From a virus, in IMG/VR virus record IMGVR_UViG_3300009183_000002, positions 1 through 64,000 of that record: 64,000 nucleotides of DNA, one strand, 5' to 3'. How positions within the stretch are numbered: position 1 is the first letter of the stretch; each line of letters starts with the position of its first letter. Shown here one piece after another: positions 1 to 64,000 of the stretch. Under the pieces are notes generated by a model. It had not been told where the DNA came from. It saw nothing but the letters and a program-made list of their open reading frames with translations, and did not search any database. The position numbers were made by a program, and so were the translations under genes.

Positions 1-1
1 T

Positions 2-139
2 AAAGAAGCCGTGTTTCAATCTCAATTGGAACGAGATGGTTTAACAAGCACTCCTTATGAAATCAGTGTTACTGTTGCGGCTAGCTCAAATAACCAAGGT
101 GTTTATGCATCGATGGACTGGGAGGAAATATCCAGGTAA
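2..139 (+). CDS. 3' end of a cyanophage (probably structural) protein, truncated by the window
   Basis: Open frame 2 reading KEAVFQSQLERDGLTSTPYEISVTVAASSNNQGVYASMDWEEISR*. Confidence 0.7.
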   Translation, partial: KEAVFQSQLERDGLTSTPYEISVTVAASSNNQGVYASMDWEEISR

Positions 140-174
140 GCTTTGGTAAACTAGATAAATAAAGGTATTTGATT

Positions 175-729
175 ATGTATACCCCCGGCCCTCAACAGTA
201 TCAACCTGTTGAAACTCCCCAGGCTCAGCCGGTTCCTCAACCTCAGGAAAAACCCAAGGCTCCAGCTAAATCAAAAGCTGGTGGTGATGTTGGTGCTTTC
301 ATTCAGCAGTTAATTGCACTGTCTGCTTATGTCAAAGAACTTGAGACGCAATCACATTTAATTCACCTCAACTACGAGGGGTCAAACTTCTTGGGTGTCC
401 ACGCATTTCTGAAAGATCAATATGAAGCACACGTAGAACAGTTCGATACTCTTGGTGAGTTTGTCCGCAGCATGGACTACCTCATGCCAATGTGTGGTTG
501 TGGTCTAAAAGATATGGCACCTCCTATGCAAGCAGTTACCTCTTATAAAGGTACCGACATGCTTGGTGTGTATTACAAAAACCTTGAAGAACTTGGCATG
601 AAAGCCAAGAAGCTTGAGCCTATTGCACAAAAAGTTGGTGCTATTGACATCCAGAATTACATGGCTGACCTTGTGGGTCAAGCATTTAAAACCGCATGGT
701 TTGTTAAGGCTACGTTAAGGAATAGCTGA
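175..729 (+). CDS. dps: Dps/ferritin-like protein with Pro/Gln-rich N-terminal extension
   Basis: Ferroxidase-type motifs HLNYEGSNFLGVHAFLKDQY...FDTLGEFVR; ATG at 175 chosen over the ORF-track start at 169. Confidence 0.8.
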   Translation: MYTPGPQQYQPVETPQAQPVPQPQEKPKAPAKSKAGGDVGAFIQQLIALSAYVKELETQSHLIHLNYEGSNFLGVHAFLKDQYEAHVEQFDTLGEFVRSMDYLMPMCGCGLKDMAPPMQAVTSYKGTDMLGVYYKNLEELGMKAKKLEPIAQKVGAIDIQNYMADLVGQAFKTAWFVKATLRNS

Positions 730-1607
730 TGGACGGTTCTTTATTTCAAACGTTTTTAAACAAAGCCAAACGTGGTTACGGGCAAGTAGATAAAAATGTT
801 TTTAGTGGGTTGTTGCCAGGAGGATCCGCTTCTCCTTTAGGTCCGCTTAAACAAGCTGTTGGAACTACTATTAAAGAAACTGCTTTGTCCACTGCTGGTT
901 CAGCAATGAATGCATTACCTGATCGAGCAAATCTTTTTGCACGTTATATGACTGGCGTTGGAAATCGCAACTTACAATTAGATCCATCAACATTAACTGA
1001 TCTAAGGAAAGCAACAGAACAAAGCCCAACAGTTATGCGGACATTTACACCAAAACCTTTTTCTGCTGCTCAAATTGAACAAATTAAAAACTCTTCTGAT
1101 AATCCCGGAACTATTGGCAAGAGCCTTGAATTTTTAAAATTTATAGAAGAAGCTAAAAACCCAAAACCAATTACCGTGTCTATACCTTCTTATGGACCAG
1201 GTCTTCCACAAAGTGGTCCTGTCTACCCATATGCTACTGCTCCAAAATCTGTAACAAATACTTTAGGTAGATTTAATGCAACAGTCAATCCTTCTGCAAA
1301 TACAATTCAAATGAATGATGTTTATGACATGGTTAATTCAGCTGAAGATCCTAATCTTATTATTGGAAAAATCCAACCGCAACGCGCATGGAATGCTCTT
1401 AAAGGTATTTGGAGTTCAGATTTTCCCGGACCAAAATCTTCTGGCTATACTCCAACAGCTGCAATTGCAACGGCCAAAGCAAGTGCAGACAGCTCAACAT
1501 TTAGTCCATTAACTCGAGTAGCAAGAGCTGCAATGTACATGACGCCTTGGAAACCAACTCCATATGAAGTTAATGTGACAGTTCCTTATCGAGGTCCAAT
1601 AGAATAA
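729..1607 (+). CDS. hypothetical protein (possibly virion-associated)
   Basis: 292-aa ORF, coupled to the dps stop (TGATG). Confidence 0.7.
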   Translation: MDGSLFQTFLNKAKRGYGQVDKNVFSGLLPGGSASPLGPLKQAVGTTIKETALSTAGSAMNALPDRANLFARYMTGVGNRNLQLDPSTLTDLRKATEQSPTVMRTFTPKPFSAAQIEQIKNSSDNPGTIGKSLEFLKFIEEAKNPKPITVSIPSYGPGLPQSGPVYPYATAPKSVTNTLGRFNATVNPSANTIQMNDVYDMVNSAEDPNLIIGKIQPQRAWNALKGIWSSDFPGPKSSGYTPTAAIATAKASADSSTFSPLTRVARAAMYMTPWKPTPYEVNVTVPYRGPIE

Positions 1608-1612
1608 AAATA

Positions 1613-1945
1613 GTGAAGGGCGACCCCAGACTTTCGGGGCGAGGTACATTTAATGCAGTTAACCTAGCTGCACCCTTCATATTTTTGGGACCTCCTTTTA
1701 GGCTATGGGCCTAACGAGTATCCCGTATTGCGGGTCCCATCCCCGCTGGGTTCTTTAGCAAGATCAAAGAACGCACCCTTCCGTTTAGCCGGAAGTACAC
1801 TGAACCCGATACAAATGCAGAGCAGGTACACAATAAGTATAACAAAAAACCCCGGTTCAGGCCAGGGTAAATAAACAATCCACACCCGCCCCTTTCGGAA
1901 CACTCTTCTATGTAAGGTGGAACGGACTCGACTGTCCGCGTAGAA
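1613..1945 (+). ncRNA. cluster of putative structured RNA domains
   Basis: Nested stems: 1613-1620/1673-1680, 1686-1692/1733-1739, 1748-1753/1802-1807, 1906-1912/1939-1945; G-U wobbles favour the + strand. Confidence 0.5.
1844..1868 (-). terminator. probable intrinsic terminator for the minus-strand small-gene operon
   Basis: Minus strand reads ACCCTGGCCTGAACCGGGGTTTTTT. Confidence 0.55.
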
Positions 1946-1953
1946 AGTTTAAC

Positions 1954-2121
1954 TTATTTTTTCTTGGGAGGCATAGCCTTCTTGGCTGGCACTGCTCCTT
2001 TCTTAGGAGGCACCGCACCTTTCTTGGGTGGTACTGCTTCTTTCTTGCCGCCCTTTTCAGGGACTGCTTTACCGGCGGGGACCATGCCTTTACCGGGAAC
2101 AAACTTTTTACCTTCAGCCAT
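1954..2121 (-). CDS. 55-aa Lys/Pro-rich repeat protein (histone H1-like tail)
   Basis: Own translation: MAEGKKFVPGKGMVPAGKAVPEKGGKKEAVPPKKGAVPPKKGAVPAKKAMPPKKK*; TATAAT at 2144-2149; missed by the ORF track. Confidence 0.75.
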   Translation of the reverse strand: MAEGKKFVPGKGMVPAGKAVPEKGGKKEAVPPKKGAVPPKKGAVPAKKAMPPKKK

Positions 2122-2156
2122 GATTAAAAGTATCTCTTCAGTAATTATAGATTAAA

Positions 2157-2366
2157 TTACTTATCTTTGTAACGTTTGGCGGCACGTGCTGCCTTACCTG
2201 CTTTCTTTGCTGCATCCGTGTTAGACACAAATTGTTTGCCTTCTTTACTGCCAGTGCGTTTCTTGCGATCAGTCTCTTCACGTTCTTCTTTTGACAATGA
2301 AGCCCACGCTTTTTCAGGTAGGTAACGCTTGGTATATCCGTCTTGTATAGCCTTATCACTTGCCAT
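2157..2366 (-). CDS. basic protein, C-terminal half of a DUF5872-like protein
   Basis: MASDKAIQDGYTKRYLPEKAWASLSKEE...GKQFVSNT. Confidence 0.65.
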   Translation of the reverse strand: MASDKAIQDGYTKRYLPEKAWASLSKEEREETDRKKRTGSKEGKQFVSNTDAAKKAGKAARAAKRYKDK

Positions 2367-2637
2367 CTTTATACCTCTTGGCTGCAGCTTTAGCTTTACC
2401 GCGTTTCTCGTACTCGTCTTTGGTTTGCCATTTTTCCTCACCCCACTTCTCTAAAGATTTTTGTTTTTCTCCTTTACTTCCCTTATATCCTCCACCTGCT
2501 TTTTCATATTCTTGAACTAAAAGTTGGGATCTACGCGCACTCCATTGGCCTGGTTTACCAGCTTTGGAGCTTTCCATGATGCGATCTTTGATTCGCTCAC
2601 GTAACTCAGGTTTTGTATACTTATTGTCCTGAGACAT
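2356..2637 (-). CDS. basic protein, N-terminal half of a DUF5872-like protein
   Basis: YTKPELRERIK...GQWSARRSQLLVQEYEKAGGGYKG...LEKWGEEKWQTK. Confidence 0.7.
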   Translation of the reverse strand: MSQDNKYTKPELRERIKDRIMESSKAGKPGQWSARRSQLLVQEYEKAGGGYKGSKGEKQKSLEKWGEEKWQTKDEYEKRGKAKAAAKRYKDGK

Positions 2638-2818
2638 CAGTATTATTTTTTCTTTCTTCTAGTATTTTAGCCCACCTACACGGTTTGGCAGTCTTCTCCC
2701 AATCTCTTGGTGGGTTGGGAATCAACTCCTCTAGCTTTTGAAAGTAATCTTGTAGCCTCTGGGCTACAGTTGGCAATTCAATGGCCAAGATTAGTGGGCA
2801 ACTCTTTGTGGCTGCCAA
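2621..2818 (-). CDS. small hypothetical protein (true start uncertain)
   Basis: ORF filling the gap between coupled minus-strand genes. Confidence 0.45.
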   Translation of the reverse strand: MAATKSCPLILAIELPTVAQRLQDYFQKLEELIPNPPRDWEKTAKPCRWAKILEERKNNTDVSGQ

Positions 2819-3050
2819 ACTTTTCCATGATTTCGTCTACATGTTCCAAAGATTCCAGCCGCATTAGAACATCCGTCAAACTACTGATGACAACAGGGTG
2901 TTCGGTGCGTGCAGCAAAAGCTAATGCTTCGCGCAGATTACCGGCTGCTTCGTTGACAGATTCTTTGACTTGGCTGGAGAGAGACATCTGAAATCTTTTG
3001 GTATGTTTAATACTACTGCATGGACAGTTTAATTTTCTGTCCAAAGCCAA
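2778..3050 (-). CDS. conserved-looking cyanophage hypothetical protein
   Basis: Core LSSQVKESVNEAAGNLREALAFAARTEHP; true start probably near 2987. Confidence 0.65.
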   Translation of the reverse strand: MALDRKLNCPCSSIKHTKRFQMSLSSQVKESVNEAAGNLREALAFAARTEHPVVISSLTDVLMRLESLEHVDEIMEKFGSHKELPTNLGH

Positions 3051-3628
3051 CCGACTTGATAACCATCAAAACAAGGTTCAATATCAAGGGATTCCATTAG
3101 TTCATAAATGAGTCGTCCTTTGCCTAAGCGTTGTCCACTCGGTGCTATAAGATTGTCATCCACCACAATCATGGTTCCTTCCTTAATGCAGTTCTTTGCA
3201 GCAAACAATTCCTTCAGATGGTGGGCAGCGGGTGCCCAGTCGTTATTCCAATCTGTAATGTTGTAGGAGTCCAGGTACAGCAGATCAACTTTGCCTTCTA
3301 GCGTGCCAAGGAATTCAACCGAGTCTGACTCGATAACCTCAGTAAAATACGTATTTTCTTTGGCTAATTCGCACGCTTCAGGGTCGACATCCACCGAAAG
3401 GACCACGCCACCGTGGTAATCCACAAAAGTATCAAAGAGAAGGGTGGAGCAACCGTCGCCTTCGTAGTTGTTTTCCTCGCGGTAGGTCCCAGTTTCAACG
3501 ATGACCGGACTATTGAGACCGGATAGGAAATCAAAAATTTGTTGAAACCCCTCGCTGCGTTTATTTAAACGGGGCTTGATGCTGCTGAAATACTCATTCC
3601 ACGAGGCAGGAAAGCTATCGGCGCCCAT
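3029..3628 (-). CDS. class I SAM-dependent methyltransferase (Methyltransf_24-like)
   Basis: IVETGT, SVDVDP, DSVEFL, VDLLYLDS, VVDDN motifs. Confidence 0.75.
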   Translation of the reverse strand: MGADSFPASWNEYFSSIKPRLNKRSEGFQQIFDFLSGLNSPVIVETGTYREENNYEGDGCSTLLFDTFVDYHGGVVLSVDVDPEACELAKENTYFTEVIESDSVEFLGTLEGKVDLLYLDSYNITDWNNDWAPAAHHLKELFAAKNCIKEGTMIVVDDNLIAPSGQRLGKGRLIYELMESLDIEPCFDGYQVGWLWTEN

Positions 3629-3634
3629 AACAAA

Positions 3635-3796
3635 TTACAAATCTATTCGAGTATAGTCGATTTCTTTTTGTTGAAGCGATTGCTCGTGGCTATTCGCTTC
3701 ATCGGTATCAATGTCTTCAAAAGATACGTTATTGGTACACCCGCTTGGATTGTCACAGCGTGTGTTGTAATAAAAACGTGTTATAGAACAGGACAT
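3635..3796 (-). CDS. small hypothetical protein
   Basis: MSCSITRFYYNTRCD...YTRIDL; ATG 3796 more plausible than the longer ORF. Confidence 0.5.
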   Translation of the reverse strand: MSCSITRFYYNTRCDNPSGCTNNVSFEDIDTDEANSHEQSLQQKEIDYTRIDL

Positions 3797-3984
3797 GACC
3801 AGGCTCCTGAATTTAAAAACGTATTGGTTTAACGGTGGGCCACCATGGTTTGGATGAAGATTGCGACATCTATTGCTGCCAGGATAAAGATGGCGCCAAA
3901 CACAACGGAGATACGAGTAGTTAAGTTGTGCATTTACGAAAGGTAAGTTATGCGTTAAGCTAAGACTAATATACAAAACCGTCC

Positions 3985-4842
3985 GTGGTTGCTAAACTGA
4001 ATAAGAACGATCCTTGGATTAAAGCTGAGGACGAGCAACCTGAAGTTATGCGGTCAATTAATCGGGCCGCTGCCAGGATTACACTCAACGGTAGGCGGCA
4101 CTATACCACTCCGTTGGAATGCGGTCCTGTTCCGTCCGTAACTACGATTATCTCAGAGACTGCTTCCGAAGCAAACAAACGGAAGCTGGAGATGTGGTCA
4201 AAAAATAATCCAGGTGTTAAAGAGCAGGCAGCCGAAAGGGGTACGGCTATCCACTATGGTATGGAGCAGTACCTCAAAGGTAATAAAACGCCGGACATCA
4301 AAGATGAGTACATGGATTTTTGGTCGGGCATGCCGCCAATCTTGGATCAATTTCAAGAAATACTTTGGGCCGAATCACCAATCCTTGAAAAGTTTGATTT
4401 TACTATCGGCGCTGATGACGTGGCTCGTGTGTGGGGTTGCGATGACCAAGGGCGCGGCTGGGCTGGTGCTCCTGACATCATTGCTGTGGCTAATGGTAAG
4501 CTTACTCTCGCTGATTTAAAAACCAGCGTCAAACCTTATAGTCGTAAATGGCCTAAAAATTTAGAGAAGGGAACGCCAGAATGGCGAGACTTACTTGGAG
4601 GACATCTTAAATTTAAAAAGTGCATTTTACAGATGTGCGCTTACGATCTAGCTATTACCCAGACCTTGGGAATGACTGTGCAGCAAGCTGCAATTTTAGT
4701 TTCAACACCAGTTCGCACACAAATTTTTAAAATCTCTCGGAATTATTTAAATATAATGCATGAAAAATGGTATAAACTTGTAGCGGAATACTACGCGCAA
4801 GTTGAAGAAGGCGGTGTCCATGACCCAGATTTGATTGGTTAA
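3985..4842 (+). CDS. PD-(D/E)XK exonuclease (Cas4/MGME1-like phage exonuclease)
   Basis: PSVTTII, AAERGTAIH, AGAPD...ADLKTS, LQMCAY motifs. Confidence 0.85.
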   Translation: MVAKLNKNDPWIKAEDEQPEVMRSINRAAARITLNGRRHYTTPLECGPVPSVTTIISETASEANKRKLEMWSKNNPGVKEQAAERGTAIHYGMEQYLKGNKTPDIKDEYMDFWSGMPPILDQFQEILWAESPILEKFDFTIGADDVARVWGCDDQGRGWAGAPDIIAVANGKLTLADLKTSVKPYSRKWPKNLEKGTPEWRDLLGGHLKFKKCILQMCAYDLAITQTLGMTVQQAAILVSTPVRTQIFKISRNYLNIMHEKWYKLVAEYYAQVEEGGVHDPDLIG

Positions 4843-4845
4843 GTT

Positions 4846-5019
4846 ATGCGTTGGGATCCAAGTGAAAAAGAAACCAGGCAGAAGATGATCGCATGGTCTG
4901 TCGCAACTGAGACTTGTGTGCAGACCAAAAAGGATCCTGTATTGATTTATAACAGAATCTTAGAACGTAACAAAGGAAAAGATAAGGATTGTAATGAGTC
5001 TATTGCTGAGACTAATTAG
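4846..5019 (+). CDS. 57-aa hypothetical protein
   Basis: Own translation MRWDPSEKETRQKMIAWSVATE...; starts 3 nt after the upstream stop. Confidence 0.55.
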   Translation: MRWDPSEKETRQKMIAWSVATETCVQTKKDPVLIYNRILERNKGKDKDCNESIAETN

Positions 5020-5099
5020 ACTTTCTGATTCCAGGGGATGTCCCTAGACTTGCTGGATTGGTCGCCCTAGGATAAGAAAACACTCAACTACCGCCCCCA

Positions 5100-5273
5100 A
5101 TGGAAATTCGTATTTCCGTTGGTGAGTGGATGAACGCGCTCCAAAATCGCATGTCTAATGCGGTTGACGGAGATTGTTTTTGTCTGCCCACCGACATGCA
5201 CCTGCATGCTTACATGCTTGTAAAAGAGGGCTCATTCCCAGACCGAGACTTTAAAGTGGAGGTAACCAAATAA
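5100..5273 (+). CDS. 57-aa hypothetical protein
   Basis: Own translation MEIRISVGEWMNALQNRMSNAVDGDCFCLPTDMHLHAY...; ends just before the primase start. Confidence 0.6.
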   Translation: MEIRISVGEWMNALQNRMSNAVDGDCFCLPTDMHLHAYMLVKEGSFPDRDFKVEVTK

Positions 5274-5277
5274 AAAA

Positions 5278-7926
5278 ATGACAAGCAAAAACAAGCAAGC
5301 TCTACGCCCAGGAGAAATCCGTCTTGACTACCTACCCCTCGACTGGCCGCTCACACCGCTGGGAGAAAATAAAGATCCCTACGTTACGGGCTGGCAAAAT
5401 AAACCGTTCAGCGTTCGCGAGATTGAGGAGGAAACACTCACTAACCGTTGTAAAGCCATCGGTCTTTTGGGAGGTCCTGTCTATAACCATCCTTATGGTT
5501 TGGTGTGGGTTGATGTTGATGGACCGAGCGTTTACGCGGTTATCAAAGAACTCGCCGATGAAAGTGATGTTGATAAAGCACTACCCCCAACGCTGACTAT
5601 TTGTAGCGGTAAAGAAGGGCGCGAACGTAAACTTTATCGTCTGGATCGGGAAAAACATAAGCATTTTGTTCGCAACAAATACACCTGGCACGGCGAGGGA
5701 GACAAGGAGAAACTTGAAATCTTGTGGAAGCGGCACCAAGGTGTGTTGATGGGTCTGCACCCAGAGACTGCTGGGTACTACACCGCAGAAGGGCAAGGGT
5801 TTGAGTGGGTTGAAAAGCTGCCTGAATTCCCGGCTTGGTTGTTGAATGCCATCATCAACAAGAATGTCAAGCAGGGAGTTCCCGCCAAAGAAACTACTCG
5901 TATCATTGGTCCTACCTTTGCGATACACGCAGAGATGAATTTGGATCGTGATATGCAATTGGCGCAGGAAGCAATGTGGGCATTGCCCCCAGAAGCCTGT
6001 GATGATTACGACATTTGGATCACGATTGGCCAGACGCTTCACTCAACAGATGAATCGTTGCTTGAGGCGTGGGATGAATGGTCAAAACAATCAGATAAAT
6101 ATCGGGATGGTGAGTGCCAGCGGCGGTGGCTTTCCTTTAGCAAAGGTGGCGGTCGTGGCTTGGGTTCACTTATTCATATTGCCCAAGAGCATGGCTGGAA
6201 ACCATCTCAAGATCATCGGGCAATGAGCGTAGACGACTCCACTTTGGAGCATTCGGCCAAACTTTTAGAACAATACGGGGATGATTTAATGCCAGAAATT
6301 GAGACTCAAGTTGAGACGGTTGATCGTCCAGCAAAAACAAAGAGTGGTTGGGCTAAAAAACCAAAGACCACCTCAAGAAAGAAAAGAGATGAAGAAGATG
6401 AAGAAGGTGGTACTCGCAACCCTTCTTTCGATGCAATAACAACTGTTCTCCTACAAACATACGCGGGTAACTTGTTGTATAGCCAGACACAAGCCTGCTT
6501 CTATCTTTACCAATACGCCGGATCAAAAGGTGTGTGGCGTAGTTTGACCGAAGCTGAAATTAAGGGTGACATTAAAAACAACCTTGAAGAGTTAAAGGAG
6601 AAACTGCTGCCCGGCGGGTACAACATTAGGTTGCTCAATGATGTAATGGAGCAGCTTCGTATCACCGTTCTTTTTGATGACTGGTATGAAGGCAATGAAT
6701 ACCTGCTATTTACCAATGGAATTCTCAACGTCGAAACCCGTGAACTGCTTCCCTTCGATAGGGAAATGTATATCACGCAGCAATTGCCCTATGACTATGA
6801 TCCAGGAGCAACTTGTGAAACAATCGTTAAGTGGCTTAAAGAAGTCCAAGACGGAAGCTGGCAACGAGTCCAAGTCTTGAGGGCTTGGCTGCGGGCTGTC
6901 CTACTTAGTAACTCGGACATCCAGAAGTTTGTTGAGATTGTGGGCCCTGGTAAGTCTGGTAAGTCAACCTACTCAAACCTGGCTCATGCCTTGGTGGGTG
7001 ATGAGAACGCAATGATCTCATCGCTTGAGCACCTAGAAAAGAATAGGTTTGAGACTGCGAACCTTTATAAGAAAAAGCTGTTGCTCTTTAATGATGTTGA
7101 GCGTTACGGTGGTTCGGTCTCGGTTCTTAAGGCACTCACTGGCCGTGACTTAATTCGTAACGAACGTAAGTTTCAAGCTGGCTCCCAGAAACCATTTAAG
7201 TTCAATGGTCTGGTCATGATTACCGCCAACGAACCTATCCAAACCACGGATCCAACTTCAGGTTTGGCACGGCGGCGTCTGACAATTCCATTCGATAAAC
7301 CCTTTACTGGTAACTCGTCTGAGCAACGGACACTCATTGATATGGATGATAAAGGTCGTCCATTCGGTGAGTTTGCTCCGCTACTACCTGGTTTGGTGAA
7401 CTGGGTACTTGATTTGTCGGAAGCTGAGATGCGTGAATACTTGATGGAGACGACCCAGAAGGTACACTTCTTTGCAAAGCACCATCGTGAACAAATCCTG
7501 AAGTCCAACCAGATCATGGATTGGATGGAGCACTGCTTGGTCTTTGATCCAGGTATTTCAACTGCTATTGGACTTGCTAAACAATCTGCAGGTGGTGCTT
7601 CCAATATTTACGTCTCCTGGGATACGTGGTTGTACGCTAGTTATTGTGAGTTCTCACGTGGATCAAACAGCAACATCCTTGGACGTAGCCGTTTTGAAAC
7701 TCTGCTAATGGACGTTTGTGTTCACCAGCTGGGTTTAAATGTTTACAAGTTTAAGAGTCGTAAAGGTATGCGTGTTGTAAACATTGCTTGCCGCTCGTCT
7801 GATCAAAAGTATGAGAAGTTTCCCTCCATTGTGGAAGTTGGCTTGAACAAAGAAGAGTGGCGTGTCCACTATGGCGATGTTCTTGACAAGAAAAATGATT
7901 CGCAACCAAACTTGCAAGATGAGTGA
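5278..7926 (+). CDS. bifunctional primase-polymerase / PriCT-2 / D5-like SF3 helicase
   Basis: N-terminal WVDVDG Prim-Pol motif, YDIWITIGQTLH PriCT-2 segment, Walker A GPGKSGKST, ITANEPI, LARRRLTIPF. Confidence 0.92.
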   Translation: MTSKNKQALRPGEIRLDYLPLDWPLTPLGENKDPYVTGWQNKPFSVREIEEETLTNRCKAIGLLGGPVYNHPYGLVWVDVDGPSVYAVIKELADESDVDKALPPTLTICSGKEGRERKLYRLDREKHKHFVRNKYTWHGEGDKEKLEILWKRHQGVLMGLHPETAGYYTAEGQGFEWVEKLPEFPAWLLNAIINKNVKQGVPAKETTRIIGPTFAIHAEMNLDRDMQLAQEAMWALPPEACDDYDIWITIGQTLHSTDESLLEAWDEWSKQSDKYRDGECQRRWLSFSKGGGRGLGSLIHIAQEHGWKPSQDHRAMSVDDSTLEHSAKLLEQYGDDLMPEIETQVETVDRPAKTKSGWAKKPKTTSRKKRDEEDEEGGTRNPSFDAITTVLLQTYAGNLLYSQTQACFYLYQYAGSKGVWRSLTEAEIKGDIKNNLEELKEKLLPGGYNIRLLNDVMEQLRITVLFDDWYEGNEYLLFTNGILNVETRELLPFDREMYITQQLPYDYDPGATCETIVKWLKEVQDGSWQRVQVLRAWLRAVLLSNSDIQKFVEIVGPGKSGKSTYSNLAHALVGDENAMISSLEHLEKNRFETANLYKKKLLLFNDVERYGGSVSVLKALTGRDLIRNERKFQAGSQKPFKFNGLVMITANEPIQTTDPTSGLARRRLTIPFDKPFTGNSSEQRTLIDMDDKGRPFGEFAPLLPGLVNWVLDLSEAEMREYLMETTQKVHFFAKHHREQILKSNQIMDWMEHCLVFDPGISTAIGLAKQSAGGASNIYVSWDTWLYASYCEFSRGSNSNILGRSRFETLLMDVCVHQLGLNVYKFKSRKGMRVVNIACRSSDQKYEKFPSIVEVGLNKEEWRVHYGDVLDKKNDSQPNLQDE

Positions 7927-8279
7927 TGAGTGACGGCAGGCATCTGATTTTGGATCTTTACGATTGTGATCGGGAAATCCTGAATAATTATGAAGGTCTA
8001 GAAACGCTGTTGCAGACGGCGCTTCAGATGGCTGACGCTACTATCCTCCGAATTTTTGGACACAAATTTGAACCGCAAGGAGTCACACTGCTAGCACTGC
8101 TAGCGGAATCACACGCAAGTATCCACACTTGGCCTCAAGTTGGCTACGCAGCAATTGATTTATATACTTGTGGCAACACCACACAAACTCACAAGGCTGC
8201 TGAGTTTTTAAAACACAAACTTAAAGCGGAAACATGTGAGCAAAAAGAAATTCAAAGAAAAGTATTTAAAGATCTTTAG
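7926..8279 (+). CDS. speD: S-adenosylmethionine decarboxylase proenzyme (pyruvoyl class 1b)
   Basis: GRHLILDLYDC, HKFEPQGVT, LLAESHASIHTWP (E-S cleavage site), DLYTCG. Confidence 0.9.
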   Translation: MSDGRHLILDLYDCDREILNNYEGLETLLQTALQMADATILRIFGHKFEPQGVTLLALLAESHASIHTWPQVGYAAIDLYTCGNTTQTHKAAEFLKHKLKAETCEQKEIQRKVFKDL

Positions 8280-8844
8280 GCCAAAAAGTCTCTAGACGAT
8301 GAGCTAATGCTTCGGCATATGCTTTTTCTTTTGTTGGAAAACAACCAACGTAAAATCTTTGCGTTCCATTTTTATACTCGGCTTGCCAAGAAGATGATCC
8401 TGTGACAGGATAAACATATCGATACCCCGTTATATTTTTAATTTTTTGATTTTTCTTTTGTAAGGAAGCATCAGCCCATCTCAGATTACCTGGTGCATAA
8501 TTTTCAGTACCTTTGATACGATCTAAAGAAAAGCCTTGTTGTTTTGGGCCAAGGTGCATTTCAACGTATTCTAAAAACAAACAAAAACCATTACTCCACC
8601 GTTTATGTACAGGGTGCCTACTTTTATCACGCCAAGGATGGTACACACCTACTCCAAGTGCGCCATATCTGGTATAAGATTTAGCACTAGGAGAACAGCA
8701 ACGTTCATTCATGCCACGCCAAGTATTGTATAAAACGTGCTCAGACATTAAACCAGTACGCGTTTTAATTTCTTCCAAAGAGATTGCAAATAAATTAGGT
8801 TTTGGCATTTGCTTGTCGTGTTCTTCTCTTAGTTTACTGCACAA
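8266..8844 (-). mobile_element. free-standing HNH-type homing endonuclease with AP2 domain
   Basis: YNTWRGMNERC...SLDRIKGTENYAPGNLRWA; C-terminal TGYRYVY...WQAEY...VGCFPTKEKA. Confidence 0.75.
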
Positions 8845-8923
8845 TGGCCTGAATACAAGGAGCAGAAATAATCTAATTATCTGTGTATAATTTTAAGGTT
8901 TAGCAATCAAGGATACTGCCTGC

Positions 8924-9505
8924 ATGAGTACTTCACCTGAACTGAAGACTTGTCGCAAGGGTTTGCACCAGTATCCTGTTGATAAAAAACGGTGTCCAGA
9001 ATGTAGGCACAAATCAGCACGGCGATGGGATAATGCAAATCGTGAAAAAAAACGTGCAAATAGTCTTAAATGGCAAATTAAAAATCCTGAACGCAGTCGC
9101 AAAAACAAACGTAAACACTATCTCAATAATCTTGAACGTATGCGTGAGCTAAGACGTAAATGGAGAACAACACATGTTAATGAAACAAGTATGCACAACG
9201 CCAAACGTCGTGCCGCCAAAAAACAAGCAATAGCAGCCTGGGGAAACGAAAATGCTATTAAAAAGTTTTATGTAAAACGTACAGAGCTTACCAAACTTAC
9301 TGGAGTTCAGCACCATGGAGATCATATTTATCCATTAACATCCGACTGGGTTTGTGGTCTTCACGTAGAAAATAATCTTCAAATTTTGACTGAAGCAGAA
9401 AATATAGCAAAGGGAAATAGAATCTGGCCCGGTCAACTCGACTGTCAAAAAGGCTCAGTCTACGCTATATTTCCTAAAGAATTAACTGATCTTTTAAATG
9501 ACTGA
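8924..9505 (+). mobile_element. HNH endonuclease
   Basis: N-terminal CRKGLH...CPEC and HHGDHIYPL...VCGLHVENNLQILTEAENIAKGN. Confidence 0.8.
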
Positions 9506-10769
9506 TAAAAAGCCTAAGCTCCTATGGGTAGCTGATTTTGCTGCAATGACTGGCTTTGGTCGGGTAAGTGGCGCTATTCTTCCGCGCTTAAAAAATAATT
9601 TTGAAATTGTTGTACTTGCTTGTAACTGGCATGGTGATCCAGTAAAAGAGCAAGAAGATTTTAAAATGTATCCAGCATCTAATCGGCATCAACCAGCGCC
9701 TTTTGGTGAAGATAGGATTCGAGAAATTGTTGAGCGCGAAAAACCAGACGTTGTATTTAGCTTGAATGATCCCTGGATTGTCTCGGAACAGTATCGACGT
9801 ATTGAAGATCTACACAAGAAAAAAAACTTTAAATTTATTGGCTACCTAACAATGGATAGCTACAACTGGATTGGAGGTATTGAAAAACATATCAACGATT
9901 GGGATGCTTTGATTGCTTTTACAGAATTTGGAGCGCACGAATTCTTAAAAGCAGGTATCAACCGGCCAGTTGCAGTTATTCCCCATGGTCTAGATACAAG
10001 TCTTTTCTATCCCATGGACAAAGCAGAAGCACGTAAACGTCTGAATTTAAAAGACGATATCTTTATTGTGTTCAACGGAAATCGCAATCAGTTTAGAAAA
10101 CGTATTGACATTACTATTTCAGCGTTTGCAAAGTTTGCTGTTGATAAACCAGATACACAACTGTATTTGCATATGGGTCTTAAAGATCAAGGGTGGCATA
10201 TCCTTGATGTTTTCGGGAGGGAAATGCGCAAAAATAATCTTGATCCAAATGGACGTATTATTCTTACCTCGCAATCGGAAGGGCCGCCAAACGTTGAGGT
10301 GGATATGTTAAATGCAATTTATAATGCAGTTGATATTGGCGTCAATACCACCAAGGGGGGCGGCTGGGAGCTTGTCAACTTTGAACACGCTGCCTGTCGC
10401 GTAGCCCAGGTAGTGCCTGCTCATACTTCCTGCAAGGAGATCTTTGAGGGGTACGGACGCCTGATTCGTTGTGATCACATCGACGTGGATGTCAACTACG
10501 CACGAGAAATGCCCTGCCCTTCCAGCGATCACCTTGCAGAGATCCTTACGGACTTGTATGAGAATCGTGAGAAGCTTGATGCGACAGCTGAGCTTTGTTA
10601 CACGCGTGTCACGGATAAGCAATTTGACTGGGACACGGTTGCGTTGCAGTTTGGCGGCGTATTTGAAGATGTGTTAAAAGGTGTTGACCACTCGATTGAA
10701 ACAGAGCCTACACCCAAGAAAAAGAAGAAGGTGAAGAAGGAGAAGCGCCTGGTAGGTGCCGTAAGCTAA
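9498..10769 (+). CDS. glycosyltransferase family 4 (GT-B)
   Basis: TGFGRV, IPHGLD, NRNQFRKRID, YNAVDIGVNTTKGGGWELVNFEHAAC. Confidence 0.88.
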   Translation: MTDKKPKLLWVADFAAMTGFGRVSGAILPRLKNNFEIVVLACNWHGDPVKEQEDFKMYPASNRHQPAPFGEDRIREIVEREKPDVVFSLNDPWIVSEQYRRIEDLHKKKNFKFIGYLTMDSYNWIGGIEKHINDWDALIAFTEFGAHEFLKAGINRPVAVIPHGLDTSLFYPMDKAEARKRLNLKDDIFIVFNGNRNQFRKRIDITISAFAKFAVDKPDTQLYLHMGLKDQGWHILDVFGREMRKNNLDPNGRIILTSQSEGPPNVEVDMLNAIYNAVDIGVNTTKGGGWELVNFEHAACRVAQVVPAHTSCKEIFEGYGRLIRCDHIDVDVNYAREMPCPSSDHLAEILTDLYENREKLDATAELCYTRVTDKQFDWDTVALQFGGVFEDVLKGVDHSIETEPTPKKKKKVKKEKRLVGAVS

Positions 10770-10786
10770 TCCTGTTGAGAAGCCTT

Positions 10787-10818
10787 GCCCCTCGTCGTAC
10801 CCACGGCGGGGGGCTTTT
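10787..10818 (+). terminator. intrinsic terminator
   Basis: GCCCCTCGTCGT-ACCC-ACGGCGGGGGGC followed by TTTT. Confidence 0.7.
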
Positions 10819-10937
10819 GCTTGCGTATTGTGTCTCACGGTAAGACCCAGGTGCAAAAGCTGGACAGCACTGAGCGAGTGTAAATCGTTGTAAACAATGA
10901 GATTGAGTGACAGACAGGGATTTGGAGGAAGAAAAAA

Positions 10938-11144
10938 ATCTCATTCGCGGTCGTGCACAGAAATGGCGAATGAGATCGTTTTACCCTAAAGATCAACAAA
11001 CTTTACATTTTTGCCTTCATTCGCGATTCTCATGAGAGTCATGAGTCTTATCGTGAGACATTAAGAGAATATAAAATGGCGAATGAAGGGAGAAATGTAA
11101 AGTTTGCTACTATAAGAAGAAAACTTATCTCATTCGCCATTTCT
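10938..11144. repeat. large imperfect inverted repeat with 5 GCGAATGA iterons; candidate replication origin
   Basis: AGAAATGGCGAATGAGAT 10959-10976 / ATCTCATTCGCCATTTCT 11127-11144; CAAACTTTACATTT / AAATGTAAAGTTTG; CCTTCATTCGC / GCGAATGAAGG. Confidence 0.7.
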
Positions 11145-11192
11145 CTGCTCTTTTCGCAAATAAGGTAGAGTGTCCAAATCGCAAACCAAGTC

Positions 11193-12230
11193 ATGTCAAG
11201 GGATTACAAGGAACTGCCTCCGCTCTGGTATTTACAACAGCAATTTCAGCTGTCAGAAAAATACCCGAGTGGTCTGGAGTGGCGCGTCAAACGGGCTGGT
11301 TACCAAATCGGGGATGCCGTGGGATGCAAGCACCGCACCAACAACTTGTACACGGTCTACGTCTGGGGCGAGAAGTACCTGGCCCACCGCATTGTCTGGT
11401 ATCTACGCACTGGTCAATGCCCTGACGGCCACGCAGTGGAGCACGACGACTCAAACCCAGGTAAGGACAACCGCCTGGGCCTACGGGTCAGCTACGTAGC
11501 AAACAAGAAGCGCACCCTGCTGGTGAGGGAGACTAAATCATCAAGTCCCACTGAGATAAAAACTGAGACAGCACCGACAACCAGCACACGGATTTTTAAA
11601 TACGTTCACGGCATTGACGAACTCGACGAGTCTCAACTTGAGTCTCATGGGTATTACACTGGATATCCCTGCGTTCATGGTCATCGGATCCGCCACCATC
11701 AGGAACATTGGTGTTTTCACTGCATCATGAAGATTCAAACCAATATTTGCGGATTTGATCTCAACTACCTACACATCAACTACAAGGAACGCTACCGAAA
11801 GCTATGGAACACTATCGATGTTGGCGACCCAGAAGACTGCTGGAACATTCGTTTACCTGGCAAGGTGGGCCCCAAGCGTCAGTGCTTCCCCTCCTACCGC
11901 TCCTTTAACACCACTCAGCGTGTTGCCAACGTAAACGTCCACAAGTTGATCTATCAGTGTGCCTGGGGGGATGTGGGGTCCACAACGGTGACCAGGACGT
12001 GTGGCAACGTCTGGTGTGGCAACCCACTTCACATGGCCTCCTCCTGGAACCGTGGCTTACCACCTGAGCAAGTGCAACCATTTGAGCGCGAATACCAAGC
12101 AGAAAAATTAATGCTTATTGCGCGGGCCAAGCTCGAGCACAGAGAGCAGGAGGTTATACGGCGTGACTACAAAGCAACAATCACACACCCCTTGGAGGCT
12201 AAAGAACCGCCATATTATGATGAAGGATAG
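11193..12230 (+). CDS. protein with two HNH/His-Me finger endonuclease-like domains
   Basis: KYLAHRIVWYL...VEHDDSNPGKDNR and VNVHKLIY...TRTCGNVWCGNPLH. Confidence 0.7.
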   Translation: MSRDYKELPPLWYLQQQFQLSEKYPSGLEWRVKRAGYQIGDAVGCKHRTNNLYTVYVWGEKYLAHRIVWYLRTGQCPDGHAVEHDDSNPGKDNRLGLRVSYVANKKRTLLVRETKSSSPTEIKTETAPTTSTRIFKYVHGIDELDESQLESHGYYTGYPCVHGHRIRHHQEHWCFHCIMKIQTNICGFDLNYLHINYKERYRKLWNTIDVGDPEDCWNIRLPGKVGPKRQCFPSYRSFNTTQRVANVNVHKLIYQCAWGDVGSTTVTRTCGNVWCGNPLHMASSWNRGLPPEQVQPFEREYQAEKLMLIARAKLEHREQEVIRRDYKATITHPLEAKEPPYYDEG

Positions 12231-12250
12231 GCATAAGATTACAATTTATA

Positions 12251-13171
12251 ATGGCACGTAATCAAACATCGCAACGTCAACGTACACAAGATAATCCTTT
12301 AAACCTTGGCTCATTTAGCCAAACTTCTTTGCGCTATTTAAAAGGAACGCTTGGTCCTGTTTCAAAAGTTATTGGGCGTTCGGATACTTGGGATACGTCT
12401 AACGGTGGATTTGGCGGCGGCACATACAATCATTGGTTCAAAGTTACTCTATTGAGTAATGCTTGGATTATTACTGCAAAAGGACCACCACGTCCCAAAT
12501 ACATTCAAGTGTCAGCTTATGATTTGAATCAAAATCCTATCCAAGAACGTGCAATTTTTGATGCGGATAGTGTTTCAGAAACAGTTGAAGGAGAAGTTTA
12601 CTATCCGTACGTTGGGCACACTATGGGTGCTCAATCAGATTTGTACAATACATTTAATCCTAACCGGCTTGACAGAGGTGATGACCGTTATTTTGTATTG
12701 CCTCCAGGGAGCTATTTACTGTGTGTATCGACGACACGCAATGAACCTCTTGATTATGCACTAGGTTTAGTCGTTGAGATTCAAGATATTGAATTTGAAC
12801 TACTTTTAGAAAACGGTGGCACTAACAAATTTATCTATGAGAATGAACTAAGTCTTGGTAATACGTCTGTTATTGGTCCTACCTTTCTTATTAATTACAC
12901 ACTTCCTATTGGTGAAAACGGATATACCGGTATCCTTGCAACGATTAATTCTGGAGCAACCGTTACCATATCAGATGGTTCCGAGTGGTTTATTAGTGAT
13001 GCCGTTCTTACCAATCCCCAAGATTTTATTTTGTGTGATACAACCGAAAATTATACAGGCGAAGACACACACATCCATTCACTTGATGAATGGCAAACAG
13101 CTTGGGAAAGGGAACATCAACAAGATAATCGATTCCCGGATGTATTCTTACCTTTGGTAACTTCTTTGTGA
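12251..13171 (+). CDS. hypothetical protein, possibly structural (beta-rich)
   Basis: 306-aa ORF; LPPGSYLLCVS segment. Confidence 0.7.
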   Translation: MARNQTSQRQRTQDNPLNLGSFSQTSLRYLKGTLGPVSKVIGRSDTWDTSNGGFGGGTYNHWFKVTLLSNAWIITAKGPPRPKYIQVSAYDLNQNPIQERAIFDADSVSETVEGEVYYPYVGHTMGAQSDLYNTFNPNRLDRGDDRYFVLPPGSYLLCVSTTRNEPLDYALGLVVEIQDIEFELLLENGGTNKFIYENELSLGNTSVIGPTFLINYTLPIGENGYTGILATINSGATVTISDGSEWFISDAVLTNPQDFILCDTTENYTGEDTHIHSLDEWQTAWEREHQQDNRFPDVFLPLVTSL

Positions 13172-13217
13172 TAAGGTTTTATAACTGGTTAACGTGTAGC
13201 TTGCACTATGACTGAAC

Positions 13218-13646
13218 ATGTTGAGATTACAACGTCGCAAAAAGACTGGGACGATTTTTTTGCCCCAGGGAATGATCCTGAAACTGCGTTTGATTCCGTG
13301 GATCAAGACTGGATCGGGATGTATATGGTTGGCGAGCATGGCAGTGAGCAAAAGTATGAAGCAACTCAACCAATGGATGCAACGCCGTTCGACTACCAGG
13401 GTCCGCCGTCTGGATATGTCTTTGACCGGTAAGTTTGGTCCTAAGACTCAAGCTATTGCAATACGTCAGGTACGCCAGTGGGTAGATAAAATTCCTGCTG
13501 GTGACTCAATTTGCTTACGTTGTGAATCAACAGTACCTGATAAACAGTTTCGGGTATGGAAAAAATGGTTTGAAAGACATGAGGATTTCAATTGGGAAAT
13601 ATCTGAGGAGCATAAATCTTTTTTCTTTTACAAAAAACGCTGGTAA
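13218..13646 (+). CDS. hypothetical protein
   Basis: 142-aa ORF with globular C-terminus (IPAGDSICLRCES...FRVWKKWF). Confidence 0.6.
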   Translation: MLRLQRRKKTGTIFLPQGMILKLRLIPWIKTGSGCIWLASMAVSKSMKQLNQWMQRRSTTRVRRLDMSLTGKFGPKTQAIAIRQVRQWVDKIPAGDSICLRCESTVPDKQFRVWKKWFERHEDFNWEISEEHKSFFFYKKRW

Positions 13647-13672
13647 AATAAAGAAAACTACCAGGTTTAATC

Positions 13673-13834
13673 ATGAACATTTCTAAGTATGTTGAAACGG
13701 CGCTTGCAATTCATGCAGCAGCTAGTGCTATTACTGCACTGACACCTACCCCTAAAGATGATAGTGCTGTTCGAAGGGCGTATCGTGTAATCGAATTACT
13801 TGCTCTGGTTACTAGCCGTACCAAGCAACGCTGA
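13673..13834 (+). CDS. small holin-like membrane protein
   Basis: Own translation MNISKYVETALAIHAAASAITALTPTPKDDSAVRRAYRVIELLALV...; TPTPKDD motif; adjacent to the endolysin. Confidence 0.6.
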   Translation: MNISKYVETALAIHAAASAITALTPTPKDDSAVRRAYRVIELLALVTSRTKQR

Positions 13835-13838
13835 TTAC

Positions 13839-14933
13839 TTAGGCAATAATGCACCAGCCAGATTTTGGGCCTTCGACTAACCATCGGGGCTCAAAATTTT
13901 TGTAGCTGTAGTGTAGTTTTTTACCGTTGGTGGAATCATAGGTTCCAGATGTTAGGTTGCAATCACCCCAAGGATCATGCACCCAGTAACCTTCGGAATT
14001 GTATCCGATGATACAAAGCCAGTGGCCTCCACCCTGCGGATTTTGTGCGCTGCCATGGTGAAGGAATCCTGCGGGTACAGGTTTGCCCGAATCAATTTGT
14101 TTCTTAATTAAAGCTCGACTGCCTTGTGTAGTAAATCTAGCAGTAACGGCATAGTGTTTTAACGCGGCCAGTTGAGCGTTACTATCAGTACTATCACCAA
14201 AAGTAAAAACGGTTCTAATGTAATCATCATCATTTTTTATAGAGGACGGTTTTAAAAATTTCAACATCATGGCACAGCTTGAACTAAAGCATGTACGTGA
14301 TGCATCACGGTAATTATCCCGTTGACTCATGTAAATCACGGGGAGTGGATTTTGTTTTGGAGTTGGGCTACCACCAGGAGTTTGCAACCGCTGGTCCATG
14401 ATCTGAATTAGTTTTGTTGCGTAGTCTGGATCAGTTGCATACCCTTCTTTCACCAATAAATTGGCGCATGCGTTCCTATTGTCAGCTCGATTTACACCTT
14501 TATATGCTCCAAAGTCTTTGTACCAGCGGTTGACTAGGTACTCAACACAGGTTTGCAAACTTGGAAAATCAATGAAGCCATCATTGATTGTGATCCATTT
14601 ACCGTCAATAAATTCTTTGGTGTCAACACTAGTACCACTACCTTTAAGGCCAAAGTAATTATGCTTGCCTGACGTTGCAGTACCACCGGCACTTTCTAGT
14701 TGCCACTGTGCGGCTACAACTTCTGGGAATTTAGCACCAGACTGTTTTGCTGCTTGCAGGACACCGGCCCAGGTATTGGATATTTCAACAGAAGGCTTTG
14801 GTTTGTTGCGATATTTAACAGCAAAAGACTCCAGGACCTCAGGGGTGAGCTGAGTCTGGAGCCAGTTCCATGCGGTTATTTGATGCGGGAGTTGTTCGTC
14901 AAATTTTGCCGCATCGCTTAATTTAATTGTCAT
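13839..14933 (-). CDS. endolysin: GH73 glucosaminidase plus C39-like cysteine peptidase
   Basis: AAQWQLESAGG...NYFGLKG...GYATDPDYATKL; SQRDN...TCFSSSCAM...GHWLCIIGY...HDPWG. Confidence 0.85.
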   Translation of the reverse strand: MTIKLSDAAKFDEQLPHQITAWNWLQTQLTPEVLESFAVKYRNKPKPSVEISNTWAGVLQAAKQSGAKFPEVVAAQWQLESAGGTATSGKHNYFGLKGSGTSVDTKEFIDGKWITINDGFIDFPSLQTCVEYLVNRWYKDFGAYKGVNRADNRNACANLLVKEGYATDPDYATKLIQIMDQRLQTPGGSPTPKQNPLPVIYMSQRDNYRDASRTCFSSSCAMMLKFLKPSSIKNDDDYIRTVFTFGDSTDSNAQLAALKHYAVTARFTTQGSRALIKKQIDSGKPVPAGFLHHGSAQNPQGGGHWLCIIGYNSEGYWVHDPWGDCNLTSGTYDSTNGKKLHYSYKNFEPRWLVEGPKSGWCIIA

Positions 14934-14973
14934 GGGCCTAATGGTTTAATTAAGTTTAGGCCCAATCAATTTA

Positions 14974-15162
14974 TCAAAGAACTTCGGGAGTAACTTCAGT
15001 TACTTCTTCAGTTTTTTCTGTTTCTTCTGGTGCAAACTCAAGGGTGTCAATAAGTTCACCAATCAAGTTGGCAGCAAAAGCAATTAGGGTGCCATCGCCA
15101 GAAGCACGGGCGGAACCAAAGGAATTAATTGCCGAGACCAGTTGACTTTTTTTAGCAGCCAT
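14974..15162 (-). CDS. small hypothetical protein of the tail-fibre locus
   Basis: 62-aa ORF with acidic C-terminus. Confidence 0.7.
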   Translation of the reverse strand: MAAKKSQLVSAINSFGSARASGDGTLIAFAANLIGELIDTLEFAPEETEKTEEVTEVTPEVL

Positions 15163-15196
15163 GATGTTTAAAGCTTTTCAAAAAGTATAGCAATAA

Positions 15197-15520
15197 TCAC
15201 CAGGGAATGCCAGAAGCATCAACGGGATTTTGTTTGGTATCAAGCTGAGCAGATAGACCATTACAGATAGCTTCAACTTGCTCATCACCAAGAGCAGCCA
15301 AGACCCAGCCTACAACTTCACCTTCGATTAAGTCTGCGTAAGGTGTAAAATTATCGGGGTCTGGATCACCAAAGCCAATAGAGCCATAGCTGCCAGCGGT
15401 AAGATCATCACCACCAGTTACTTCGCGAGTAGCGGTAACGGTCCAGTGGGCAGTGTAGACGGCACCATCAGAAAGTTTACGCTCAAGCTGTGCAATGTGC
15501 CAGGTATAAGTATCAGCCAT
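15197..15520 (-). CDS. tail-fibre-associated (chaperone-like) protein
   Basis: TYTWHIAQLERK...FTPYADLIEGEVVGWV...SGIPW; directly downstream of the tail fibre. Confidence 0.7.
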   Translation of the reverse strand: MADTYTWHIAQLERKLSDGAVYTAHWTVTATREVTGGDDLTAGSYGSIGFGDPDPDNFTPYADLIEGEVVGWVLAALGDEQVEAICNGLSAQLDTKQNPVDASGIPW

Positions 15521-15593
15521 TTTAATGTGGTAGCTATGGTTTTATTATAAGGTAAAAAATTGTGAGATCAGTTAGTGAAGGTGACTAATAGGT

Positions 15594-17963
15594 CTAACAA
15601 GCCATCAGGACACAAGGCACGCAGTAGCTGCCGTCCTCATAGGTGCAGGTGATGTGGGTACTGGTGACCTTGGCGACGGTCTTGCTGCGGATGATGTCGT
15701 CGTCTTGGGGTTTGGCGGTTCCATCACCAGCAGACATCAGCAGATCGCCGCGCTGAACTGTAACGCCTTCGGCAATACGGATGATGAAGTCACCCGTCAT
15801 TGCGCAATAGAAGTCATCGGTATAAGTGTCGTCATCATCGTCCCAAGATTGGAACACGCCAGACACGTTCTTGTCACCTTCAACGTCACTCACCTTCATC
15901 CGGTTGAGTTGTTCGTTGTCTTCTTCGCCCCAGCCGCACATCTCGTCGATGTTGCTCAGCACCGTGCCACGCAGGATCTCGGTGCGCTTGGTGCCGCCGG
16001 GAAGTTGAGACCAGCGACTTAGGTGGGCACCGTTATAGCTGACGGTTGTGCCAGAGACGGAGATAGTGCCCTCTTCTGTTCCAGCTTGCCTAATTGAAAC
16101 AATTACTCCGTCATCGACATTTCTGTTCAACGAAAGGCTAGGCAACGAAGACGTAGATATAAATGTTTTCCCATTTGCACCTTCTGCCATCCACCCATTC
16201 GATGTATTGCCTTCTCCTGGATAAGTTGTTGTCCCAGCTTGTGCAGCTAAAAAGATATCCCCACCACTCGAAATCCTCATCCGCTCCGTAGGAGTAGCCG
16301 CGCCGTCTGCAGTAGTGGAGAACACTAGGCGGCCTGGGTAATCATTTGTTCCAGCGGCGCTATCAGCCAGCGTCGTAATTGTGGCAAAGTCATTTCCTGC
16401 GTTGTCAGAAAATGCAATTTTGCCAATTTCTTCCCCTGTAGTGATAGCAGTGGCGCCTTCGCCACGCATCAAATGCAACACACCACCTTCTGTTGCAGAG
16501 AAAGAGTTTCCTTGGACGAATAATTTGCCCGCGACAGGCGCACTAGACGTACCAACTAAGAGCCTGCCGCTGGAGTCGATGCGGGCGCGTTCAATGTTTA
16601 CAGTACCAAACGTTACGTTATAACTGTCATAGGCAAATAAACCTAAATTGCTATTTTGACTTTCAACTTTAGATGTTGTATCAGTGTAAAAATGTAAGCG
16701 GGCGGCGCTGCCTCCATTTACAAAACGAGCAACTTCGCCTACAACACCAGGAAGTTGAACAGTTAGGGGTGCGACAGGGCTAGTAGTGCCAATCCCTACT
16801 TGGCCTGATGCATCTATACGCAACTTTTCTGCAAGCGTTCCATTAAGTGTTGTATAAAAACGAAGACCAGCATCTTGGTTTGCGGCCGTTGTATCCCAAG
16901 GAGCTTCACCGTCAGCAGTGATCTTTGCCATTCCGAGCAAAGTGCCGCCATCGGTGGTTCTAGAGGAAAATTGAAGGCCAGCACCATAACCAGCAAATCT
17001 TCCTTCTAGTTCAAGTTGATAAGCGCCAACAACAAATTCCGTGCCCGCAACATGGAGTAACTTATTGGGGCTACTAGTTCCTATGCCTACGTTGCCAGAG
17101 GAGTTAACAGTCAGTCGTGCTGCCGAAGCGGTTGCGTCGTAGATAATAAAATTATTTGCGGATCCATATCCACTTCCAGTTGAACCCAAAAGGTAAGATC
17201 TGCCACTACTGGCTTGAAGTCGGATGGCGGCGGTATCGGCACCTGCTGCCGAAATGTGCAATAAATCGCTAGGGGATGAAGTCCCCAGACCTAAACGCCC
17301 ACTGGAGTCCAGGCGCATGTACTCAGTCGAAAGTGAAGCACCTGTAAAAATATGAACAGGACTTCTATACGAAAGTGTCGCGCTGGCACCAGCAGCTTGG
17401 ATGTAATTGGCAGCATTCCTCGTGAAGTTCAGTGTTGCACCATCAGAGGCAAACTCAACCGATCCAGCAGACCCGACAACAGTAAATCTTGCAGTAGGTG
17501 TTCCGGCAACACCGACATTCCCACTCGCATCAACGTAGAGACGCCCCGACCCATTAGTTGAGATGGCTACTTGGTCTGCGCCAGGTGAATAAATACCTGT
17601 GTTGGGATCGCTTGTAAAAGAAATCGAAGGTGCGGCAGCAGAACCTGCACCAAAAATACCAGAAGTAACTGTAGTAGTTGTACCGCTTAATGCAGTAAAT
17701 ACGCCACTGGTAAAACTAGCGGTAGTACCTGTGACTGTTACGCCTGAAAGCTGAGTAGTAAATACACCAGAAACAAAGTTAGCCGTAGTGCCGGTAACTG
17801 TAGTACCTGAGACGGTTGCACCTTGAATTGTGACGCCTGAAATCGTACCGGTAACAGTTACACCGGATGTAATGGCACGGTAAATACCAGAAACCGTAGT
17901 GGGTTGATCAGCACCATCATTGGTAAATGTAATATTATCAACTTTAATTGCACCGTAAGGCAT
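15594..17963 (-). CDS. tail fibre / receptor-binding protein with C-terminal chaperone-like domain
   Basis: Repeated RIDSSGRLGIGTSSP-type motifs, AAAPSISFTSDPNTGIYSPGADQVAIST, C-terminal GDLLMSAGDGTAKPQDDDIIRSKTVAKV. Confidence 0.85.
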   Translation of the reverse strand: MPYGAIKVDNITFTNDGADQPTTVSGIYRAITSGVTVTGTISGVTIQGATVSGTTVTGTTANFVSGVFTTQLSGVTVTGTTASFTSGVFTALSGTTTTVTSGIFGAGSAAAPSISFTSDPNTGIYSPGADQVAISTNGSGRLYVDASGNVGVAGTPTARFTVVGSAGSVEFASDGATLNFTRNAANYIQAAGASATLSYRSPVHIFTGASLSTEYMRLDSSGRLGLGTSSPSDLLHISAAGADTAAIRLQASSGRSYLLGSTGSGYGSANNFIIYDATASAARLTVNSSGNVGIGTSSPNKLLHVAGTEFVVGAYQLELEGRFAGYGAGLQFSSRTTDGGTLLGMAKITADGEAPWDTTAANQDAGLRFYTTLNGTLAEKLRIDASGQVGIGTTSPVAPLTVQLPGVVGEVARFVNGGSAARLHFYTDTTSKVESQNSNLGLFAYDSYNVTFGTVNIERARIDSSGRLLVGTSSAPVAGKLFVQGNSFSATEGGVLHLMRGEGATAITTGEEIGKIAFSDNAGNDFATITTLADSAAGTNDYPGRLVFSTTADGAATPTERMRISSGGDIFLAAQAGTTTYPGEGNTSNGWMAEGANGKTFISTSSLPSLSLNRNVDDGVIVSIRQAGTEEGTISVSGTTVSYNGAHLSRWSQLPGGTKRTEILRGTVLSNIDEMCGWGEEDNEQLNRMKVSDVEGDKNVSGVFQSWDDDDDTYTDDFYCAMTGDFIIRIAEGVTVQRGDLLMSAGDGTAKPQDDDIIRSKTVAKVTSTHITCTYEDGSYCVPCVLMAC

Positions 17964-18010
17964 GGTAATACTCGTTCTTTATACCAATAATAACAGGAAA
18001 ATAATTAGTC

Positions 18011-19834
18011 TTAAGGAAGGATGGTAATTGTCCCACGAATAATCAACCCCGCGTCACCTGAGATTACACCAGATGAAATTAACGCAGGTGTTGCACCAGA
18101 AGGAGCTGTAAATACACCAGATACACCCGTGACATTACTAAACCTTCCTGCATCCCCAGTGATTACAGCACCTGAGACTTGAGTTGTGTAAACACCTGAG
18201 ACAAAATTAGCGGTAGTACCAGTGACCGTAATACCTGTGATTGTGGTAAAGGCACCGGAGACTCCAGTTACTGTTGTAAATTGCGCCGTTGTGCCGGTGA
18301 CGGTTTGACCGCTGATGGTACCAGTGACTGAAACACCAGAACCAAAGAAACCAGAACCACTAACCGTTAAGTTTCCCGAGATTGTGGTGTTGCTGAAAAC
18401 AATGTTGGTGAAATTACCACTCGTTGCATTAACCGTAGTCACGTTCAACGTGGTGCCACTGATTGTTGTACCAGTGACTGAAGTAAACCCTGCGGCTCCA
18501 CCTGTAAGAGTTGTGAATTGAGCCGTATTACCGGTAATGGTTGCACCACTGATACTGGTAACAAAGACCGCTGCGATACCGGTTAAGTTACTAAATAATC
18601 CCGTATTACCTGTAACAGTTAAACCTGAGACAACAGTTGTGAAAGTACCAGTACCACCAGTAACTGTTGTAGCAAGAACCGTATTACCGGTAACGGTCGC
18701 ACCACTGACACTAGTTGTAAAAACACCAGTTTCTCCCGTTACGGTGGTAAACCTACCTGTATTTCCTGTGACTACAACACCAGAAACAACATCAGTAAAG
18801 ACGCCGGAAACACCAGTAACAGATGCAAGTTTTACAATGTTTCCAGTGATTGTGGTACCAGACAGGGCTGTGTAAACACCAGAAACACCTGTGATATTAC
18901 TAAATAATCCAATGTTTCCCGTAATGGTTGCACCAGAGATAAGCTGTGTGTAGATACCAGAGAGTGCAGTTACTCCTCCAAAAGAACCCGAATCACCGGT
19001 AATTGTTGCACCAGATACCCTTGTGGTGAATGTACCGGAAACACCTGTGACGTTAGAAGCCCTTATGGTGTCACCACTGATAATTGCACCACTTAAAGAT
19101 GTAGTAAATATGCCGCTAACACCTGTAACACTAGTTGCGCGAACCGTTGTTCCAGTAATTGTGGTACCTGAGAACGTACCCGTGGCAGTAACAGTGGATG
19201 CAAACTGAGCAGCACCAGAAACAACCAGTCCGCTTTCAACGGTTAGGTTGCCGCTAACAACAAGAACAGGAGTGGCGAGTGTTGCAAAAACACCTGAGGT
19301 TGCACTAACGGTTGTGCCGGTGATTGTTACACCACTTAACGTATTAAAAACACCTGATGTACCAGAGATATTGTTTCCAGTAATTGTTGCACCGCTTAGG
19401 CGGGTAGAAAAATTACCGGTGATTGCATTGACGGTTGTACCTGTAAAAGTCGTAGCCGTAACCGTTACACCATTGATGGCGTTACCTTGTATGGTATTGC
19501 CCGTAATTACGAGACCACTAAGGGTTCCGCTGACAGTTGCATTGTTCTGAACAATTAAACCACTGACAGATGCCTGGTTGCTTACGGTTAAACCGGAGGT
19601 TGTTGTTAAGCCTGAAACACTAAGATTTCCACTGATTGATGTATTACCACTGATGGTTCCCCCCGTGCGGGGAAGGTAGTAAATATTAAGATATTCTTTA
19701 GTTCCTGAAATGGTAATCTTTTTATTTTTTAACGCCGGGTCAACCTCAAAAACATGCACAATAGTAAAAAGATCCTGCTCGGCAACGTCAATGCCAGCAA
19801 GTTCTTGTAAATCGCTAATGCGCCGGTTGGCCAT
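18011..19834 (-). CDS. tail fibre/spike protein built from T/S/G-rich repeats
   Basis: Many SGATITG...VTGVSGVFT repeats; MANRRISDL N-terminus. Confidence 0.8.
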   Translation of the reverse strand: MANRRISDLQELAGIDVAEQDLFTIVHVFEVDPALKNKKITISGTKEYLNIYYLPRTGGTISGNTSISGNLSVSGLTTTSGLTVSNQASVSGLIVQNNATVSGTLSGLVITGNTIQGNAINGVTVTATTFTGTTVNAITGNFSTRLSGATITGNNISGTSGVFNTLSGVTITGTTVSATSGVFATLATPVLVVSGNLTVESGLVVSGAAQFASTVTATGTFSGTTITGTTVRATSVTGVSGIFTTSLSGAIISGDTIRASNVTGVSGTFTTRVSGATITGDSGSFGGVTALSGIYTQLISGATITGNIGLFSNITGVSGVYTALSGTTITGNIVKLASVTGVSGVFTDVVSGVVVTGNTGRFTTVTGETGVFTTSVSGATVTGNTVLATTVTGGTGTFTTVVSGLTVTGNTGLFSNLTGIAAVFVTSISGATITGNTAQFTTLTGGAAGFTSVTGTTISGTTLNVTTVNATSGNFTNIVFSNTTISGNLTVSGSGFFGSGVSVTGTISGQTVTGTTAQFTTVTGVSGAFTTITGITVTGTTANFVSGVYTTQVSGAVITGDAGRFSNVTGVSGVFTAPSGATPALISSGVISGDAGLIIRGTITILP

Positions 19835-19890
19835 TTATTTGTTTACGCGCAGGTACCCTTACTCAAATTATAATGCGCCCGTATCCAGGT

Positions 19891-20226
19891 CTACTTGATT
19901 TTAACTTCAATACGGGGTAAAGTCGTGGAGGCTAAATCCCAAGCAACTTGACCTGCTGTAACAAGACCACAAGCCATCACAAGAACAAGAATAAGTTCAG
20001 CAACTGTCAAATTGCGACGAACGTAAACGACTTGTGGTTTTGTAGCCGTCACTGGAAACCCTTGGCTTTGTGGAGGTTGCTGCTGAGCAAAGGCTTGTTG
20101 AATCGCCATCTCCCTAGCACGTGCCTTCATCTCTGCCAACTGCTCTGGCGTGATCTGTACAGGGGTAGGTGCAGCTGGTTGGCTGGGGGGTACTTGGTCT
20201 TCCATGTAAGCAACTTGTTTTCCCAT
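19891..20226 (-). CDS. Pro/Gln-rich membrane protein
   Basis: C-terminal hydrophobic helix ELILVLVMACGLVTAG. Confidence 0.65.
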   Translation of the reverse strand: MGKQVAYMEDQVPPSQPAAPTPVQITPEQLAEMKARAREMAIQQAFAQQQPPQSQGFPVTATKPQVVYVRRNLTVAELILVLVMACGLVTAGQVAWDLASTTLPRIEVKIK

Positions 20227-20255
20227 ACATTAGCATCTAACAAACAGGTGTTGTT

Positions 20256-20672
20256 ATGAATTACGGATTAAGGAAAGGACTGGAAGATATCGCATGGGAG
20301 CTAAAAGGTATTAGGAATATCTTGGGTTCCATGTGGCACAGCCGTTACCAAGATGGTGAGACAGACGTTTTAAATCCGGAGGCTTTTGCCGATGAGTACA
20401 TCTCGACAGAAGAATGTGCACGTCGCCTAAGTGTCTCTGATCAAACACTGCGTAATTGGATGGCTATGGGTCGAAAGAATCCAGAAAAAGGCTGGGTTGA
20501 AGGCATTCACTATGTCAATGCATCCCCAGATCCCAACCGTAAAGCAATCATCCGGGTGCCTTGGAATCACTTGATACGTTCTTTTGCTAAAAATCGTGAT
20601 CTTGATGCGCAAGACTACCGGAAAAAAACATCGCCCATGTATGTGTCCACAGGTTTTGACAGGTTGGAGTGA
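20256..20672 (+). CDS. HTH (excisionase/MerR-like) DNA-binding protein
   Basis: YISTEECARRLSVSDQTLRNWM...WVEGIHY. Confidence 0.75.
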   Translation: MNYGLRKGLEDIAWELKGIRNILGSMWHSRYQDGETDVLNPEAFADEYISTEECARRLSVSDQTLRNWMAMGRKNPEKGWVEGIHYVNASPDPNRKAIIRVPWNHLIRSFAKNRDLDAQDYRKKTSPMYVSTGFDRLE

Positions 20673-21130
20673 TGGCACATCGTTTTAAAAATGTAACAAT
20701 CGATCTTGTTACCATTGAAAATCATGAAGACCTACTTCCTGAATCATTGATTCGACAAGTAGCAGACTTCTTACCTCCGGGGGGTTCATTTGATGATGTG
20801 TGCTTGCGTCGATACTTAGAAAACCTGCTTAACTACGAAGAGGAAGATGCCAACTCAGGCATGACCTTGGCAAATAGGTTACGCATTGCTTTTAAAGATA
20901 TGACCCCAGACACAATCTGTGGTAAATTTCCGCAAGCTGAATTACCACTAAAACGACGTCTTCGTTGCGTAGCCGAATACCTGATCCGGTCTGGAGAATT
21001 TGATAAGGTAAGAGATGAAAACGGCAAGCTCGTTAAAAAACGCGGCATCTTGGGCAAGATGGTTGTCTTGTACCAGCCGATGCCTAAACTTCTAGATTCA
21101 CTTACACGCCAAGGGCTCTTAACACCATGA
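20672..21130 (+). CDS. hypothetical protein
   Basis: Coupled ORF of about 152 aa. Confidence 0.75.
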   Translation: MAHRFKNVTIDLVTIENHEDLLPESLIRQVADFLPPGGSFDDVCLRRYLENLLNYEEEDANSGMTLANRLRIAFKDMTPDTICGKFPQAELPLKRRLRCVAEYLIRSGEFDKVRDENGKLVKKRGILGKMVVLYQPMPKLLDSLTRQGLLTP

Positions 21131-21513
21131 ACCGTAGAGAACAATTAATTGCTTCTGTGATTGGTCCAGAGATGGACGAAAAAAAAGCACGGATGCTTGA
21201 TGTCACTATCAAGTTAATTCTTGGTGATATGGGAGAGCAGTACTGCCAAATGTGGGAACACGAAGGGCCTGGCGTCATGGTATTTCAACCTGACAGTAGT
21301 GAACGCTCCATGTTTTTCTTGACACTTAAAGAAATACACGCTGCACAAGAAGAGTGTGAGCGATCAAATGACGGTGATATGGCCGAGACGTTCCGGCGTA
21401 TCCTTGGTGCAGCACAGAAGATTGATCCCTTAGAAAAAGCTGGGTACATCATCAATGATGGCCAGGGTATTCGCTATCTGGAAATAGACTATAACAATAT
21501 ATCTGAAAAGTAG
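21127..21513 (+). CDS. hypothetical protein
   Basis: ATGA-coupled ORF of 128 aa. Confidence 0.75.
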   Translation: MNRREQLIASVIGPEMDEKKARMLDVTIKLILGDMGEQYCQMWEHEGPGVMVFQPDSSERSMFFLTLKEIHAAQEECERSNDGDMAETFRRILGAAQKIDPLEKAGYIINDGQGIRYLEIDYNNISEK

Positions 21514-22100
21514 TGGGCTTACAAGATATTCACAAACGCTCTGAAGATCTTGAGCTAATTACCAATTATGATCTGGTAGCTTCAGCTCATGCTCTTCTAG
21601 AAGGAATCGACTTAGATGTTGCTAGTTCCAAGACGGCAAATCAGTTTGTCGAAGCAAAGAATTATTTCACACCTTCGGATGATGGATTGAACTGTCAACA
21701 GTGGTTTGGTAGTGCATATTTGTTTCCACCCAGGGGTGCTTACTTCTGGGATAAAAAAAACGACAAGTGGAAGATGACACGGGCTTCGTCACCCACCTTG
21801 ACATCTTCACATGCCGTATGGTTCCGCAAGATGTATCGTACGTGGCTATCCAGGGAAATTGATCAAGGTCTTTATTTTACCAATTGTCCGGACATGATTC
21901 GGTACGAGCAAAAAATCTTTGATTTTCCTGTCTGCATCTTAAAAACTCCACCCTTATTAAGAAAAAACACAAGCGAAGGCATTGGACAACATAAGACGTG
22001 TACTTCATTTTTGGTTTATTTGCCACCAATGGATGATCCAACTACTGCCACTGAACGGTTTGTGGATATTTACAGCGAAAAGGGTCGAATTCTCTGCTAA
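21513..22100 (+). CDS. phage Dam-like N6-adenine methyltransferase homologue with altered catalytic motif
   Basis: IDLDVASS..AN..VEAKNYFT..DDGL...WFGSAYLFPPR, where NPPY is expected. Confidence 0.6.
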   Translation: MGLQDIHKRSEDLELITNYDLVASAHALLEGIDLDVASSKTANQFVEAKNYFTPSDDGLNCQQWFGSAYLFPPRGAYFWDKKNDKWKMTRASSPTLTSSHAVWFRKMYRTWLSREIDQGLYFTNCPDMIRYEQKIFDFPVCILKTPPLLRKNTSEGIGQHKTCTSFLVYLPPMDDPTTATERFVDIYSEKGRILC

Positions 22101-22133
22101 GTTTTGTAGACTAAAAGACGTTTCAACGCAGCC

Positions 22134-22721
22134 ATGAGCATCCTGGCAGATTGGGAAATCAAGTACTTGGCCCAAAACAAGGAGATGATTGCTCCGTTCA
22201 AGGACCATCTTGTCAGTCAACGAGGTGAGCAACGTATCTTAAGTTATGGGCTCAGTTCCTATGGCTATGATATTCGCTTATCCCCTAAACAATGTTTAAT
22301 CTTTGGTCGCATCCAGGCTGGAGAATGTGATCCAAAAGAATTCAATCCTGAAATTCTTTGTGAATCAGAATTATTAAAAGATGAGAAAGGCCAATATTTT
22401 ATGCTGCCTCCTTATGGTTATTGTTTAGGTGTTGCTCAGGAACGTCTTAAACTTCCACGGGATGTAACCGTTGTTGCAGTTGGTAAATCTACATATGCCC
22501 GGTCGGGGATCCTGGTTAACATTACCCCTGCAGAATCTGGGTGGGAAGGTTATCTAACTTTGGAAATCAGTAACTGCACCGGTTTATTTAATCGGATTTA
22601 CGCTGATGAAGGTATTACGCAATTGTTGTTCTATCGAGGCAATCCTTGTGAGGTTACTTACCAAGACCGTAAAGGTAAGTATCAAGATCAGCCAAATAAC
22701 ATAGTATTTTCGCAGGTATAA
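22134..22721 (+). CDS. dcd: dCTP deaminase
   Basis: LSYGLSSYGYDIRL, VGKSTYARSG, TPAESGWEGYLTLEISN, GKYQDQ. Confidence 0.93.
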   Translation: MSILADWEIKYLAQNKEMIAPFKDHLVSQRGEQRILSYGLSSYGYDIRLSPKQCLIFGRIQAGECDPKEFNPEILCESELLKDEKGQYFMLPPYGYCLGVAQERLKLPRDVTVVAVGKSTYARSGILVNITPAESGWEGYLTLEISNCTGLFNRIYADEGITQLLFYRGNPCEVTYQDRKGKYQDQPNNIVFSQV

Positions 22722-22727
22722 ACTGAA

Positions 22728-23102
22728 TCAAACAAACGCTTTGCCAAATTGGGCGTCTGGTTTATCAGCATAGTTTGTACTACCAGCTCGCCCAATTTTG
22801 TCACCCATACTAGGCAACGCACTACCAGCAATTGAAAGTTCAGTTCTTGGTGTTTTACCGTTGACAGTCGGCTCTGCAATTAAAGAACGCTTTTTGTATT
22901 CACCTGCACTCTTGGCAGCACGCATGAATTTTCCAATGCGATCTTGATTGTTATTTATTGCTTCAACTGCGCCCCGTTCTTCTGGAGCTACGCGCCGCAT
23001 ATCTGTGTCATACGCTTGTTCCGGATGTAAGTCCGAACTTTCAGCCGCAGATGTACCTGAGTCGTTACGCGGATCGTAAAGAGCGTCAAAGAATTTTGCC
23101 AT
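22728..23102 (-). CDS. hypothetical protein
   Basis: MAKFFDALYDPRNDSG...; ATG at 23102 follows TACAAT. Confidence 0.65.
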   Translation of the reverse strand: MAKFFDALYDPRNDSGTSAAESSDLHPEQAYDTDMRRVAPEERGAVEAINNNQDRIGKFMRAAKSAGEYKKRSLIAEPTVNGKTPRTELSIAGSALPSMGDKIGRAGSTNYADKPDAQFGKAFV

Positions 23103-23140
23103 AGTATTATTGTAAAAGGAATAAATCAAGCTAGAGAAAA

Positions 23141-23515
23141 ATGATGCACGGCGCTGCTGGCTTCTTAGATAGCTTCGTTCAAGACGAAGTTAAATGCCGT
23201 TGTCTTGATGAAGAAGATTTTGGTCAACCCATCGATAACGAAGAAAATGATGTACCCTTGTATGACATGTACAACAGGGGTTTAGCAGCATGCGAACAGG
23301 GAATGGAACGGACGAATCTGGGGCTGGAAGGGAATCCAGCGTTGCAGGGCCAAAGGCCGGGAATGACTGGGTATATTCCTTCGATGGAGGAAGCACTGGA
23401 ACAGTATCCGGGATCTTCACCCAAACCCAAGGCGTTAATGATTGCACTACCTTCGGCGGACAAGATGGAGCAGGAACAACTGCTGTCACAAAAACGCCGT
23501 GGTTTGAGCCGGTAG
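23141..23515 (+). CDS. hypothetical acidic protein
   Basis: 124-aa ORF divergent from the previous gene. Confidence 0.65.
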   Translation: MMHGAAGFLDSFVQDEVKCRCLDEEDFGQPIDNEENDVPLYDMYNRGLAACEQGMERTNLGLEGNPALQGQRPGMTGYIPSMEEALEQYPGSSPKPKALMIALPSADKMEQEQLLSQKRRGLSR

Positions 23516-23835
23516 AAGACAACGGTTGTAAAGATGGGGTTTGTCCAGTTCCATGGGCAACAACAAAGGCTGAAGTCAAGACCCTTCCATGGATAACAAC
23601 ACCTTCACGTCCCGAGCTACAACCTGATCTAGTTAATCATCCGCCGCATTACACCGACGGATCAATCGAATGCATCGACGCAATTGAAGCGCAGCTGACA
23701 CCAGAAGAGTACCGAGGTTATCTAAAAGGGAGTATCGCCAAGTACGGCTGGCGTGAGCGCCATAAAGGCGGGACAGAATCACTGAGGAAGGCACGTTTTT
23801 ATTTAAACCGTCTGATAGAGTTTGACGAAAATTAA
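23290..23835 (+). CDS. DUF3310 (T7 gp1.7 nucleotide-kinase-like) protein; true start uncertain
   Basis: DLVNHPPHYTDGSIECIDAIEA...YLKGSIAKYGWRERHKGGTESLRKARFYLNRL; upstream CKDGVCPVPW. Confidence 0.8.
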   Translation: MRTGNGTDESGAGRESSVAGPKAGNDWVYSFDGGSTGTVSGIFTQTQGVNDCTTFGGQDGAGTTAVTKTPWFEPVEDNGCKDGVCPVPWATTKAEVKTLPWITTPSRPELQPDLVNHPPHYTDGSIECIDAIEAQLTPEEYRGYLKGSIAKYGWRERHKGGTESLRKARFYLNRLIEFDEN

Positions 23836-24137
23836 AAAGGAAGAGCTTCTTCCTCATCATCATCCTCATCTTCATCTCCTATGCAGCTGGCGACCAATTC
23901 AGCCAGCTCTAGGTCAGTGGGGATGTCAAAATCAATCTCGATATTCTCATCGGCCATCAACGATTTAACGGCATACCACTCCATCAATCGCTGGTGGTAC
24001 AGGTTAAGGAGTGCGGAATAGAGCTGGTCCCAGGTCATCTCCTGTGCTTGCAACTCAGCTTTACGCATAGAAAACTGCAGCTCCAAGGGAAGCTCAAACT
24101 CCCGTGGTTCAACCGAACGTTCCATTCCGCTCTGCAT
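23832..24137 (-). CDS. nblA: NblA-like phycobilisome degradation protein with acidic tail
   Basis: ELPLELQFSMRKAELQAQEMTWDQLYSALLNLYHQRLME...VKSLM matches the NblA L-x-L-E-Q/L-Q-F...M-S/T-x-E/D-Q...L-Y pattern. Confidence 0.6.
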   Translation of the reverse strand: MQSGMERSVEPREFELPLELQFSMRKAELQAQEMTWDQLYSALLNLYHQRLMEWYAVKSLMADENIEIDFDIPTDLELAELVASCIGDEDEDDDEEEALPF

Positions 24138-24161
24138 GTCTTCAGTGCAACTATTCTAATC

Positions 24162-24822
24162 CTAGCTGTTAAAGATGCCTGTCAATTCTTCTTGGGTGTA
24201 ATCATCCCAAGAGGTATCGTCAATCTTAAATTCGTTAGCAAACTCTGACAGTACATAAGGACTAACGCGTTCTTCTAGGTGGCGAATTGCTTTGACTTGA
24301 CGAGCTGAGGCTTCATAATTCCGAAACGCTCGCAATAAAATTTCAGTTGTGCCCCAGGGGATGGCCTCTGTTTCCTGAAGAAACAACGCTGCTTCTTCCT
24401 TGCGTCTTTCCAGAAGACCCCCAATTACCTGATGCTCTTCGTCAAAAACCCAACGACCAATCTCTTCTGTTGCCAAACAAAAATCTTCATTCTCAATAGC
24501 ATCCACAAGATGACTGTAAAGGAATGATTCCCATCCAATAGAATGAATAAAAGAAATCAAGGCCTGGCGCATGGAATCATCCAGTCCCAGATTTAATTTA
24601 TCTAATTGAGTGTCAATGATATTGGTTTCATGAAACAAGTACTCCAGTGCTTTTTCTTTACTGCAACACTGTCCTTGCTTTACGGGGGCACCGTCAGGAT
24701 AAAATTGCGTGCCGTATCCAAACGTGTAAGGTTCTCCGCCAGTTACAGGATCGGCATAGGCTTTTTCATTAAACCCTTCGTATTTACGAATGAGATTAAT
24801 GGCACATGAAAAATCTGCCATG
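24162..24822 (-). CDS. GH24 phage lysozyme with acidic C-terminal extension
   Basis: IRKYEGFNEKAYADPVTGGEPYTFGYGT...GGLLERRKEEAALF; start near 24821. Confidence 0.8.
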
Positions 24823-24856
24823 GGAGTAACTACTGTTACTCTCAATCATACACAAT

Positions 24857-24982
24857 TTATTTACCTTGTCCGCGCATTTTTTTGCGACCATGATTAGGTA
24901 ATGAGTTTTGACCTTGTCCTTGCCGTGTTTTTTTCGGCTTGGATTCAATCTTGGTGCTGGAAGTTGTGTTTGCTTTTGCCAT
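24857..24982 (-). CDS. 41-aa basic protein (KKTRQG...RGQGK type seen in cyanophages)
   Basis: Own translation MAKANTTSSTKIESKPKKTRQGQGQNSLPNHGRKKMRGQGK*. Confidence 0.7.
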   Translation of the reverse strand: MAKANTTSSTKIESKPKKTRQGQGQNSLPNHGRKKMRGQGK

Positions 24983-25009
24983 AGATTCACCAGTTGTGTG
25001 TACAAGTTT

Positions 25010-25477
25010 TTACTTGTTCTGACAGTTTACTTGGTGCGTGACCCAACGGCAGTTCTCTGGGCAGTAATTGCCATAGTTATCGGTACGGTCTAGTTCCAGG
25101 GCTTGATCTGCTCTATTTTCTTCCGCCCATTTTTTAAATGCTGGGTAACTCGCCATCCATTCATCACACACCTGAATTCCTTTGGCTAAATACGATGGAT
25201 ACTTTTTGCAACGACGTTTCATTTTCTGCCATCTTCCATATAGCCAATGACCTTTGTTGTATTTATTTTTAGCATCTCCGTGGACTGTGTGTATATGTTT
25301 TGTAATTTCAGAAACATGCGGATTTTTTACATGCATTTCAACTGCTGAGCATGAGCGGCAACGCCAGCTACCCTTAGCTCGATTCCATTGATCAATCCTA
25401 ATTTCTTTTGTTTTTAGCTTGCAAGTCTGGCAGGTTGCTAAGACGTAATTCCAATTATTCCGTTTAATGTAGTCCAA
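25010..25477 (-). mobile_element. HNH-type homing endonuclease
   Basis: LYGRWQKMKRRC...KGIQVCDEW...LELDRTDNYGNYCPENCRWVT. Confidence 0.8.
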
Positions 25478-25809
25478 TCAAGGGAAGAAGCAATACTGGA
25501 TAATCCTACCACAAGTAATACACCCCAGTTGAAGTTACAGGCCCACCACCCCGGAGTCAGTTTGTCCTTCTTCTCGGAGCAGTTGTGCCTGGCCTTAAAG
25601 TTAGCACGTCTTCCCTCATCCTTGTGCGATAGGTAGTCGTCGTACCCACGCAGTCCAAACCGTACGATGGCTTCCTTCCCGTCCTGGCACGCTTTGACGA
25701 CGTACTTGTGCTTGTCCCCCTTGGGAGCCCGCTGAGGCTTGTTACACTCCATCTTATCTTTTTGGAAGCGCTTGGCTGCGGCTGCTGCTTTTTTACGTTT
25801 GTCCGCCAT
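25438..25809 (-). CDS. basic conserved phage protein (RRANFKARH motif)
   Basis: KHKYVVKAC...IVRFG...RRANFKARHNC...TPGWWAC. Confidence 0.7.
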   Translation of the reverse strand: MADKRKKAAAAAKRFQKDKMECNKPQRAPKGDKHKYVVKACQDGKEAIVRFGLRGYDDYLSHKDEGRRANFKARHNCSEKKDKLTPGWWACNFNWGVLLVVGLSSIASSLDWTTLNGIIGITS

Positions 25810-28517
25810 CAGAGTCCTTTAAACATAGAGGTAAATTCACCAAGAATTTTCTGTCCTGTATTGGATTTGTAATCGGTGTCATCATCTTCTTCCTCTTCTA
25901 ATCCTAAGTTAAAAAAGCTTGGGGTTGAAGAAGTAGTGGTTTTAGTTTTTTCACTTGTTGAAACTGGTTCTTCAGCAAACAAATCTTCAACACTTCCAAG
26001 AGAAGCAAATGGATCGCTGGTATCCAAGTTAAACGCGCCAAGTGCTGAACCTTTACCTGCTTTTGTTAATAGTGTTTGCTCGGATCGATCTACATCAGGG
26101 AAGAATTTAGTGTAGAACTCATCTTCTGTTCCTTGATATCCAGCGGATTGAAACACACTGAATAATTGAGTTGTAGCTTTTGATGTTTCATCTTTAAAAT
26201 CTTCTGGCCGCTCAATGTATGTAATACCTAGTTTTTCTTGTGTTGGTCGTTGGCGTTTTTCATTTAGGTATTTAATATTTTCTCGTATTGTCTGTGCAGA
26301 TCCTGTTCGTAGCGTTTCTTTAACATATTCTTTTAGTTCGTCAACAGTGCCTTTAAAGTTATCTATACCATAACGTTTTAACACTTCGTCCCAAGTTGAC
26401 TTGTCATTTGGATCTACACCGCGCAGAACCTCATCAGCAAACTCTTCCGGTGTAATAAATTGACCAAAAACTGATCCTTGTTTTAATGCTTCATCTTTAA
26501 GTGTTGGAAGAATATTGTTAAAGATTTGATCCTTTACTTTACTTGCATTAAGAATGTCATCTGCACCGTCATAACCTTTCCCCTGCCCTTTTACTTGAAA
26601 GTGCATGCGTGCAAATGCTTGCTTATCATTTATGTCGACACCAAATCGATAAGCTTGCTGCGCCCAATACTCATCACCTTTCTTAGCGGCTTCCCAATCA
26701 GACCCAACTGTAGAAGCTTGTTCTACATAATTACTTTCTCGCGCTTTGTCTCCGGTTGGATTAAAATAAAAATCAGAATCAAAGTAACGGTCATTAGTTG
26801 TCTTAAGTTGATCCAAATAAGACTGTGCTCTTAAATTTGCAACTCGACTAGTTGCACTCAACATGTCTTCAGTTTGGAATGGGTTTTTCTCTTCTTGTCG
26901 AATGTCAAGATACTCAACAAACTCATCCATGGATTTTGACTGATTAAATCGTGGGTTTAAATAATCGTCTATAAACTGTTTTGCAAAATCAGCATCAATT
27001 TTAATTTGTTCTTTTGCTTCTCCTGCTGTATATCCAAGTTCCAGATCTTTGTCGTATTTGGTTTTTAACGCATTATCAAACCATTGTTGCCAATTGTATG
27101 TTGTATTATTCCTAACGCCTGTAATATTTTGTAGGCTTTTTTCTAAGGATTCTTCGGCTTTGCCTGCAGATGTCATAGAAAGCAAACCGCCCAGTTCAGT
27201 ATCTCCAAGAATTGAATTGGTTAATGTCTTGTTAACATTCATGATTTCACTGAAGCCACCAAGGCCGCTTAACAAACCCAAAGTTGATTCTTTGGCTTTG
27301 GCTTTTTTCATTTCATTGATAGTGTCTTTAAGAACATTTTGAGTTAATGCGCCAAAACGTTTGGTATCTACCAAAGACTTTTCTCCCACCGCCTGGTTAA
27401 GAACATCTTCTAAATCAGTGACACCATAACCAGCATTGACGTTGTAATTCAAACTGACTTGTTTGTCTTCCGGACGTTCTGACAAACGAAATAAAGCAAC
27501 AAACTCATCTTCTTTTGATGGGTCCAAGAATTTTTGTTTGGCTTGCTTAGACCAATAGGGATCTCCATCTTGAGCTTTTTGAAATTCTGCTGCAATTTCT
27601 GGAATGTTTAACAGACGTTGTGTTTGAGTTTCAGTGTTGATACCAAGTTGTAAATCTCTTACCTTTTGTAACTCTTGATCTGTTGGTTTTGTTTCAATGT
27701 ATTTATTTGTTTGCTCAGTTATCTCGGCAGCATTACCACGTAATTGAGGATTGCCTATGCGTTGTGTTGTGTAATTTTGTAGGTAAAATCCATTCTCTCC
27801 GTATCGTTCAGTTACGTCAATGTCATCATTTGCTTTATACTTTTCCCATTCTTCAGCGGCACCAGGGTTTTGAGTCTTGTAATACTCAGGGTCAAAATCA
27901 CCGTAAAGTGGTTTTGCGCCTAAAGCAGGGTCCCATGTTTGTAGTTTTTCTGTGCGGTAAAAAGTTTTATACTGATCGGTTACATTAGAAATTAACCTAT
28001 CAGCATCTATTTCTGAAATCCCTGCTTCAATTAACGAAGGTTTAAGTTTGGCAATAGCATCACGGTTTGCAACATAGTCCCCACCTCGCGTATTTGTTGC
28101 TGTTGCAACAATAGTATTGTAAGCGTTATTTTTTACTTCATTTTGTTTATTAAGTGTTTCCGCTTCTTTGTTGAGAAGATCATTATATTTCCAATCTCCT
28201 GCACCAGGGATCTTAGCTAATAGATCCGGAGAGGAGCTTGCATCTGCTTGAAAGCCGTCAGCAATTTTAATGTAAGGGCTATCTGGTTTGTTATATAATC
28301 TTCCAACAGCTTTATTTTTATCAAAAAAACCCCATTTACCAGCATCTACTTCTGCTTTTGTTGTGTAACCTTGTAGATGCCTTTCGTAAAACGTTTTACC
28401 AATAGAATCTTTGTATATTGGATATACTGTGTCACCTGTTGGACGAGACTTGTTATTGTTAGTGTCTTCTGGTGTATTGACCCAGGTTTTGTCTACTGCG
28501 TTATAGGTTAATGCCAT
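25809..28517 (-). CDS. large putative internal virion/ejection protein
   Basis: 902-aa ORF in the virion block; FDPEYYK/FDSDFYF repeats. Confidence 0.75.
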   Translation of the reverse strand: MALTYNAVDKTWVNTPEDTNNNKSRPTGDTVYPIYKDSIGKTFYERHLQGYTTKAEVDAGKWGFFDKNKAVGRLYNKPDSPYIKIADGFQADASSSPDLLAKIPGAGDWKYNDLLNKEAETLNKQNEVKNNAYNTIVATATNTRGGDYVANRDAIAKLKPSLIEAGISEIDADRLISNVTDQYKTFYRTEKLQTWDPALGAKPLYGDFDPEYYKTQNPGAAEEWEKYKANDDIDVTERYGENGFYLQNYTTQRIGNPQLRGNAAEITEQTNKYIETKPTDQELQKVRDLQLGINTETQTQRLLNIPEIAAEFQKAQDGDPYWSKQAKQKFLDPSKEDEFVALFRLSERPEDKQVSLNYNVNAGYGVTDLEDVLNQAVGEKSLVDTKRFGALTQNVLKDTINEMKKAKAKESTLGLLSGLGGFSEIMNVNKTLTNSILGDTELGGLLSMTSAGKAEESLEKSLQNITGVRNNTTYNWQQWFDNALKTKYDKDLELGYTAGEAKEQIKIDADFAKQFIDDYLNPRFNQSKSMDEFVEYLDIRQEEKNPFQTEDMLSATSRVANLRAQSYLDQLKTTNDRYFDSDFYFNPTGDKARESNYVEQASTVGSDWEAAKKGDEYWAQQAYRFGVDINDKQAFARMHFQVKGQGKGYDGADDILNASKVKDQIFNNILPTLKDEALKQGSVFGQFITPEEFADEVLRGVDPNDKSTWDEVLKRYGIDNFKGTVDELKEYVKETLRTGSAQTIRENIKYLNEKRQRPTQEKLGITYIERPEDFKDETSKATTQLFSVFQSAGYQGTEDEFYTKFFPDVDRSEQTLLTKAGKGSALGAFNLDTSDPFASLGSVEDLFAEEPVSTSEKTKTTTSSTPSFFNLGLEEEEDDDTDYKSNTGQKILGEFTSMFKGL

Positions 28518-28518
28518 T

Positions 28519-28887
28519 TTAAATTGCCAGTTGTAACGTATCTACCTGATACACAAAGAGGTCTATGGCCTCTTGAGACGTCCAGGTTTTAATTCTATCC
28601 ATCTTAGCCTGATTAAAGAATTCTTGTTTTGTGTACCAAGTTTCCATTGGTTCGCTTGCCTTAGACGTATTGCAACGTCGACATGCAGGCAGTAGGTTGT
28701 TTCGATTACTAGAACCAGATTTAAACCGTGGGATGATGTGGTCTAGGCTTGTCGCCTCGTCTCCACAGTAACCACACTTACAGTCCCAGGAGTCGTAGAT
28801 AGCTTGTCTAAATCGTTTCTTTGCAAGTTTGGGAGTCAGTTCAAGGAGCAATGCGAGTGGTTCGTGTTCGCAGCTGAACATACTCAA
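28519..28887 (-). CDS. HNH endonuclease (McrA-like)
   Basis: CGYCG...SLDHIIPRFKSG...NLLPACRRCNTSK. Confidence 0.85.
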   Translation of the reverse strand: MSMFSCEHEPLALLLELTPKLAKKRFRQAIYDSWDCKCGYCGDEATSLDHIIPRFKSGSSNRNNLLPACRRCNTSKASEPMETWYTKQEFFNQAKMDRIKTWTSQEAIDLFVYQVDTLQLAI

Positions 28888-28965
28888 TTTGCAGTTATCT
28901 TATTTTAATTTGACCTCACACATTTTCAGCTTAAATGTAAAGATAAAAAAACTGTAAACACCCCC

Positions 28966-28993
28966 TTGACAGGGGTCGGCATGCTGATAGGGT
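28966..28993 (+). promoter_or_regulatory. sigma70-like promoter
   Basis: TTGACA-N16-TAGGGT upstream of the HTH gene. Confidence 0.4.
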
Positions 28994-29020
28994 AGATGCG
29001 CACACGATTTTCTTCAAGTC

Positions 29021-29239
29021 ATGACTAAAAACCGCGAGTGGGTGTCCATCCAGCAGGCAGAAACACTGCTTGGAATTGATCGCGCAACTCTCTTCAAGTA
29101 CCGTGATGACGGCACCCTGAAGCTTGGGCCGCACTTTGCTGCCTTCCCTGGCACCTACTCACGGGATAGTTATCGCTGGAACGTAGCTGCCGTACAGAAG
29201 CACTTGCGCAAGCAACAGAAGCTTGCTGCTGCTGTCTGA
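29021..29239 (+). CDS. small HTH (excisionase-like) DNA-binding protein
   Basis: WVSIQQAETLLGIDRATLFKYRDDGTLKLGPHF. Confidence 0.8.
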   Translation: MTKNREWVSIQQAETLLGIDRATLFKYRDDGTLKLGPHFAAFPGTYSRDSYRWNVAAVQKHLRKQQKLAAAV

Positions 29240-29257
29240 GCTACTGCACCACAACTT

Positions 29258-29288
29258 AACGGTCCTGCCTTGTGTAGGGCCGTTTTTT
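29258..29288 (+). terminator. terminator between convergent genes
   Basis: AACGGTCCTGC...GTAGGGCCGTT followed by TTTT. Confidence 0.65.
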
Positions 29289-31071
29289 ATGGCGTGAAAG
29301 CATTGCCATTTTTGTCAAACATTGTAAAGTCTTTCACTTCGATGTATGCTGTCGGGACGTTGAATAACTTTTGAAGGATTGGGGCAAGTGACGGGGATTG
29401 ACAGTTGTAAGGAGGGACATCCATTGTGGATAATGCTCGCCTGGCAATACTAAAGGCGTATGCTTCTTTCTGTTCGCCTTCAGTGCTATCAACTAAGTTT
29501 TGCTCCCACTCAACCATGCTTCCCATCCCTAGGGGAAAATCAGAAGGTTCTGGGGGAAACACACCATCTTTAAACTTAAGAGCATAAATATGTTTGCAGT
29601 AACGCATCTCATCCAACAAAGGAGTCCAGTTGTCAGTAAGAGAAGTGATCTGATCCTGTGTTGAAGAATAATCATTATATGTAGGCATGCCTTCTGCTGT
29701 AGAACCTTGCGAACTAATTGCGTTTTGACTTCGTAAGTACGTTGCACCAAAATCCCTGTATATGCCGGGATTATCCCTGTTTGAATTAACAAGCGTTACG
29801 TTGTTAATGGACGTTGAGATTGGTGGTGTAAAGCCCTGTGGGGCATACACGGTGGTTGTTTTATTAACCCCGTTAGTTGTCATTGCTGCGTTAGATACTA
29901 CCTCAGTTGCTTGAAAGATTTTGGTAACGCCTGGATTAAGTATGGACCCTGTACCAGCGTTGACTAATACTTCATACCTAAAGCTAACTCCTGGATTGAC
30001 TGCAAGCACTTGAAAAACACCATCAGCTATTCCACCGGTAGTACCTTCAACATAGACAAAGCTATTCAATAAGGGCGGAACACTGGTGCTAACCGTGACT
30101 GACGAAGCACTGGCTGTGATCGCATCAAAAAGAATCGGAGTAGAAAGCACTGCCTGTGTAGTTGTTTCAAAACGACCTGGCTTAACCGATGCAATACTGG
30201 TCCGGGGATAAAACTTTTTGGTTCCAGTGGCAGCAGCAACGTCCAACATGAAGCTGTATTCGCGGTGTGTAAAGTCTTGACAAGAGCACGCAAAACGAGC
30301 GCCCGTAATTAAAAACCTACCTACAGTAAAAGGAACCGGCGAAGGTGTAATGTACTCCTTGTCGGGACTAATGTAGATAGAACCTGCTTTTTTAACTGTT
30401 AGTATCCCAGAAAAAGGATCTGTGTTTACCAAGACAGCTTGTACATAGCCGTAGCGTTTCTGAGTGGCTGGGTCAATGGTATTTGCTGTGATGATATCGC
30501 CGTTTTCTACAATGATGCGATCTTCAAGTATCTCACTATCTAACGGCTTCAAGCCTGTGGCTTGCCCTGGTACAGCACTATAAAAAGGAGGAGGTAAGGG
30601 ATTGGCAGCACTCCAATTACCCGCAAGTTTTACGTACCAATTCTGAGAATCAGATGTGATGTATTGAATGGAAAGTGTGTCACTAGATATTGGATCAGTT
30701 AATTTATCAGTTCTTGTAGAGCCTGCATATCTCCATAAGGCCCAGTGCATACCAAGCTCTCGGTTGGTTGTTGGATAACCAACAAATACTCCTGATACAA
30801 CAGGGTTTGGATTTGTTGTTGAACTAGGTGTGCCCTCTGGTACAGGCAGCTGATAACTAAAACGATAAGAATAATCGTTGTCATAGGTACTGGCTGTTGC
30901 CAGTTCATATCCCCTACGCCATCTAGCCCAAGCTGATTCCCTATTGACTGTACTTATAGAACCAGGTACTGAACCTTTGGAGAACTCTGTTGTGATTGGA
31001 GATATGATGTTTGGCTGGAAGTTTTCAACCTTGCCAAACGATCCAAAAGAGTTCCCGCCATTAGGCGACAT
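29287..31071 (-). CDS. putative virion protein with a split SWIM-type Zn motif
   Basis: FACSCQDF ... about 230 aa ... YCKHIYAL. Confidence 0.7.
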   Translation of the reverse strand: MSPNGGNSFGSFGKVENFQPNIISPITTEFSKGSVPGSISTVNRESAWARWRRGYELATASTYDNDYSYRFSYQLPVPEGTPSSTTNPNPVVSGVFVGYPTTNRELGMHWALWRYAGSTRTDKLTDPISSDTLSIQYITSDSQNWYVKLAGNWSAANPLPPPFYSAVPGQATGLKPLDSEILEDRIIVENGDIITANTIDPATQKRYGYVQAVLVNTDPFSGILTVKKAGSIYISPDKEYITPSPVPFTVGRFLITGARFACSCQDFTHREYSFMLDVAAATGTKKFYPRTSIASVKPGRFETTTQAVLSTPILFDAITASASSVTVSTSVPPLLNSFVYVEGTTGGIADGVFQVLAVNPGVSFRYEVLVNAGTGSILNPGVTKIFQATEVVSNAAMTTNGVNKTTTVYAPQGFTPPISTSINNVTLVNSNRDNPGIYRDFGATYLRSQNAISSQGSTAEGMPTYNDYSSTQDQITSLTDNWTPLLDEMRYCKHIYALKFKDGVFPPEPSDFPLGMGSMVEWEQNLVDSTEGEQKEAYAFSIARRALSTMDVPPYNCQSPSLAPILQKLFNVPTAYIEVKDFTMFDKNGNAFTP

Positions 31072-31073
31072 CG

Positions 31074-31859
31074 TTAGAAGAAGCCGCCTTGAGCGATTAC
31101 GTGGGCTCCAGGAATGTATCCAGAAACGTTGGGACCATCAGGAAACACACCAACGTAAATGCGGTCGCCACGCTCCAGGTAGATACCTTTGTTGCGTAGT
31201 GGTGCAGTTGTCCCTAGACCGTTGGTGTTACCCGCGCTAACACTAGGAACAGCAAGCTGAGGCATCACATCAGAGCAATCGACAATTCCGCTGTTGGCAG
31301 GGATTGTTTTAGCAAATAAAACTTTGTAGTCACCAGAGCCAGGGATAGGAACGGTTGTACCACGTGTCTGGTAAAACACAAAGGTTGCGGCAGGTTGATT
31401 CCCATAGGCAATACCTTGGTACAGAAAACCTGTAGCTGTGCCACCTGAGTAATTCAGTGCACTGTTGATGCCGGTAAGAGTGGTAGCACCTGTGTAGGTA
31501 TAGTAACCGTAACCACTGAAGGGAGCCCCGCCACCAGTCAGCGCTCCAGTAGTGGAGATAAGAACAATCTGCCCGCTGACAAGGGAGATTGGGGTACCTG
31601 ACGTTGCGGTACTAACGGTGTAGTCAGGAGCGCGATAAGAATCATTACGCGTAATGGTAATGGAATCAACTACGCCACCACTATTATTGTCTTCACTTAA
31701 CTCCGCGTCCATGTCAACCAGGATCGAAGGAGCTTGGCCGCCTTGTACGAATAACGTATTGGTAGCAGCACTGCCTACAGTCTGTGTAGTAACACGGACT
31801 GAATCAAATAGGGGACGGTCAACCAATAGCGGTTGCTTGTTGGTAGAGGTTGATGACAT
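31074..31859 (-). CDS. putative structural protein
   Basis: MSSTSTNKQPLLVDRP...LERGDRIYVGV...VIAQGGFF; beta-rich. Confidence 0.75.
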   Translation of the reverse strand: MSSTSTNKQPLLVDRPLFDSVRVTTQTVGSAATNTLFVQGGQAPSILVDMDAELSEDNNSGGVVDSITITRNDSYRAPDYTVSTATSGTPISLVSGQIVLISTTGALTGGGAPFSGYGYYTYTGATTLTGINSALNYSGGTATGFLYQGIAYGNQPAATFVFYQTRGTTVPIPGSGDYKVLFAKTIPANSGIVDCSDVMPQLAVPSVSAGNTNGLGTTAPLRNKGIYLERGDRIYVGVFPDGPNVSGYIPGAHVIAQGGFF

Positions 31860-31920
31860 TTACTTCTTCCTGTATTCAGCCTTTTATGCTAGGCTGGTTT
31901 TGTTCACTGAGCCCATTCTA

Positions 31921-32511
31921 ATGGACAACATTTTTACTTGCTCAAAATGCGGCCAGCCATTCTCTAGTGCTTGGCCGTCTTCCGTTCGTCATCGTCTAAG
32001 AAAAAACGGAAAAATCTTCTGTTCTAAAAGCTGTGCAGCAATCACACATGGTGCGTGGCTTGTTACTGATGAGTTTAATTCTGAGTATAGAGCTTGGCAA
32101 GCAATGAAATCTCGTTGTAATTGTAAGGGCAATACTTACTACGAGCGTTATGGTGGCCGTGGAATTACCTACGATCCCAGCTGGGATGATTTTAAAACTT
32201 TTTTAAAAGATATGGGGCCGAAAGAAAATGCAAAATTAGAGCTAGAAAGAATTGATAATGATAAAAACTACTGTAAAGAAAACTGTCGTTGGGCTACACA
32301 TAAAGAACAGACTCGCAACAGAGGAGGAAAACGTGCGACAAGACTTTACACATTTGAAGGAAAAACAATGTGTATTGCCGATTGGGCAAAAGAGATTGGC
32401 ATCAGTCCTCAGTCAATGCAAAAACGTCTAAACAATAACTGGCCTTTGGAAAAAGCTTTTTGTAAAGAACGACGCGATGGCAAAGGAAGTAAACAAGTAA
32501 AACCTAGGTAA
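31921..32511 (+). mobile_element. HNH-type homing endonuclease inserted antisense in the virion block
   Basis: EYRAWQAMKSRC...YGGRGITY...LERIDNDKNYCKENCRWAT; ATG 31921 preferred to the ORF-track start. Confidence 0.82.
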
Positions 32512-32523
32512 AAGTTACGTACT

Positions 32524-32784
32524 TTACCTGCCGAAACCTGACATGGCATCCGTAAATCCTTTGGGCAACTGGATGCCAGCCATCAGTGCTCCTTCAGGAT
32601 TGTTTTGTAATGCAAGGAACTGTTGAAAGTATTCACCCGCATCGCTACCAGGTTTAAACTTAAACCTTTTGTTGCTCATGTAAGTGAGCTTATCCTGGGG
32701 CGATAAATTGCTATCACTAAGACCAGCTGAGTACACCTCCCCAGGTAGGTAAGCGGTGTCTAGATATTCGTTAAATCTAGCCAT
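32524..32784 (-). CDS. hypothetical protein
   Basis: 86-aa ORF in the virion block. Confidence 0.65.
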   Translation of the reverse strand: MARFNEYLDTAYLPGEVYSAGLSDSNLSPQDKLTYMSNKRFKFKPGSDAGEYFQQFLALQNNPEGALMAGIQLPKGFTDAMSGFGR

Positions 32785-32786
32785 AG

Positions 32787-33443
32787 TTAAAAACGCATGG
32801 GGTTAATGATGGACGGAACAAGCGATTTTATTAGTGCACTTTTCATGTCACCCAACAAAGACGAGGCTTGTTGATTGACAGCGTCAAGGCCAGGCTTGGA
32901 GGCCAGGCCAAGTGCTGCACCAAGGACTTCTTCCACGGAACGACGATCAGCTGATACAGGTGGCGGTGCCATAGGACCTGCTGCTTGTCCATCCAAGCCA
33001 AGACTGTTAAGTTGCCCAAGTACGTTGCGTGCTGCCTTAAAACGATTTTCGTCTTTAGGATCACCAGCTCTTTCAAAGTCACGCCTGAATACCAACGCAG
33101 ATTGCTCTGGTGATACCGCACCACGCAATGATTCAAGCGAACTTCTTTCCGGACCTTCTAACTCACTAATTAAAAAGTCTGCTTGCAAAGAGGGATCGCC
33201 TGGATCTTTTTTCCTTTGCTTAGCAAAGTTTACAAGATTAGCTTGCCTCCCACCGGTCCATTGCGCAAAACCATAACCGCCTTTGCCAAGGGGATTACCA
33301 ACTGCACCGCCTTCATTTACACGCGGATTAAAACCAGACTCTTGCGAAAAGTTACCAAGCACACCAGCAATCTGGGAATTGGTTAACTTAAGTCTTTCTT
33401 TTAGTTGCCGCGCAACAAGTGCTGCGTTGGGGTTGATGGTCAT
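32787..33443 (-). CDS. phage tail lysozyme (Phage_lysozyme2-like)
   Basis: IAGVLGNFSQESGFNP...GYGFAQWTGGR...FRRDFERAG. Confidence 0.82.
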   Translation of the reverse strand: MTINPNAALVARQLKERLKLTNSQIAGVLGNFSQESGFNPRVNEGGAVGNPLGKGGYGFAQWTGGRQANLVNFAKQRKKDPGDPSLQADFLISELEGPERSSLESLRGAVSPEQSALVFRRDFERAGDPKDENRFKAARNVLGQLNSLGLDGQAAGPMAPPPVSADRRSVEEVLGAALGLASKPGLDAVNQQASSLLGDMKSALIKSLVPSIINPMRF

Positions 33444-33450
33444 TGGCGCT

Positions 33451-33573
33451 CTATCCTCTTTCTCCTACCCAGTTTGATTCAGCTTTGAGACCAGGGGTAA
33501 AGACTGTTTGGGAAACCAGGAACAGACTTACGGTAGTAGCAAGACGCTTAACAAACTTAGGGCAGAGAATCAT
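33451..33573 (-). CDS. 40-aa signal-peptide-like ORF
   Basis: Own translation MILCPKFVKRLATTVSLFLVSQTVFTPGLKAESNWVGERG*. Confidence 0.5.
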   Translation of the reverse strand: MILCPKFVKRLATTVSLFLVSQTVFTPGLKAESNWVGERG

Positions 33574-33677
33574 CGGTTTAATGCAACAACACTGGTCACC
33601 GTGAATCAAAAAGATTCGTCATCCAGTAGGTGGGCTTACGTGCAGAACACTGCCAAGTGATCTTAGTCTATCAAAGG

Positions 33678-34691
33678 TTACTTGATGCGTTGGTTGTACG
33701 CCTGACGCAGGAGACCTCTCGTCGTTTCATCAATATTTGCAAATTTAGCATTTGCTTTCACTGGGTTTGTCCAGTAGTCCGTGATGTTAGCTGGTAATGT
33801 TTCACTAAATGCACCAGGAGCAACCGCAGACCCTACTGTGGCTGGATTAAAGCCTGTAATAGCAACTTGCGGTGCGCTGGCTCCATAGTTCATCTCAATG
33901 CCTGGCATGGCGCTTGCTGCGGGCATTGCAAAGGAACTGGCGGGCATCTTACCAATGATCCCTGTGATAGGGCTTAGGTTTTGGAATGCTGTGGCTACGT
34001 CAGAATAACCGGTCTGCCCAGGCTTCATCTTGGCTGCCAACTGTGGGTTGGTTTGCGCCCAGATTTGCATTCCAATCTTTTCTCTTTCATCACCCGTAGC
34101 AGCGTTGTACTGCTTGGACAGTTCCGCAACCTGGTACTTTTTGAACAGAGGATCCTGCTCAGTTAGTTGCCGGGCACGTTCTTTTTCTGCTGCGTAGGCA
34201 CGATCAGCAATTCCGCTATTATCTGTATTTGTTTTAGGAAAATATTTACCAACAGCTTGAGCGCTTTGTACTAAATCTGAACCAGTCACAGGTTTGCTTG
34301 GATCAAAGCCAGGGGGGTTATATTGCCCCAACCGTACACCACCCGAAGATGATGACAACGGATTTTGCCCACCCGTAAGACTGTTTACCAAACGTGCGGG
34401 GGCAGAGAGTGCTTCTCTAACACGATCAGTAAATAATTGGCCTTGAGGTGTTTTACGAAAGCCGGTCCAAGCGTTTGCACCAGCATTAAGAAGTGATGCA
34501 TAAACACTTGATTGGCCAAGAGTATTTACGAGACCACCAACTCCTCCAGCACCGCTTCCCGATCCACCAGGGGCTGCTCTTCCTGCAGACACAGAAGAAG
34601 GAGCACCGGCCTGTGTTCTTAACCTATCCATACGAATATCGTATGAACTGGGAGAATTTCGACCAACAGTTACATTAGCCATTACCGCCAA
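33678..34691 (-). CDS. putative internal virion protein (Ala/Gly/Ser-rich)
   Basis: 337-aa ORF. Confidence 0.7.
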   Translation of the reverse strand: MAVMANVTVGRNSPSSYDIRMDRLRTQAGAPSSVSAGRAAPGGSGSGAGGVGGLVNTLGQSSVYASLLNAGANAWTGFRKTPQGQLFTDRVREALSAPARLVNSLTGGQNPLSSSSGGVRLGQYNPPGFDPSKPVTGSDLVQSAQAVGKYFPKTNTDNSGIADRAYAAEKERARQLTEQDPLFKKYQVAELSKQYNAATGDEREKIGMQIWAQTNPQLAAKMKPGQTGYSDVATAFQNLSPITGIIGKMPASSFAMPAASAMPGIEMNYGASAPQVAITGFNPATVGSAVAPGAFSETLPANITDYWTNPVKANAKFANIDETTRGLLRQAYNQRIK

Positions 34692-35143
34692 ACCTCATGA
34701 AGATAGATACGTGAACCCACTGCCGTGTCAGCGGGGCCAGGGAGTGCCTGGATAAATTCAGCGCCAGAGCGCTCATAACGATAACGAGCTTGGTACGGAT
34801 CCTTGTAGTTAGGTACGTAAAGGATACCGGCAAGACGGTTGGTTTCGTAAAGATAAATCTCGTCCCAAACCTTGAGTGCTTCCCTAGCATTACTTGATCG
34901 AATAGTACGATCAACGTCACCAGCAATGTTCTCAATACGAGTAGAAGGCGAAGTCGCTACCTCAGTCTTTTTTTCTGCGGTATCACAGCGTCCGATTTGA
35001 ATAGCAATCTTGTCATAGAAGTATGAATCCGGAATCGTATTCATACCTTCTTCCAGACGGGCGTAGTCGCCCGCTGGAACAGACACAGTGAAGTACCCCA
35101 AATGGTACCTAACTCTGCTCTTGTCGAAATCCGACAGCTGCAC
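34682..35143 (-). CDS. conserved protein, possibly head-tail adaptor
   Basis: LSDFDKSRVRYHLGY...PGPADTAVGSR; AAGGAG SD; position after the head genes. Confidence 0.65.
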   Translation of the reverse strand: MQLSDFDKSRVRYHLGYFTVSVPAGDYARLEEGMNTIPDSYFYDKIAIQIGRCDTAEKKTEVATSPSTRIENIAGDVDRTIRSSNAREALKVWDEIYLYETNRLAGILYVPNYKDPYQARYRYERSGAEFIQALPGPADTAVGSRIYLHEVWR

Positions 35144-35182
35144 TTCTATGTCTCCTTATCTTTCAATTATAAAAGCAAGTAA

Positions 35183-35902
35183 TCAACCAAAGATTCCCTG
35201 AAAGTAATCTCCACTTGCGGCTGAACGACCGCTAAGAAAAGGATCGTTTGTTGCATAAGAAGACAAGAAACTAGACGGATTTAAAGCCTGGGAAATTAAA
35301 CCGCCGACCACCTGCTCTTTTAACTGTTGCTCCAGGGTTTTCTCAGGCTTCTCTTGAGCTTGCCTGCCATATAAGAAAGCTTTTAGAAGGTCTTCGGTAC
35401 GTGTGTCTTGACTACTGGAAGCCGTTTGTGCTGCAACCGGTGAATCTGTGGCACGTGTGGTTGCGGCATCTGGTACTTTGTCGAGATGAAATGTATCTAG
35501 CTGATAAGGACCAGTGCGTAATGAAGAAACGTTACCGGCTGCTCCTGCATTCATGTTGGTTGCAACAGAGCCAGTGCCACGGTAACGTAACTGGGTACCA
35601 GGGGCAAAGGCAATATCCATCCCTTGGTGATCTGTAGATGCACCTGCTTTTGGTGCTTTGCGAGGACCCATCTCGCTTGTGACCGTACCAGCGGGATTCA
35701 ATTTAAAACCTTGCTGCTCCGATCCATACAACGGAGACCAGTTTTTACTCCCAGGGGTTAATACTTCTAGATATTGTCCAACATCTTTGCGTGCAATATC
35801 TAAAGGAATCTGCTTTCCATCTTTTTTCAAACCAAAATGAAAGTGCGGACCGGTAGCTGTACCCGTTGCCCCCTGGGTTCCAAGATTTAAATAACTTGCC
35901 AT
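35183..35902 (-). CDS. M23-family peptidase, circularly permuted
   Basis: GATGTATGPHFHF at the N-terminus precedes HQGMD and FHL. Confidence 0.7.
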   Translation of the reverse strand: MASYLNLGTQGATGTATGPHFHFGLKKDGKQIPLDIARKDVGQYLEVLTPGSKNWSPLYGSEQQGFKLNPAGTVTSEMGPRKAPKAGASTDHQGMDIAFAPGTQLRYRGTGSVATNMNAGAAGNVSSLRTGPYQLDTFHLDKVPDAATTRATDSPVAAQTASSSQDTRTEDLLKAFLYGRQAQEKPEKTLEQQLKEQVVGGLISQALNPSSFLSSYATNDPFLSGRSAASGDYFQGIFG

Positions 35903-35927
35903 TATCGTTTTATTTTCAATTCTAAAA

Positions 35928-35953
35928 TAAAAAACCCCCGGTTTCCCAGGGGC
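35928..35953 (-). terminator. intrinsic terminator of the capsid operon
   Basis: Minus strand GCCCCTGGGAAACCGGGGGTTTTTT. Confidence 0.75.
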
Positions 35954-35971
35954 TGTTGAAGGAGATGAGTG

Positions 35972-36382
35972 TTACACCCGAATAAGGTCGGCGGCCAAGA
36001 GGGAGTCCCAATCAACACGCTTGATTTGCTTCAGCTGTTCGAGATTATTAAATCTTTCACCCGACAAGGACATCTGTAGATCTTTGATCTCACGGGCTGT
36101 CTTAAGGCCGATACCCTTGACATGATCTGCGATCATCTGGGCAGTAGCTGAATTTACATTCAGCCTGTGATCAGGCGGGAAATTGCGAGGTTCCTCTTTG
36201 GCTGCCTTATCCTTTACTTGAAGAGTCTTCACCTTTTTGGTGGCCTCTTCATCGGGACTTAGTTCGGTCTTGTAAGCGGTAAAAAGGCGACCGTCTTGGT
36301 CTTCAACCATTGACCAATCGCCATTGTCAAACTCACTAATAACCTTGACGCGAGCACCCGTTTTCTTATGTTGATAAAGCAT
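35972..36382 (-). CDS. helix-hairpin-helix (ComEA-like) DNA-binding protein
   Basis: LNVNSATAQMIADHVKGIGLKTAREI...FNNLEQLKQIKRV. Confidence 0.75.
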   Translation of the reverse strand: MLYQHKKTGARVKVISEFDNGDWSMVEDQDGRLFTAYKTELSPDEEATKKVKTLQVKDKAAKEEPRNFPPDHRLNVNSATAQMIADHVKGIGLKTAREIKDLQMSLSGERFNNLEQLKQIKRVDWDSLLAADLIRV

Positions 36383-36423
36383 TTGAGACCAGGAAGTAAT
36401 TCACTGGTCTCAGTTTAGCTTAA

Positions 36424-37239
36424 TCAGCTGACGGTGCGGTTAGTCAGATAGGCTTCGATATCTTCGTAGCCAGGAGCAACGTCAGGTTGGACGTAGCACA
36501 CTTCAACAACCAGGTAGCCAACACGGCCAGCGGCGGAGTCGCCACTAGAGATGTAGAAACCACCAGCGGTAGAACCTGAAGTGTTTGCGCTTGCCTTGGA
36601 GAACACCTGAACGGTAGTGGAAGCAGCAACGCCATAGTAGGCGGTACCAGGACCAGGGACCGTACCAGCAGCACCAGTAGAGGTGATGAAAGGATCGGTG
36701 CTAAGGGCGGTTGAGCCAGCAGCAAAGAAGATTTCACCAGCTTGCGTACCAGAAGTAGTGGATACCAGGTTTGCCTGGAACACACCTTCGCCAACACCAG
36801 AGGCGGCGGTAGGGAGGCTGCTGACGGAGCGACCCACGGAGATCACGTTACCCGTAGCGTTGTAGATACCAGAAGCAACACGACCATCACCCCAGCCAGA
36901 AGCCACGGAGATAGCGGTGCGGTACACATAACCAGTGCTTGTGGAACTACCTGAGATCACCATGCCGGTGATGTCGGTACGCGTATCGTCTTGACGATAA
37001 GGAGAAGGAACGATAATCGAAGCAACGGCAACGGGACCGCTACCAGAAGTTGCGGTAACGGGGACATAACCACGTTGTTGGAAATAACGATAGCCGGGGA
37101 CGGCCAGCACAGAAGTGGGGCCGCCTATGGTGCTATCGGTGGTTCCGTCGACAGGGTTGGCGTCGGTATTTTTGTACCAACCGTTTAAAGCATTTACCCA
37201 GTTACCGGGATAAATCTTTTTAGCAGACAAGTAAGTCAT
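36424..37239 (-). CDS. putative capsid decoration/minor capsid protein
   Basis: S/T/G/A-rich 271-aa ORF immediately after the major capsid gene. Confidence 0.65.
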   Translation of the reverse strand: MTYLSAKKIYPGNWVNALNGWYKNTDANPVDGTTDSTIGGPTSVLAVPGYRYFQQRGYVPVTATSGSGPVAVASIIVPSPYRQDDTRTDITGMVISGSSTSTGYVYRTAISVASGWGDGRVASGIYNATGNVISVGRSVSSLPTAASGVGEGVFQANLVSTTSGTQAGEIFFAAGSTALSTDPFITSTGAAGTVPGPGTAYYGVAASTTVQVFSKASANTSGSTAGGFYISSGDSAAGRVGYLVVEVCYVQPDVAPGYEDIEAYLTNRTVS

Positions 37240-37267
37240 TTATTTTTCCTAAAGTTATTGTTGATTA

Positions 37268-38428
37268 TCAAACGATGCCGTCGTCAGAAACGAAGCTGAA
37301 TGCAGTGGTGACGAAATCTTTGTTCAGAATTTCAAAACCAGCATACAGTTGCCAAATCAAGATGATAAAGCGGCTGAAGTCATCGTTGTTGTTGATGAGC
37401 ACCTGAGCATTAGGACCGCCAATGCCAACGCCAATTGCCTGAGGACCAAAGAAGTAACCTTGGGCAATTTCTTGTTGGGCAAAGGTGCTGGCGTTAAAGC
37501 TAGCGTTAATGGTGCGGTTGGGGAAGTTAGTCGATTCGAAGAACTTCACACCTTCAAACTGAACACCAGTAGGCATTACAGGTTCGCCAGCCAAGAAGTA
37601 GGCTTGACCAGCCTGAGGGCCTTGGTAGAAGCTAGCGTTGTTAGGCATCATGGGGTTACCCATGTACATGCCTTGGCCAGGGTTACCAGCGTAACGAGCA
37701 ATCTCACGGAAGTCAGGATCACGACGCAGGTGCATCATGAAGGTGGGATCGCAAATACAACGATACAGACCGTCTGCGTAGGTAGGAGTGTTGCGCTTGC
37801 GCAGGTCCTTAACAACAGTCAGAAGGTCGGTACGCACAGAGAACTGCTGAAGATCAGCGGTGTACTCAGTGCTGGTATAAGAAATAGAACCGTTGGCAGC
37901 CTTGGTCTTGCCACCAGGGAAGTAGTAACCACCTTGAGTTGTAGAAGCTTGACCGTTGGCTTCTGCTTTTGACAGTTCGTCAATAAAGACGCGGTCACGC
38001 CACCGACGATAGTCATCAAGCAGCGTGAGGCTACCGATGGACTGGTGGAACATATTCAGGTTGCCGGTGTCGAGCAGCAGACGCTGAGCGGTCACCAGGG
38101 TTTCCCGAGCAATCTTGAAGGTGCTGGGCTGGGTAGGATCACCGGGGTCCGCAGGGCCAGTGTATTCCTTAAGCACCACCAGGACTTTCTCCTTGGTGAT
38201 GTTACGGCTGTTGGCGCTACCAATGGTTTGGTCGGCAATACGCTCGCGGCTGTCCTTAGTACCAGGGGTGCCCCAGAACTTGTAGCGATCCAGCTGAACG
38301 GTTTGACCAGGCTGACGAGTGAAGTCGTGAACGACTACGGGCTCAACAGCCATCTCAGCAATGTAAGCGGGGTGGGGACGATAAAGTTCCGCACCCAGGA
38401 TTTTTGGAAAATCGTTATCAATAAACAC
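37268..38428 (-). CDS. major capsid protein
   Basis: 386 aa; HDFTRQPGQTVQLDRY, GVQFEGVKFFESTN, WQLYAGFEILN; order portal-scaffold-capsid; GGAGG-like SD. Confidence 0.85.
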   Translation of the reverse strand: MFIDNDFPKILGAELYRPHPAYIAEMAVEPVVVHDFTRQPGQTVQLDRYKFWGTPGTKDSRERIADQTIGSANSRNITKEKVLVVLKEYTGPADPGDPTQPSTFKIARETLVTAQRLLLDTGNLNMFHQSIGSLTLLDDYRRWRDRVFIDELSKAEANGQASTTQGGYYFPGGKTKAANGSISYTSTEYTADLQQFSVRTDLLTVVKDLRKRNTPTYADGLYRCICDPTFMMHLRRDPDFREIARYAGNPGQGMYMGNPMMPNNASFYQGPQAGQAYFLAGEPVMPTGVQFEGVKFFESTNFPNRTINASFNASTFAQQEIAQGYFFGPQAIGVGIGGPNAQVLINNNDDFSRFIILIWQLYAGFEILNKDFVTTAFSFVSDDGIV

Positions 38429-38549
38429 TTTGTTCTATCCTCCAGTGTCGCAGGAAATGTTTTTAACGGGTGAAAGATTCAGACATTATCATGTCTTATC
38501 TAACATAAATTTTAGCAGTCGGTAATTTACTAGAACTACCGACTAACTA

Positions 38550-39521
38550 TCACTCCATTACAAACAGTTTGTTTGCAACGGTTTGAGGTTGTGCTTGATT
38601 CAGAAGACGCCATGCGTTCTGAGGATCGCGGTTCATTTGCTCATTGAAACCACCCCAGAAATTCTCGGGTGCTTGGGGAGCAGCAGCGGTGGGAGGGGCA
38701 GGGAACTGGCCCATCTGAGGTTGTCCCACAGCCTGAGTCGGATACCCACGAGTCTCCAGTTGAGCTTCGTTTTCGTACACGGGATAAGGACCTTCAGGTC
38801 CAAAGAACTTCAGCGTGTAGTCGCTAAGTACGTCGGGATTGGTCAGAATCTCGTTATAGGCCAGGTTCTCCTGGTGCTCGTTGACCGCAAAATTAGCGTA
38901 ACCAACGATTGTGTCAGTTGCGCGGTTTCCCCACGCGACCGCGCTGTCCAGCATCCCTTCCAGATTTAGGGCGTAGTTGTTCAGAACTGCCGGAGCTTCG
39001 ATCCCGAACGCGTCCATTACTTGGCGGCTTTCCTGGCTCATTCCCACCAGGTCCGCGACGTCCGCTAAGGACGGAGTCGAGGAGGTTTGGGAATAGTTGG
39101 GCGAGGATACCTGGTTGGGAGACCAAGTCAGCGGAGCCGATTGTGGCGTAAACTGGCTGCTGGGTTGTCCGTAATTGGCCGGGGTATACGCTGTCGTCGG
39201 CTGCGACTGTTGACCCTGGAATGGGGATTGGACTGGAGCGCTCAGCAGATTCACCACCTTGTTGAACGCCGACTCCCAAGGATTCCCCGCCGAGTCCGCC
39301 ACCGGTTGGGATTGGGGGGCGTACTGAGTAGGGGCTGATTGGTAGCTGGGGGCTGCCTGAGGTACCGCCTGGGGGTAACTCATACCCACTTGATAAGCCT
39401 GCGGAGCTGCCTGGTAGCTTGCCGGTGCTGCTTGTGGTGCTGCCACCACGTAGCTGCTCGGAGCGACGGCTGCTGGTGCTTGGCTCGTCTGTGGGATCGA
39501 TTGGACGATAGCGTCCTGCAT
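38550..39521 (-). CDS. putative scaffolding protein (P/Q/A-rich)
   Basis: AAGGAG SD before the ATG; lies between portal and capsid. Confidence 0.7.
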   Translation of the reverse strand: MQDAIVQSIPQTSQAPAAVAPSSYVVAAPQAAPASYQAAPQAYQVGMSYPQAVPQAAPSYQSAPTQYAPQSQPVADSAGNPWESAFNKVVNLLSAPVQSPFQGQQSQPTTAYTPANYGQPSSQFTPQSAPLTWSPNQVSSPNYSQTSSTPSLADVADLVGMSQESRQVMDAFGIEAPAVLNNYALNLEGMLDSAVAWGNRATDTIVGYANFAVNEHQENLAYNEILTNPDVLSDYTLKFFGPEGPYPVYENEAQLETRGYPTQAVGQPQMGQFPAPPTAAAPQAPENFWGGFNEQMNRDPQNAWRLLNQAQPQTVANKLFVME

Positions 39522-41271
39522 AACTCATCTCCTTTTGTAGAGCTTCTAAAGTGCGATACAGATATGGAGTTAAATCCAATCTCGGATCCGCAGCCATCGG
39601 TAAATCCGGTGATTGCGGGTGAGGGGTCTGCATCATGCCCCCCACAAGGCGAGCAAACTGAGAATAAGCACTCTGCAGTTCGCCTACCATCCTGAATGGG
39701 AAGCCTGATAGCATCCCGGCCCTTTCTTCATCCGTCTTAGACGGGAAGAGGTATTTCAGTGCTTCAATGCTATCAACACCTAATTCTTGCAGATTTCGCA
39801 CAACAATGGAGTTGTTTAGCGTATCTTGCGTGGAATCTTCGTAGACAGGACCCAACCAACGCCATTGCATTGTCACGTCACCATCTGGAATTAAACCAAG
39901 AACACCTGGCGGAATCTGTTGAGTTTTAAGACAAGCCATCATTAACTGCTTGACTTGGCCCTCAAACATACTCATTGCATCGTCGTAGGCCATGATGTCC
40001 TCCTGTGACGCATTCTCTGGTAGCTCCAGGGGGCGCTCAAGTCCTGCAGCTGCCGCAAGCGTCTCACGGAACATGCGTTCTTCTTGGAAAATAATCAGCT
40101 CCAAACAACGGCAAACACCATAGCTATAAATAGCAGTTGCTTTTTTCTTTGACGTAGCTGAAACGCGACCAAACAACGATTTGTATTCAGTTGCGGTTAC
40201 GCCTGCAGAAATTGATAGCTCGTCTACGCCACCAAGTGCTGTACGAATTTCTTCCCTGTACTGACGTGCAAAAGAATTTTGATCACCTGAAATTGCATCT
40301 GGAACAATGTAACCAACTCGGTCGTTTGGTTCCAGGTTGGCAATCACCCTAGGTACTCGGATCTGACCATCAACACCACGGGAGATTGGATCAGCTTTAA
40401 ACCTTGACTGGCTTAATGCACCGCTACCAGTAAAACCTGAGTTAGCCGCAATAGACGGACGCTGTACCACGGAGTCACCACCAGACTCCATCAGGTCTGT
40501 CTTGGGACGAGAAGACAAGAGTGTCGGGTTACCAAAGAACTGTACGTTCTTCCGCATGTTGCGAACCATGTCGTCATGCGTACAGATGTGATTGGCTAGT
40601 GCGTCAAATTCACCAACGCCTTCTGTAGAGAAACCCTTGGGGTTGTTAAAGATCTCAACGCAAGGAATAAAACCAAGCGTATTTTTAAACGTTTTAGTTT
40701 TTCCGGTCAGTACTTGGTAATTAGTATCAAATGAAAGCTCAGCTTCTGAGTGAGTTTCTTCAATTGTTTTACGTTTAATTGAAAGACGAATATAACGCTT
40801 AGCCCCTCCGCGTCCCATGGATGCTTGACCACCTAAGTTGGTGGTCTCAATATCTTGCTGATAGCCAAAGCCCTGGCGGACTTTGTAGCTATAGATAATT
40901 ACAACTTCGTCCAGTTCACCGTCAACGTTATAGAAGCTGCGATACTCGTGCTTACGGAAATAATAAAGACGATAATTGTTTTCAGTAGGACGGATATAAA
41001 AAAGACCCTGGCCATCACAAAGAAAATAATCCCAGAGCGAATCCAAGCGTGTATCAATTTGATTGTATTTGATTACGCGTTCAATAAAATCTTTGCGTTG
41101 ATTACCAAAATTATCTTGCGCAGGAAAAAATTCAACACCCTGACGGATGCCAAACAATTTCATCTGTGCCAGGTGTGACGCAACAATGCCTGTATCAATT
41201 GCTGCCCCACCATCCTTTTCCAGGTAAGAGTCAACAATTTCTTTAAGTCTGGCTTTCGCGTCTACAGCCAT
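38914..41271 (-). CDS. portal protein with ~200-aa C-terminal extension overlapping the scaffold gene
   Basis: LGFIPCVEIFNN, QFFGNPTL, YREEIRTALGG; position between TerL and capsid. Confidence 0.78.
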   Translation of the reverse strand: MAVDAKARLKEIVDSYLEKDGGAAIDTGIVASHLAQMKLFGIRQGVEFFPAQDNFGNQRKDFIERVIKYNQIDTRLDSLWDYFLCDGQGLFYIRPTENNYRLYYFRKHEYRSFYNVDGELDEVVIIYSYKVRQGFGYQQDIETTNLGGQASMGRGGAKRYIRLSIKRKTIEETHSEAELSFDTNYQVLTGKTKTFKNTLGFIPCVEIFNNPKGFSTEGVGEFDALANHICTHDDMVRNMRKNVQFFGNPTLLSSRPKTDLMESGGDSVVQRPSIAANSGFTGSGALSQSRFKADPISRGVDGQIRVPRVIANLEPNDRVGYIVPDAISGDQNSFARQYREEIRTALGGVDELSISAGVTATEYKSLFGRVSATSKKKATAIYSYGVCRCLELIIFQEERMFRETLAAAAGLERPLELPENASQEDIMAYDDAMSMFEGQVKQLMMACLKTQQIPPGVLGLIPDGDVTMQWRWLGPVYEDSTQDTLNNSIVVRNLQELGVDSIEALKYLFPSKTDEERAGMLSGFPFRMVGELQSAYSQFARLVGGMMQTPHPQSPDLPMAADPRLDLTPYLYRTLEALQKEMSYAGRYRPIDPTDEPSTSSRRSEQLRGGSTTSSTGKLPGSSAGLSSGYELPPGGTSGSPQLPISPYSVRPPIPTGGGLGGESLGVGVQQGGESAERSSPIPIPGSTVAADDSVYPGQLRTTQQPVYATIGSADLVSQPGILAQLFPNLLDSVLSGRRGPGGNEPGKPPSNGRVRDRSSGSSEQLRPKSGRDAGQRGRVGKPRN

Positions 41272-41282
41272 TAACTATTTGC

Positions 41283-41417
41283 CTATTTAGCTTTCTTGAT
41301 CTTAGCAGTCTTGGACTTTTTATGGAGGCAAAGCCAAGTTTTAAAATATGCAAGTTCAGCTGGGCTGTAAAGCTCAGGACTTTTCAATGCTTTTTTAACT
41401 AACTTCTTTGTCTTCAT
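41283..41417 (-). CDS. 44-aa basic protein
   Basis: Own translation MKTKKLVKKALKSPELYSPAELAYFKTWL... Confidence 0.65.
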   Translation of the reverse strand: MKTKKLVKKALKSPELYSPAELAYFKTWLCLHKKSKTAKIKKAK

Positions 41418-41764
41418 GAGTAAACAGTTGATCTGGCAAAGCCTGCGGGAGCCTGACCAATTTGTGGTCCGCCATAAAAACCTGCAAAATTACCAGGGGC
41501 TCCTGGAGTCATGTTTGCAACGGCACTGTTTAAATTACTGGTACCAGCTAAAGGTAACTTGGGGCCACCACCAGGAGTAATACCTCTGCGTTCAAACTCT
41601 TCAAGGAGTTGTTGGTTCTCTGGCAGGTTCTGTTGCAAGCGGCGGATCTGTTCTTCAGAACGACCGCCTAACGCTCCCGGTCCTTGTTGAATTACGTGAT
41701 TAAAACCACCAGCTAAAAGATTGCCGGGTGCCCCTGGAACATTGGTAGTACCTGAGTAATACAT
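41414..41764 (-). CDS. Gly/Pro-rich hypothetical protein
   Basis: 116-aa ORF with repeated PGAPGN. Confidence 0.65.
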   Translation of the reverse strand: MYYSGTTNVPGAPGNLLAGGFNHVIQQGPGALGGRSEEQIRRLQQNLPENQQLLEEFERRGITPGGGPKLPLAGTSNLNSAVANMTPGAPGNFAGFYGGPQIGQAPAGFARSTVYS

Positions 41765-41790
41765 TTCTACGCTTCCTGTATTGATGTATT

Positions 41791-41973
41791 CTACTCTTCT
41801 ATAATTTCAAACCCAGCAGGATCGTTTACTTTGGTAAGGATAATTCCATTGCCCTTAACATCCCAGTTAAGAACGTCCCCTTCTTCCCACCCAAGATCTT
41901 CAAGCACTTCTTCCGGGAGCGTAATAAACGGCTCACCGTTTTCGTCTTCTTCAACCTCAAGAATGTAACTCAT
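41791..41973 (-). CDS. AbrB/MazE/SpoVT-family DNA-binding protein
   Basis: ITLPEEVLEDLGWEEGDVLNW. Confidence 0.75.
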   Translation of the reverse strand: MSYILEVEEDENGEPFITLPEEVLEDLGWEEGDVLNWDVKGNGIILTKVNDPAGFEIIEE

Positions 41974-42263
41974 TTGGCCAAAAGCTTTTCCATAAGCTTA
42001 TCAAGCTTATTGTTGATTTGCTGAAAATTATCGTGCATGTTTTGAATTTCTCTTAGAAAGTCAACTTTCAAAACATATTCAAGAGGCATCCGATTTATCT
42101 GTTGTTCCAAGGAGTCCACGCGGTTTTCTTGCGAACGTAACGATGCGTTAAGAGTTTGCAGCCGCTCATGCGTTCGGCTTAGGATCTTGTTTGCCACCCA
42201 GGATCCCCCTGTGACAGCTGATACAACTGCTGTAATTGCAATTGTTAAATACTCTGGGCCCAC
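41970..42263 (-). CDS. membrane-anchored coiled-coil protein
   Basis: N-terminal TM helix, coiled coil, PLEYVLKVDF. Confidence 0.65.
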   Translation of the reverse strand: MGPEYLTIAITAVVSAVTGGSWVANKILSRTHERLQTLNASLRSQENRVDSLEQQINRMPLEYVLKVDFLREIQNMHDNFQQINNKLDKLMEKLLAK

Positions 42264-42293
42264 AGGTATGAAAGCTTTCTTCTTATTTTAAGC

Positions 42294-43820
42294 TTAGTAA
42301 TCAAGATGAAGCTGACCCTTTCGTGCTAAACCTGTGACTAACCACACTAACGCGTCGACGCAGTCATCATGACCACTTACGCCGAAATTTGTGAGTTCCT
42401 CGAAGAGATTTGTGAAGTTTCGGAAACGATTAAAAATAATCTTTCTATCTTCAAACATTCCCATGATGCCCCGGAACCGTGCCAGCTTGTCTGCTCGGAA
42501 CCCTTTAACGGGATGCCAAATCAAGTTATAGAGACCTTCGTTATTGAGGCACACCCTCTTGAAGTCAGCCTCCAGTGAAGCTTGGTACTGGACAGCTTCT
42601 GACCAAATGTCACAAGTCGAGTAAGTAGGGAAATAATTATCGTTCTGGTCTTTTGAAATAACCGACCAATCGTTCAGCAATTCTTTTAACGCGTCAAGTT
42701 TTTCAAGGTTTCCCATCACTCGAATTCGGCGGTAATCAATAATATGAATACGATCTCCAATACGGCCTCCAAGGATCATGACGGTGTAGTCATTTTTTTC
42801 TTTGATGCCAGCAGATAGGTCAACACCGATGCCTAACGTGTCAAACTCCGTGGCAATCTCAGCTTTAACAATAAGTTCTGGCGCCAGGGAAAGCTCGTTT
42901 TGTCGTACAATTTGATTCATGTACTGGAACGAAAAAGCAATAGGAGCCTGGCGTTTCTTTTCTTTTAGGTAATCCAGTGACCACATCTCAGGCCAATACG
43001 ATTCCTCTTCACCTGTTTTGGGATCATTGATAATTGCAGAAAGAACAATCTGCATCCAGTTGTTTTGCTCGTTAAATGTGGTGGCATGAATGTCGTCATG
43101 TCTAAACCTTGTTCCAAGGCAGATTGCTCGTGCACCTTCAAACATCGTTGGTGAAATCACAGCATTCCAATTTTCCTGCATTGTTTTACGAATGTCAGGA
43201 TTGGAAATGTCTGCCGCAGATTTAATAGCGTCATCGATCATTACCAGGTGTGAACGCTTGGAGGTTACAGAACCTTTGAGGCCAGCAGCGGAAAGCGTAA
43301 ACTGTTCGTCACCCGTTACCTCAATGCCAGCAAATTTATGATCAATAGACCAGTACTCATTACTGGTCACATTCTTCAAAAGGCGTACCTTGGGAAATAC
43401 TTCTTGATACCGCTTGCTTTCAATGATGCGTTTGATGGTTGCTGACTTGGAACGAGCAATATCAACCGTATATGACAAGTAAAGAATTTGTAGTGGCAGC
43501 TTGGCTTGTGTATGGATGCCAATAGCCCAAGCCGTAAACAAACCTAAGACTGTTGACTTTGCAGAACCACGGGGAGCAAGTAGGTCAATATTGGGGCCAG
43601 CAATTCGCAACAAGCAACTACTATTTTCATTTGTGACAAAATGACGATTCCAGTCTTGGTGATGTTGAGCAGGAGGTTTGTCCGCTACATAATCACAAAA
43701 GAAACCAAAGTCCTCCCGTGCTCTCTCAAGAAGGTCTAAGTTTTTAGGTGCTCTGATTTGTTGATTGCGTGCAGCAGCCTTTGCGTTACGACGGTATGCA
43801 AGGTGCTGGTAAGAAGGCAC
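42294..43820 (-). CDS. terL: terminase large subunit
   Basis: APRGSAKST Walker A, VMIDD Walker B, LGTRF, GVDLS, HDDCVDAL nuclease motifs. Confidence 0.92.
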   Translation of the reverse strand: MPSYQHLAYRRNAKAAARNQQIRAPKNLDLLERAREDFGFFCDYVADKPPAQHHQDWNRHFVTNENSSCLLRIAGPNIDLLAPRGSAKSTVLGLFTAWAIGIHTQAKLPLQILYLSYTVDIARSKSATIKRIIESKRYQEVFPKVRLLKNVTSNEYWSIDHKFAGIEVTGDEQFTLSAAGLKGSVTSKRSHLVMIDDAIKSAADISNPDIRKTMQENWNAVISPTMFEGARAICLGTRFRHDDIHATTFNEQNNWMQIVLSAIINDPKTGEEESYWPEMWSLDYLKEKKRQAPIAFSFQYMNQIVRQNELSLAPELIVKAEIATEFDTLGIGVDLSAGIKEKNDYTVMILGGRIGDRIHIIDYRRIRVMGNLEKLDALKELLNDWSVISKDQNDNYFPTYSTCDIWSEAVQYQASLEADFKRVCLNNEGLYNLIWHPVKGFRADKLARFRGIMGMFEDRKIIFNRFRNFTNLFEELTNFGVSGHDDCVDALVWLVTGLARKGQLHLDY

Positions 43821-43851
43821 AAGAATTATTCAGATACTACTGAATACTATC

Positions 43852-44013
43852 CTATTTACTTTCCTTTTGTTTTTTCTGTTTTTTGTACTTGGTAGCTTTG
43901 TCAAGAGCTGCTTTACGTTTTTCTTTATCCGACATCTCAGTGCCGTCTTCTTTCTTAGCTTCTTTCTTCTTTAGATACTCAAGAAGCTGAGGGGGCATTT
44001 TACCTTTAGCCAT
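43852..44013 (-). CDS. 53-aa Lys-rich protein
   Basis: Own translation MAKGKMPPQLLEYLKKKEAKKEDG... Confidence 0.7.
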   Translation of the reverse strand: MAKGKMPPQLLEYLKKKEAKKEDGTEMSDKEKRKAALDKATKYKKQKKQKESK

Positions 44014-44210
44014 TAGAAATTATCCTGTTCGCGAGAGTTACGCATGCGGTTAAGAAGTTGCTGGTACTCTGGGCTGCCTTGATCAGGCATACGCGCTGCA
44101 CGACCAGTGCCAAAGTCAACGCCTGAAGTTGGCTGTCGGTCCATCCCCCTGCGCTCACCTTCTTCTTGACGTTGGCGGGGGTATGACATGCCGCCCTGTT
44201 GAGCACCCAT
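44013..44210 (-). CDS. small hypothetical protein
   Basis: 65-aa ORF preceded by TAGAAT. Confidence 0.6.
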   Translation of the reverse strand: MGAQQGGMSYPRQRQEEGERRGMDRQPTSGVDFGTGRAARMPDQGSPEYQQLLNRMRNSREQDNF

Positions 44211-44248
44211 TTAAATAGATATTTGGCTTGAAACTATTCTAGTAGTAT

Positions 44249-44854
44249 TTATTCCTCAAGCTGCATGCGAGCCCACACGCTCATGGACGCTTCTTCCAGA
44301 GGGCTTTCAATAGGATCATCTTTAAAAATAAACAGGAGTTCACGTATGGCACGGTCAGCCCCAGCCATTAACAAACCCTTGCGATCTTTTGTACCTGTAA
44401 ATTGTTCTACCTGCGCAATAGTTCCACGTAATTCTTTTTGCATAGAAGCAATACGTGCAACACCTGCGTCACGCTTGACGGACATGTTTTCAATATCTTC
44501 ACGCAACTTGCGGATGTCCTCCTGCATCTCATCAATTTCGTACAGGAGTTTTTTTCGGTGATCCGGTTTTTTATAGTTGTCTTTTACCCAGAGATCACAC
44601 GCAGTAATGCTTCCCCTGTATCCAAGGAATCTGGAATATAGGTAAATTTCAACTACTGAGTAATTATCTGCGCAAAAAGCGCAGAATGATTCCTGGGTAG
44701 ACGCATCAAGATTGTCTACCCACCCATCAAATAACTCAATATCGATAAGCTCGTTGGGCCTGACCGTAGTCTCGTTCTTCGTCTTTCCGTTTAAAGAGGT
44801 CTTGCTGTTCAGCGGAAGTGCGGGATTCCGCTGCGCCTTTACCGATTGTTTCAC
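44249..44854 (-). CDS. helical protein, candidate terminase small subunit (start uncertain)
   Basis: Coiled-coil core upstream of terL; function inferred from position only. Confidence 0.5.
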   Translation of the reverse strand: MKQSVKAQRNPALPLNSKTSLNGKTKNETTVRPNELIDIELFDGWVDNLDASTQESFCAFCADNYSVVEIYLYSRFLGYRGSITACDLWVKDNYKKPDHRKKLLYEIDEMQEDIRKLREDIENMSVKRDAGVARIASMQKELRGTIAQVEQFTGTKDRKGLLMAGADRAIRELLFIFKDDPIESPLEEASMSVWARMQLEE

Positions 44855-45017
44855 GTTCTTGTTCAGCAGCAGCTTTTCCTTTTGCTATGGACGAACCTAC
44901 AGACACGTCCTGAAATATCTTAGTAGCAGCAGCAGCTTTCCTGGCTTTGTCTTCATCAAACAAAAAATCATACGGATCGCTTTGATCGAACGAGTTAGTT
45001 GAAGAAGAATCGGCCAT
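44736..45017 (-). CDS. hypothetical protein
   Basis: 93-aa ORF ending AQRAYRY. Confidence 0.65.
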   Translation of the reverse strand: MADSSSTNSFDQSDPYDFLFDEDKARKAAAATKIFQDVSVGSSIAKGKAAAEQERETIGKGAAESRTSAEQQDLFKRKDEERDYGQAQRAYRY

Positions 45018-45029
45018 GACAATAACTAA

Positions 45030-45191
45030 CTAGAAACTATTTTTTTGATCAACAGAATCTTCCGACTCTTTTGATTGATCCTTTTCGGCTCTTTGTTTGG
45101 CAAAATTATAAGCAAGTGAAGCCGCTTTTTTGTATTGACCTAAGTCAAAACTCTCGCTTGAAGAGCGAGAATTAGCAGCTTGCTCTTGCAT
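45030..45191 (-). CDS. 53-aa hypothetical protein
   Basis: Own translation MQEQAANSRSSSESFDLGQYKKAASLAYNFAK...; TGATG coupling. Confidence 0.6.
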   Translation of the reverse strand: MQEQAANSRSSSESFDLGQYKKAASLAYNFAKQRAEKDQSKESEDSVDQKNSF

Positions 45192-45382
45192 CAGAAGTTG
45201 CTCATCATCGAAGCAAGGCCCTGTTGGAAGATGTCACGACGTCCTTCAACAGACTTCTGACGTTGTTGGCGACCCTTAGAAGCCTCAAGACGATTCAAAA
45301 GATCTTCAAACTCGGCAATATTAAAACGTGAAGCGGTATCGGTGCCGGTATCTGTTAATGCATTTCCTACGGAGGAAGTCAT
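45191..45382 (-). CDS. small putative virion protein
   Basis: FEDLLNRLEASKGRQQRQKSVEGRRDIF. Confidence 0.7.
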   Translation of the reverse strand: MTSSVGNALTDTGTDTASRFNIAEFEDLLNRLEASKGRQQRQKSVEGRRDIFQQGLASMMSNF

Positions 45383-45434
45383 GGGTTAAAAAGTTAACTA
45401 AATAAATTATAGCAATAGTTATTATTTGGTACAG

Positions 45435-46325
45435 TCAGCTCCAGAAACCAGAGACAAGATTTGCAGCTACATTGCCAAACGAAGAGATGTTGGCTATTTC
45501 TTTCTGTCCTTCGTTTTTAATTTTTTGGGTTTCTTTATCAATCTCACCTTGAAGATTGGTTAAACCAGCGCTGTATAAATACTGACGAGTGTCACGTACA
45601 TTCTGAAGTTGTTCTTGGATTTCTCCAGGTGTTCCACTAAATTTATCCTGGAAGTCAGGCGTTGAAACCTTTGCACGGCTTGCAAGCTCTGTGCCTGCAT
45701 AAGTAGGCAACAAGCTTTTATCAAAAGTAAAGGAACGTTTACCCGTTTTCTTACCTTTTTCATCAACACCTTGTTTACCAAACATGGTGTCGTAATAGTT
45801 GTCAAGATAGCTCGTATTGAACTTATCTTGATACTCAGAACCCTTGACAAGAGAATCTTTAAGATCTTGGACGCTACTGTAATACCCCTGGTTAAAACGC
45901 TCTTGAGCCTTGCCGAGTTCTTCTTCTGTAGCTTGGCGTCCAAGGAGTTCTTCATAGGCCGCCTTGGTGCCCGTAGTGCGGCGTCCGGGGAGAAGCTCTT
46001 GGGTGTAGATCTTGGTTAAATCAGATACATCTTGTTCTGGTGGTGCCAGATCATATTTAGATGCATAGTCCCGCAGTTGGGAAGTCGCATCTGAATAACC
46101 AATCAATCCTTGACGAAGCTGGGACTCAAGCCCAGAACGCATTCCGCCAAACCCAGAAGCGGCAGAAGCTTTACGTGCATCTGCAGCAGCTTTAGCTTCG
46201 GCCTTTTCAGTAGCAGCACGTGTCTCAGCAGCAGTTTCCCGATCTTGTTGGTACTTTAAATACTTCTCAAAAGAATCGTCTTTTGGGATTTCAGGAGATT
46301 TGTAAGTAACTTTAGAGCCGCCCAT
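45435..46325 (-). CDS. putative internal virion protein
   Basis: 296 aa; GGAGG SD. Confidence 0.75.
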   Translation of the reverse strand: MGGSKVTYKSPEIPKDDSFEKYLKYQQDRETAAETRAATEKAEAKAAADARKASAASGFGGMRSGLESQLRQGLIGYSDATSQLRDYASKYDLAPPEQDVSDLTKIYTQELLPGRRTTGTKAAYEELLGRQATEEELGKAQERFNQGYYSSVQDLKDSLVKGSEYQDKFNTSYLDNYYDTMFGKQGVDEKGKKTGKRSFTFDKSLLPTYAGTELASRAKVSTPDFQDKFSGTPGEIQEQLQNVRDTRQYLYSAGLTNLQGEIDKETQKIKNEGQKEIANISSFGNVAANLVSGFWS

Positions 46326-46335
46326 GGTTTACCTC

Positions 46336-46914
46336 CTATACAAATAAAGTACCAACGTCAACTGGCGCAATGCGACCAAACGTACCCATCATTTGAGCCT
46401 GACGTTCAGCTAAAGATTGCTTTAATGCGGTACGAGCGTCACGTTGTGAACTTTCTTTCGCTTCTGCTGAGTTAGCTAAACCAAACCCACGGCGCTGACC
46501 TTCTGTTGCTAACGCCAATCTACGTTCAGCCAGTGGGCCCGTATCAAACATCGCGGCTTCTCTTTGCCGCCCAAATTCAACGTCAGGCATCCACGTACCT
46601 TGAGCTACGCGTGCGCCAATATTACCACCTTCTCCAAACTTGGCCATATCCCGGCCTTGGAGGATATTATATTTCAGAGCATCACCCGCAGCAGCCATCT
46701 GCGCTTGAGCAATGCTTGCTTGGGTTTTGTTTGCACCAAAACCAGCAAGGGCTCCAATGCCAGCACTGGCAAAACCTAGGCCTGCTGTTAACGGATCAAA
46801 CATGCCTCCTCCTTTGTTAGCACTACCGGAAAATCCTCCAGCTGTAGAGACTGGCTCAGTAACATTCATCCAACTGTTGTTGGGAAAGCTACTAGCTTTG
46901 ACTCCGAACTGCAT
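46336..46914 (-). CDS. putative ejection/pilot-type virion protein
   Basis: Gly/Ala-rich hydrophobic segment followed by a Gln/Ala helix. Confidence 0.7.
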   Translation of the reverse strand: MQFGVKASSFPNNSWMNVTEPVSTAGGFSGSANKGGGMFDPLTAGLGFASAGIGALAGFGANKTQASIAQAQMAAAGDALKYNILQGRDMAKFGEGGNIGARVAQGTWMPDVEFGRQREAAMFDTGPLAERRLALATEGQRRGFGLANSAEAKESSQRDARTALKQSLAERQAQMMGTFGRIAPVDVGTLFV

Positions 46915-46940
46915 AATTTATAACTTATTTTAGTGTACGT

Positions 46941-47363
46941 TTACCCACGACCAAAGTAAGATGTTGGCGTGTACTGTGCAGAACGAGCAACAACTTGAGG
47001 CCCAGGAAGTGCACGTACACCTTCCATTACCGTATTGGAAATACGATTGGCACCTTCCATGGCTAGCTGACCAGGGAGTGTGAAAGCTTGTGTAATCTGC
47101 CCAGGGATATCAAACAGTAGCTTGTAAGGAGCTGCTGCTTTCATGCGCTCCCTATCAAATTCATTTTGAACTTTTAACTTTTCACGCATTGCTTCGGGCG
47201 TATTTTGTTCTTGTGAAAAATTCAGTAACCTTTCAAAAAAACTGCCGTCATCGCCACCTACTGGAAAAGCCTGTTGCAAACCATATCGTTGTTGCTCGTC
47301 TGTAAGCCCAGCTTCTTTAAGTTGCTTGGCAGTTGCTGCGTAAGCGTTTGCGTCAAAAGGCAT
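46941..47363 (-). CDS. hypothetical virion protein
   Basis: 140-aa ORF. Confidence 0.7.
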   Translation of the reverse strand: MPFDANAYAATAKQLKEAGLTDEQQRYGLQQAFPVGGDDGSFFERLLNFSQEQNTPEAMREKLKVQNEFDRERMKAAAPYKLLFDIPGQITQAFTLPGQLAMEGANRISNTVMEGVRALPGPQVVARSAQYTPTSYFGRG

Positions 47364-47366
47364 GAC

Positions 47367-48254
47367 TTAACCCCGATATTGGAAAGCAGACTGAGCATAA
47401 GGATTAGGAGCTGTCATCATAGTACGCACCGTTTCACCAGCCTGTGACTGAGCACCACCAGCAAGTTGAGCAGTGTACATCTGACGATTCAATGCACCAG
47501 TTAGTTGGGCATTTTGTTGGTTAAGCTGCATCTGACGTTGTGTTTCGTTGTTGCGGAATTGCTCTTGAAGGGGAAGCATTTCCCGTGCAATTTCTACTTG
47601 ACTACGTCCGGTAATACGCGACAGTTCTGCAATATCTTTAAGGTTTTTATCTGTAATCTCAACACCACCACCGGTAAGACCAGACTTACCTTCTTCCCTA
47701 CGTGCGCCGGTAACAGCACCAGTAACAGCACCAGCAGCATTAGCAACAGCGCCGCCAAGAGCATTGGTAACACCCCCGCCAACACCGCCACCGAGCAAGC
47801 CGCCTGCAATACGAATAGCACCGCCAACAATGGGAGCAGCAAGTTTACCCTTGGAACCCATTGCGCCAAGTGCGGTTTCAGCAGATTTAGCAAGTCCTCC
47901 GCTTAGTTTGGCGCCTACGACACCACCACCAATTTCACCCGCACCACGTAGAAGCTCACCCTGCATCAAACTCCCAACACCATAGGCAGTTGGAGCAGCA
48001 ATACCCACGCCAGGAAGTTGCATACCTGCGCCTAAAAGCCCTGCTGCTTGCTTTGCACCACCCCTAAGACTGTTTAAGAATTCTCCAAATCCAGCACCCT
48101 TACCACCACCAGGGACATTGACGTCTACTGGAATTGTTTGTACGCCAGCAGAGGTCATGCTTCCGCCTGGAGAAGGTACTAATGCACCTGCTTGATAATT
48201 AGAGTAACGACCACCTGTCATGTCGTTATAGCCCTGTAAACTATAGCCAGCCAT
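47367..48254 (-). CDS. glycine-zipper-rich putative ejection protein
   Basis: GGxxG hydrophobic repeats and Gln-rich C-terminus. Confidence 0.72.
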   Translation of the reverse strand: MAGYSLQGYNDMTGGRYSNYQAGALVPSPGGSMTSAGVQTIPVDVNVPGGGKGAGFGEFLNSLRGGAKQAAGLLGAGMQLPGVGIAAPTAYGVGSLMQGELLRGAGEIGGGVVGAKLSGGLAKSAETALGAMGSKGKLAAPIVGGAIRIAGGLLGGGVGGGVTNALGGAVANAAGAVTGAVTGARREEGKSGLTGGGVEITDKNLKDIAELSRITGRSQVEIAREMLPLQEQFRNNETQRQMQLNQQNAQLTGALNRQMYTAQLAGGAQSQAGETVRTMMTAPNPYAQSAFQYRG

Positions 48255-48288
48255 AATTAACTTTACTCAATACATTAATTTTACCAGC

Positions 48289-49260
48289 CTACATACTTTG
48301 TGGGTATGCCAAAGTTGAAGGATACGTTGGACGATTGCCTGCAGCAATTGATTCATTAATTGCATTACCAACTGCAACACCACCAAGCGAACCTGCAAGG
48401 CCACCGGCAACAGCACCAACTATGCGCTGGGTAGGCGTCCCACGGCGGGTCAAGTTTGGTATCTTGGGCTCTGGCTTGGAAGCCATTCGCGCACCTTGCG
48501 CAGCACCTAATGTTCCTCCTGCAAATCCAGCAGCCATTGGAATGCTTACAGGAAAGCCCAGTAGACGGGCTTCTGGATTACCTTGTAAATTCTCAGAAGT
48601 TCCTTTAAGAACTCCCAATCCCAACAAACCTTTGTCTTGGTACAGATAATTCATATAGTTACCGTAACGCTCGGGTGTTAAATCGGGAATATCTTGTTTT
48701 GCAGTTTCATATTTAAGTGGATCTCCAGTGCGGTTAAGAAAAAAACGTTCAAATAATTCTTGCACTGGCTGAGCGGTTGTACGGCGATCTTCTGACCCAA
48801 GCTCTGAATACGATTGTGCAAATCCCTTAGGACGAAACTGCTCTTCCGGATTTGTAATATCATATGTACCAGAGGCTGCTACAGCAGGTGCAGCAATTGC
48901 TAATCCCGTAAGCGCTCTACCGGTTGGGGATTTAATTAAATCTTTGTTAACAAGAGTTTCTACACCTGCTTGTGCAATGGCAAGTGGGTGGTTGTATCTC
49001 CACCAATAAGTGCGAGTACCATCGTTGGCAGCATCGACTGCTAAACGAGCAGCATATGCTCCCAAGAACTGAGCGGGTGTCTCGCCAAAAGTAATGCCTT
49101 CCCTTGCAATTGATTTTTTAAAGCGAGGATCAAGAATGCTTTGCCCATAACCTAAACCTTTTACACCACTCTTCTTCATCACCTCATCAGCTTTAACCGC
49201 ACCTTGCTGGAGGCTCTTGCTGATGTTGACTAGCTCGTCTTTTAAATTTTGAATATTCAT
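48289..49260 (-). CDS. putative internal virion protein with C-terminal glycine zipper
   Basis: 323-aa ORF. Confidence 0.72.
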   Translation of the reverse strand: MNIQNLKDELVNISKSLQQGAVKADEVMKKSGVKGLGYGQSILDPRFKKSIAREGITFGETPAQFLGAYAARLAVDAANDGTRTYWWRYNHPLAIAQAGVETLVNKDLIKSPTGRALTGLAIAAPAVAASGTYDITNPEEQFRPKGFAQSYSELGSEDRRTTAQPVQELFERFFLNRTGDPLKYETAKQDIPDLTPERYGNYMNYLYQDKGLLGLGVLKGTSENLQGNPEARLLGFPVSIPMAAGFAGGTLGAAQGARMASKPEPKIPNLTRRGTPTQRIVGAVAGGLAGSLGGVAVGNAINESIAAGNRPTYPSTLAYPQSM

Positions 49261-49853
49261 CAGACTGTGCGATAGGGTAACCCTTGCATTTGATACAGAG
49301 TTCCAGGGGAAGTCATCTGTTGCTGTAGATCGTTTATCTGCTGCATCTGCTGCAACTGCTGTGCTTGAGTAGCTGCTTGCTCTTCAGCATATTGCTGTTG
49401 CATAAACATCGGCTCTATGCCTAAAGTGGCCCCGACGCTACCAGCGTACATAAGACCGTGTTCGGCAGCGCTTGGTGTGTATGTTTTTTGAAGCTGCGCG
49501 ACATTAATAGGATTTCCCTGCTTTGCTGATTCGTATTCTTTAGGGCTAAGTTGATAGCCATATTTACCTGCCATTTTGGGAGCGTACTGTTGCAATGCAC
49601 GTGCTCCCCCATAACTCAAGCCTAGGTCTGCTGCACCAACAGCTAAACCAGCAAGCGGATTGCCTGTTGCAATAGTGCTAACAATACCACCAAGGGCAGC
49701 CCCTGGTAAAGCAGTAGATAGAAGTTCGGAACCACCCTTTGCCGCAATGCTGTTGGCATAGCGCAAAACATCTGAATCCGGATGCATCCGAGCAGCCCTT
49801 GACAACACTTCAGGCTTAGCTAATACTCGTCCCAGCAGTCCAGCTAACTTCAT
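49260..49853 (-). CDS. putative virion/membrane-active protein
   Basis: TGNPLAGLAVGAADLGL hydrophobic segment; Gln-rich tail. Confidence 0.7.
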   Translation of the reverse strand: MKLAGLLGRVLAKPEVLSRAARMHPDSDVLRYANSIAAKGGSELLSTALPGAALGGIVSTIATGNPLAGLAVGAADLGLSYGGARALQQYAPKMAGKYGYQLSPKEYESAKQGNPINVAQLQKTYTPSAAEHGLMYAGSVGATLGIEPMFMQQQYAEEQAATQAQQLQQMQQINDLQQQMTSPGTLYQMQGLPYRTV

Positions 49854-49887
49854 CTATTTAACTCTTATCTTTCTATTTTATGTGTTG

Positions 49888-50544
49888 TTACTCTTGAGTT
49901 TTACCAGGAGATGTATTTGTGTTTATTGCAGTCTCATCAGCAGTTTCCTCGCTTTGCCTATCGTCTGGGTTTCTTTGCTCAGCTTTCATTACTCCCTTGC
50001 GATCCAAAAGCTGTGCAATAGATGGTTTGTCTTCCACTTCATTCTCGACTCGTTTTTCAGCCAGCGCCATCAAGTAGCCGTTAGGGTCGGGGTTCCGAAG
50101 CCTGGGCATTGGATTCTTAGCTGTCTTACTAGGATTTACTGTGGGACTGATCTTGTATGCTTCCATCCACTGCGGATTAAAATCTGGTTGATCTTGCGGA
50201 CGTTGTGTGGTCCTTGCCCGTCCTTCATCAAAGTCATAATCTACAGGCCGATCAAAACGACCCAAGCCTTCAAACAGTTCATACTCTGACGTAACTTCTT
50301 CATTACTATCAAAGAACGGTGAGTTACCAACAAAGTTAAGATCAGGGTTCAGTGTTGTTTTGCGTGTCATTCCACGTTTCAACAAGTCCTCGCTATTAAA
50401 TCTTGATGGGTTCCAGGGATAGGCGCCTGTGTCTGGCTTAGAGCGAAACGAGTCATCAAAGTCGACACGCTTACCAATCTGCCCTTGCCTGTTAAAAGGG
50501 TTTTGAATGTAACGACCTAGATCAAGCCGAGCGTCTTTTGCCAT
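49888..50544 (-). CDS. hypothetical protein
   Basis: 218-aa ORF. Confidence 0.7.
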   Translation of the reverse strand: MAKDARLDLGRYIQNPFNRQGQIGKRVDFDDSFRSKPDTGAYPWNPSRFNSEDLLKRGMTRKTTLNPDLNFVGNSPFFDSNEEVTSEYELFEGLGRFDRPVDYDFDEGRARTTQRPQDQPDFNPQWMEAYKISPTVNPSKTAKNPMPRLRNPDPNGYLMALAEKRVENEVEDKPSIAQLLDRKGVMKAEQRNPDDRQSEETADETAINTNTSPGKTQE

Positions 50545-50768
50545 TATTCTTTAATTTTTCCTTCTTTCTTTTTCTTGTGTAATCCTACCAAGGTCTTACG
50601 GAGATTGGCTTGCTTCACCGTTTTTTCGTCGTACTTGTCTGGATCAGACAATACGTTCTCCTGCAGCTGCGCAGTGGTAATCTTACGTTTTTTAGCTTTA
50701 GCTGTAAAAGCACCTTCCTTCATCTCGGTGCCTTGAATCCATTTTTTATCTTTCTTTTTTTCAGCCAT
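50544..50768 (-). CDS. basic small protein (KWIQ...GAFTAKAK type)
   Basis: KKWIQGTEMKEGAFTAKAKK...KQANLRKTL. Confidence 0.72.
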   Translation of the reverse strand: MAEKKKDKKWIQGTEMKEGAFTAKAKKRKITTAQLQENVLSDPDKYDEKTVKQANLRKTLVGLHKKKKEGKIKE

Positions 50769-50770
50769 GG

Positions 50771-53626
50771 TTACCTGAGAGTAGAAAAGGTTCCGCCTGC
50801 GACAGAGACTCCTCTTTGTTTCATCATCTTATCAAGAAAAGACTGAGCTTCCCCTGGTTTACCCGTAAGTTGAAGTTGTCTAAGCTGGCGGGCAACATCA
50901 AAAGATTCTTGTTTTTGAGGGGTTGGTGTTTGCGTAACCATATCTGAAGCACGATAAGCGGGTTTACCAAAATCTTGAGTCATCTGTCGAATCATGTTTT
51001 CGGTCCCCGAGCCGCCAGGGAAAGCTACCAGTACGTCACCTTCTTTAGCCATTTGCGTGTTTCGTAATGTTCCAGCGGATAACCCCTGTTCATTCCAATT
51101 AGCAGGAAATACTTGAAGACCAAGGCCACGTTCTTGAGCATATCTTTCGGCTAACGTATCCGCGCCACGAGCACCTCCTGACACAATCTTTACACTCATA
51201 CCTTCTGGAATATTCAGTTGAGAAATAGTCTGATCAAGTTTCTGGCTTAACTCAGGATAGTTCTCATACTTACGACCGCCTGCAACAACAACGTTAACTG
51301 TTTGCTTGCCTTGCTTACGAGAGCCGGCTGGTAAACGCCAAGCAGAAGGCGAATTTGATGGGGAAATAGCTGCTTCGGGAGATGTGGATGACGCACCCAT
51401 AGCTGCACGTTGGACTCCATACATATCTTCAGAACTTAAGATATCAGAATAAGATTCTCCAGAGTTTTCACCACGAATAGATGTACGGCTTGCGGCCTGC
51501 ATTTTGAGAGGCTCTCCAGTTTCGGGGTCAAATGCATTAATGTTTGAAACGGATTTAGCACGACCACCAGAAAGCAAACCACCTGGCACAATTTCTAAAT
51601 CATTAGGCCCAGGTTGAGCCATCCTGGCACCGCGTTCAATATTAGAAAGCTCGCCACCCTCGGCTTCAAAAGACATAGTGTCAGGTGCGGTGCGCTTAGG
51701 GCGAACAACAGTTCCCTCACCGCTCCAATCAACTAAGGTGCTTGGCGTCCATTTAGAAAGTTCTTCAAGTTGCTCGTTGGCTGTATTAGTTGCACCTGCT
51801 AAACGGTTGTTAAGAAAATTAAGTTCTGACTCATTGTTTTGCATTTGATTGGCAACATTTCTAAGCTGTTGCCCAAGTTCGCGATCTGGTTTTTGATTTA
51901 AACTGTACAACAACATATTTTGTTGTTCACCTAAAGCAGCCTGTTGTTTTGCTAAAGCATTGATACGAGGAGTGACTTCAAGTCGAACACCTCCAAGCCA
52001 ATTTTTAACTTCGTTTTGTTTATTGATAAAATCTTGTTCAGAATTAATTGCAGTCTGTTCTGAGATAAATGGCTTACGGAAGGCAAGTTCTGGATCATCT
52101 TGCATCACATCTTTAATATTTACATCAAACTCTGTTCCACTTACCATACGGGTGTTAGGCATTTGCGACAAAGAAGCAGCTTGCAGATAACGAGGATCTT
52201 CTAAGCCAACTTCCATTGCTTGTTTTGTTTTTGTAAACTCACTGCCATACTCGTACGATTTAGGTCCAAGGCGAGATGCTAATTCTTTTTCAACTCTTCC
52301 TGTAGTTGCAGCACCACCTTCTTGTTCTAGTTGCGATGCAATGTTTCCACGTTGCTTAGCAATAAAATCCTTAACAAAACCTGTGGTGCTAACTGGTTGA
52401 CTTGTCATCTCAACACTTTGTCCAGGACCAAGGCCAGTCCGTGTTTGTCGAGGTGTATTTAAAGAAAACCGTTGGCCAGTGCGTAGGTCAATACCTTCAG
52501 CTTGATCAAGCGGGCGGCCATCAGGCATCATGTCTGCCACGGCGTTAACCGAAGCATCTTGGCGATTAGCTAATGCTTCCGTAGGTTGAGTCTGTGTACG
52601 CAGAGGTGCTTCATACGTATCTTGTAAACGGTCTACGGTACCAATGTCGATATCTTCATTACGCTGCAGTGCACTCATGGTGCGCCCCGTCATTTGATCT
52701 TCGCCCGATTCCAAGGCGTTGATTGCCTGGTCGACGTTAAAAGCACGTGTTGTCTGTTGTTGGTTTACGAGCGTTTCATTTTGAATCTCGCTTACCAGGT
52801 TCCAGAGGTTCTTGCGTTCTTGTGATTGGATGCTGGCTGCTTGCCTTGCAATCTCACTCCTGGCGCCTTTGTTGCTGAATGCGCTGACTTCATCAATCAG
52901 ATCACCAGCGGCTTGTTCTGCTGCACGATTTAGAACAGTCTGTTCAATGTAGCCACGACCGCCAAGTTGATTTGCTAAAAAGTCCGTGCCACTAGGACGA
53001 GTGGGCGGAAGAGCTTTAATTTCAGAAACAACGTCGTCAACGCCTTCTTGTAATTGACCATAAGGAGAAAATTGCCCTAACAGACCTTGACCACCCGTTG
53101 CTGCTGGTGGGTTGCCCAAATCTTCTACAGAAACTTTCTGGATTCCTAAAGTTGCACGCGCACGTTCGGGTGAAATGTTACTTAAATCTGTTTGCACAAT
53201 ACCAGGCATTCTTTCTGCCCTGGCAACACGGGCATTTTCCTCCATGGTGCCCAAACGTTCCACCATCCCACCAGGAGTTGGCCGTGCAGTAGGCGGTTGG
53301 CTAGGCGCTGGGGGACGTTGACTTGGAGGAGGTGCAGTTTGTTGACGACCAGCTGCGCGACGCACAGTTTCTTCAGCTTTACGTGCAGTGCTACCCAAAT
53401 CTTCTACTGAAACATTTTGAGTTGCGGTACGAGCTGCACGATTTGCTAATAAACGCTTAGCACCTAAGCCAGCAGCTACACCAGCACCAGCAACTAACGC
53501 CGCTTTACCTAACGCATCAATAAATCCACCGCCTTGGTCTCCACCTTCTTTCTGTCTGTCGGCTTCATACGCAGCTTGCGCCAAGAGAGCAGCTTGTAAA
53601 TTAGGATCGCTGTAATATGAAGCCAT
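50771..53626 (-). CDS. large putative virion protein with C-terminal YspA/DUF2493-like SLOG domain
   Basis: VVVAGGRKY...IVSGGARGADTLAERYA...FPANW...AGTLRNTQMAKEGDVLVAFPGGSGTENMI. Confidence 0.78.
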   Translation of the reverse strand: MASYYSDPNLQAALLAQAAYEADRQKEGGDQGGGFIDALGKAALVAGAGVAAGLGAKRLLANRAARTATQNVSVEDLGSTARKAEETVRRAAGRQQTAPPPSQRPPAPSQPPTARPTPGGMVERLGTMEENARVARAERMPGIVQTDLSNISPERARATLGIQKVSVEDLGNPPAATGGQGLLGQFSPYGQLQEGVDDVVSEIKALPPTRPSGTDFLANQLGGRGYIEQTVLNRAAEQAAGDLIDEVSAFSNKGARSEIARQAASIQSQERKNLWNLVSEIQNETLVNQQQTTRAFNVDQAINALESGEDQMTGRTMSALQRNEDIDIGTVDRLQDTYEAPLRTQTQPTEALANRQDASVNAVADMMPDGRPLDQAEGIDLRTGQRFSLNTPRQTRTGLGPGQSVEMTSQPVSTTGFVKDFIAKQRGNIASQLEQEGGAATTGRVEKELASRLGPKSYEYGSEFTKTKQAMEVGLEDPRYLQAASLSQMPNTRMVSGTEFDVNIKDVMQDDPELAFRKPFISEQTAINSEQDFINKQNEVKNWLGGVRLEVTPRINALAKQQAALGEQQNMLLYSLNQKPDRELGQQLRNVANQMQNNESELNFLNNRLAGATNTANEQLEELSKWTPSTLVDWSGEGTVVRPKRTAPDTMSFEAEGGELSNIERGARMAQPGPNDLEIVPGGLLSGGRAKSVSNINAFDPETGEPLKMQAASRTSIRGENSGESYSDILSSEDMYGVQRAAMGASSTSPEAAISPSNSPSAWRLPAGSRKQGKQTVNVVVAGGRKYENYPELSQKLDQTISQLNIPEGMSVKIVSGGARGADTLAERYAQERGLGLQVFPANWNEQGLSAGTLRNTQMAKEGDVLVAFPGGSGTENMIRQMTQDFGKPAYRASDMVTQTPTPQKQESFDVARQLRQLQLTGKPGEAQSFLDKMMKQRGVSVAGGTFSTLR

Positions 53627-53728
53627 AATTCTGGTCTATAACCGTTTGATTACCTCTCAACATTCTATTGTTGGCAAATCTTAGAAATAGAGGCGTTATA
53701 TTTAAAGAATAACGCATCAGTACCAGGA

Positions 53729-53941
53729 ATGGACGCAGGAACGCGCCAACAAAGGGTAGAAGCCCTAGAAACTATTAAAAACAAAGCCATGGAGATGGCT
53801 GGTAAGGGGAAAGATTCGCTGGAAGTACGTGATTTTGTAACTTCAGCTAAAAAAGAACTGGCATATGAGCTTCCCGATGAGGATGCTTTTAAAAAAGCCA
53901 TGAATGCAACGCTCGCATACAAGGCTAAGAAAGGAGAATAA
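53729..53941 (+). CDS. hypothetical protein
   Basis: 70-aa ORF with its own terminator. Confidence 0.7.
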   Translation: MDAGTRQQRVEALETIKNKAMEMAGKGKDSLEVRDFVTSAKKELAYELPDEDAFKKAMNATLAYKAKKGE

Positions 53942-53963
53942 TAAATTTTTTACAATGGTAATC

Positions 53964-53990
53964 GCCGGGGGTATTTACCCCGGCTTTTTT
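53964..53990 (+). terminator. intrinsic terminator
   Basis: GCCGGGGGTATTTACCCCGGC followed by TTTTTT. Confidence 0.8.
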
Positions 53991-54370
53991 GTGTGAATTC
54001 TTGGGCTACTTACCGCAATAACGTACAAAAACCAACTTTTACCCCTAGTTAGGTATTGTAATTTTTAAAAAATAAACCAAATCACCCCCAAAATGAGTCA
54101 ATGTACTTACTAAAGGGGTCGTATACATCTCAAATAGGGTACAGAATTAGCTGACGCTTCTCCCAACCCCTATCCGAGTGCGAATATGGGAGGAAAAAAA
54201 AGAACTGCGTGATGGTATCAGAAAGCGTTCTTGGTTCTGAACCAGAGCATGAGGAGGGAAAGTTGGGAAGTTAACCTCGCTTCGCTCGTAGGAAGAACGA
54301 AGACCGCTCACTTCGTTCGCTAAGAGAGTAAGTAGCACCCCCGAGGGTAACGATACACTAAATCAAGGCT

Positions 54371-54386
54371 GATACGAATTCGTATC
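54371..54386. promoter_or_regulatory. perfect 16-bp palindrome (operator-like); related copy at 57211-57226
   Basis: GATACGAATTCGTATC versus GATACGGCATCGTATC. Confidence 0.5.
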
Positions 54387-54458
54387 GCGCCTGAAATTGG
54401 GGAAGGATCCTTCGCACGACAGGGTTCAGATAGAACTGTAGTTCGCTTGGCACTGGGG

Positions 54459-54478
54459 TTTTCCACAGGTTTTCCACA
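54459..54478 (+). promoter_or_regulatory. two tandem DnaA-box-consensus sites
   Basis: TTTTCCACA at 54459 and 54470 (matches TTWTNCACA). Confidence 0.45.
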
Positions 54479-54525
54479 GGTAAGCCCAAGCATTCACATC
54501 TAACACTCGCACACATCTCAACACA

Positions 54526-54711
54526 ATGACACGTTCACTCATCGCTTCATACATGTTTGTATTCGGCGTCATCGCAACTGTTGGCACACAGCTCAGCGTA
54601 CAGAAACTTGAGGCTGCAACTGCAACTCAATGTATCCAGCATGACTGGCCAGTGAAAGCTCACCAGGTTCACATGGCTTGGTGTGCAGCCAACAACTATC
54701 GAACTAACTGA
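54526..54711 (+). CDS. small early protein with N-terminal TM/signal
   Basis: ...TQCIQHDWPVKAHQVHMAWCAANNY. Confidence 0.7.
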   Translation: MTRSLIASYMFVFGVIATVGTQLSVQKLEAATATQCIQHDWPVKAHQVHMAWCAANNYRTN

Positions 54712-54794
54712 GTACCAGGCGTGAGCCGAGGGATCGAATCCCTCACTCAGTATTACCCCCAGCGGAGATGGGTACCGCACACACGAGTAACACC

Positions 54795-54950
54795 GTGGCA
54801 ATTCGTAAGAACCTTGCTCAACAATTCGCTAATGCCGCCAAGGCATTGGAGAAAGATCAGAGCAAGGAGAAGCTTGGCTTAGCAATCATGGCTGCTCGCA
54901 TTGGTCTTGCCAATGCAATCATGCCGAAGATTCCTCCAGTCAAGCGCTGA
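54795..54950 (+). CDS. small early protein
   Basis: GTG start after repeat 1: MAIRKNLAQQFANAAKALEKD... Confidence 0.65.
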   Translation: MAIRKNLAQQFANAAKALEKDQSKEKLGLAIMAARIGLANAIMPKIPPVKR

Positions 54951-55034
54951 TTCGTACAAGCGAGTTGGGAGGTGCAAACCCTCCCACAGCTATTGCCTCC
55001 CGCAGAGATAGGCACTGCACAACAGGAGATTCCT

Positions 55035-55259
55035 GTGGACCAAGTCTACGTTCTTATGGGTTCTGTAATCTGTGATTACGACCAAGGAGACACTTGGGTA
55101 CAAGGCGTTTATGCAGATGAAGAATCTGCTTATCGCTACAGGGCTATTCTTGAAACAGAACAGCTCCAAAGAGGGATTGACTTAATTAAGTCAGATCCCA
55201 AAGCGAGCATCACCATTGATCGTCAATGGTCTGTTCGTCCTCATAAGCTAATCCGTTAA
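55035..55259 (+). CDS. small early protein
   Basis: AGGAG SD + GTG; VYVLMG...VQGVYADEESA. Confidence 0.7.
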   Translation: MDQVYVLMGSVICDYDQGDTWVQGVYADEESAYRYRAILETEQLQRGIDLIKSDPKASITIDRQWSVRPHKLIR

Positions 55260-55326
55260 AGCGGGTGACCAGGTGCAAACCCTGGTCTAGCAATTGCCAC
55301 ACACTGAGTGTGGCTCACTCAAGACC

Positions 55327-55482
55327 ATGACAACCACATATCAACAACTCCGTCAGTACTTTACTGAACAAGAGTTGGACAACGCAACAGTTATCACACG
55401 TCATGTGCAACACGATTTTCCGCACATGACATACGCAGAGATTTACATCAACCTTCTGGTTCAGATGATTGCTGAACGTTGA
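55327..55482 (+). CDS. small early protein
   Basis: MTTTYQQLRQYFTEQELD... Confidence 0.65.
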   Translation: MTTTYQQLRQYFTEQELDNATVITRHVQHDFPHMTYAEIYINLLVQMIAER

Positions 55483-55566
55483 GTACCAGGCGTGAGCCGG
55501 GGAATCAAATTCCCCACTCAACTATTGCCTCCCGCAGAGATAGGCACTGCATACATAGAGTTATCC

Positions 55567-55851
55567 ATGGCTATCAACGGTGATCTTGACCTTAGTAAAG
55601 GTTGGATCAAACATGCCAATGTTCCAGGGGGTTACTTCCTGGAATATACGGACGACGTTGTGTATCTCACTATCGTCACAGGCCCTCCAGGTTCTGGACT
55701 GATGGGCATTATTGCCCCAGGAGTAGAGACTACATACGAGGCCTGGCTTCCTGGTTTAGCCAACCCAACAGGTCATCTAACTCTCCAGGAGATACGTGGC
55801 GTCATTCGTTACCTTCATGAGAAGGCAATAGAAGATGCTATGTATGACTGA
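55567..55851 (+). CDS. small early protein
   Basis: MAINGDLDLSKGW...TYEAW...PTGHLTLQEI. Confidence 0.7.
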   Translation: MAINGDLDLSKGWIKHANVPGGYFLEYTDDVVYLTIVTGPPGSGLMGIIAPGVETTYEAWLPGLANPTGHLTLQEIRGVIRYLHEKAIEDAMYD

Positions 55852-55939
55852 GCTGTAGTACTGCACTACAAGGTGTAGGGCTAGGTGCAACTCCTAGCCT
55901 CAGTAATTGCCACACACTGAGTGTGGCTTAACTTAACTC

Positions 55940-56140
55940 ATGTCACTTATCAAGAACGCATACGTATGTGTTGTGAATGGTGAACCAGAACTGTTCCAGA
56001 CGCAACAACAAGCAGAAGATCATGCCATGGAACTTAGCTTCGCATGGTATGACGCACAGCTTGATGTTCCGGCTCCACGACTGGCAGTCATGTCAGTTAC
56101 CAACTGGTTACAGCTTCAATCACAACTAGTTCTTGTCTAA
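55940..56140 (+). CDS. small early protein
   Basis: 66-aa ORF after repeat 5. Confidence 0.65.
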   Translation: MSLIKNAYVCVVNGEPELFQTQQQAEDHAMELSFAWYDAQLDVPAPRLAVMSVTNWLQLQSQLVLV

Positions 56141-56165
56141 CATTTATTAATTTCAATTCAAACCA

Positions 56166-56390
56166 ATGCAAATCTATCAACCCTGCATCGATTCACATGA
56201 CAGAGTTATCTGGAATGGCGGTGATTCTACTCAACTCCATTTCCAATTTGACGATGGTCACTTTGGTGAAACAGAATGGATCGATGAGTACACACGTACT
56301 TTTATGGAATTCCCTACCAGCATGAGTGCCCTTCACGCAGCAATGGTTGACTTGTACAACTATTGTTCTGCTGGTCTACATAACTTCTAA
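56166..56390 (+). CDS. small early protein
   Basis: 74-aa ORF. Confidence 0.65.
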   Translation: MQIYQPCIDSHDRVIWNGGDSTQLHFQFDDGHFGETEWIDEYTRTFMEFPTSMSALHAAMVDLYNYCSAGLHNF

Positions 56391-56477
56391 TTTGATTCAA
56401 ATTTGATGTTTGCCCAGAGGGTTTCGGCCCTTTCTGCAGACTTCATGTCTGCTATCAACTCAACCTAGTTCAATACC

Positions 56478-56735
56478 ATGAACGTTGCACAAGTTGAACA
56501 TCTTCTAATCCACGATGCCCGGCTATTGGCTCGTCGAGACTCCAATGCCCATCTACCTTGTATCGATTGGAACATCGAAGAGAAGCGTCAAGCTGCTCTC
56601 GAATTGTTCTATGAGTTCCAAGATGGCATGGCTAAGTTCGAAGACCTGCTGCCAATCTGTGCCATACTTCAGAAGAAGGTTGACATCAACCGACTAGCAC
56701 TGAAGTGGGAACAGGAGTACGGCATCGAAGACTAA
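56478..56735 (+). CDS. small early protein
   Basis: 85-aa ORF flanked by family-2 repeats. Confidence 0.7.
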   Translation: MNVAQVEHLLIHDARLLARRDSNAHLPCIDWNIEEKRQAALELFYEFQDGMAKFEDLLPICAILQKKVDINRLALKWEQEYGIED

Positions 56736-56832
56736 CTGATGTTTGCCCAGAGGACTCCGGTCCTCTCTGCAGACTTCATTGTCTGCCGTAGATACATATG
56801 TACTACGCCACTAACTCAACTCAGTGTTAACC

Positions 56833-57186
56833 ATGCTTAAAGTCAACGGCACCGGTAAGATTATCCACACTCGTCTCGCCACCTTTGACGACAAAGAGTG
56901 GCTGGAAGTTACTATCGCCTACGAAGATGCCAAGCAAAACAAGCTGCGGGTGGTAGTCACCAATAGCAATGGCTTGCTCTCTGCTGTAAAAGCAGGTGAA
57001 GACCTAGTCAATACCTGGGTCGTCTTCCATGGCGACTTAGCTATCAACCGCGTCCGCTCCCACTACACAGAAGACGGTGTTCATAAAACACTCAAGTGTC
57101 CAGAAATCCGTCTTAACTACGCTTATTTAGAGCGTATGCCAATGAGCAAAACTGTAACATCAGTTGAACAAACTGCAGTTGCTTGA
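56833..57186 (+). CDS. possible OB-fold/SSB-like protein
   Basis: Beta-rich; VVVTNSNGLL...VVFHGDL; fold call is tentative. Confidence 0.55.
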   Translation: MLKVNGTGKIIHTRLATFDDKEWLEVTIAYEDAKQNKLRVVVTNSNGLLSAVKAGEDLVNTWVVFHGDLAINRVRSHYTEDGVHKTLKCPEIRLNYAYLERMPMSKTVTSVEQTAVA

Positions 57187-57289
57187 CGCCTACACTTAAC
57201 CCTTCCCTATGATACGGCATCGTATCGCTCGGTAGGTTTTCTGTAGGCCTCACACCTGAGGTCTACATCAACACTACTAACCTGCCTAC

Positions 57290-57502
57290 GTGAAACACAT
57301 TATCAAACTAGACAAAGGCAAGTACATCCAACTTGATTCTTATGGTGAGCAAACTACTCATCCATTAGAACCATTCATCGTTGGATTCTTTGTCACTGCT
57401 ATCGCCGCAATCACTGTTGGTGCAGTACTTGGTACTGATGTAACCAAGCTTATCCAAATGCCCAACCACTCAACTCAACCAACTCAACCCCTCAAGCCAT
57501 GA
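57290..57502 (+). CDS. small membrane protein
   Basis: MKHIIKLDKGKYIQLDSYG followed by a TM helix. Confidence 0.65.
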   Translation: MKHIIKLDKGKYIQLDSYGEQTTHPLEPFIVGFFVTAIAAITVGAVLGTDVTKLIQMPNHSTQPTQPLKP

Positions 57503-57696
57503 CTAACCTTTCCCCCGCCGCGCAGGCTGTGTTGGATGCCTTCAGTGAACGCTACGAGCTTTGCGGCCCGTTCGATGGCAACTGGCAGGAGCTGTGCCTC
57601 GCCGCCGCCCTTCGCGCTGCTGCGCCAATGATGGAGTGTGTGCAAGATCACCTAAAACTCCTCGCCATCGCCGCCGAACTGGAGGCACAGCCGTGA
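57499..57696 (+). CDS. LSPAAQAVLDA-family small protein, copy 1
   Basis: LSPAAQAVLDA...AAALRA...LLAIAAELEAQP. Confidence 0.75.
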   Translation: MTNLSPAAQAVLDAFSERYELCGPFDGNWQELCLAAALRAAAPMMECVQDHLKLLAIAAELEAQP

Positions 57697-57938
57697 CTGA
57701 CCAATTTCCTGACGCCACGAAAATGGTCCTTTCCCCCGCCGCGCAGGCTGTGTTGGATGCCGCAATGACCACTCCCATAGTTCTTGGTTGCTACACAGCA
57801 ACTCGCAGTCATCAAATTGCCGCCGCCCTTCGCGCTGTTGCAGATCAGGTTGAGCCTGAGGGTGGCACACCTGCTGAGGTGCAGCAAGTGCTTGACAAAC
57901 TTCTTACTATTGCCGCCGAACTAGAGGCACAACCATGA
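57693..57938 (+). CDS. LSPAAQAVLDA-family small protein, copy 2
   Basis: GTGA-coupled; same three conserved blocks. Confidence 0.72.
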   Translation: MTDQFPDATKMVLSPAAQAVLDAAMTTPIVLGCYTATRSHQIAAALRAVADQVEPEGGTPAEVQQVLDKLLTIAAELEAQP

Positions 57939-58183
57939 CTCATTACGTAGCACTTGTCACGGACCTAACCGGTCGCTATGCTAACGTCCTGGTCCAGGCC
58001 AACACCTGGGACCAAGCCATTGACCAGCTCGAAGATGCTGGCTGTGAAGTAATCGAAGATCAATCTGAAGATTACGAAGAGTATGGCATTGGGCTACTCC
58101 CACAACTTGAAGAACTCAAGGGTGTGGACGTCATCCCCATCAATGAGCTAACTACTCATTCAGACTTTGTTGTACACAACTAA
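57935..58183 (+). CDS. acidic small early protein
   Basis: ATGA-coupled; D/E-rich. Confidence 0.7.
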   Translation: MTHYVALVTDLTGRYANVLVQANTWDQAIDQLEDAGCEVIEDQSEDYEEYGIGLLPQLEELKGVDVIPINELTTHSDFVVHN

Positions 58184-58188
58184 TCACA

Positions 58189-58361
58189 TGATGCTTACTG
58201 ATCAACTCGATTTCAACAACCCCGATCATGTCACAGTTTGCTGTAAGAATGATCGACTAACTATCTACATCAGCAACAATAAGTCTTCTGTGCGTTTAAC
58301 TTACGCACTACAAACAGAAGATAGTTGCTCACCCCCACCACCCCCACTGCAGCAGTCGTAA
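58189..58361 (+). CDS. small hypothetical protein
   Basis: MMLTDQLDFNNPDHVTV...; start approximate. Confidence 0.45.
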
Positions 58362-58416
58362 CCACATCAATGGTTTAAGAGTGCCAGGGGGGGGATCTAA
58401 AATCTAATAGTTGAAT

Positions 58417-58443
58417 GGACCTGAGTACGTCCTTAAACTACTC
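58417..58443 (+). ncRNA. family-3 H-type pseudoknot leader
   Basis: GGAC-CTGAGTAC-GTCC-TTAAAC-TACTC; covaries with copies at 62165 and 62615. Confidence 0.65.
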
Positions 58444-58499
58444 GGATTCCTGATAACTGACAGTTATCGGGATTCCAACTATCCCATTGCAACTCAACA

Positions 58500-58646
58500 T
58501 TGACTTACTCACAACCAGAACTTGATCAACTCCAGGACCAAGCCGTTGCTGACTACGTAGACGCAATGGCGGACCTGGCCTACGAAATGGCTAATGCATT
58601 ACGCGAACAATACGAGCCTGACTACTATGAAGACGCAGCAATCTAA
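58500..58646 (+). CDS. 48-aa acidic protein
   Basis: TTG start; MTYSQPELDQLQDQAVADYVDAMADLAYEM...YEPDYYEDAAI*. Confidence 0.55.
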   Translation: MTYSQPELDQLQDQAVADYVDAMADLAYEMANALREQYEPDYYEDAAI

Positions 58647-59067
58647 CTATGACACCGTCACATTAATTGTGGCGGGTGTCTACATCCTATTCACCTTACT
58701 CATCCAAGCAATCACATGGCTCTTACAACGGAACAACAACTCATTGCCTACGCAGTTGGCTACGAACCCCTCACTGGTGACGAAGCTGAACTCCAGTTCG
58801 AACCAGAAGTTAACTACGATCCAAACGAAGGAGGTATCCCCAAGCCCGGTAGTATCTACCGAAACAAGCGTGGAACCTATCGCTACTACTGGGTACCAAG
58901 CGGAGGTAACTACAGTCGTGAAGAACGTAAAGACCTCGAAGGTTGGTACGACATCCCGTGCCTCGAAGACCTCGAAGAGTGGACCTTCGACTCAGTCTGC
59001 TTCACGCCAGGTGAAGACGAGGTCGAACCAGACCATCCAGACAGCTGGATTAGGCTTCTCTACCTAA
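58627..59067 (+). CDS. TM helix + Ser/Thr-rich protein overprinted on the 58716 gene
   Basis: TVTLIVAGVYILFTLLIQAITWLL helix occupies the otherwise empty 58647-58715 gap. Confidence 0.45.
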   Translation: MKTQQSNYDTVTLIVAGVYILFTLLIQAITWLLQRNNNSLPTQLATNPSLVTKLNSSSNQKLTTIQTKEVSPSPVVSTETSVEPIATTGYQAEVTTVVKNVKTSKVGTTSRASKTSKSGPSTQSASRQVKTRSNQTIQTAGLGFST

Positions 59068-59072
59068 TCTAA
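58716..59072 (+). CDS. hypothetical early protein
   Basis: IPCLEDLEEWTFDSVCFTPGEDEVEPDHPDSWIRLL. Confidence 0.7.
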   Translation: MALTTEQQLIAYAVGYEPLTGDEAELQFEPEVNYDPNEGGIPKPGSIYRNKRGTYRYYWVPSGGNYSREERKDLEGWYDIPCLEDLEEWTFDSVCFTPGEDEVEPDHPDSWIRLLYLI

Positions 59073-59527
59073 CGACGCATCATCCGTTGACGCATTGCTG
59101 CAGCAGCAGGATCTAATGTGTCGTAACCACCTCCAGTGGACGCAGGAAATGCCATGTCAGTTCCAAGGCTAGTGACTGCAGCCGCACCTAAGGTAGGCAA
59201 CGAGCCTACTGCACCTGCTGTTGCTAGCCCCGGAGCTGCATAACGCATTCCTTTAGATATCACATTACCTACTGCGTTACCTACTGCATCAATGCCTCTA
59301 CTCCCTGCATAATCAAGTATTAATCCAGCTATTCCACTTTTATTTGCATTAGATGCATTCACTGCTGTGTTCAAAGAATTACCTCGACCAAACATCTTGT
59401 TCAACTGCAAAGCAGATAAACTTTCAAGTGGTTGCCCAGGTAATCTTGATGCATCAAACTCAGCTCCTTCATTAAAAGCTCCAGGATTATTGTTAAATAT
59501 TCCTGCAAACTTACCAGCTAACTCCAT
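59069..59527 (-). CDS. Ala/Gly-rich protein antisense to the early cluster
   Basis: 152-aa ORF with AAAGGA SD; composition like the virion-block proteins. Confidence 0.65.
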   Translation of the reverse strand: MELAGKFAGIFNNNPGAFNEGAEFDASRLPGQPLESLSALQLNKMFGRGNSLNTAVNASNANKSGIAGLILDYAGSRGIDAVGNAVGNVISKGMRYAAPGLATAGAVGSLPTLGAAAVTSLGTDMAFPASTGGGYDTLDPAAAAMRQRMMRR

Positions 59528-59679
59528 TGATCCTTTACTGTTACACCTAGTTTAACTCAGGGGTATTGACAGATAACTACTGTCCACCCCCTGCACCCCC
59601 GTCAAGAGTACCAGGAATACCTTTAATCTCTTAAGGTACTTCCTTCTAACTATCCCCTATCCCCTCACTAACTAATCTC

Positions 59680-59931
59680 ATGACAGTAGCAGACTATCCT
59701 GATGACATCAATGATTACTACAAAGCTAAAGCTAGAGACTTACCTACACGTAACCGTACTACTGTCGATGATCTAATGGATGCATTGGACTATACAGTAA
59801 TCGATGCACTGCACCATGGTGGTTCCAATGATGCAATCGAGGAAGCATTCGATGCAGTAATCAATCATCCAGACAGTACCTGGTCAAGGGATGTCCTTAG
59901 CTATCGCATACGCCAAGTCCATTACAAGTAA
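59680..59931 (+). CDS. small early protein
   Basis: 83-aa ORF with A/C-rich leader. Confidence 0.7.
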   Translation: MTVADYPDDINDYYKAKARDLPTRNRTTVDDLMDALDYTVIDALHHGGSNDAIEEAFDAVINHPDSTWSRDVLSYRIRQVHYK

Positions 59932-59963
59932 CCGAGCAAGTACCGCGCATGCACCGAGCATGT
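59931..59963. repeat. three tandem 11-bp repeats
   Basis: ACCGAGCAAGT ACCGCGCATGC ACCGAGCATGT. Confidence 0.7.
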
Positions 59964-59992
59964 ACTCATACGGCAAGGTTAAGAATAAGTTA

Positions 59993-60245
59993 ATGATGTA
60001 TTGGCTGTTTTGTGTACTCAACTAATACATCAGTCATACCAAGGGGTTAGACCATTTTGTTGACATCAACAAGATGGTTAAGCATGGAGTTGGTTCGCAT
60101 TAGAACCTAAGTTTGGTGCGGCCAGACACTCCATGCATTTCCATTGGCCTGAACAATGGAACCCCTAACGAAACAACCAGTGGCCACTGGGTCTTGCAAG
60201 ACTCAGTCATCGTAACACTTGTTACGTGCCCATGGCCAAGGGTTG
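59993..60245 (+). ncRNA. putative multi-branched structured RNA
   Basis: Nested stems GGGGTT/AACCCC, ACCATTTTGTTGA/TCAACAAGATGGT, GCATGGAGT/ACTCCATGC, TCCATTG/CAATGGA, CAACC/GGTTG, CTGGGTCT/AGACTCAG, CGTAAC/GTTACG. Confidence 0.6.
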
Positions 60246-60251
60246 ACAGCC

Positions 60252-60503
60252 ATGATAGATTACACACTCACTCAACTGAAACTCATGTCCCTAATCAACG
60301 ACGCACCCAAGCCACGCATCCCTGATGCAGTAGATCGCCAACGCCTTGAAGCTATGCAACTTGTTGCGCGGATGAAAGAATCTGCAGATAAGTTTGGTGT
60401 TGGATTCGTCGGTGGCTTTATTAGTCCCGACGGACAAAAGTTTATGATGACCAACATGGACGAAGCTGATACTCAGGCACTACTGCCAGAGGATCTCAAA
60501 TGA
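60252..60503 (+). CDS. hypothetical protein (start may be 60285)
   Basis: RQRLEAMQLVARMKESADKFGVGFVGGFISPDGQKFMMTNM. Confidence 0.7.
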   Translation: MIDYTLTQLKLMSLINDAPKPRIPDAVDRQRLEAMQLVARMKESADKFGVGFVGGFISPDGQKFMMTNMDEADTQALLPEDLK

Positions 60504-60805
60504 ACGACGAGATTGATTACATTCTCGAGACGTTTAACTTTGAACGTGTCCATGTAGCAATGACTGCTCTCGATTGGTGGTGGACTGATCCACATGAAGT
60601 ACCAACAATTGCACGTCTTAAGAAACGTGCACAAATATTGTTAGAGGTTGCATACAAAGAGCACATTACTATTGCTACCGGTGGACTACAAGCTATGTAC
60701 TATCCACCGATCAAAGACTCAGATCTATTAGTAGACTCTGGTCCAATCCTTTCATTAAGCTTTGTGTTAACTGAAACCAACTCTGAGGATTACAACGATG
60801 ACTAA
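60500..60805 (+). CDS. conserved phage protein (FNFERVH...ALDWWW motif)
   Basis: IDYILETFNFERVHVAMTALDWWW...VPTIARLK...ATGGL. Confidence 0.75.
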   Translation: MNDEIDYILETFNFERVHVAMTALDWWWTDPHEVPTIARLKKRAQILLEVAYKEHITIATGGLQAMYYPPIKDSDLLVDSGPILSLSFVLTETNSEDYNDD

Positions 60806-61139
60806 CCAACACCCAATCACCCCACCGCCTGAGCTGATGCAGCAGTGGCGCCATAGTTGGCTTCCCAGTCATGGTGAGTTTGTTGAATACGTTGCCACCC
60901 AAGCCGCCCGCTGGGGCGCCGACCATGAGCTTGAGGCGTGTTGTGAGTACATGCAGCACGAAGACTTCCACGGCTTTGCCACCGAACTCCGCGCCGCCCG
61001 CCGCCCCAAACCTCCGACGCTGAAGAAGCAGGCGCTGACTGCAATGCTTCACTTGCAAAAGGCTGCAGAAACTAATATGGATACCATTGAAGCTGTGCAC
61101 ATTATCTGCCGCGCACTGGAAGCATTACCAAATGACTGA
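60798..61139 (+). CDS. GADxELEACC-family protein, copy 1
   Basis: WGADHELEACC...ELRAARRPKPPTLKKQAL...ICRALEALPND. Confidence 0.75.
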   Translation: MTNQHPITPPPELMQQWRHSWLPSHGEFVEYVATQAARWGADHELEACCEYMQHEDFHGFATELRAARRPKPPTLKKQALTAMLHLQKAAETNMDTIEAVHIICRALEALPND

Positions 61140-61497
61140 CCTTATCCCGACCCCAAATCAACTCCAGTATTGGATAGATAAAATCTGCTACCCCCACGAA
61201 CAAGGAGTTGGTCCTTCACTCAAGGACAAAGAGTTGGCAGCTTTAGCATTCAAAGCTGGCGCCGACCAGGAGCTGGAGGCGTGTTGCCAATACATAAATG
61301 AAGCTAGGTGGTTTGGTAATCCAACTCATCGCAAAGACCCATTGGTTGAACTTCGCGCCGTTCGCCGCCCCAAGCCGCCGAGTTTGAAGGAGCAGGCGTT
61401 GGCATTGGTGAGCCATGACTTCTCAGATCAACCGTGTCTTAGTGAGGAGGGTTACGCCCTTATCCGCCGCGCACTGGAGGCATTGCCCAATGACTAA
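61132..61497 (+). CDS. GADxELEACC-family protein, copy 2
   Basis: AGADQELEACC...ELRAVRRPKPPSLKEQAL...IRRALEALPND. Confidence 0.75.
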   Translation: MTDLIPTPNQLQYWIDKICYPHEQGVGPSLKDKELAALAFKAGADQELEACCQYINEARWFGNPTHRKDPLVELRAVRRPKPPSLKEQALALVSHDFSDQPCLSEEGYALIRRALEALPND

Positions 61498-61687
61498 GAA
61501 ATCTGTAATCAATTTTGATCAAACCATTGCCGGAATTAACATTTCTGAGCATGGAATACGATCTTTTAGCAAATCATTTAAACTTGGACCGTTTCAACTC
61601 ACGTTGAACGCCCGTAACTCTGGTGTCCGTGGATCGATCTCGATCCCTGGCACAGGGTTGTCCAAGCGCAACCTGAAACTTCTCTGA
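61490..61687 (+). CDS. DUF4236-like protein
   Basis: SKSFKLGPFQLTLN...SISIPGTGLS. Confidence 0.65.
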   Translation: MTKKSVINFDQTIAGINISEHGIRSFSKSFKLGPFQLTLNARNSGVRGSISIPGTGLSKRNLKLL

Positions 61688-61697
61688 TCTAACTCAC

Positions 61698-61895
61698 ATG
61701 ACATCAACTCAACTCCACGCCATGATCACACTGATGGATCAATACGGAGGCTCATTTGTATCCGCACTTGCACAAGCATTACGCTATGCAGATCCAACTA
61801 ATCGTCAACGTTTGCTTGATGCATTCCCTGATATCGTTGCCAAGTATGGTCCTGGTACCAGGTTTGCACAAGTCAAACAACCTATCGAGGTCTAA
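61698..61895 (+). CDS. small conserved phage protein
   Basis: YGGSFVSALAQALRYADPTNRQRLLDAFP. Confidence 0.75.
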   Translation: MTSTQLHAMITLMDQYGGSFVSALAQALRYADPTNRQRLLDAFPDIVAKYGPGTRFAQVKQPIEV

Positions 61896-61898
61896 CGC

Positions 61899-62159
61899 AT
61901 GTCAGTCCTAGCTATCCACAGATTACAAATTACAGATGACTATTGCACAGTTGAAGCACTGGTTGAAAACAGTATCCTTGTTTATCCACCATCAAACATC
62001 AGCCCTGCTGAGTTTGATCATGGAGTATGTGAAGCAAGGTTTATTGTGGATACAGAGGAATCAATTCCTGTGGATGAAGATGACTTCTGTAGCTATCTTG
62101 ATTCACTCAATCTGGATTGGCGACTGGTCGAAGTTGACAACTCCGATCTAGACGTGTAA
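61899..62159 (+). CDS. acidic small protein
   Basis: 86 aa, strongly D/E-rich. Confidence 0.7.
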   Translation: MSVLAIHRLQITDDYCTVEALVENSILVYPPSNISPAEFDHGVCEARFIVDTEESIPVDEDDFCSYLDSLNLDWRLVEVDNSDLDV

Positions 62160-62642
62160 CCTACCGTCCTAAGCATGACGTTAAACTGCTTATCAAATCA
62201 CACATCCCTTAACATTTAATCTAATGACTTTCCCTTCTGGTTCTACTATCAACGAATGGTTTCAAAGCGCACACTCTGATGCTCTTGCAGCAGGAGGTAG
62301 TGTATACAACATAAAGAAACATGCTGAAGAACAGCTTGTTAAAACTGTTCTACGTTGGTCATACGCTAGCTTGATTCAAGATTTAGAACAACTTGGTTAC
62401 CGCGACAGGTCAAGGGTTGTTATTCATATACAAGAACTAGCAAACAGTTTGTACAGTACAAACAATGAAGAGTTTACCGATGATTATGAAGATGAAGACA
62501 GCAATGAGTATACAGAAGATAACAATGATCTTGATCAAGTTTTAATGACAAAGGAAGCACTCATCGATTTGCTAAATGAAACTATTAAAACTCTTAGTTA
62601 ATTAAATAACCTACCGTCCTAAGCATGACGTTAAACTGCTTA
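62157..62642 (+). repeat. perfect 36-bp direct repeats (62157-62192, 62607-62642) flanking one gene; family-3 pseudoknot
   Basis: TAACCTACCGTCCTAAGCATGACGTTAAACTGCTTA twice. Confidence 0.88.
62224..62601 (+). CDS. hypothetical protein with acidic tract, enclosed by the direct repeats
   Basis: 125-aa ORF. Confidence 0.7.
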   Translation: MTFPSGSTINEWFQSAHSDALAAGGSVYNIKKHAEEQLVKTVLRWSYASLIQDLEQLGYRDRSRVVIHIQELANSLYSTNNEEFTDDYEDEDSNEYTEDNNDLDQVLMTKEALIDLLNETIKTLS

Positions 62643-62669
62643 ACATTACTCACTCACTACAAACTCACT

Positions 62670-64000
62670 ATGCAATTCCAACTCCCTGAAAACTTACAAG
62701 TCGAGTTACTTGCGTATGACCCAACGCTCAAGCAACTAGCTCGCACTACTAACTCAAAGACTAAATCAGCTAAGCCTAAGTTTCCACTGGGTCAACCCTA
62801 TACTTTTGTACCAGAAGATGCAATCAAAGCATCATTGGTACAAGATGCAATTGACTTGATCAATCCTGAGCCTGTCGAACGTAGGTGGCATGAATTCAAA
62901 CGTGCTGTAGACACAAGTTTTAAAACCGTAAGTATCTTGTATCACTATGAATCAGTATGGTATGCCGCATGGCTACCGCCTAAAGGTAAAGAACAAGACT
63001 ATGTGTATGGCTTTGCCTTTGCATATAAAGATAACAAGACTTCTAGGAATATGATCCCTTATGAATTAAACAGAATACAAGACACACAATTAATTCCACA
63101 TGGCAAATCTAATTTCATTACCTATTCACGTGTTGTAACCAGACAAAATATTGTTGATGGTTATGACAGGCTCATGTCTCTGATACCACAGCTAGCTTGG
63201 AAGAAAGGTGGACAAATACGTGAATTAGTTAAACGCTTCAACGATTCACTAGCAGAAACAATTCCTACATGGAATGATTCTCGTCATGGGATATTTGGAC
63301 GCATCAAGAATTCAAGCTATGTTAAGTTACTTGAGATGGAACGTTACATACCAGAAGAAGACTGGCATACTTGGAAGCCTTCAGTTAATAATGTTTTTGC
63401 AATTATTGATGGCTTAAAAGGTGCCCCGTATGATTACAACTGGGGTTACCACAAACCCATTCGTCACATCATTGACAAACCATTCTTTCGTAAATGGATT
63501 CAAACCAAGTGTGATGAAGTTATACTGCGTCTAAATGATACAGAAAATCAATCAGAGATGGTTGTTAAACATCCATGGAATCAAATCACTGTGTTGTTTG
63601 AAGCCATTGGTTATGTCAATCGTGTATGGCCTGATTGTCCTGTTGATTACTACCAAACACATATCAATAATCTATTAGCTCTTTATAATCCACGCTGGCA
63701 ATTCGAAGGTAACCGCGTAAGTAACTGGTTGAATGAACACATGCCTGTTGCATCCTACTTTCACATAGTAGATAAACATGTTACTCAAGCTCCGGAGTTG
63801 ACTAATGCTTATCGTATGACTAGTACTATCTCTAGTAGCACTGGGCTTACTCAGTATTACTTTACCGAATGGAAAGATACATTGCAAATGCTGCATAAAG
63901 TATTGTGTCACAGAGAAGAGAAGAATATCGAAACACTAACGCCACCAAAGCGTTGGCGACTTACTGAGTTCCATGATTATGTACAAGCAGAAGCATGGAA
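62670..64000 (+). CDS. large protein truncated by the window end; possibly PcfJ-like
   Basis: Frame open from ATG 62670 (MQFQLPENLQVELLAYDP...) to the end (...PKRWRLTEFHDYVQAEAW); not in the ORF track. Confidence 0.75.
   Translation, partial: MQFQLPENLQVELLAYDPTLKQLARTTNSKTKSAKPKFPLGQPYTFVPEDAIKASLVQDAIDLINPEPVERRWHEFKRAVDTSFKTVSILYHYESVWYAAWLPPKGKEQDYVYGFAFAYKDNKTSRNMIPYELNRIQDTQLIPHGKSNFITYSRVVTRQNIVDGYDRLMSLIPQLAWKKGGQIRELVKRFNDSLAETIPTWNDSRHGIFGRIKNSSYVKLLEMERYIPEEDWHTWKPSVNNVFAIIDGLKGAPYDYNWGYHKPIRHIIDKPFFRKWIQTKCDEVILRLNDTENQSEMVVKHPWNQITVLFEAIGYVNRVWPDCPVDYYQTHINNLLALYNPRWQFEGNRVSNWLNEHMPVASYFHIVDKHVTQAPELTNAYRMTSTISSSTGLTQYYFTEWKDTLQMLHKVLCHREEKNIETLTPPKRWRLTEFHDYVQAEAW

Follow-up and report, generated by a model that had tools for sequence, protein, structure and literature searches.

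Background

In the early region of phage T7, RNase III sites split one long transcript into units and leave stabilising hairpins; RNase III requires roughly two helical turns of duplex. T4-type phages carry promoter-early stem-loop (PeSL) cassettes (Arbiol et al. 2010, PMC2839356; Comeau et al. 2014, PMC4122927), in which a strong sigma-70 promoter is combined with a terminator stem-loop, and which work as DNA and as terminators. In plant mitochondria, t-elements, together with the tRNA punctuation of mitochondrial transcripts, set the 5' and 3' ends of mRNAs via RNase P and RNase Z (Forner et al. 2007, PMC1920247). Finally, beny-, cucumo- and other RNA viruses contain the coremin element, or xrRNA-C, and its Watson-Crick variant, xrRNA-WCC (Dilweg et al., PMC6546385, PMC10520033, PMC10321173); the coremin motif is GUCCGAAGACGUUAAACUAC (PMC10520033), and PMC10321173 sets out both the pseudoknot model and the Watson-Crick form.

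The early-gene array

The window analysed here (the whole stretch of 64,000 nucleotides) belongs to a complete 82-kb record with terminal repeats, an S-EIV1-like freshwater (lake) cyanophage with Synechococcus phage S-EIV1 as its nearest named relative. The array of short ORFs punctuated by structured repeats that an earlier note had described in this window is real and consists of 27 ORFs plus one on the opposite strand.

53964..53990, + strand: canonical intrinsic terminator (7 G-C pairs and a T run), just before the array
54526..62601, + strand: the 27 small ORFs of the array, presumably early genes and nearly all lacking a known family
59069-59527, - strand: the single opposite-strand ORF in the array

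The terminator provides a contrast, its T run being found in none of the array hairpins. A repeat family is present in 10 of the 13 array spacers of at least 40 nt (54.5 to 62.7 kb), and two more copy sets lie downstream. Self-BLAST of the whole 82-kb genome detected only 8 non-terminal repeat pairs, 7 of them in the + strand early/middle block, with these intergenic elements accounting for 5 of those 7; the repeat families in the array spacers are not due to chance. Pfam and PHROGs were searched with ten proteins, eight from the array and two from larger genes downstream; only g22 (phrog_32006), the PcfJ-like 570-aa gene and a GP88-like gene downstream gave matches. The earlier note had reported no integrase in the window, and no tyrosine or serine recombinase was found across the whole genome either.

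A tRNA-like junction at the head of the array

Family A is a three-way junction that mimics the acceptor and T-arm of tRNA, is followed by a pseudoknot or a hairpin, and usually encloses the stop codon of the upstream gene.

54707..54780, + strand: Family A copy 1, tRNA-like three-way junction; P1 ACTGAGT/ACTCAGT, in which the upstream gene has its TGA stop; hairpin resembling a T-arm, loop ATCGAAT, then pseudoknot ACCC/GGGT and GCGG/CCGC
54946..55020, + strand: Family A copy 2; P1 GCTG/CAGC with TGA stop, P2 hairpin, 7-bp P3 with loop TGCAAAC, then pseudoknot module GCCT/AGGC and GCAG/CTGC
55022-55037: hairpin after copy 2, in which the AGGAG Shine-Dalgarno pairs with the GTG start
55247..55315, + strand: Family A copy 3; P1 GCTA/TAGC, P2 with the upstream stop in its loop (55257-55259), P3 with loop TGCAAAC, then plain hairpin GCCACAC/GTGTGGC
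55478..55552, + strand: Family A copy 4; P1 GTTGAGT/ACTCAAC with TGA stop, loop ATCAAAT
55847..55928, + strand: Family A copy 5; P1 ACTGA/TCAGT with TGA stop, longer P2, P3 with loop TGCAACT

The left half of copy 4 matches copy 1 and its right half is exactly that of copy 2; this copy is a mosaic of two module types. The right hairpin of copy 5 is identical to that of copy 3, and copy 3 itself recurs in L003 (96% identical), with a g7 homologue immediately after it. Every relative carries 2-5 copies of Family A, invariably at the 5' end of the array. In the alignment of the junction, 86% of the cells are paired and the covariation score is 0.524, compared with 0.194 for shuffled alignments (0 of 500 reach the observed value). 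The T, A and C positions of the T-loop are invariant in all 60 junction copies, P1 and P3 together comprise 11-13 bp in 47 of the 60, and the upstream stop codon starts at a constant P1 column (12-13) in 41 of the 48 copies with a detectable upstream ORF. Models of tRNA fail to recognise the junction, and Rfam has no match for it or for the 28-nt pseudoknot described below.

Hairpins and pseudoknots further down the array

Two other families occupy the more distal spacers, Family B and a 28-nt H-type pseudoknot (Family 3), two copies of which lie within the longer repeat C.

56404..56452, + strand: Family B copy 1, covarying hairpin with closing stem GTTTGC/GCAGAC and alternative partner GTCTGC
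56737..56786, + strand: Family B copy 2
58417..58444, + strand: Family 3 pseudoknot, variant GGAC/GTCC, spacer TTAAACTAC, followed by a 13-bp hairpin
62157..62195, + strand: repeat C copy 1; TAA stop of g26, 5 nt, then the pseudoknot CGTC-C-TAAGCA-T-GACG-TTAAAC-TGCTTA (62165-62192)
62607..62645, + strand: repeat C copy 2, pseudoknot 62615-62642

The two repeat C copies are identical over 36 of 36 nt (62157-62192 and 62607-62642), and copy 2 is the one retained upstream of the 570-aa gene across the lineage. Further pseudoknot copies, overlooked in the earlier note, lie past the window at 68067, 71988 and 72840.

The pseudoknot was found in more than 113 IMG/VR stretches, and in 721 kb its search pattern matched 155 times on the sense strand and 14 times on the antisense strand. 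Paired cells make up 93.4% of the alignment, all 10 pairs have changed on both sides, G.U pairs are many, and the covariation score is 0.52, compared with 0.23 for shuffled alignments (0 of 500 reach it) and 0.07-0.11 for slid controls. Under reciprocal ascertainment, S1 is perfect in 70 of the 73 sites with a perfect S2 (1 of 2 on the reverse strand), and in a separately retrieved set 58 of 80 copies are fully paired where the search pattern had left positions free. Of 101 copies, 58 have a stop triplet 5 nt ahead of the knot, and 80 are followed 15-29 nt later by the start of the next ORF; the leader in between is unstructured and has 5% G. The compensatory substitutions that the earlier note had seen between copies hold across relatives as well, and its reading of the spacers as RNA elements is supported by covariation, strand specificity and sense-strand G.U pairs in about 40 relatives and the separate 80-copy set.

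Gene cassettes bounded by repeat copies

As had been claimed, copies of one family bracket three segments of the array.

55327..55851, + strand: two-gene block g4, g5, with same-type Family A modules at both sides
56478..56735, + strand: gene g8, between two Family B copies, an arrangement shared with L003 and L012
62224..62601, + strand: cassette gene g27 (125 aa), between the repeat C copies
62670..64000, + strand: 570-aa gene with a PcfJ-like C-terminus, ending at 64382 beyond the window; conserved, anchors the cassette slot
64367-64397 and 65571-65601: identical copies of the Family D repeat, bracketing the gene just past the window

Family D was not noticed in the earlier note. For the 570-aa gene, a start at 62625 was rejected, the true start being the ATG at 62670.

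Whole genes with a repeat copy on either side are present in some related phages and missing from others, and one copy remains at the empty site. In junction alignments, g27 is absent from L002, L003 and S-EIV1, where a single repeat copy remains; no relative of g27 was found in any locus compared. The Family D-bracketed gene is likewise missing in relatives that keep one repeat copy at the junction, and it occurs in three different contexts in three phages. Exact repeat-to-repeat junctions were found in independent cases from other lineages too, the same knot-bounded slot is filled by unrelated genes in WIN, L017, L026, L029, L041 and L025/L046, and L003 lacks the segment 55316-56154. The repeat copies are the only extended near-identical DNA within the array.

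Across 114 indels, which are not phylogenetically independent, same-family elements occur at both ends in 11, compared with 3.0 expected (about 3.7-fold, p = 2e-4), and a junction repeat of at least 20 nt is present in 21, at least 7 of these being the 28-nt pseudoknot. The proposal that the spacers serve as recombination homologies is supported in that the repeat C and Family D junctions run exactly from repeat to repeat; however, repeat-flanked indels are only 11-21 of the 114 (10-18%), junction homology is below 10 nt in most (79 of 114), and breakpoints overall show no enrichment at the elements (45 of 228 compared with 37 expected, p = 0.15, with the same phylogenetic non-independence). 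The variable genes g11/g12, g18 and g21-23 of the window have their breakpoints at ordinary gene boundaries.

Comparison with the described systems

The PeSL analogy drawn in the earlier note applies to the shuffling but not to the parts. As with PeSLs, short repeated regulatory cassettes separate dispensable genes of no known family in a plastic region; close relatives differ by insertion, deletion or replacement, the crossover falling within the repeat, and no dedicated recombinase is involved. Unlike PeSLs, the phage elements have no promoter consensus or T run and consist of RNA folds, a tRNA mimic and pseudoknots, that covary on the sense strand, and the repeats are used by only a minority of the indels. 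Lacking promoter, U-tract terminator and recombinase, the array would appear, on this analogy, to work like T4 PeSL shuffling without being a PeSL system.

The pseudoknot shares with coremin an identical hp1 stem (CGUC:GACG), a pyrimidine (C in 70 of 73 phage copies) in the bridging position that follows the stem, the loop-closing C-G pair, the spacer UUAAACU(A/G)C and the H-type topology, and its loop-to-spacer Watson-Crick stem corresponds to that of xrRNA-WCC. In contrast to coremin, its loop of 7-8 nt falls outside the YGAD/YGNNAD consensus, stem 2 comprises 6 bp, and the hp2 hairpin, needed for Xrn1 resistance, is missing in 96 of 100 copies; the element is intergenic within an mRNA, 5 nt past a stop codon, the host is a bacterium with RNase J rather than Xrn1, and nuclease resistance is putative. 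Like t-elements, the Family A mimic is a tRNA-like structure without decoding function between coding regions of polycistronic transcripts, but it is no more than a minihelix of acceptor and T-arm plus a small third hairpin, in most copies it overlaps the stop codon of the gene upstream, and its processing is putative. The T7 RNase III sites are similar in being repeated structured RNA elements that separate early genes of one long transcript; RNase III is, however, an unlikely reader of the phage elements because their stems are only 4-7 bp, in junctions and knots.

Alternative explanations

The pseudoknots, and perhaps other modules too, might be translational operators through which a phage RNA-binding protein, for example a single-strand-binding protein, represses a middle-gene regulon by nucleating on the knot and spreading along the unstructured leader; T4 gp32 acts in this manner on its own mRNA. 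A knot with a conserved leader does precede the ssb gene (71988) in the window genome and most relatives, several copies per genome stand before replication-type genes, and the 15-29-nt leader is suitably G-poor and unstructured. We nevertheless consider this explanation unlikely: the motif also follows head, holin and other genes in phages unrelated to this one (Staphylococcus Phietavirus, Geobacillus GR1, Nostoc NMeng1), which argues against a lineage-specific repressor, the same core motif functions protein-free in plant viruses (PMC6546385, PMC10520033), and the scan of the eight array products identified no candidate RNA-binding protein in the array.

Still less probable is that the repeats are true PeSL-type DNA cassettes, each an early promoter with a terminator, whose hairpins matter solely as terminators. 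Conserved -35/-10 elements are found neither within nor beside the repeats, a promoter scan returned no site in the repeats and overall fewer than shuffled sequence gives, TAnnnT shows no enrichment ahead of the 101 knots, information content does not extend beyond the 28 nt, and no array hairpin resembles the terminator at 53964 in its T run; moreover, covariation connects bases on both sides of any putative start site, and G.U pairs occur on one strand only. These observations outweigh the PeSL-like intergenic position, flanking genes without known families and occurrence at indel junctions (PMC2839356), along with a sigma-70-like site (58375-58403) shortly before the knot at 58417 and the sequence TTGACA-17-TAACCT ahead of repeat C copy 1. 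The perfect 31-36-nt direct repeats around single genes and the repeated filling of one slot could also be footprints of a dedicated mobile element (integron attC-like sites, target-site duplications or homing), but this seems very improbable, given that the repeat is a pre-existing conserved element, single at empty sites, that the same cassette gene is found elsewhere without a flanking repeat, that the cassette genes encode neither nuclease nor transposase domains, and that the complete genome lacks tyrosine and serine recombinases.

A model for the spacers

We regard as reasonably likely, taken as a whole, the explanation that the spacers are cis-acting sense-strand RNA elements whose copies let homologous recombination shuffle genes. 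The elements are structured, conserved, strand-specific and placed at a fixed position relative to stop codons; since the folded elements are conserved and gene differences between relatives cut exactly there, the spacers probably both organise the message and act as gene swap points. Each half of this dual role, proposed in the earlier note, is supported, but the majority of indels are not repeat-flanked.

We infer that the RNA function is processing or a decay barrier. Long polycistronic transcripts of the early/middle genes would carry the elements on their sense strand. At the array head, each gene ends within the tRNA-like junction, its acceptor-like stem stacked on the T-arm-like hairpin (about 12 bp), which may be cut endonucleolytically by a host tRNA-processing or decay nuclease, and the small pseudoknot or hairpin directly after it may cap the new 5' end. 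An RNase P cut on the 5' side of P1 would cost the upstream stop codon, a point against this part of the model. Further down, the 28-nt knot between stop and start, ahead of the G-poor unstructured leader, may form a mechanical barrier against RNase J or ribosomes arriving from the 5' side and in this way insulate each translation unit; a flaviviral xrRNA stops bacterial RNase J1 in vitro (PMC5760640). The fixed spacing between stop codon and knot could equally fit a role in translation termination or reinitiation.

General homologous recombination between copies may insert, delete and move genes, no dedicated recombinase being encoded. If this reading of the recombination is true, an incoming gene carries its own RNA punctuation.

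Genomic context of the array

The source record of the window is rated complete and represents a single virus of 82,433 bp, with an exact terminal direct repeat of 123 bp (window positions 1-123 are identical to genome positions 82311-82433). The genome carries genes for the terminase, the major head protein, tail fibres, a primase and a family-A DNA polymerase; among named phages it is closest to S-EIV1, a freshwater Synechococcus phage, with 79% amino-acid identity in a virion protein. The minus-strand structural genes extend to 53.6 kb and are followed by one small plus-strand gene that ends in a predicted canonical terminator at 53964, ~570 nt of non-coding DNA and a plus-strand block from 54526 to ~78.7 kb; it is on the basis of this layout that the array genes are presumed to be early.

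The organization of the array is as claimed in the earlier note: the ~30 short ORFs described there correspond to 27 small plus-strand ORFs (g1 to g27) and one on the minus strand, and 10 of the 13 spacers of at least 40 nt hold a member of a repeat family (family A in five, family B in two and the family 3 pseudoknot, hereafter the knot, in three). Self-comparison of the whole genome detected eight non-terminal repeat pairs, seven of them in the plus-strand block, and five of these seven are the array spacers. Outside the stretch covered by the earlier note, a direct-repeat pair (family D) flanks one gene just past the window, and more knots are located downstream, at 68067, 71988 and 72840. 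Among the 10 proteins scanned against Pfam and PHROGs, the eight from the array yielded no Pfam family and one PHROG of unknown function.

Features of the array region (genome coordinates; strand; description)
54453-54481; non-coding; tandem direct repeat GGTTTTCCACAGGTTTTCCACAGG, just 5' of the first array gene
54526-62601; plus; small ORFs g1 to g27
59069-59527; minus; ORF of 152 aa with no family, the sole minus-strand ORF of the array
59932-60252; non-coding; gene-free spacer of 320 nt
62157-62195 and 62607-62645; direct-repeat pair C, each copy containing a knot
62224-62601; plus; g27, flanked by the C copies
62670-64382; plus; conserved gene of 570 aa (true start at 62670) with a PcfJ-like C-terminus
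64367-64397 and 65571-65601; identical direct-repeat pair D
64454-65570; plus; D-bracketed gene (positions 454-1570 of locus L049), probably starting at 64454 (371 aa) rather than at 64590

Megablast detected no match between the array and named phages, and relatives were therefore sought by protein search: alignment of the 570-aa protein yielded 38 IMG/VR loci, each taken with up to 10 kb of upstream sequence. L002 and L003 are two close relatives, and S-EIV1, which carries families A and 3, is L001; the L002 contig begins within the array, and the comparison with it covers the downstream part of the array.

The tandem repeat at 54453-54481 is 96% conserved in L003, within surrounding DNA that is not conserved, and may be an operator or a promoter-associated site. 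The minus-strand ORF is missing from both L002 and L003, which points to an inverted insertion, without a flanking repeat. The 320-nt spacer has a folding energy of -125.8 kcal/mol and no match in Rfam; identity over its core (60076-60287), at 99% with L002 and 94% with L003, exceeds that of the flanking genes, and a segment at 60081-60132 shares 85% with S-EIV1; a 143-nt indel at 59932-60076 separates the relatives. This spacer is a candidate non-coding RNA. The tandem paralogue pairs g11/g12 (57499-57938) and g22/g23 (60798-61497) are mosaics in which identical DNA blocks alternate with unrelated segments; the first pair is missing altogether from L003, which has only one g22/23, and the g22 family (phrog_32006) reaches four copies in some relatives, such as L026.

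A conserved pseudoknot between stop and start codons

Family 3 is a 28-nt H-type pseudoknot that consists of the following elements.

Elements of the knot
Stem 1: CGTC/GACG, with variants GGAC/GTCC, TGTC/GACA and GGTC/GACC
Bridging base: single C
Stem 2: 6 bp, freely variable (TGAGCA/TGCTCA, TGGACA/TGTCCA, TGGGCA/TGCCCA, TAAGCA/TGCTTA and others)
Junction base: single T
Loop 3: TTAAAC

In 721 kb of sequence, the search pattern matched 155 times on the array strand and 14 times on the other strand. A perfect in-register stem 2 is present at 73 of the 564 [CT]TAAAC sites, 70 of which have a perfect stem 1 too; on the opposite strand, used as a control, the corresponding counts are 2 and 1. Across 107 distinct copies, 93.4% of the cells are paired and two-sided changes occur at all 10 pairs, with a covariation score of 0.52 compared to 0.23 in shuffles (0 of 500 as high) and 0.07 to 0.11 with the partners slid. 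G.U pairs, which are A.C mismatches on the other strand, are common, indicating that the fold belongs to the sense RNA. The invariance of TAAAC in this alignment is imposed by the search pattern; the T that follows is nearly invariant, and the preceding base, for which the pattern allowed C or T, is mostly T. An exact-pattern scan of IMG/VR, a retrieval separate from that alignment, identified the knot in at least 113 stretches; of 80 copies taken from it, 58 are completely paired at the positions that the pattern did not fix.

Sequence conservation ends at the borders of the 28 nt, and the position of the knot relative to the genes is constrained: a stop triplet is located exactly 5 nt 5' of the knot in 58 of 101 copies, and the next ORF starts 15-29 nt 3' of it in 80 of 101. 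The leader on the 3' side is unstructured and contains 5% G.

The closest structural counterpart is the coremin motif (xrRNA-C) of plant viruses, GUCCGAAGACGUUAAACUAC, in which an hp1 stem CGUC:GACG and a conserved spacer are followed by a second hairpin, hp2, which the motif requires (PMC6546385, PMC10520033). The hp1 stem of coremin is 3-5 bp long with a pyrimidine-purine loop-closing pair (PMC6546385), its hp1 loop consensus is YGAD or YGNNAD (PMC10520033), and both a pseudoknot model and a Watson-Crick variant, in which loop GGAG pairs with CUCA, have been put forward (PMC10321173). The CGUC:GACG stem of the phage knot is exactly that of BNYVV, the loop-closing pair is C-G in 98 of 107 copies, the bridging base is a pyrimidine (C in 70 of 73), and the stem is followed by UUAAACU(A/G)C; the conserved coremin spacer UUAAACUAC is thereby represented, and the copy at 58417 carries it exactly. 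In contrast, the knot loop is 7-8 nt long, typically C-UGAGCA-U, and departs from YGAD/YGNNAD, agreeing in the first Y and the last two bases (A-D) and differing at the position-2 G; stem 2 has 6 bp; and hp2, required for Xrn1 resistance, has no regular equivalent, with a hairpin starting within 8 nt 3' of the knot in only 4 of 100 copies and a mean folding energy of -0.9 kcal/mol for the next 32 nt. Because of the loop length, the 6-bp stem 2 and the lack of hp2, the knot is, judging by its sequence and predicted fold, coremin-like and not a member of the coremin class.

Coremin-like knots are also found in intergenic regions of unrelated phages: in 85 Staphylococcus phage records, after a minor head protein gene (e.g. 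phage 3MRA, L163); in Geobacillus phage GR1 (L165), after the holin gene and with AAAAAC as loop 3; and in Nostoc phage NMeng1 (L164), immediately 5' of an annotated pseudo-tRNA (in all three loci at ~401-432). Our literature search found no description of xrRNA or coremin-like elements in phages. Given that a flaviviral xrRNA stops bacterial RNase J1 in vitro (PMC5760640), it is plausible, by analogy, that the knot could act as a barrier against 5'-3' decay in a host with RNase J.

A tRNA-like junction at the 5' end of the array

A survey with a profile built from the five window copies detected 2-5 copies of family A per relative, all of which lie at the array's 5' end; in the window genome, the family occurs nowhere else. 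In the left module, three helices meet in a perfect three-way junction: P1 has 4-7 bp, P2 is a small hairpin, and the 5-7-bp stem of P3 carries a 7-nt loop that reads TGCAAAC in 30 of 60 copies and has the canonical form TTCAAGT or TTCGATT in a few. None of the 60 copies varies in the columns equivalent to tRNA U54, A58 and C61. As RNAalifold recovered only 3 pairs from the mixed alignment, we drew up the structure manually and checked it against controls: 86% of the cells are paired, with a covariation score of 0.524, whereas shuffles give 0.194 (0 of 500 as high) and slid partners 0.07 to 0.12. The compensatory substitutions claimed in the earlier note are borne out, in the relatives too.

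The acceptor-type stem stacked on a T-arm, ~12 bp in total, and the 7-nt T-loop with U54, A58 and the G53-C61 closing pair resemble tRNAs and t-elements. Of the 60 copies, 47 have a combined P1 and P3 length of 11-13 bp and 26 of exactly 12 bp, split as 5+7 in one subtype and as 7+5 in another; an acceptor plus T-arm of ~12 bp is the length measured by tRNA-processing enzymes. Unlike true tRNAs, family A lacks the D-arm and the anticodon arm, both of which are replaced by a single 5-bp hairpin, and neither ARAGORN nor Rfam, even at E up to 10, reported a tRNA at these sites. The stop codon starts at the same P1 column in 41 of the 48 copies with a detectable upstream ORF; copy 3 of the window deviates, with the stop within the P2 loop.

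The right module starts 3-4 nt after P1 and is either a plain covarying hairpin or a second small pseudoknot (GCCY/RGGC with GCGG/CCGC, GCAG/CTGC, GTGG/CCAC or GAGG/CCTC; 37 clean copies). The modules combine: copy 4 of the window joins a left module of the copy 1 type to a right module of the copy 2 type. Several pseudoknot-type modules, in the window (55022-55037) and in relatives, are followed by a small covarying hairpin in which the Shine-Dalgarno GGAG pairs with the start codon (CAGGAGATTCCTGTG, CACGGAGAACACCGTG, CCATGGAGAGATCCATG), an arrangement that resembles a translational lock. On the RNA side, the nearest analogues of the array elements are coremin/xrRNA-C and plant mitochondrial t-elements (PMC1920247).

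Family B is restricted to the closest relatives: L003 and L012 both carry two copies, which flank the same gene (g8 in the window). Family D, a small knot-like motif abutting a stop codon plus a long covarying hairpin, is present after the 570-aa gene in six lineages.

Probable gene exchange at the repeats

The genome encodes neither a tyrosine nor a serine recombinase (neither PF00589 nor PF00239 turned up anywhere in the complete sequence, and control genomes were positive); the lack of an integrase reported for the window thus extends to the whole virus, which differs from integron-type cassette systems in having no dedicated site-specific recombinase. At the C and D pairs, junctions between related phages run from repeat to repeat. 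In L002 and L003, the end of g26 is joined through one C copy to the start of the 570-aa gene, where the window has C, g27 and C; in L002, the end of the 570-aa gene is joined through one D copy to the next gene, where the window genome has D, a gene and D. S-EIV1 likewise lacks g27 and the D-bracketed gene at these junctions. The simplest reading of these alignments is that both genes were probably gained by insertion in the lineage of the window. The D-bracketed gene occurs in three contexts in three phages, two of them without clear flanking repeats: its homologues in L053 and L123 occupy differing slots, and the one in L123 is flanked by the homologues of g20 and g24, the place of g21-23 in the window.

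In 77 related locus pairs, we found 114 semi-unique indels of at least 150 nt. A junction repeat of at least 20 nt was found at 21 of the 114 indels, and at least 7 of the 21 involve the knot before the 570-aa gene in different lineages; in this slot, the window, L017, L026, L029, L041 and L025/L046 carry unique genes that are unrelated to one another. Elements of the same family occupy both ends of 11 indels, compared to 3.0 expected (p = 2e-4). Junction homology is shorter than 10 nt at 79 of the 114 indels, and in the window, the variation at g11/g12, g18 and g21-23 has its breakpoints at plain gene boundaries. The proposal of the earlier note that the repeats serve as recombination homologies is supported by the repeat-to-repeat junctions at C and D, whereas breakpoints overall are not enriched at the elements (45 of 228, 37 expected). 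With few repeat-flanked indels and unenriched breakpoints, the repeats are, as far as these comparisons indicate, real but minority exchange points.

DNA contigs from four freshwater runs include relatives from other lakes that skip the single genes g3, g7 and g9, as well as g22-23. No repeat-to-repeat circle junction was found in these assembled contigs; a back-joint from 56786 to 56472 was rejected as such because it represents the normal B-to-g8 order of a relative.

Alternative readings of the elements

The analogy with the PeSL cassettes of T4-type phages, in which a promoter and a stem-loop accompany modular shuffling (PMC2839356, PMC4122927), is partly sustained. As in PeSL regions, the genes next to the repeats belong to no known family and lie in a plastic region, and where close relatives differ by an indel, the crossover can lie in a repeat. 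Both defining parts, however, are missing: no early promoter of the sigma-70 kind, with -35/-10 boxes and AT-rich DNA upstream of them, lies in the repeats, and the predicted hairpins of the array lack the T run of a terminator stem-loop. Thus, the array resembles PeSL in shuffling and fails PeSL membership on two defining parts. A reading as sigma-70 promoters or intrinsic terminators was rejected on the same grounds: a scan found 11 promoter sites compared to 17.3 in shuffles, none within the repeats; TAnnnT is not enriched upstream of 101 knots; and the array hairpins are stable but have no T run after them, the one canonical terminator predicted lying outside the array, at 53964.

Rfam gave no hit at gathering thresholds across the window and, over the array, none of relevance at E up to 10, which rules out riboswitches (preQ1-I, for example) and self-cleaving ribozymes of known type; none of the repeat elements is in Rfam 15. 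A hammerhead-like reading of the CTGA junction was rejected for want of a GAAA or CUGAUGA core, and RNase III sites were rejected because the stems are too short. Readthrough or frameshifting at the stop codon 5 nt before the knot was set aside, given that all frames soon stop or lead nowhere conserved and that there is no slippery site.

A possible RNA punctuation of the array

Conserved sense-strand RNA folds keep a fixed place with respect to the stop and start codons, promoters and terminators are absent from these folds, and repeat-to-repeat junctions distinguish related phages; the present analysis adds evidence, at the level of junctions, that genes are exchanged at the elements, and counts how often. 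Tentatively, and with considerable doubt, we suggest that tailed phages of RNase J-bearing hosts (cyanobacteria, Staphylococcus and Geobacillus) employ a protein-free RNA punctuation code, in which a coremin-type knot blocks nucleases and ribosomes from the 5' side, a mimic of the tRNA acceptor and T-arm recruits host tRNA-processing enzymes, and the same modules are integrase-free exchange sites, the fold being either ancient or convergent. For the array itself, we consider it fairly likely that long polycistronic transcripts span it and are cut at the tRNA mimic of family A, that the module following the mimic caps the new 5' end, that the knot acts as a mechanical barrier, and that gene exchange proceeds by homologous recombination between repeat copies.

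Through the 28-nt knot, DNA phages are connected with the coremin family of exonuclease-resistant RNAs from plant and other RNA viruses, the structure of which, to our knowledge, has yet to be solved; phages offer hundreds of natural, covarying knots as a ready mutational data set for this family. If the punctuation code is real, a fold known only from RNA viruses of eukaryotes would be ancient or convergent in DNA phages, and a new gene would arrive already equipped for expression. The punctuation code would also provide a testable account of how ~27 tiny genes, with no recognisable promoters or terminators between them, are yet expressed as separate units, and a route for such arrays to acquire accessory genes without any recombinase. 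Anti-defence and host-takeover functions usually reside among accessory genes. The tRNA mimic that encloses a stop codon would then be a bacterial-virus counterpart of mitochondrial tRNA punctuation.

Follow-up and report, generated by a model that had tools for sequence, protein, structure and literature searches.

In this study, we compared 69 distinct copies of a structured spacer from the small early genes of S-EIVl-like freshwater cyanophages. In this element a central arm can pair either with an up arm at the stop codon of the preceding gene or with a down arm ahead of the next gene. As far as comparative sequence evidence can tell, both mutually exclusive helices are maintained by compensatory change and the two-state design is real. 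We propose, with middling confidence, that the element is a strand-exchange hairpin between cistrons, i.e., a cis-acting RNA in the polycistronic early mRNA of S-EIVl-like cyanophages that is opened by terminating ribosomes. From these data we infer that its function probably lies in mRNA stability or processing.

Genomic setting and architecture of the three copies

The window, i.e., the whole stretch of 64,000 nt analyzed here, comprises the first 64 kb of a viral record of 82,433 bp with direct terminal repeats. At the level of its sequence, the virus is distantly related to Synechococcus phage S-EIVl, its sole deposited phage relative (~74% identity over 12% of a 5-kb query), and its best DNA matches among public runs are freshwater metagenomes. 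The elements sit within an array of small plus-strand genes (~53.7 to 62.6 kb), which adjoins a divergent block of larger minus-strand genes. Ten small proteins of this array, including the neighbors of the elements, gave no PHROG match, the five small proteins nearest the elements gave no Pfam match, and ARAGORN found no tRNA-like gene in the 53-64 kb region. A consensus scan of 56391-56477, 56736-56832 and 57187-57289 detected no sigma-70-like promoter, and a terminator scan of the three element spacers detected no U-tract terminator, neither helix being followed by a U-tract. These empty scans are consistent with one long polycistronic early transcript.

Some features further upstream were recorded separately. 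A canonical intrinsic terminator with a G+C-rich stem (53964-53984) and a T-run lies at 53964-53993, ahead of the array and after the gene at 53729-53941, and the A/T-rich stretch past it (~54040-54080) is a candidate start of the long early transcript. Short contigs of one freshwater metatranscriptome run match the two genes just 5' of copy 1 (55900-56308). One of them, derived from a relative, has ~92% identity, the other is near-identical with a single difference in 142 nt, and none runs across the elements. They are a weak hint that the early region is transcribed in nature; as assembled contigs, they cannot reveal transcript ends.

The whole genome contains exactly three copies of the element, all on the coding (plus) strand, and the complete genomes among the relatives likewise carry three copies each. 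The order of parts is the same in every window copy: the upstream stop codon, the up arm, an inner hairpin capped by a tetraloop, the central arm, a short loop, the down arm, a leader and the next start codon. Copy 1 (56402-56455; core from TGA to down arm 56404-56452) has its helix base TGA at 56404-56406, paired with TCA at 56443-56445. The up arm GTTTGC (56408-56413), the central arm GCAGAC (56436-56441) and the down arm GTCTGC (56447-56452) surround or follow the inner hairpin AGAGGGT-TTCG-GCCCTTT (56416-56433) with its UUCG loop, and the next start is ATG 56478. The upstream stop TAA (56388-56390) lies 17 nt before the up arm. A duplicated AATTTGAT motif (56391-56407) precedes this copy and accounts for the distance, since relatives without the duplication have their stop 5 nt before the up arm.

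Copy 2 (56735-56789; core 56737-56786) repeats this arrangement with the helix base TGA at 56737-56739 and its partner TCA at 56776-56778, the up arm GTTTGC at 56741-56746, the inner hairpin AGAGGAC-TCCG-GTCCTCT with a UCCG loop at 56749-56766, the central arm GCAGAC at 56769-56774 and the down arm GTCTGC at 56781-56786. Its upstream stop TAA (56733-56735) is located 5 nt before the up arm. The down arm is followed by an optional extra hairpin (56787-56807) with a GUAC..GUAC core, which ends ~26 nt before ATG 56833 and is also found with many second-position copies of relatives. Copies 1 and 2 together form a 43-nt direct repeat of 88% identity.

Copy 3 (57182-57267; core 57184-57267) represents a divergent class. 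Its helix base is the real stop TGA (57184-57186), 1 nt before the up arm GCCTACA (57188-57194); the central arm is TGTAGGC (57242-57248) and the down arm GTCTACA (57261-57267). The inner hairpin is long and composite (~57198-57238), with an apical GAUACG..CGUAUC hairpin at 57211-57226, and the downstream helix is extended by CTCA (57249-57252) pairing with TGAG (57257-57260). The next start is GTG 57290. A covariance model derived from other copies recovers copy 3 at 57182-57262 (25 bits, E 3e-4). Moreover, relatives hold forms that are intermediate between copies 1-2 and copy 3 and share with them the scaffold TCTGAC-arm-ACT-hairpin-TCT-arm-CTCA, and the homology of copy 3 to copies 1 and 2 can therefore be regarded as secure. 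The three leaders (56453-56477, 56808-56832 and 57268-57289) are ~25 nt long, C/A-rich and devoid of a Shine-Dalgarno sequence.

The gene between copies 1 and 2 (56478-56735) encodes a conserved protein of 85 aa. It is flanked on both sides by elements of this family (family 2) in the window and in relatives down to ~62% identity (with the exception of locus L049), and homologues at 52-56% identity mostly have other spacer types. The protein has no Pfam, PHROG or Atlas match; its predicted fold is a helical bundle (pLDDT 85) without a PDB match at E 0.001 or better. Given this lack of matches, the candidate role of the protein as a trans factor or binding partner of the element was rejected.

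Covariation of two mutually exclusive helices

The first related loci were collected by a pattern scan of viral contigs, and more by two protein-anchored scans with the 85-aa gene. A covariance model of the long hairpin (R1), rebuilt on its first matches (R2), found 68 distinct plus-strand copies in the window and 41 loci, including copy 3 (E 3e-4) and a copy in phage S-EIVl (E 1e-3). The S-EIVl copy is located at 4076-4135 of locus L001, within record KJ410740, and the host of this phage is Synechococcus sp. PCCC-A2c. The copy at locus L056, which has wholly different arm letters, was spotted by eye and added by hand, resulting in 69 distinct copies. Among their letters, only the triplet of the stop codon, the partner of this triplet and the nucleotide preceding the central arm never vary. 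Rfam 15 gave no match at gathering score in the window and nothing on the elements at E up to 10 (53600-62700), and no relevant precedent for a bistable intercistronic phage element emerged from a search of the literature. A conserved ligand-binding core of the riboswitch type is also absent, the inner segment being freely replaceable. The element is a previously undescribed RNA motif, so far confined to S-EIVl-like freshwater cyanophages.

Sorted by their up, central and down arms, the 69 copies make up 13 classes, which use nine central arms; owing to the kinship of the sequences, independent events number closer to nine than to 69, perhaps eight or nine central-arm variants. Examples are GTTTGC/GCAGAC/GTCTGC, GCCTAC/GTAGGC/GTCTAC, TCCTGC/GCAGGA/TCCTGT, TCCTGT/ACAGGA/TCCTGT and GATCAC/GTGGTC/GATCAC, the last with wholly different letters. 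All six central positions vary in some class, and both partner arms follow. In one class, an A inserted in the central arm is matched by a T inserted in the down arm and is bulged against the up arm.

Pairs were counted on MAFFT alignments unfitted to any structure. In the central:down helix, 93.5% of the cells are paired and seven of ten pairs have changed on both sides, as against 30-45% paired in slid controls and with none of 500 shuffles attaining the observed pairing; here the down arm was initially placed as the best match within 3-16 nt (a 14-offset window), which favors pairing. The up:central helix, with the stop-codon base included, is paired in 92.9% of its cells and changed on both sides in four of ten pairs (slid controls 28-44%; again 0 of 500 shuffles). 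When the central arms were permuted among classes, none of 20000 permutations reached the observed pairing in either helix. An up arm was found in 68 of the 69 copies. The arms are far better conserved than the inner hairpin, as expected if two pairings simultaneously constrain each arm letter.

A lone copy would prove nothing in this respect because bare 6-nt up/central/down triples are common; the case rests on covariation among homologues at fixed positions. A genome-wide scan for such bare three-strand triples, with 203 on the plus strand of the genome vs. ~119 in shuffles, was discarded as too permissive to be informative.

An earlier note on this DNA had described the alternative pairings in the three window copies and had suggested that both are retained. 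Every motif that it quoted is located where it placed it, its reading of copy 3 as the same pairing logic written in other bases is correct and extends to 13 classes, and both pairings are indeed retained. It had also asked for homologues to be compared, and there the upstream segment is conserved and covaries with the central arm, so that covariation is not a property of the local hairpin alone. The bistable RNA that it envisaged fits the closeness of the two predicted energies.

Several observations bear on the choice between RNA and DNA. The two helices contain ~19 G.U cells vs. one C.A cell, and full pairing is attained on the plus strand only. The inner segment occurs as 37 distinct sequences of 22-61 nt, all of which form hairpins, 20 of them with UNCG or GNRA tetraloop caps. 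Folded alone as plus strand, spacers 1 and 2 adopt the long up:central hairpin around the tetraloop hairpin (z -3.0 and -4.6), and spacer 3 adopts the central:down hairpin (z -5.0); folding of the minus strand is weaker in all three (z -0.25, -3.5 and -2.1). The strand-specific wobbles, the RNA-type tetraloops and the fixed spacing to stop and start codons point to an element that acts as RNA rather than DNA.

All structures and energies described here are predictions. In state A, pairing of the up and central arms yields an irregular hairpin of ~16 bp (~19-20 rungs when its 1x1 and 2x2 loops are counted), which has the stop codon of the upstream gene as its base and encloses the very stable inner hairpin with its tetraloop cap. 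In copies 1 and 2 it consists of 3 + 6 + 7 bp with one 1x1 and one 2x2 loop, and it is longer in copy 3. In state B, the central arm pairs instead with the down arm, which nearly repeats the up arm, and two separate hairpins result. Constrained folding of 39 distinct copies gives a mean difference E(A) minus E(B) of -1.7 kcal/mol (range -9 to +2.5), with 33 of the 39 lying within ~3.6 kcal/mol and several classes slightly favoring state B. The two states are thus predicted to be nearly balanced. Classes with a G+C-rich up:central helix have their downstream helix lengthened by four or five pairs (CUCA/UGAG and similar), by which the balance is preserved; two classes with TCCTGY arms are exceptions and favor state A by 7.5-9 kcal/mol. 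For all three window copies, which of states A and B is predicted to be more populated depends on the length of the flanks. The predicted barriers to refolding are 5-9.5 kcal/mol, and since these are low, the states should exchange quickly and leave no lasting 'memory' of translation.

Stop codons and the proposed roles of terminating ribosomes and transcript processing

The element is placed tightly relative to both neighboring reading frames. In 41 of the 69 copies, the longest frame upstream terminates at the same UGA that forms the foot of helix A, and in 62 the stop lies no more than 7 nt before the up arm; in the remaining seven, including copy 1 of the window, it lies 12-42 nt upstream. 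A ribosome with a stop codon in its A site covers about the next ten nucleotides. Because its footprint reaches beyond the stop, a terminating ribosome must unwind the up arm in most copies, and at copy 1 with its more distant stop it would barely reach it. On the other side, the distance from the end of the down arm to the next start is 18-31 nt in most copies (mode 24-26), and in copy 2, where the extra hairpin intervenes, it is this hairpin that keeps a comparable distance. The predicted accessibility of the start region (-15 to +12) is equal in both states (0.532 vs. 0.539, p 0.39, 67 copies), and neither state is thus predicted to mask the downstream start.

We propose the following sequence of events. 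A ribosome terminating on the upstream gene would cover the up arm and would have to open state A. The freed central arm would be captured at once by the down arm, making the opening cheap in net energy, and would swap back after departure of the ribosome. The central strand would thereby always be paired and the junction always guarded by a hairpin, with hairpin A forming the 3' end of the upstream cistron and hairpin B the 5' edge of the downstream ribosome-binding site. The output would likely be segmental stability or processing of the long early transcript and not gating of the downstream start. Points against this reading are the seven copies with a more distant stop, the two unbalanced TCCTGY classes and the ability of the downstream hairpin to stand alone, as seen from the copy at the upstream site of locus L043, which has no up arm. 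It is conceivable, though we consider it doubtful, that such a 'compensated-unwinding' hairpin represents a new intercistronic class: a hairpin placed over a stop codon and equipped with a spare strand, to be opened at almost no net cost, such that the junction would refold in real time with translation upstream, and the neighboring cistrons would change in stability or processing accordingly.

The main rival to strand exchange is a processing signal in which ribosomes play no role; the two readings differ in whether translation matters. Here, state A would form first during transcription and be cut by a host double- or single-strand RNase, similar to the early RNase III sites of phage T7. The upstream mRNA would keep the inner hairpin at its 3' end, and the central and down arms would then refold into a 5'-terminal hairpin protecting the downstream mRNA. 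Several features suit this reading, which we regard as rather unlikely. State A is an irregular intercistronic hairpin of about two helical turns with internal loops, its rungs coming near the 22 bp of an ideal RNase III substrate (PMC3867540). Internal loops in RNase III substrates direct single-strand cuts that leave stabilizing 3' hairpins (PMC3867540). The T7 early signals are likewise irregular hairpins of about two turns with internal loops, lie between early cistrons just after stop codons, and leave upon cleavage a stabilizing hairpin at the 3' end (PMC3867540). The intercistronic site in a gene array without internal promoter or terminator matches and the fixed distance of hairpin B from the start also suit a processing signal.

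A nuclease could be supplied by the host. RNase III, T7-type RNA polymerase and sigma-70 region 2 were not found in the phage genome (the absence of the RNA polymerase being weak, as the control of that search matched nowhere), and the region is therefore presumably transcribed and processed by host enzymes; the Synechococcus elongatus genome used as a control does contain RNase III. Against the processing reading, state A would have to dominate before the cut, yet several classes slightly favor B, and the stop codon as helix base is left unexplained beyond compact gene spacing. The T7 sites differ in having no conserved third strand able to take over the 3' arm, and whereas those are cleaved, the present hairpins are known from predicted folds, in phages with a cyanobacterial host and with unrelated sequences.

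Gene junctions and further alternatives

Comparison of the neighboring genes indicates that the elements mark the mosaic junctions at which early gene cassettes are exchanged. In the commonest class, at least 14 different gene ends on the upstream side are combined with at least 13 different gene starts on the downstream side (counted as gene clusters), and among relatives genes are gained or lost exactly at element borders. E.g., where the homologue of the gene starting at 57290 comes directly after a copy-2-type element, both the gene at 56833-57186 and copy 3 are missing. This marking is a by-product of conserved sequence and does not explain the pairing. In the copy at locus L043 (~890-1009, upstream of the 85-aa homologue), the up arm and half of the inner hairpin are replaced by unrelated sequence and the central:down pairing is kept, which likely reflects a recombination breakpoint inside the element.

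These findings invite a second reading, namely a recombination linker similar to the PeSLs of T4-type phages, in which small early genes would be shuffled by homologous crossover within the conserved spacer, with ordinary hairpins and a third arm of no significance. In addition to the joined gene clusters, the breaks at element borders and the replaced 5' half at L043, the single gene bracketed by two copies in the window argues for it. In both PeSLs and the present elements, a conserved and structured spacer of ~50-100 nt borders small orphan genes of a plastic early region, and junctions of insertion, deletion and replacement coincide with it. Nevertheless, we consider the reading improbable. 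Homology requires no complementarity, and the compensation in two helices, the plus-strand wobbles and the tetraloops would remain unexplained. In addition, PeSLs are defined by a strong sigma-70-like promoter (-35/-10 hexamers preceded by an AT-rich region) together with a stem-loop terminator and a Shine-Dalgarno sequence (PMC2839356, PMC4122927), none of which was found here; stable stem-loops are present, no T-run follows them and the terminator scan was empty. Two covarying alternative helices have not been reported for PeSLs. The recombination substrate put forward in the earlier note as an alternative to a bistable RNA thus finds weak backing in the location at mosaic junctions, and it leaves the compensatory pairing unaccounted for.

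The combination of two exclusive helices with one strand in common, the first strand lying under a translating ribosome, also recalls an attenuator-type switch, in which one state controls read-through or downstream translation initiation as in the trp and erm leaders. We give little credence to this reading. A U-tract follows neither helix, the start is equally accessible in both states, and the surroundings of the starts showed no fourth strand that could pair with the down arm. An attenuator of the trp or erm type is unlikely because the state does not change the predicted start accessibility, and on the same ground an erm-like masking of the downstream start was rejected. The trp, erm and cat attenuators resemble the element in their exclusive helices with a shared strand and in a first strand that can be occluded by a ribosome; they differ in their terminator U-tract or masked ribosome-binding site, in using four strands instead of three, and in sensing a stalled leader peptide, whereas the sensor here would be the normal termination of a full-length gene. 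Another comparison is the coat-replicase coupling of phage MS2, where passage of upstream ribosomes opens a helix and thereby unmasks the downstream start. The opening of a helix by upstream ribosomes and the resulting change of the intercistronic fold are shared with the strand exchange proposed here, but in MS2 it is the start that is unmasked, and here the start is equally accessible in both states.

Finally, a DNA-level site (half-sites for a DNA-binding protein, or a cruciform or single-strand hairpin acting in replication or site-specific recombination) is very improbable, and an operator palindrome was rejected: although the central and down arms of copies 1 and 2 form a short palindrome with a 5-6-nt spacer, nine central arms with several classes per genome would need several co-evolving proteins, the G.T positions spoil the palindrome and suit a single strand only, the elements keep a fixed orientation and distance to stop and start codons, and no recombinase lies beside the elements, whose small neighboring proteins are without matches. 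A small peptide was rejected as well: the ATG in 'TGATG' opens a short frame in copies 1 and 2, but relatives have lost this ATG (TGACG) and do not maintain the frame, and substitutions that are compensatory at the RNA level alter amino acids.

Most natural RNAs in which covariation supports each of two exclusive folds belong to the riboswitches and leader attenuators. The present element, by contrast, has no ligand pocket, no U-tract terminator and no masked start, and it lies over a stop codon within a long early transcript of a phage. If strand exchange is the correct reading, it would show how a compact phage genome can border its coding regions immediately with stable hairpins for protection or processing and still keep ribosomes from stalling, and it would offer a simple portable part for cistron insulation in synthetic operons. 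The element is in addition a clear marker of early-gene swap junctions in a widespread and poorly known lineage of freshwater cyanophages. As the cultured isolate S-EIVl has a copy, the proposal can be tested at the bench.

Other repeats of the region were noted alongside the element. The palindromic hairpin GATACG-N4-CGTATC (57210-57228) tops the inner hairpin in copy 3 as well as in many relatives, the center being mostly GAATTC, and recurs alone at 54370-54388 in a 580-nt gene-free stretch before the early genes; it could be a separate protein- or RNA-binding module. A spacer of another family (family 1, 55847-55921) follows the same three-strand logic: ACTGAG overlaps the stop TGA (55849-55851), CTCAGT lies at 55899, and a second ACTGAG at 55916 is located in the loop of a CCACAC..GTGTGG hairpin. 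Two adjacent small genes (57499-57938) are tandem paralogues with a 34-nt exact repeat and further repeats of 82-96% identity. A recurrent GTACCAGG-containing motif is found at or near spacer starts (53720-53731, 59609-59620, 54710-54727 and 55481-55498), these sites including AGTACCAGGAAT twice and GAGTACCAGGCGTGAGCC twice.
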